DNA from: Naegleria gruberi
Lineage: Eukaryota
DNA length: 1,406 nt
NCBI GenBank assembly: GCA_000004985.1
Contig: GG739429.1
Strand: one strand, 5' to 3'
In this document: positions 1 through 1,406 of the stretch, piece by piece
Position numbering within the stretch: position 1 is the stretch's first letter
Layout of the letters: every line of letters starts with the position of its first letter
Made by a program: the position numbers and the translations under genes
Notes under the pieces: generated by a model
Databases searched by the model: none
Seen by the model: the letters and a program-made list of their open reading frames with translations, nothing else
What the model was told of the DNA's origin: nothing

Positions 1-32
1 TTGTAAAACTGTAAATGTAATGAAAATAGTTT
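1..32. repeat. Left-edge copy of the array terminus. It is a direct repeat of 1006-1036 with a 5-bp indel, probably the end of a second GTAAA-type array lying upstream of the window.
   Basis: Bases 20-32 (ATGAAAATAGTTT) are an exact 13-mer match to 1024-1036. The preceding 11-19 (GTAAATGTAA) matches 1006-1020 (GTAAATAAATGTAAA), with an extra AGTCA in the right copy: TAAATGTAA[AGTCA]TGAAAATAGTTT. Bases 3-19 also show GTAAA periodicity (GTAAAAC TGTAAAT GTAA). An exact 13-mer plus flank is unlikely by chance in 1.4 kb, even in AT-rich DNA (rough expectation ~0.1). Confidence 0.55.
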
Positions 33-188
33 CGGATAAATGAAATTCTCAAGTTAATGGAAAGTTCATTGTTTTCTAAAAGGTTACGCCCACAATTAAT
101 ACAGAGGAAGATACGCGGTGTTAAAATGAGAGGGTGGTAAAAACCTCCCAGCGATGGCTGTGCAAAAAAACTCGGCTGATAATTAATA

Positions 189-219
189 CCTGCAGTATTT
201 TAAAAATAAATACTGCAGG
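189..219. other. Perfect palindrome / stem-loop: a 12-bp stem (CCTGCAGTATTT / AAATACTGCAGG) around a 7-nt loop (TAAAAAT). It could be a bidirectional or minus-strand intrinsic terminator, or a protein-binding operator.
   Basis: 189-200 is the exact reverse complement of 208-219, with 5 of 12 G·C pairs. Each arm contains CTGCAG. A chance 12/12 inverted repeat with a short loop in this window is improbable (rough expectation <0.01). The plus-strand 3' flank (CACCTATTATTCC) is not U-rich at once. The minus-strand 3' flank (UAUUAAUUAUC, then a U7 run at 164-170) is moderately U-rich. A terminator role is therefore plausible but not canonical. Confidence 0.4.
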
Positions 220-345
220 CACCTATTATTCCATGCCGGAAGATTATGTATTATTATGTATCAAATGATTATTATTTAATACAAATTGTTTGCTTCATTA
301 TGATTAAACATTAAACTAGGTTTTATTAATAATAAATACTGTTAA

Positions 346-379
346 TTTATTCAACAAATAGTAATATATATAAATAAAC
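346..379 (+). promoter_or_regulatory. Possible sigma-A-like promoter or TATA element (TATATATAAAT) upstream of the 400-660 unit.
   Basis: TATAAA at 369-374 matches TATAAT 5/6 as a -10 element. The -35 candidates 17 bp upstream (TTTATT 346-351, or TCAACA 351-356 with a 12-bp spacer) are poor. In AT-rich DNA such hexamers are frequent, so this is weak. TATATAAA is also a perfect eukaryotic TATA box. Confidence 0.15.
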
Positions 380-413
380 GTTAATATTTCAATAATGTCT
401 AATTCTGAGCGAA

Positions 414-599
414 GTGAAGAATGGACTTGTTTTCATTGTAAACTTAATATTTTTCCATGCTCAAAAAATTATCACAATGGCCCCAACACCAACTACACCA
501 AAGAACAACAAGAAAACGAAAGACCTTAGCTCACCTTCTGCAGGTAGCTCCCACCCAATTAGTCCCACCCTTATTCAACCTTTTTTACGCTCTCAATGA
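414..599 (+). CDS. Doubtful 61-aa ORF with a GTG start. The N-terminal part is hydrophobic (GLVFIVNLIFF) and the rest is Pro/Thr/Ser/Lys-rich.
   Basis: It is listed in the ORF track, but the start codon is GTG and the upstream sequence (ctgagcgaaGTG) gives only a weak Shine-Dalgarno match. Codon third positions are C-rich (ccc, acc, tcc, cac), unlike the A/T-ending usage of the convincing minus-strand CDS. The internal ATG at 477 (acaATGg) gives only 40 aa. It is more likely a non-coding C/A-rich region than a gene. It is kept as a low-confidence alternative, possibly a small membrane peptide of type-I-toxin-like size. Confidence 0.15.
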   Translation: MKNGLVFIVNLIFFHAQKIITMAPTPTTPKNNKKTKDLSSPSAGSSHPISPTLIQPFLRSQ

Positions 600-631
600 T
601 TCTTGGTAAGTGTTCGTTGAAGTGAGGTTTC

Positions 632-660
632 AGATATCATCGAATGATATCTTTTTTATT
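632..660 (+). terminator. Candidate Rho-independent terminator: a 9-bp stem (AGATATCAT / ATGATATCT), a 3-nt loop (CGA), then TTTTTTATTTT.
   Basis: 632-640 is the reverse complement of 644-652. It is followed immediately by T6-A-T4 (653-663). The stem is AT-rich (2 G·C pairs), so the predicted stability is modest. It lies ~35 bp after the stop of the 414-599 ORF and the C/A-rich island. The minus-strand flank is not U-rich, so any activity is plus-strand specific. Confidence 0.4.
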
Positions 661-764
661 TTAATTTCAATTTAGTTTATGCCTCCTACTCGCATCTCCT
701 AATTTTTTTCTTATCTTTACTAATACTATTGATAAGTTTTTTTATAAGAGCCATATTTATTAAT

Positions 765-846
765 CTCGGGACCTGCTAATAAAGATTTATATCCATTAAA
801 GCAGGTCTCAAGGCTGAATCACCTTAAAGGTGAAACAGTCCCTGAG
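765..846. other. Nested three-stem structured element (candidate RNA structure or recombination/binding site).
   Basis: Outer stem CTCGGGAC (765-772) pairs with GTCCCtGAG (838-846), 8 bp with one bulged T at 843. Inner hairpin A is GACCTGCT (770-777) / AGCAGGTC (800-807), extendable by G·U and G-C to 768/809, with a 22-nt AT-rich loop. This stem shares bases 770-772 with the outer stem, so the two are alternative or partly exclusive pairings. Inner hairpin B is TCACC (819-823) / GGTGA (829-833) with loop TTAAA. The element is a relatively GC-rich ~80-bp patch inside very AT-rich DNA. Confidence 0.3.
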
Positions 847-955
847 CTTTAATACCCATTAGTATAATTACTTGTTCTCAATCTTGTTTTTATTAATTTG
901 CAATGTAACAACGTAAATAAACTTAAAAAGACATTACTATTTGTAATTATTTGAT

Positions 956-1020
956 ATAAATAAACGTAAATAAATGTAAATAAACGTAAATAAATGTAAA
1001 TAAATGTAAATAAATGTAAA
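956..1020. repeat. Tandem array of ~6.5 copies of a 10-bp unit GTAAATAAA(C/T), with a 20-bp higher-order unit in the first four copies.
   Basis: Read directly: 956-965 aTAAATAAAC, 966-975 GTAAATAAAT, 976-985 GTAAATAAAC, 986-995 GTAAATAAAT, 996-1005 GTAAATAAAT, 1006-1015 GTAAATAAAT, 1016-1020 GTAAA(g), then it degenerates. Isolated single copies of the same 10-mer occur at 913-922 (GTAAATAAAC) and 370-379 (aTAAATAAAC followed by G). The array ends 14 bp before the CDS stop codon. The 10-bp period equals one helical turn, so phased A3 tracts are expected to give intrinsic curvature. Confidence 0.9.
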
Positions 1021-1034
1021 GTCATGAAAATAGT

Positions 1035-1406
1035 TTATTTTTCTTCTGCAAAAAGCTTTTTCAATTCTTCTTTGATAGCAGCGTGTTCTATTTTATCTTG
1101 TATTTCTAGTTTCTCTCGTCTTTTAGTGATATAGGAAGATACTTCAATAGATAATGCCTCTATTTCACCGAATTGATTTTCTAACAATTCCATCTTTTTC
1201 TTATTTTCTGTAATAATCTTTTGATAAAATTGCATACAATACTCATAAAAACCTTCTTCTAGCTCAACTTTTCTTTTTAAAGCATCTCTTTCTTCTCTAT
1301 CTGAAAGAATATCTGTTAATTCTTGTAAAAGTAATGAAGTTTCTGACATAGTATAATCGTTTTGTTCATTATCTGTCTTGATAGCTTTAACAGCTTTCTT
1401 TGATAA
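1035..1406 (-). CDS. Hypothetical protein, C-terminal part, K/E-rich and probably coiled-coil. 5' end lies outside the window (the ORF track lists only 1035..1349 from the first in-window Met).
   Basis: The track shows a 104-aa minus-strand ORF 1035..1349 with TAA stop (complement of 1035-1037). I translated the complement of 1350-1406 in the same frame (…LSKKAVKAIKTDNEQNDYT-MSETS…). It has no stop codon up to base 1406, so the frame is open to the window edge for at least 123 codons. No Shine-Dalgarno-like purine run precedes the ATG at 1349 (upstream minus-strand sequence aaaacgattatactATG). It is therefore more likely an internal Met than the true start. Codon usage is A/T-ending (AGA for Arg, TTA for Leu, CAA for Gln, GAA>>GAG), consistent with the local ~30% GC. 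Heptad-like spacing of hydrophobics in a charged background (ELLENQFGEIEALSIEV…KLEIQDKIEHAAIKEELKKLFAEEK). I recognise no family. Confidence 0.7.
   Translation of the reverse strand, partial: LSKKAVKAIKTDNEQNDYTMSETSLLLQELTDILSDREERDALKRKVELEEGFYEYCMQFYQKIITENKKKMELLENQFGEIEALSIEVSSYITKRREKLEIQDKIEHAAIKEELKKLFAEEK

What the first reader, a model, noticed from the sequence alone, without database searches (positions are those of the whole stretch)
1..1036. Array terminus duplicated at the left window edge, bracketing a ~1-kb non-coding segment
Bases 11-32 repeat the last ~30 bp of the array region (1006-1036), including an exact 13-mer ATGAAAATAGTTT and a single 5-bp indel. Bases 3-19 look like the tail of another GTAAA-periodic array that the window start cuts off. 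There are two readings. In one, the window spans one unit of a larger segmental repeat (array + ~1 kb spacer). In the other, direct repeats flank a ~970-bp insertion-like, ORF-less segment that carries the hairpins and the C/A-rich island. A >1 kb ORF-free interval would itself be unusual for a bacterial chromosome.
Basis: seen in the sequence. Interest (0 to 1): 0.5.

Follow-up and report, generated by a model that had tools for sequence, protein, structure and literature searches.

The report
Short repeat in amoeba intergenic DNA
The window is not bacterial: it is a whole 1,406-base leftover scaffold of the draft genome of the amoeba Naegleria gruberi. The duplicated array end is a real but short direct repeat in ordinary non-coding DNA beside a gene, and its origin cannot be settled because the scaffold stops there.

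Summary
The exact 13-mer ATGAAAATAGTTT lies at 20-32 and 1024-1036. The best gapped alignment is 2-32 against 1005-1036 (28 of 33 columns; core 10-32 against 1015-1036, 21 of 23). Shuffles and Markov simulations almost never reach this score. Similarity stops dead after the 13-mer.

The premise is wrong. The only real ORF (minus strand, 1035-1349) is exactly XP_002668029.1 / NAEGRDRAFT_77061 of Naegleria gruberi NEG-M, recorded on a contig of exactly 1,406 bp. So the window is a complete orphan scaffold of a eukaryotic Sanger draft assembly. Two full-length copies of the gene sit on scaffolds of 312 kb and 695 kb.

N. gruberi averages about 1 kb of non-coding DNA per gene, so the ORF-free kilobase is ordinary. 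The "array" is a 10-bp minisatellite that starts 14 nt after the stop codon.

The repeat is most likely the passive scar of a local event of about 1 kb, either a duplication or an insertion. I found no terminal inverted repeats, no tRNA-like head, no protein match and no Rfam family. No tool here holds the N. gruberi genome, so the decisive comparison could not be run. Interest is low.

The parts
2..32 (+). Left copy of the direct repeat: array-like words (TGTAAAAC, TGTAAATGTA) followed by the exact 13-mer ATGAAAATAGTTT (20-32). It is cut by the contig end at base 1.
   Evidence: (family D4)
1005..1036 (+). Right copy of the direct repeat: the last full unit and the degenerate last unit of the minisatellite, then the 13-mer (1024-1036). 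Its last two bases lie in the stop codon of the minus-strand gene.
957..1026 (+). 10-bp minisatellite (TAAATAAAYG): six good units at 957-1016 and one degenerate unit, TAAAGTCATG, at 1017-1026. On the minus strand it starts 14 nt after the stop codon. Each unit carries AATAAA on the + strand.
   Evidence: (957-1020, period 10, 6.4 copies, 94%)
33..956 (.). AT-rich segment bracketed by the two repeat copies, with no known coding sequence. It holds GC-richer islands, three hairpin regions and solitary copies of the array unit (370-379, 913-922).
1035..1406 (-). 3' part (123 codons plus stop) of an orphan, probably coiled-coil gene. The annotated model is NAEGRDRAFT_77061 / XP_002668029.1, 104 aa from the ATG at 1349. 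Full-length 203-aa copies are NAEGRDRAFT_52432 and NAEGRDRAFT_46908, which lie on large scaffolds.
368..381 (+). Exact 14-mer ATATAAATAAACGT, also present at 954-967 (the start of the array). The array's first unit is therefore also duplicated 586 nt upstream.

Best explanation
The window is the complete 1,406-bp orphan scaffold of the Naegleria gruberi NEG-M nuclear draft assembly that carries gene model NAEGRDRAFT_77061.

What the parts are:
- Bases 1035-1406 (minus strand) are the 3' part of a species-specific orphan gene.
- Bases 1-1034 are its 3'-flanking, intergenic DNA, of average length for this genome.
- The 'array' is an ordinary 10-bp minisatellite that starts 14 nt after the stop codon.

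The left-edge match is a genuine direct repeat of at most 32 bp. It copies the minisatellite's degenerate end plus the 13 nt that run into the stop codon.

I take it to be the passive junction scar of a local structural event of about 1 kb in this flank, with no function of its own. Two forms are possible.
- A direct, tandem-type duplication with a 1,004-bp period. The contig would then begin in the end of the preceding copy. I slightly prefer this form, because similarity runs right up to the contig end without showing a left boundary.
- An insertion of 33-1023, bracketed by a target-site-type duplication.

A difference between haplotypes at such a site, or in the length of the minisatellite, would also explain why these reads stayed as a tiny scaffold beside the 312-kb scaffold that encodes the identical protein.

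Shown: the identity of the record, the repeat, its sharp right boundary, and the absence of coding or RNA-family matches.
Inferred: the duplication or insertion event, the haplotype explanation, and the lack of function.

The confidence of 0.7 is for the whole statement. Identity of the record alone is about 0.97. Of the two forms, I put the tandem-type duplication at about 0.35-0.4 and an insertion of any kind at about 0.3.
For: Identity of the record:
- The 123-aa open frame matches N. gruberi P0001 at 99%.
- The 104-aa ORF is exactly P0003 = XP_002668029.1, on a contig of 1,406 bp, which is the window length.
- P0002, on a 312,004-bp scaffold, is identical over all 123 aa. P0001, on a 695,587-bp scaffold, differs at one residue.
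- N. gruberi is a eukaryote of the Heterolobosea.

Ordinary spacing: 40.9 Mb, 16,620 genes, 57.8% coding, 5.1% repeats, a Sanger assembly of 1,977 scaffolds, and 'mainly a heterozygous diploid' (PMC9928731).

The repeat is real:
- Score 38 against 21.8 +/- 3.4 in shuffles, reached by 1 of 1000.
- Reached by 0 of 4000 Markov simulations.

Sharp boundary: 33-432 against 1037-1406 gives a best local score of 21, equal to the shuffle mean of 21.4.

Similarity reaches base 2, next to the contig end.

Nothing functional detected:
- No Rfam family near its threshold.
- No tRNA or tmRNA.
- No protein match to any six-frame ORF of 1-950.
- No structure in either repeat copy.
Against: - Only 32 bases of the left copy exist, so neither its left boundary nor any upstream array can be seen.
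- Identity over the array-like part is modest (14 of 20 columns). That fits an old duplication, or tail-to-target microhomology, equally well.
- Real-sequence tiles unrelated to this pair reach scores of 32-35, so shuffles and Markov models may overstate significance in cryptically simple AT-rich DNA.
- The array unit also occurs as solitary seeds at 370-379 and 913-922, and the array start is duplicated at 368-381. This hints at a general scatter of such words.
- The haplotype explanation for the orphan scaffold was not tested.
Confidence: 0.7

Rival explanations
1. Bases 33-1023 are a non-autonomous retroposon-like mobile element. Its 3' tail is the 10-bp minisatellite. It inserted directly after the stop codon by target-primed reverse transcription, which produced a 13-bp exact (up to 23-bp imperfect) target-site duplication. 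The GTAAA words left of the left copy would reflect a target that resembles the tail.
For: - Exact 13-mer direct repeat with sharp outer boundaries.
- The tandem array lies immediately inside the right copy, where a simple-repeat tail would be.
- Orphan-scaffold status fits an insertion polymorphic between haplotypes (inference).
- Non-LTR elements and SINEs with simple-repeat tails and target duplications of 7-20 bp are established knowledge.
Against: - No reverse transcriptase or any protein match in six frames.
- No tRNA-like head and no Rfam match to 7SL, 5S or tRNA.
- No poly(A).
- The copy number in the genome is unknown.
- N. gruberi is repeat-poor, at 5.1%.
- Similarity continues left of any plausible target duplication, up to the contig end.
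Confidence: 0.18
2. The match is chance or convergent cryptic simplicity. AT-rich intergenic DNA full of TAAA, TGTAAA and AATAAA words happens to contain the same 13-mer twice, without any duplication event.
For: - An exact repeat of 13 nt or more occurs in 8.4% of dinucleotide shuffles.
- The pattern with up to 2 mismatches occurs at least twice in 14 of 200 shuffles.
- Unrelated tile pairs reach scores of 32-35.
- Array-unit seeds are scattered at 370-379 and 913-922, and a 14-mer lies at 368 and 954.
Against: - The gapped score of 38 was reached by 1 of 1000 shuffles and 0 of 4000 Markov-order 1-4 simulations.
- Both copies of the 13-mer are directly preceded by TGTAAA words, which occur only twice elsewhere outside the array.
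- The similarity has a sharp right boundary rather than a gradual fade.
Confidence: 0.1
3. The repeat is an assembly or cloning artefact. The first ~32 bases of this tiny Sanger scaffold would come from a chimeric clone or a misjoined read from an allelic or paralogous copy of the array terminus.
For: - The record is a 1,406-bp orphan scaffold, the class of contig most enriched in artefacts.
- The repeat sits at the very end of the contig.
Against: - A chimera whose partner comes from the same 1-kb locus in a 41-Mb genome is very improbable a priori.
- The left copy differs from the right at 5 of 33 columns, so it is not a simple re-read of the same DNA.
- No vector or plasmid match.
Confidence: 0.04
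4. The locus is bacterial: a repeat array with a leader-like or insertion-like non-coding segment, for example a CRISPR-like array or an insertion sequence flanked by direct repeats.
For: The hairpin at 632-652 followed by a T-run looks like a terminator.
Against: - The record is Naegleria gruberi nuclear DNA.
- The array has 10-bp head-to-tail units without spacers.
- No match in bacterial or archaeal genomes, plasmids, phages, viral contigs or metagenomes.
- No transposase or any other ORF.
Confidence: 0.01

Closest known systems
Eukaryotic minisatellite (VNTR) with degenerate end units in a gene's 3' flank
   Same: Head-to-tail 10-bp units, 6.4 copies at 94%. C/T variant units alternate, the last unit is degenerate, and solitary seed units lie nearby.
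   Different: Nothing distinctive. What is added here is that about 30 bp of its end recur 1,004 bp upstream.
Target-site duplications of non-LTR retroposons or SINEs with simple-repeat tails
   Same: A short direct repeat brackets an ORF-less segment, and the 3' end of that segment is a tandem repeat abutting the right copy.
   Different: No RT ORF, no Pol III-type head and no poly(A). Copy number is unknown. The similarity has no visible left boundary.
Junction of a tandem segmental duplication (kilobase-scale)
   Same: The end of the unit is found again immediately before the start of the unit. There is a sharp breakpoint at 32/33 and at 1036/1037, and the contig ends close to the junction.
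   Different: Only 32 nt of the putative preceding copy exist, at about 85% identity. The rest cannot be seen.
MITE or DNA transposon flanked by a target-site duplication
   Same: A direct repeat flanks a non-coding segment rich in hairpins.
   Different: No terminal inverted repeats (best score 10; none). A 13-31 bp duplication is far longer than the 2-10 bp typical of DNA transposons (established knowledge).

Membership tests
Minisatellite / tandem repeat | Head-to-tail copies of a unit of about 10-100 bp with high identity | tested here: met
   TRF: 957-1020, period 10, 6.4 copies, 94% matches, no indels. Units are listed.
Minisatellite / tandem repeat | Copy-number polymorphism between alleles | not testable with these tools
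   DNA for the allelic or paralogous loci (NAEGRDRAFT_52432, NAEGRDRAFT_46908) could not be retrieved.
Non-LTR retroposon / SINE insertion | Target-site duplication flanking the whole element, tail included | tested here: inconclusive
   The 13-bp exact repeat (21 of 23 extended) brackets 33-1023. However, similarity runs on to the contig end, so a left boundary is not seen.
Non-LTR retroposon / SINE insertion | A-rich or simple-repeat 3' tail next to the 3' duplication | tested here: met
   (TAAATAAAYG)n ends 3-7 nt before the right 13-mer.
Non-LTR retroposon / SINE insertion | RT/endonuclease ORF, or a head derived from tRNA, 7SL or 5S with a Pol III promoter | tested here: not met
   No protein match to six-frame ORFs at E<=10. 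ARAGORN found 0 genes. No Rfam match near a gathering score.
Non-LTR retroposon / SINE insertion | Multiple dispersed genomic copies and an empty site in an allele or paralogue | not testable with these tools
   No tool here holds the N. gruberi genome.
DNA transposon / MITE | Terminal inverted repeats at the ends of the bracketed segment | tested here: not met
   The first 60 nt against the reverse complement of the last 79 nt gives a best local score of 10. No such pair is in the inverted-repeat list.
Tandem segmental duplication | Homology continuing upstream of the junction into a full preceding unit | not testable with these tools
   The contig starts at base 1 and the record is 1,406 bp long.
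CRISPR array | Repeats of about 23-50 bp separated by unique spacers of similar length, in a prokaryote | tested here: not met
   The units are 10 bp and contiguous, with no spacers. The organism is a eukaryote.
Bacterial chromosome segment (premise of the finding) | Sequence of bacterial origin | tested here: not met
   The ORF is exactly XP_002668029.1 of N. gruberi NEG-M, on a 1,406-bp contig. Nothing was found in 185,579 bacterial and archaeal genomes.

The most novel reading that the evidence does not exclude
Bases 33-1023 are an undescribed non-autonomous retroposon of Naegleria gruberi. It would use a 10-bp minisatellite (TAAATAAAYG)n as its 3' tail. It would have inserted exactly at the stop codon of an orphan gene with a 13-bp target-site duplication, and it would be polymorphic between the haplotypes of strain NEG-M, which would be why it survives as an orphan scaffold.
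Probability: 0.15. Interest if true: 0.3.

Novelty: already known. Interest (0 to 1): 0.08.

Why it matters
It matters mainly as a correction. The window was read as bacterial, but it is a leftover scaffold of a published eukaryotic draft genome. That removes the reason the ORF-free kilobase looked unusual.

The short direct repeat is at most a small structural-variant scar, or possibly the footprint of a mobile element, in a repeat-poor protist genome. That is of local interest for annotating N. gruberi repeats and for cleaning redundant haplotype scaffolds. It does not bear on any open biological question.

Tried and rejected
Attempts to find the sequence elsewhere, all with no match:
- BLASTN (distant mode) of the whole window against phages and plasmids.
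- Exact-pattern scans of genome contigs, metagenome contigs and viral contigs.
- Protein-guided locus searches in metagenome, genome and viral contigs.

As a result, the upstream sequence and the allelic loci could not be obtained.

The look-up of encoding contigs found nothing on record for five proteins: the 104-aa ORF, the 123-aa fragment, P0001, P0002 and P0003.

Tests of the segment itself:
- Rfam in E-value mode gave only hairpin-driven noise; the best match was mir-3116 at 22.8 bits against a gathering score of 65.
- ARAGORN found nothing.
- The terminator scan found 0 sites, and promoter-like sites numbered 14 against 8.8 +/- 2.4 expected. This scan is not meaningful for a eukaryote.
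- All six-frame ORFs of at least 20 aa from 1-950, joined into one query, gave no hit at E<=10.

Tests of the gene:
- Pfam on P0002 gave nothing significant.
- An exhaustive phmmer search of P0002 found only the protein's own cluster representative (P0001) and one weak, probably coiled-coil, match.

Literature: the gene identifiers appear in no held paper, and the 2010 genome paper is not held.

Ideas considered and dropped:
- Tandem repeat continuing past the 13-mer: no similarity.
- MITE: no terminal inverted repeats.
- Relic of a second gene copy at the left: no similarity in DNA.
- The 9 nt TTGTAAAAC at the very start, shared with the M13 forward primer region: too short, no plasmid match, and primer sequence is not part of a read.
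Full report
**What is in the sequence.** The window is AT-rich, 15-43% GC in 100-nt windows.

- Its only substantial reading frame lies on the minus strand. It is open from the right edge to a TAA at 1035-1037, giving 123 codons, with an ATG-initiated ORF of 104 aa at 1035-1349.
- Left of it, no ATG/GTG/TTG ORF exceeds 61 aa.
- Tandem Repeats Finder reports one real array, at 957-1020, with period 10, 6.4 copies and 94% matches.
- Written out, the array is six units of TAAATAAAYG followed by a degenerate unit, TAAAGTCATG. On the minus strand it begins 14 nt after the stop codon.

**Check of the observation.** The exact 13-mer ATGAAAATAGTTT is at 20-32 and 1024-1036, and nowhere else even at up to 2 mismatches.

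- The best gapped alignment pairs 2-32 with 1005-1036: 28 identical of 33 columns, with one 2-nt gap, one 1-nt gap and two mismatches.
- The core, 10-32 against 1015-1036, is 21 of 23.
- Bases 3-19 carry GTAAA at 3 and 11 and GTAA at 17, spaced 8 and 6. They show no 10-nt period and no match to GTAAATAAAY at up to 1 mismatch. They are array-like words rather than a visible array tail.

**Is it more than chance?**

- The 13-mer alone is weak. An exact repeat of 13 nt or more, at least 100 nt apart, appears in 8.4% of dinucleotide shuffles.
- The gapped match is much stronger. It scores 38 against 21.8 +/- 3.4 in shuffles of the left edge, and 1 of 1000 shuffles reached it.
- With the array terminus as probe against Markov-order 1-4 simulations of bases 1-900, none of 4 x 1000 reached it; the maximum was 36.
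- One caveat applies. Tiles of the real sequence unrelated to this pair reach 32-35, so real AT-rich DNA has a heavier tail than the nulls.
- The similarity has a sharp right edge. After the 13-mer, 33-432 against 1037-1406 gives a best local score of 21, which equals the shuffle mean of 21.4.

I conclude that the repeat is real homology, at most 32 bp long as far as can be seen. Its left end is cut off by base 1.

**Where the window comes from.**

- The 123-aa frame matches a single cluster among 5.8 billion proteins: 'predicted protein [Naegleria gruberi]', 99% identical.
- The cluster has three members.
  - P0001 = XP_002680600.1, NAEGRDRAFT_46908, 203 aa, on a 695,587-bp contig.
  - P0002 = XP_002672070.1, NAEGRDRAFT_52432, 203 aa, on a 312,004-bp contig.
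  - P0003 = XP_002668029.1, NAEGRDRAFT_77061, 104 aa, on a contig of 1,406 bp.
- P0003 is letter for letter the window's 104-aa ORF. P0002 is identical to the window over all 123 residues, and P0001 differs at one.
- The window length is also 1,406. The window is therefore a complete, tiny, unplaced scaffold of the N. gruberi NEG-M draft, and both of its ends are contig ends.
- N. gruberi is a heterolobosean eukaryote.
- In agreement with this, nothing matched in phages, plasmids, bacterial and archaeal genomes, metagenomes or viral contigs.

**Consequences for the interpretation.**

- PMC9928731 (Table 1) gives these figures for NEG-M: a Sanger assembly of 40.9 Mb and 35% GC, with 1,977 scaffolds, 16,620 genes, 57.8% coding and 5.1% repeats. 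[quoted passage not shown]
- By my arithmetic, this leaves about 1.04 kb of non-coding DNA per gene. A 1-kb ORF-free interval is what this genome looks like on average, and the argument that it is unusual for a bacterial chromosome falls away.
- The array is an ordinary minisatellite in the immediate 3' flank of a gene.
- The gene is a lineage-specific orphan. It has no Pfam family, and an exhaustive search of 1.84 billion representatives found only its own cluster and one weak, probably coiled-coil, match.

**What the bracketed segment holds.**

- No Rfam family came near its gathering score; the best was a hairpin-only match to mir-3116 at 22.8 bits against 65.
- There is no tRNA or tmRNA.
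- No protein matched any six-frame ORF of 1-950, even at E<=10. Since the N. gruberi proteome is in that database, no annotated exon of the allelic loci lies here either.
- There are no terminal inverted repeats at 33.../...1023.
- The two repeat copies have no secondary structure of their own.
- The segment does contain strong palindromic hairpins and a C/A-rich island. These are listed under things noticed in passing, and I could not tie them to any known class.

**How the repeat most likely arose.** A short, non-random direct repeat with a sharp breakpoint on one side is what a junction looks like. Two junction models fit.

- (b) A direct duplication with a 1,004-bp period. The contig would begin in the last 32 nt of the preceding copy. 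The similarity reaching base 2 without a visible left boundary favours this slightly.
- (a) An insertion of 33-1023 with a target-site-type duplication. The exactness of the 13-mer, and the tandem array sitting just inside the right copy like a simple-repeat tail, favour this. Against a canonical retroposon stand the missing RT ORF, Pol III head and poly(A).

Either model, or simply a different minisatellite length on the second haplotype, would explain why these reads were left as a separate scaffold next to the 312-kb scaffold that encodes the identical protein. That step is inference.

My estimates:

| Explanation | Probability |
|---|---|
| Real, passive junction scar (including the mobile-element version) | about 0.7-0.85 |
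| Mobile-element version specifically | about 0.15-0.2 |
| Chance or cryptic simplicity | about 0.1 |
| Assembly or cloning artefact | about 0.04 |

I see no evidence for any function of the repeat.

- The exact-protein look-ups returned nothing for all five sequences tried.
- The scans of the large collections are exhausted.
- The decisive test is to align the window to the scaffolds carrying NAEGRDRAFT_52432 and NAEGRDRAFT_46908 and to count genomic copies of 33-1023 and of the 13-mer. It could not be run.

**Verdict.** The features are of known, ordinary kinds, and interest is low.

Noticed in passing
window 170-240 (arms 179-200 / 208-229): Near-perfect inverted repeat with 22-nt arms and a 7-nt spacer; each arm holds CTGCAG. 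It folds as a long hairpin with z = -6.8 on the + strand and -6.6 on the - strand. Its only Rfam 'match' is hairpin-driven noise (mir-3116, 22.8 bits against 65).
   Followed up: partly
window 765-846: Two adjacent hairpins (ACCTGCT...AGCAGGT and CACCTT-AAA-GGTG, the latter inside a longer stem), closed by an outer stem CTCGGGAC/GTCCCTGAG. z = -6.2 on the + strand and -5.7 on the - strand. No Rfam family matches. It could be a small structured RNA or a palindromic DNA relic.
   Followed up: partly
window 632-662: Perfect 9-bp stem (AGATATCAT / ATGATATCT) with a 3-nt loop, followed by T6AT4. It looks like a terminator, but the scan did not call it because it has too few G-C pairs. In a eukaryote, a T-run would be a Pol III stop signal.
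   Followed up: no
window 477-600; motif at 550-570 on the minus strand: C/A-rich island with GC skew about -0.43. The minus strand reads GGGTGGGACTAATTGGGTGGG, which is four G3 tracts with short loops, a G-quadruplex-type motif, in an otherwise AT-rich window.
   Followed up: no
window 368-381 and 954-967: Exact 14-mer ATATAAATAAACGT, the longest exact long-range repeat in the window. The start of the array is therefore also duplicated, 586 nt upstream, inside a TATA-like run. Solitary array units also lie at 370-379 and 913-922.
   Followed up: partly
window 606-611 and 673-675: GTAAGT followed 62 nt later by ...TTTAG, which resembles the ends of a spliceosomal intron on the + strand. No ORF or protein match supports a gene there.
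   Followed up: partly
window 1034-1039 and 957-1016: The gene's stop codon lies inside AATAAA on the minus strand (1039->1034). Each minisatellite unit carries AATAAA on the + strand and ATTTA-type words on the minus strand. Any link to 3'-end formation or mRNA stability is untested.
   Followed up: no
whole window; proteins P0001, P0002, P0003: The N. gruberi NEG-M annotation holds three gene models for what is essentially one protein: 203 aa on a 695-kb scaffold, 203 aa on a 312-kb scaffold (1 residue different), and a truncated 104-aa model on this 1,406-bp scaffold. This points to separately assembled haplotypes or a recent duplication, and to redundancy in the draft.
   Followed up: partly

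What the first reader, a model, noticed from the sequence alone, without database searches (positions are those of the whole stretch)
956..1036. 10-bp tandem repeat array, phased at the helical repeat, abutting the 3' end of the only gene
Six and a half head-to-tail copies of GTAAATAAA(C/T), with a C,T,C,T,T,T pattern that reveals a 20-bp higher-order unit, sit 14 bp downstream of the CDS stop. Degenerate single copies of the same 10-mer recur at 370-379 and 913-922. Exact 10-bp periodicity over 65 bp is typical of iteron-like protein-binding arrays. The 10-bp AT-rich repeats next to theta-replicon origins are one example. The lactococcal pCI305-type origins, which combine 10-bp repeats with 22-bp iterons, are an established example of that class. 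It also fits intrinsically curved DNA or a VNTR-type variable minisatellite. I cannot tell which from this window. It is the clearest non-genic signal here.
Basis: partly seen in the sequence, partly recalled or inferred. Interest (0 to 1): 0.55.

Follow-up and report, generated by a model that had tools for sequence, protein, structure and literature searches.

The report
AT-rich minisatellite beside a Naegleria gene
The 10-bp repeat is real, but it lies in nuclear DNA of the amoeba Naegleria gruberi, not on a bacterial plasmid, so it is an ordinary AT-rich minisatellite whose unit happens to spell the organism's polyadenylation signal, at the spot where the neighbouring gene's mRNA is predicted to end.

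Summary
Positions 956-1021 carry 6.5 head-to-tail copies of (A/G)TAAATAAA(C/T), far beyond chance.

The lead interpretation, an iteron or plasmid origin, does not hold. The window is a 1,406-bp unplaced scaffold of the eukaryote Naegleria gruberi NEG-M. Its only gene is NAEGRDRAFT_77061, an orphan with no Rep-like domain and no homologue outside this species. The window has no 22-bp iterons and no plasmid or phage match. The same 10-mer array occurs in 22 unrelated bacterial and metagenomic contigs with no shared flanks, so it is a recurrent simple-sequence expansion.

N. gruberi uses AAUAAA with upstream UGUA and downstream U-rich elements. On the + strand the unit reads UGUA+AAUAAA. On the gene's strand it reads AUUUAUUUAC, which is U-rich and contains UUAUUU. 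The gene's stop codon sits inside its own AAUAAA, a "dual-use stop". That predicts cleavage about 20 nt downstream, at the proximal edge of the array.

Most likely this is a slippage-born minisatellite that acts, if at all, in 3'-end formation or termination on both strands. Predicted curvature is modest. Copy-number variation could not be tested. Interest is low.

The parts
956..1021 (.). 10-bp tandem array with 6 full units plus a partial one. The + strand reads (A/G)TAAATAAA(C/T). The - strand reads (A/G)TTTATTTA(C/T).
   Evidence: TRF; sequence; pattern statistics.
959..1014 (+). Six AAUAAA hexamers at 10-nt spacing (959, 969, 979, 989, 999, 1009). Three are preceded directly by UGUA (TGTAAATAAA at 975, 995, 1005).
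   Evidence: 17 AATAAA in the window vs 6.6 expected; 3 TGTAAATAAA vs 0.04 expected. Signal definition from PMC11529991.
1035..1406 (-). C-terminal 123 codons plus stop of NAEGRDRAFT_77061. It is annotated as 104 aa from an internal Met at 1349, but the frame is open to the scaffold end. The same sequence is the C-terminus of the 203-aa NAEGRDRAFT_52432.
   Evidence: Codon position 1 is G-rich (33% vs 7-12% at the other positions).
1034..1039 (-). AAUAAA hexamer overlapping the TAA stop codon (1037-1035): a 'dual-use stop', the predicted poly(A) signal of the gene.
   Evidence: Dual-use stops occur in 11-13% of N. gruberi genes, with a median 3'UTR of 22 nt (PMC11529991).
1013..1024 (-). Predicted cleavage/poly(A) zone of the gene (inferred, not observed). 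A CA dinucleotide lies at 1016-1015, 19-20 nt past the stop codon, at the proximal edge of the array.
   Evidence: Inference from the 15-20 nt signal-to-cleavage distance and the 22-nt median 3'UTR, applied to the sequence.
956..1014 (-). U-rich stretch (63% U) downstream of the predicted cleavage site. The 60 nt downstream of the CA at 1016-1015 (1015-956) hold six UUAUUU hexamers. Candidate downstream element.
   Evidence: UUAUUU is one of the downstream U-rich hexamers scored in PMC11529991.
1035..1074 (+). U-rich stretch (55% U, with UUAUUU and UUUCUU) downstream of the last + strand AAUAAA. It is the antisense of the gene's last codons.
913..922 (+). Exact solo copy of the unit, GTAAATAAAC, 34 nt left of the array.
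370..379 (+). Solo copy with one mismatch, ATAAATAAAC.
2..33 (+). Second, decayed copy of 'array end plus following 13 nt': TGTAAAACTGTAAATGTAATGAAAATAGTTT, against 1004-1036.
   Evidence: Local alignment score 38 vs 18 +/- 2.9 (maximum 30) in 300 shuffles. The exact 13-mer alone is not significant.

Best explanation
The array is a short AT-rich minisatellite in non-coding nuclear DNA of Naegleria gruberi strain NEG-M. It was most likely produced by replication slippage or unequal exchange of a pre-existing GTAAATAAAY motif, of which solo copies remain at 913 and 370. It is not a replication or partition element.

Its unit spells the N. gruberi 3'-end-processing code. That is how it most likely acts, if it acts at all.

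(a) On the gene's (minus) strand, the stop codon lies inside an AAUAAA hexamer. Cleavage is therefore predicted about 20 nt later, at the proximal edge of the array. The rest of the array, (AUUUAUUUAC)n, would then be the U-rich downstream region of that poly(A) site and would be largely absent from the mature mRNA.

(b) On the + strand the array presents six AAUAAA hexamers, three with an abutting UGUA, followed by a U-rich stretch. Any transcript entering from the left would be cleaved before running antisense into the gene.

What is shown: the repeat, the organism, the absence of a Rep gene or iterons, and the motif content on both strands. What is inferred: the cleavage position, any use of the + strand signals, and whether any of this is selected rather than incidental.
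For: - Repeat.
- Organism and scaffold: the only homologue in 5.8 billion proteins is N. gruberi. Cluster member P0003 (NAEGRDRAFT_77061, 104 aa) sits on a contig of exactly 1,406 bp and equals the window ORF. Sister copies lie on 312-kb and 696-kb scaffolds, so the locus is chromosomal.
- No coding signal in 1-950: the concatenated stop-free frame segments of at least 20 aa on both strands matched nothing.
- Recurrent origin: at least 3 copies of the same unit occur in 3 bacterial MAG contigs and 19 metagenome contigs. Similarity is confined to the array and the gene contexts are heterogeneous.
- N. gruberi 3'-end rules (PMC11529991): AAUAAA is the top signal and lies 15-20 nt upstream of cleavage. 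UGUA is enriched upstream and U-rich sequence downstream. The median 3'UTR is 39 nt. Some 11-13% of stop codons overlap AAUAAA, with a median 3'UTR of 22 nt.
- Motifs in the window: AATAAA at 1039-1034 (minus) over the stop codon, and six in the array. TGTAAATAAA occurs three times. There are six UUAUUU on the minus strand of the array, which is 63% U.
- Only 2.4% of arrays built from permutations of the unit carry both AATAAA and TGTA.
- The array is unstructured as RNA, z about 0, as expected for a single-stranded U-rich element.
Against: - No transcript data were available, so the cleavage site and any + strand transcription are inferred.
- The same array occurs in bacteria, where it cannot be a poly(A) signal. 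The motif content may therefore be a by-product of AT-rich composition. The 2.4% figure is post hoc.
- No + strand gene is visible in the 950 nt to the left.
- No UGUA lies within about 60 nt upstream of the gene's own AAUAAA (sequence).
- According to PMC11529991, downstream U-rich bias in N. gruberi is weaker than in humans.
- The gene is an orphan with no homologue in 1.84 billion representatives, so its reality rests on ORF length and codon-position bias alone.
Confidence: 0.55

Rival explanations
1. A purely neutral simple-sequence expansion (VNTR-type minisatellite) with no role in transcript 3' ends or anything else. The poly(A)-like motif content is a coincidence of AT-rich composition.
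For: The identical array arose independently in 22 unrelated contigs, including bacteria, in promoter-side, convergent and tandem contexts. The region is about 17% GC, like other parts of the window. No homologous locus elsewhere shows conservation.
Against: The array lies exactly at the predicted cleavage site of a gene with a dual-use AAUAAA/stop. In N. gruberi the AAUAAA hexamer is reported as the main determinant of poly(A) site recognition. Six copies would therefore be hard for the machinery to ignore if transcribed.
Confidence: 0.35
2. An AU-rich element. The array lies inside the gene's 3'UTR as (AUUUAUUUAC)n and destabilises or regulates the mRNA through ARE-binding proteins.
For: There are 10 AUUUA pentamers on the minus strand of the array. 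The next minus-strand AAUAAA after the stop-codon one is at 894-889. Using it would place the whole array in a 3'UTR of about 160 nt.
Against: The AAUAAA overlapping the stop predicts a 3'UTR of about 20 nt. N. gruberi 3'UTRs have a median of 39 nt, and 22 nt for dual-use stops. The class II nonamer UUAUUUAWW is not met, because a C follows UUAUUUA in every unit (sequence).
Confidence: 0.06
3. A replication element: either a plasmid iteron array or, translated to a eukaryote, an ARS-like or DNA-unwinding element.
For: The repeats have a strict 10-bp period and are AT-rich. There are five perfect matches to the budding-yeast ARS consensus WTTTAYRTTTW on the minus strand, against 0.25 expected.
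Against: The locus is a eukaryotic chromosomal one. There is no Rep gene, no 22-bp iterons and no plasmid or phage match. From general knowledge, sequence-specific reading of the ACS is a peculiarity of budding-yeast ORC. The only mapped Naegleria origin is on the rDNA circle (CERE), whose repeats are 35-2,135 bp at about 38% GC. The array is not the most AT-rich part of the window.
Confidence: 0.02
4. A structural DNA element: intrinsically curved DNA, or a nucleosome-positioning or nucleosome-excluding sequence at a gene's 3' end.
For: The period of 10 bp is close to the helical repeat. Yeast bidirectional termination zones are nucleosome-depleted (bioRxiv 10.1101/2022.11.02.514956).
Against: Each unit has two A3 tracts about half a turn apart, not one phased A4-6 tract. 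The wedge model gives about 10 degrees per turn, against 28 for (A6N4)n. Of arrays built from shuffled units, 80% are at least as curved (parameters recalled from memory, so the result is rough).
Confidence: 0.04

Closest known systems
Eukaryotic AT-rich minisatellite / VNTR
   Same: Head-to-tail 10-bp units with interspersed variants (C/T), in non-coding nuclear DNA, with solo seed copies nearby. The same unit has expanded independently in many genomes.
   Different: It is short (6.5 units, 66 bp). Copy-number polymorphism between the three assembled copies, or between strains, could not be examined.
N. gruberi cleavage/polyadenylation site (UGUA - AAUAAA - U-rich; 'dual-use' stop codons), PMC11529991
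   Same: The gene's stop codon lies inside AAUAAA. The array supplies UUAUUU-rich sequence just downstream. On the other strand each unit is AAUAAA, often with an abutting UGUA, and a U-rich stretch follows.
   Different: The signal is multiplied in tandem six times. No transcript ends were seen here. No UGUA lies upstream of the gene's own hexamer.
Bidirectional termination zones of S. cerevisiae (bioRxiv 10.1101/2022.11.02.514956)
   Same: A short AT-rich intergenic zone whose sequence could terminate transcription from both strands.
   Different: The yeast zones centre on UAUAUA and were defined from mapped 3' ends. Here bidirectionality is only read off the sequence.
Iterons and 10-bp AT-rich repeats of lactococcal pCI305-type theta replicons
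   Same: Tandem AT-rich direct repeats with a period of 10 bp.
   Different: The host is a eukaryote, the locus is chromosomal, there is no repB-like gene and no 22-bp iterons, and there is no plasmid similarity.
Class II AU-rich elements
   Same: Overlapping AUUUA pentamers on the gene's strand.
   Different: The nonamer consensus is not met, and the array probably lies downstream of the cleavage site.

Membership tests
Plasmid iteron origin (pCI305-type theta replicon) | Lies on a bacterial plasmid or replicon | tested here: not met
   The window is the 1,406-bp N. gruberi NEG-M scaffold carrying NAEGRDRAFT_77061. There is no blastn match in 72,556 plasmids or 50,697 phages.
Plasmid iteron origin (pCI305-type theta replicon) | Adjacent rep/initiator gene | tested here: not met
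   The neighbouring gene has no Pfam family above threshold and no homologue outside N. gruberi. The stop-free frame segments of at least 20 aa in 1-950 matched nothing.
Plasmid iteron origin (pCI305-type theta replicon) | 22-bp iterons (about 3.5 copies) accompanying the 10-bp AT-rich repeats (feature recalled from general knowledge) | tested here: not met
   TRF and the repeat finder report no array with a period near 22.
Plasmid iteron origin (pCI305-type theta replicon) | Binding by the cognate Rep protein | not testable with these tools
   This needs EMSA or footprinting, and no Rep candidate exists.
Eukaryotic minisatellite / VNTR | Head-to-tail repeats of a unit of about 10 bp or more, beyond chance | tested here: met
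   Period 10, 6.4 copies, 94% matches. There are 8 matches against 1.18 expected.
Eukaryotic minisatellite / VNTR | Non-coding nuclear location | tested here: met
   The array lies between the stop codon at 1035 and about 950 nt with no coding signal.
Eukaryotic minisatellite / VNTR | Copy number varies between alleles or strains | not testable with these tools
   DNA of the sister loci (NAEGRDRAFT_52432, NAEGRDRAFT_46908) is not in any accessible collection, and no relatives were found in metagenomes.
N. gruberi poly(A) site | AAUAAA hexamer | tested here: met
   Minus strand 1039-1034, over the stop codon. The + strand has six copies in the array.
N. gruberi poly(A) site | UGUA 20-50 nt upstream of cleavage | tested here: inconclusive
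   On the + strand it is met (TGTA at 975, 995, 1005, 1015; and the sequence). On the minus strand it is not met: there is no TGTA in 1040-1100.
N. gruberi poly(A) site | U-rich sequence downstream | tested here: met
   Minus strand: 63% U with six UUAUUU. Plus strand: 55% U with UUAUUU and UUUCUU.
N. gruberi poly(A) site | Mapped transcript 3' ends at the site | not testable with these tools
   The supplements of PMC11529991 are not held, and the gene identifiers appear in no searchable paper.
Class II AU-rich element | UUAUUUA(U/A)(U/A) nonamer within the mature 3'UTR | tested here: not met
   Every UUAUUUA is followed by C. Predicted cleavage leaves the array outside the mRNA (inference).
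Budding-yeast ARS | 11/11 match to the ACS WTTTAYRTTTW | tested here: met
   There are 5 matches against 0.25 expected. This is a property of the repeat unit and not evidence of origin activity.
Budding-yeast ARS | ORC that reads the ACS; ARS activity | not testable with these tools
   From general knowledge, ACS-specific ORC is confined to budding yeasts. No Naegleria data were available.
A-tract curved DNA | A4-6 tracts phased once per helical turn, giving strong predicted curvature | tested here: not met
   There are two A3 tracts per unit. The wedge model gives about 10 degrees per turn, against 28 for the A6 control (rough, parameters from memory).

The most novel reading that the evidence does not exclude
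The array is a selected, compact bidirectional 3'-end module. Tandem UGUA-AAUAAA units terminate + strand (non-coding or read-through) transcription. Their antisense supplies the U-rich downstream element for a minus-strand gene whose stop codon doubles as its poly(A) signal. In this way each strand's hexamers serve as the other strand's auxiliary element, and copy number could tune termination efficiency.
Probability: 0.2. Interest if true: 0.35.

Novelty: new member of a known kind. Interest (0 to 1): 0.15.

Why it matters
The direct importance is small. The result removes a false lead, a supposed plasmid origin, by showing that the window is eukaryotic.

It also shows how an AT-rich repeat that looks like an iteron array can simply be a multiplied poly(A) signal motif.

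If the bidirectional 3'-end reading were confirmed, it would give a concrete locus for studying two things in a deep-branching eukaryote: how gene-dense protist genomes stop transcription between closely spaced units, and how 'dual-use' stop codons get their downstream elements.

The repeat is also a plausible reason why this 1.4-kb piece was left unmerged in the NEG-M assembly.

Tried and rejected
- blastn (distant mode) of the whole window against plasmids and phages found nothing.
- Rfam at E<=1 gave only a meaningless miRNA hairpin hit at 180-228. No tRNA was found. The bacterial promoter and terminator scans are uninformative for a eukaryote.
- Pfam on the ORFs and on the full-length paralogue gave nothing above threshold.
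- An exhaustive HMMER search with the 203-aa protein found only itself.
- A search for related loci in metagenomes with the protein found none.
- Exact look-ups of P0001, P0002 and P0003 to fetch the sister loci's DNA found nothing on record. The VNTR test therefore failed for lack of data.
- A concatenated query of the stop-free frame segments of at least 20 aa in 1-950 (both strands) matched no protein.
- Curvature was rejected: it is modest.
- The ARE reading was rejected on the predicted cleavage position and the missing nonamer.
- The yeast ACS match was noted but rejected as evidence, because the ACS is AT-rich, degenerate and lineage-specific.
- The CERE (rDNA circle) origin was rejected because the gene's copies sit on 312-kb and 696-kb scaffolds and the CERE repeats are different.
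- The 20-bp higher-order unit has too few variants to support it.
- The supplementary 3'UTR tables of PMC11529991 are not held. The N. gruberi genome paper is not held. The gene identifiers appear in no searchable paper.

Full report
**The observation**

The window holds a clean 10-bp tandem array. Tandem Repeats Finder gives 957-1020, period 10, 6.4 copies, 94% matches, score 114. Read directly, the units are ATAAATAAAC (956-965), GTAAATAAAT, GTAAATAAAC, then GTAAATAAAT three times (to 1015), and a partial GTAAAG (1016-1021). The pattern GTAAATAAAY with at most one mismatch occurs 8 times against 1.18 expected, and none of 200 dinucleotide-preserving shuffles reaches 8. The solo copies at 913-922 (exact) and 370-379 (one mismatch) are real.

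The only long ORF is on the minus strand, with its stop codon at 1035-1037.

Three corrections are needed:
- Positions 1022-1036 of the stated interval are unique sequence, not repeat.
- The 20-bp higher-order unit rests on two C variants. By my count these fall two units apart, as a 20-bp unit requires, in 4 of 15 placements by chance.
- The gene is truncated. Its frame stays open to base 1406.

**Where the DNA comes from**

The 123-codon open frame has a single homologue among 5.8 billion proteins. It is a 203-aa 'predicted protein' of Naegleria gruberi at 99% identity.

The cluster has three members:
- NAEGRDRAFT_46908, on a 695,587-bp scaffold.
- NAEGRDRAFT_52432, on a 312,004-bp scaffold.
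- NAEGRDRAFT_77061 (XP_002668029.1), 104 aa, on a contig of exactly 1,406 bp.

The last protein is identical to the window's ORF at 1035-1349, and the window is 1,406 bases long. The window is therefore an unplaced mini-scaffold of the N. gruberi NEG-M nuclear assembly. It duplicates the 3' part of a gene that also lies on two large chromosomal scaffolds. Its translation is identical to the C-terminus of NAEGRDRAFT_52432 and differs by one residue from NAEGRDRAFT_46908.

There is no similarity to any plasmid or phage record. This alone removes the bacterial theta-replicon reading.

**The neighbourhood**

The gene product has no Pfam family above threshold. An exhaustive HMMER search of 1.84 billion representatives returned only the protein itself. 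It is a species-restricted orphan, glutamate- and lysine-rich, and certainly not a Rep or partition protein. Its reality is supported by ORF length (203 codons at about 28% GC) and by a G-rich first codon position, 33% against 7-12% at the other positions.

The 950 nt to the left show no coding signal. No stop-free stretch exceeds 67 codons. A concatenated query of the stop-free frame segments of at least 20 aa, from both strands, matched nothing. Rfam and ARAGORN find nothing credible. TRF and the repeat finder find no 22-bp iterons.

**Is the array special to this locus?**

Scanning for three consecutive units (GTAAATAAAY)3 found the same array in 3 contigs of bacterial MAGs (Oscillospiraceae, Flavobacterium, Roseburia). 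It also found 19 metagenome contigs with GC from 16% to 47%, and none in viral contigs.

blastn of the window against all 22 loci gives matches only over window positions 913-1037, that is the array, its immediate surroundings and the solo copy. The wider flanks are never shared. Copy numbers are 3-7. The contexts are mixed: upstream of start codons, between divergent, convergent or tandem ORFs, and a few inside ORFs.

A pattern with 27 specified bases is not expected by chance in these collections. These are therefore independent expansions of the same AT-rich 10-mer. That is the signature of a recurrent simple-sequence repeat, not of a conserved protein-binding site.

**What it would do in Naegleria**

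A direct-RNA study of protist 3' ends (PMC11529991) reports the following for N. gruberi:
- AAUAAA is the top poly(A) hexamer and the main determinant of site recognition. It lies 15-20 nt upstream of cleavage.
- UGUA is enriched upstream and U-rich sequence downstream.
- The median 3'UTR is only 39 nt.
- About 11-13% of stop codons overlap an AAUAAA ('dual-use' stops). Those 3'UTRs have a median of 22 nt.

In the window, the gene ends ...GAA AAA TAA A. Thus AAUAAA occupies 1039-1034 on the minus strand and contains the stop codon at 1037-1035. Applying the published distances puts cleavage at about 1024-1013. A CA dinucleotide lies at 1016-1015, which would give a 3'UTR of 20 nt. That is exactly the proximal edge of the array.

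The remaining 59 nt of the array read (AUUUAUUUAC)n on this strand. They are 63% U. With base 1015 included, the 60 nt downstream of the CA hold six UUAUUU hexamers, one of the downstream U-rich hexamers scored in that paper. As RNA the stretch is unstructured, z about 0.

On the + strand the array reads as six AAUAAA hexamers. The window holds 17 AATAAA against 6.6 expected. Three of the six are directly preceded by UGUA: TGTAAATAAA occurs three times against 0.04 expected. A U-rich stretch follows at 1035-1074, 55% U, with UUAUUU and UUUCUU.

Given the unit's base composition, only 2.4% of permuted-unit arrays would carry both AATAAA and TGTA. This figure is post hoc.

The simplest mechanistic reading has two parts. 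The array lies in the downstream region of the gene's poly(A) site and is mostly absent from the mature mRNA. It would also act as a strong cleavage and termination signal for any transcript coming from the left. AT-rich zones of about 120 bp that terminate both strands are documented in yeast (bioRxiv 10.1101/2022.11.02.514956). None of this was observed here. It is inference from sequence plus published rules, and the motif's presence in bacteria shows that it can arise with no such role.

**Alternatives examined**

- Curvature. A Bolshoy-Trifonov wedge model (parameters recalled from memory, so the result is rough) gives about 10 degrees per helical turn for the array. The window mean is 7.8 +/- 3.7 and phased A6 tracts give about 28. 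Of arrays from shuffled units, 80% are at least as curved. Each unit has two A3 tracts roughly half a turn apart, which largely cancel.
- AU-rich element. Ten AUUUA pentamers lie on the gene's strand within the array. However, the class II nonamer is not met, because a C follows every UUAUUUA. The predicted cleavage also leaves the array outside the mRNA. This rival survives only if the next AAUAAA at 894-889 is used instead.
- Eukaryotic origin. Five perfect matches to the budding-yeast ACS occur on the minus strand against 0.25 expected. This follows from the repeat unit. ACS-specific ORC is, from general knowledge, a budding-yeast peculiarity.
- rDNA circle. The only mapped Naegleria origin is on the rDNA circle, whose repeats are 35-2,135 bp at about 38% GC. 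The gene's sister copies on 312-kb and 696-kb scaffolds exclude that element.
- AT content. The array is not the most AT-rich part of the window.

**What could not be done**

DNA for the two sister loci is not in any accessible collection. No related locus exists in the metagenome set.

It is a reasonable but unproven guess that a difference in this repeat, or in the neighbouring hairpins, is why a 1.4-kb piece with an identical coding sequence stayed unmerged in the assembly.

The 3'UTR tables of PMC11529991 are not held, and the gene identifiers occur in no searchable paper.

**Verdict**

The repeat is real and non-random. The iteron or plasmid-origin interpretation is wrong, because this is Naegleria nuclear DNA with no replication gene.

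The repeat is an ordinary AT-rich minisatellite. I am about 0.9 confident of that. One mildly interesting twist is that its unit is the organism's UGUA-AAUAAA signal and it sits at the predicted 3' end of a gene with a dual-use stop codon. I give about 0.3-0.4 that this matters functionally and about 0.2 that it is a selected bidirectional module.

Interest is low.

Noticed in passing
window 765-845: Two adjacent strong hairpins (GGGACCTGCT...AGCAGGTCTC and GGCTGAATCACCTT-A-AAGGTGAAACAGTCC). They fold far better than shuffles on both strands (z -5.9 and -5.6, 0 of 200 shuffles as good). There is no Rfam match. They could be a small structured RNA or a palindromic element.
   Followed up: partly
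window 179-229: A long hairpin with a perfect 12-bp core (CCTGCAGTATTT / AAATACTGCAGG, 7-nt loop) that extends to about 16 pairs. 100-nt windows around it give z down to -6.0. The only Rfam hit is a sub-threshold miRNA model (22.8 bits against a gathering score of 65).
   Followed up: partly
window 2-33 vs 1004-1036: The extreme left end of the scaffold repeats the end of the array plus the 13 nt that follow it (exact ATGAAAATAGTTT). The alignment score is 38, against 18 +/- 2.9 and a maximum of 30 in shuffles. The 13-mer alone is not significant (at least one such repeat in 13% of shuffles). It may be a decayed second copy of the same 3'-end module, or the reason the scaffold ends there.
   Followed up: partly
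window 1035-1406 (-): The annotated 104-aa gene model NAEGRDRAFT_77061 starts at an internal Met. The frame is open to the scaffold end and matches residues 81-203 of the 203-aa paralogues. Three near-identical copies exist in the assembly, as alleles or a recent duplication. The family has no homologue in 1.84 billion representative proteins.
   Followed up: yes
window 1-950: About 950 nt show no detectable coding potential. The stretch contains GC-richer patches at 100-200 (43% GC) and 450-600 (42-43% GC, strongly C-over-G on the + strand, GC skew -0.44). There is also a GGTAAGT 5'-splice-site-like motif at 605-611. Its nature is unknown.
   Followed up: partly
window 354-365 / 933-944: A perfect 12-nt inverted repeat (ACAAATAGTAAT / ATTACTATTTGT) lies 567 nt apart. 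Each arm is within 5-10 nt of a solo copy of the 10-mer (370-379 and 913-922). Two perfect 12-mer inverted pairs are seen in the window against 0.37 expected (10% of shuffles reach two), so the evidence is weak.
   Followed up: partly
window 623-656: A perfect 9-bp hairpin (AGATATCAT-CGA-ATGATATCT) is followed by TTTTTTATTTT. It looks like a bacterial terminator but is not energetically unusual (z 0.2), and the DNA is eukaryotic.
   Followed up: yes
window 243-261: A second, minimal 10-bp tandem duplication (ATTATGTATT x1.9, 100% identical) reported by TRF.
   Followed up: no
L010 3981-4010 and L013 3523-3552: Two metagenome-collection contigs (JACCDO011401311.1 and JACCDJ011806753.1, about 30 kb, 24% GC) carry the same 10-mer array with identical flanks. 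It lies between a divergent 361-aa ORF and a 1,713-aa ORF. This is evidently one locus sampled twice in an unidentified AT-rich organism.
   Followed up: no
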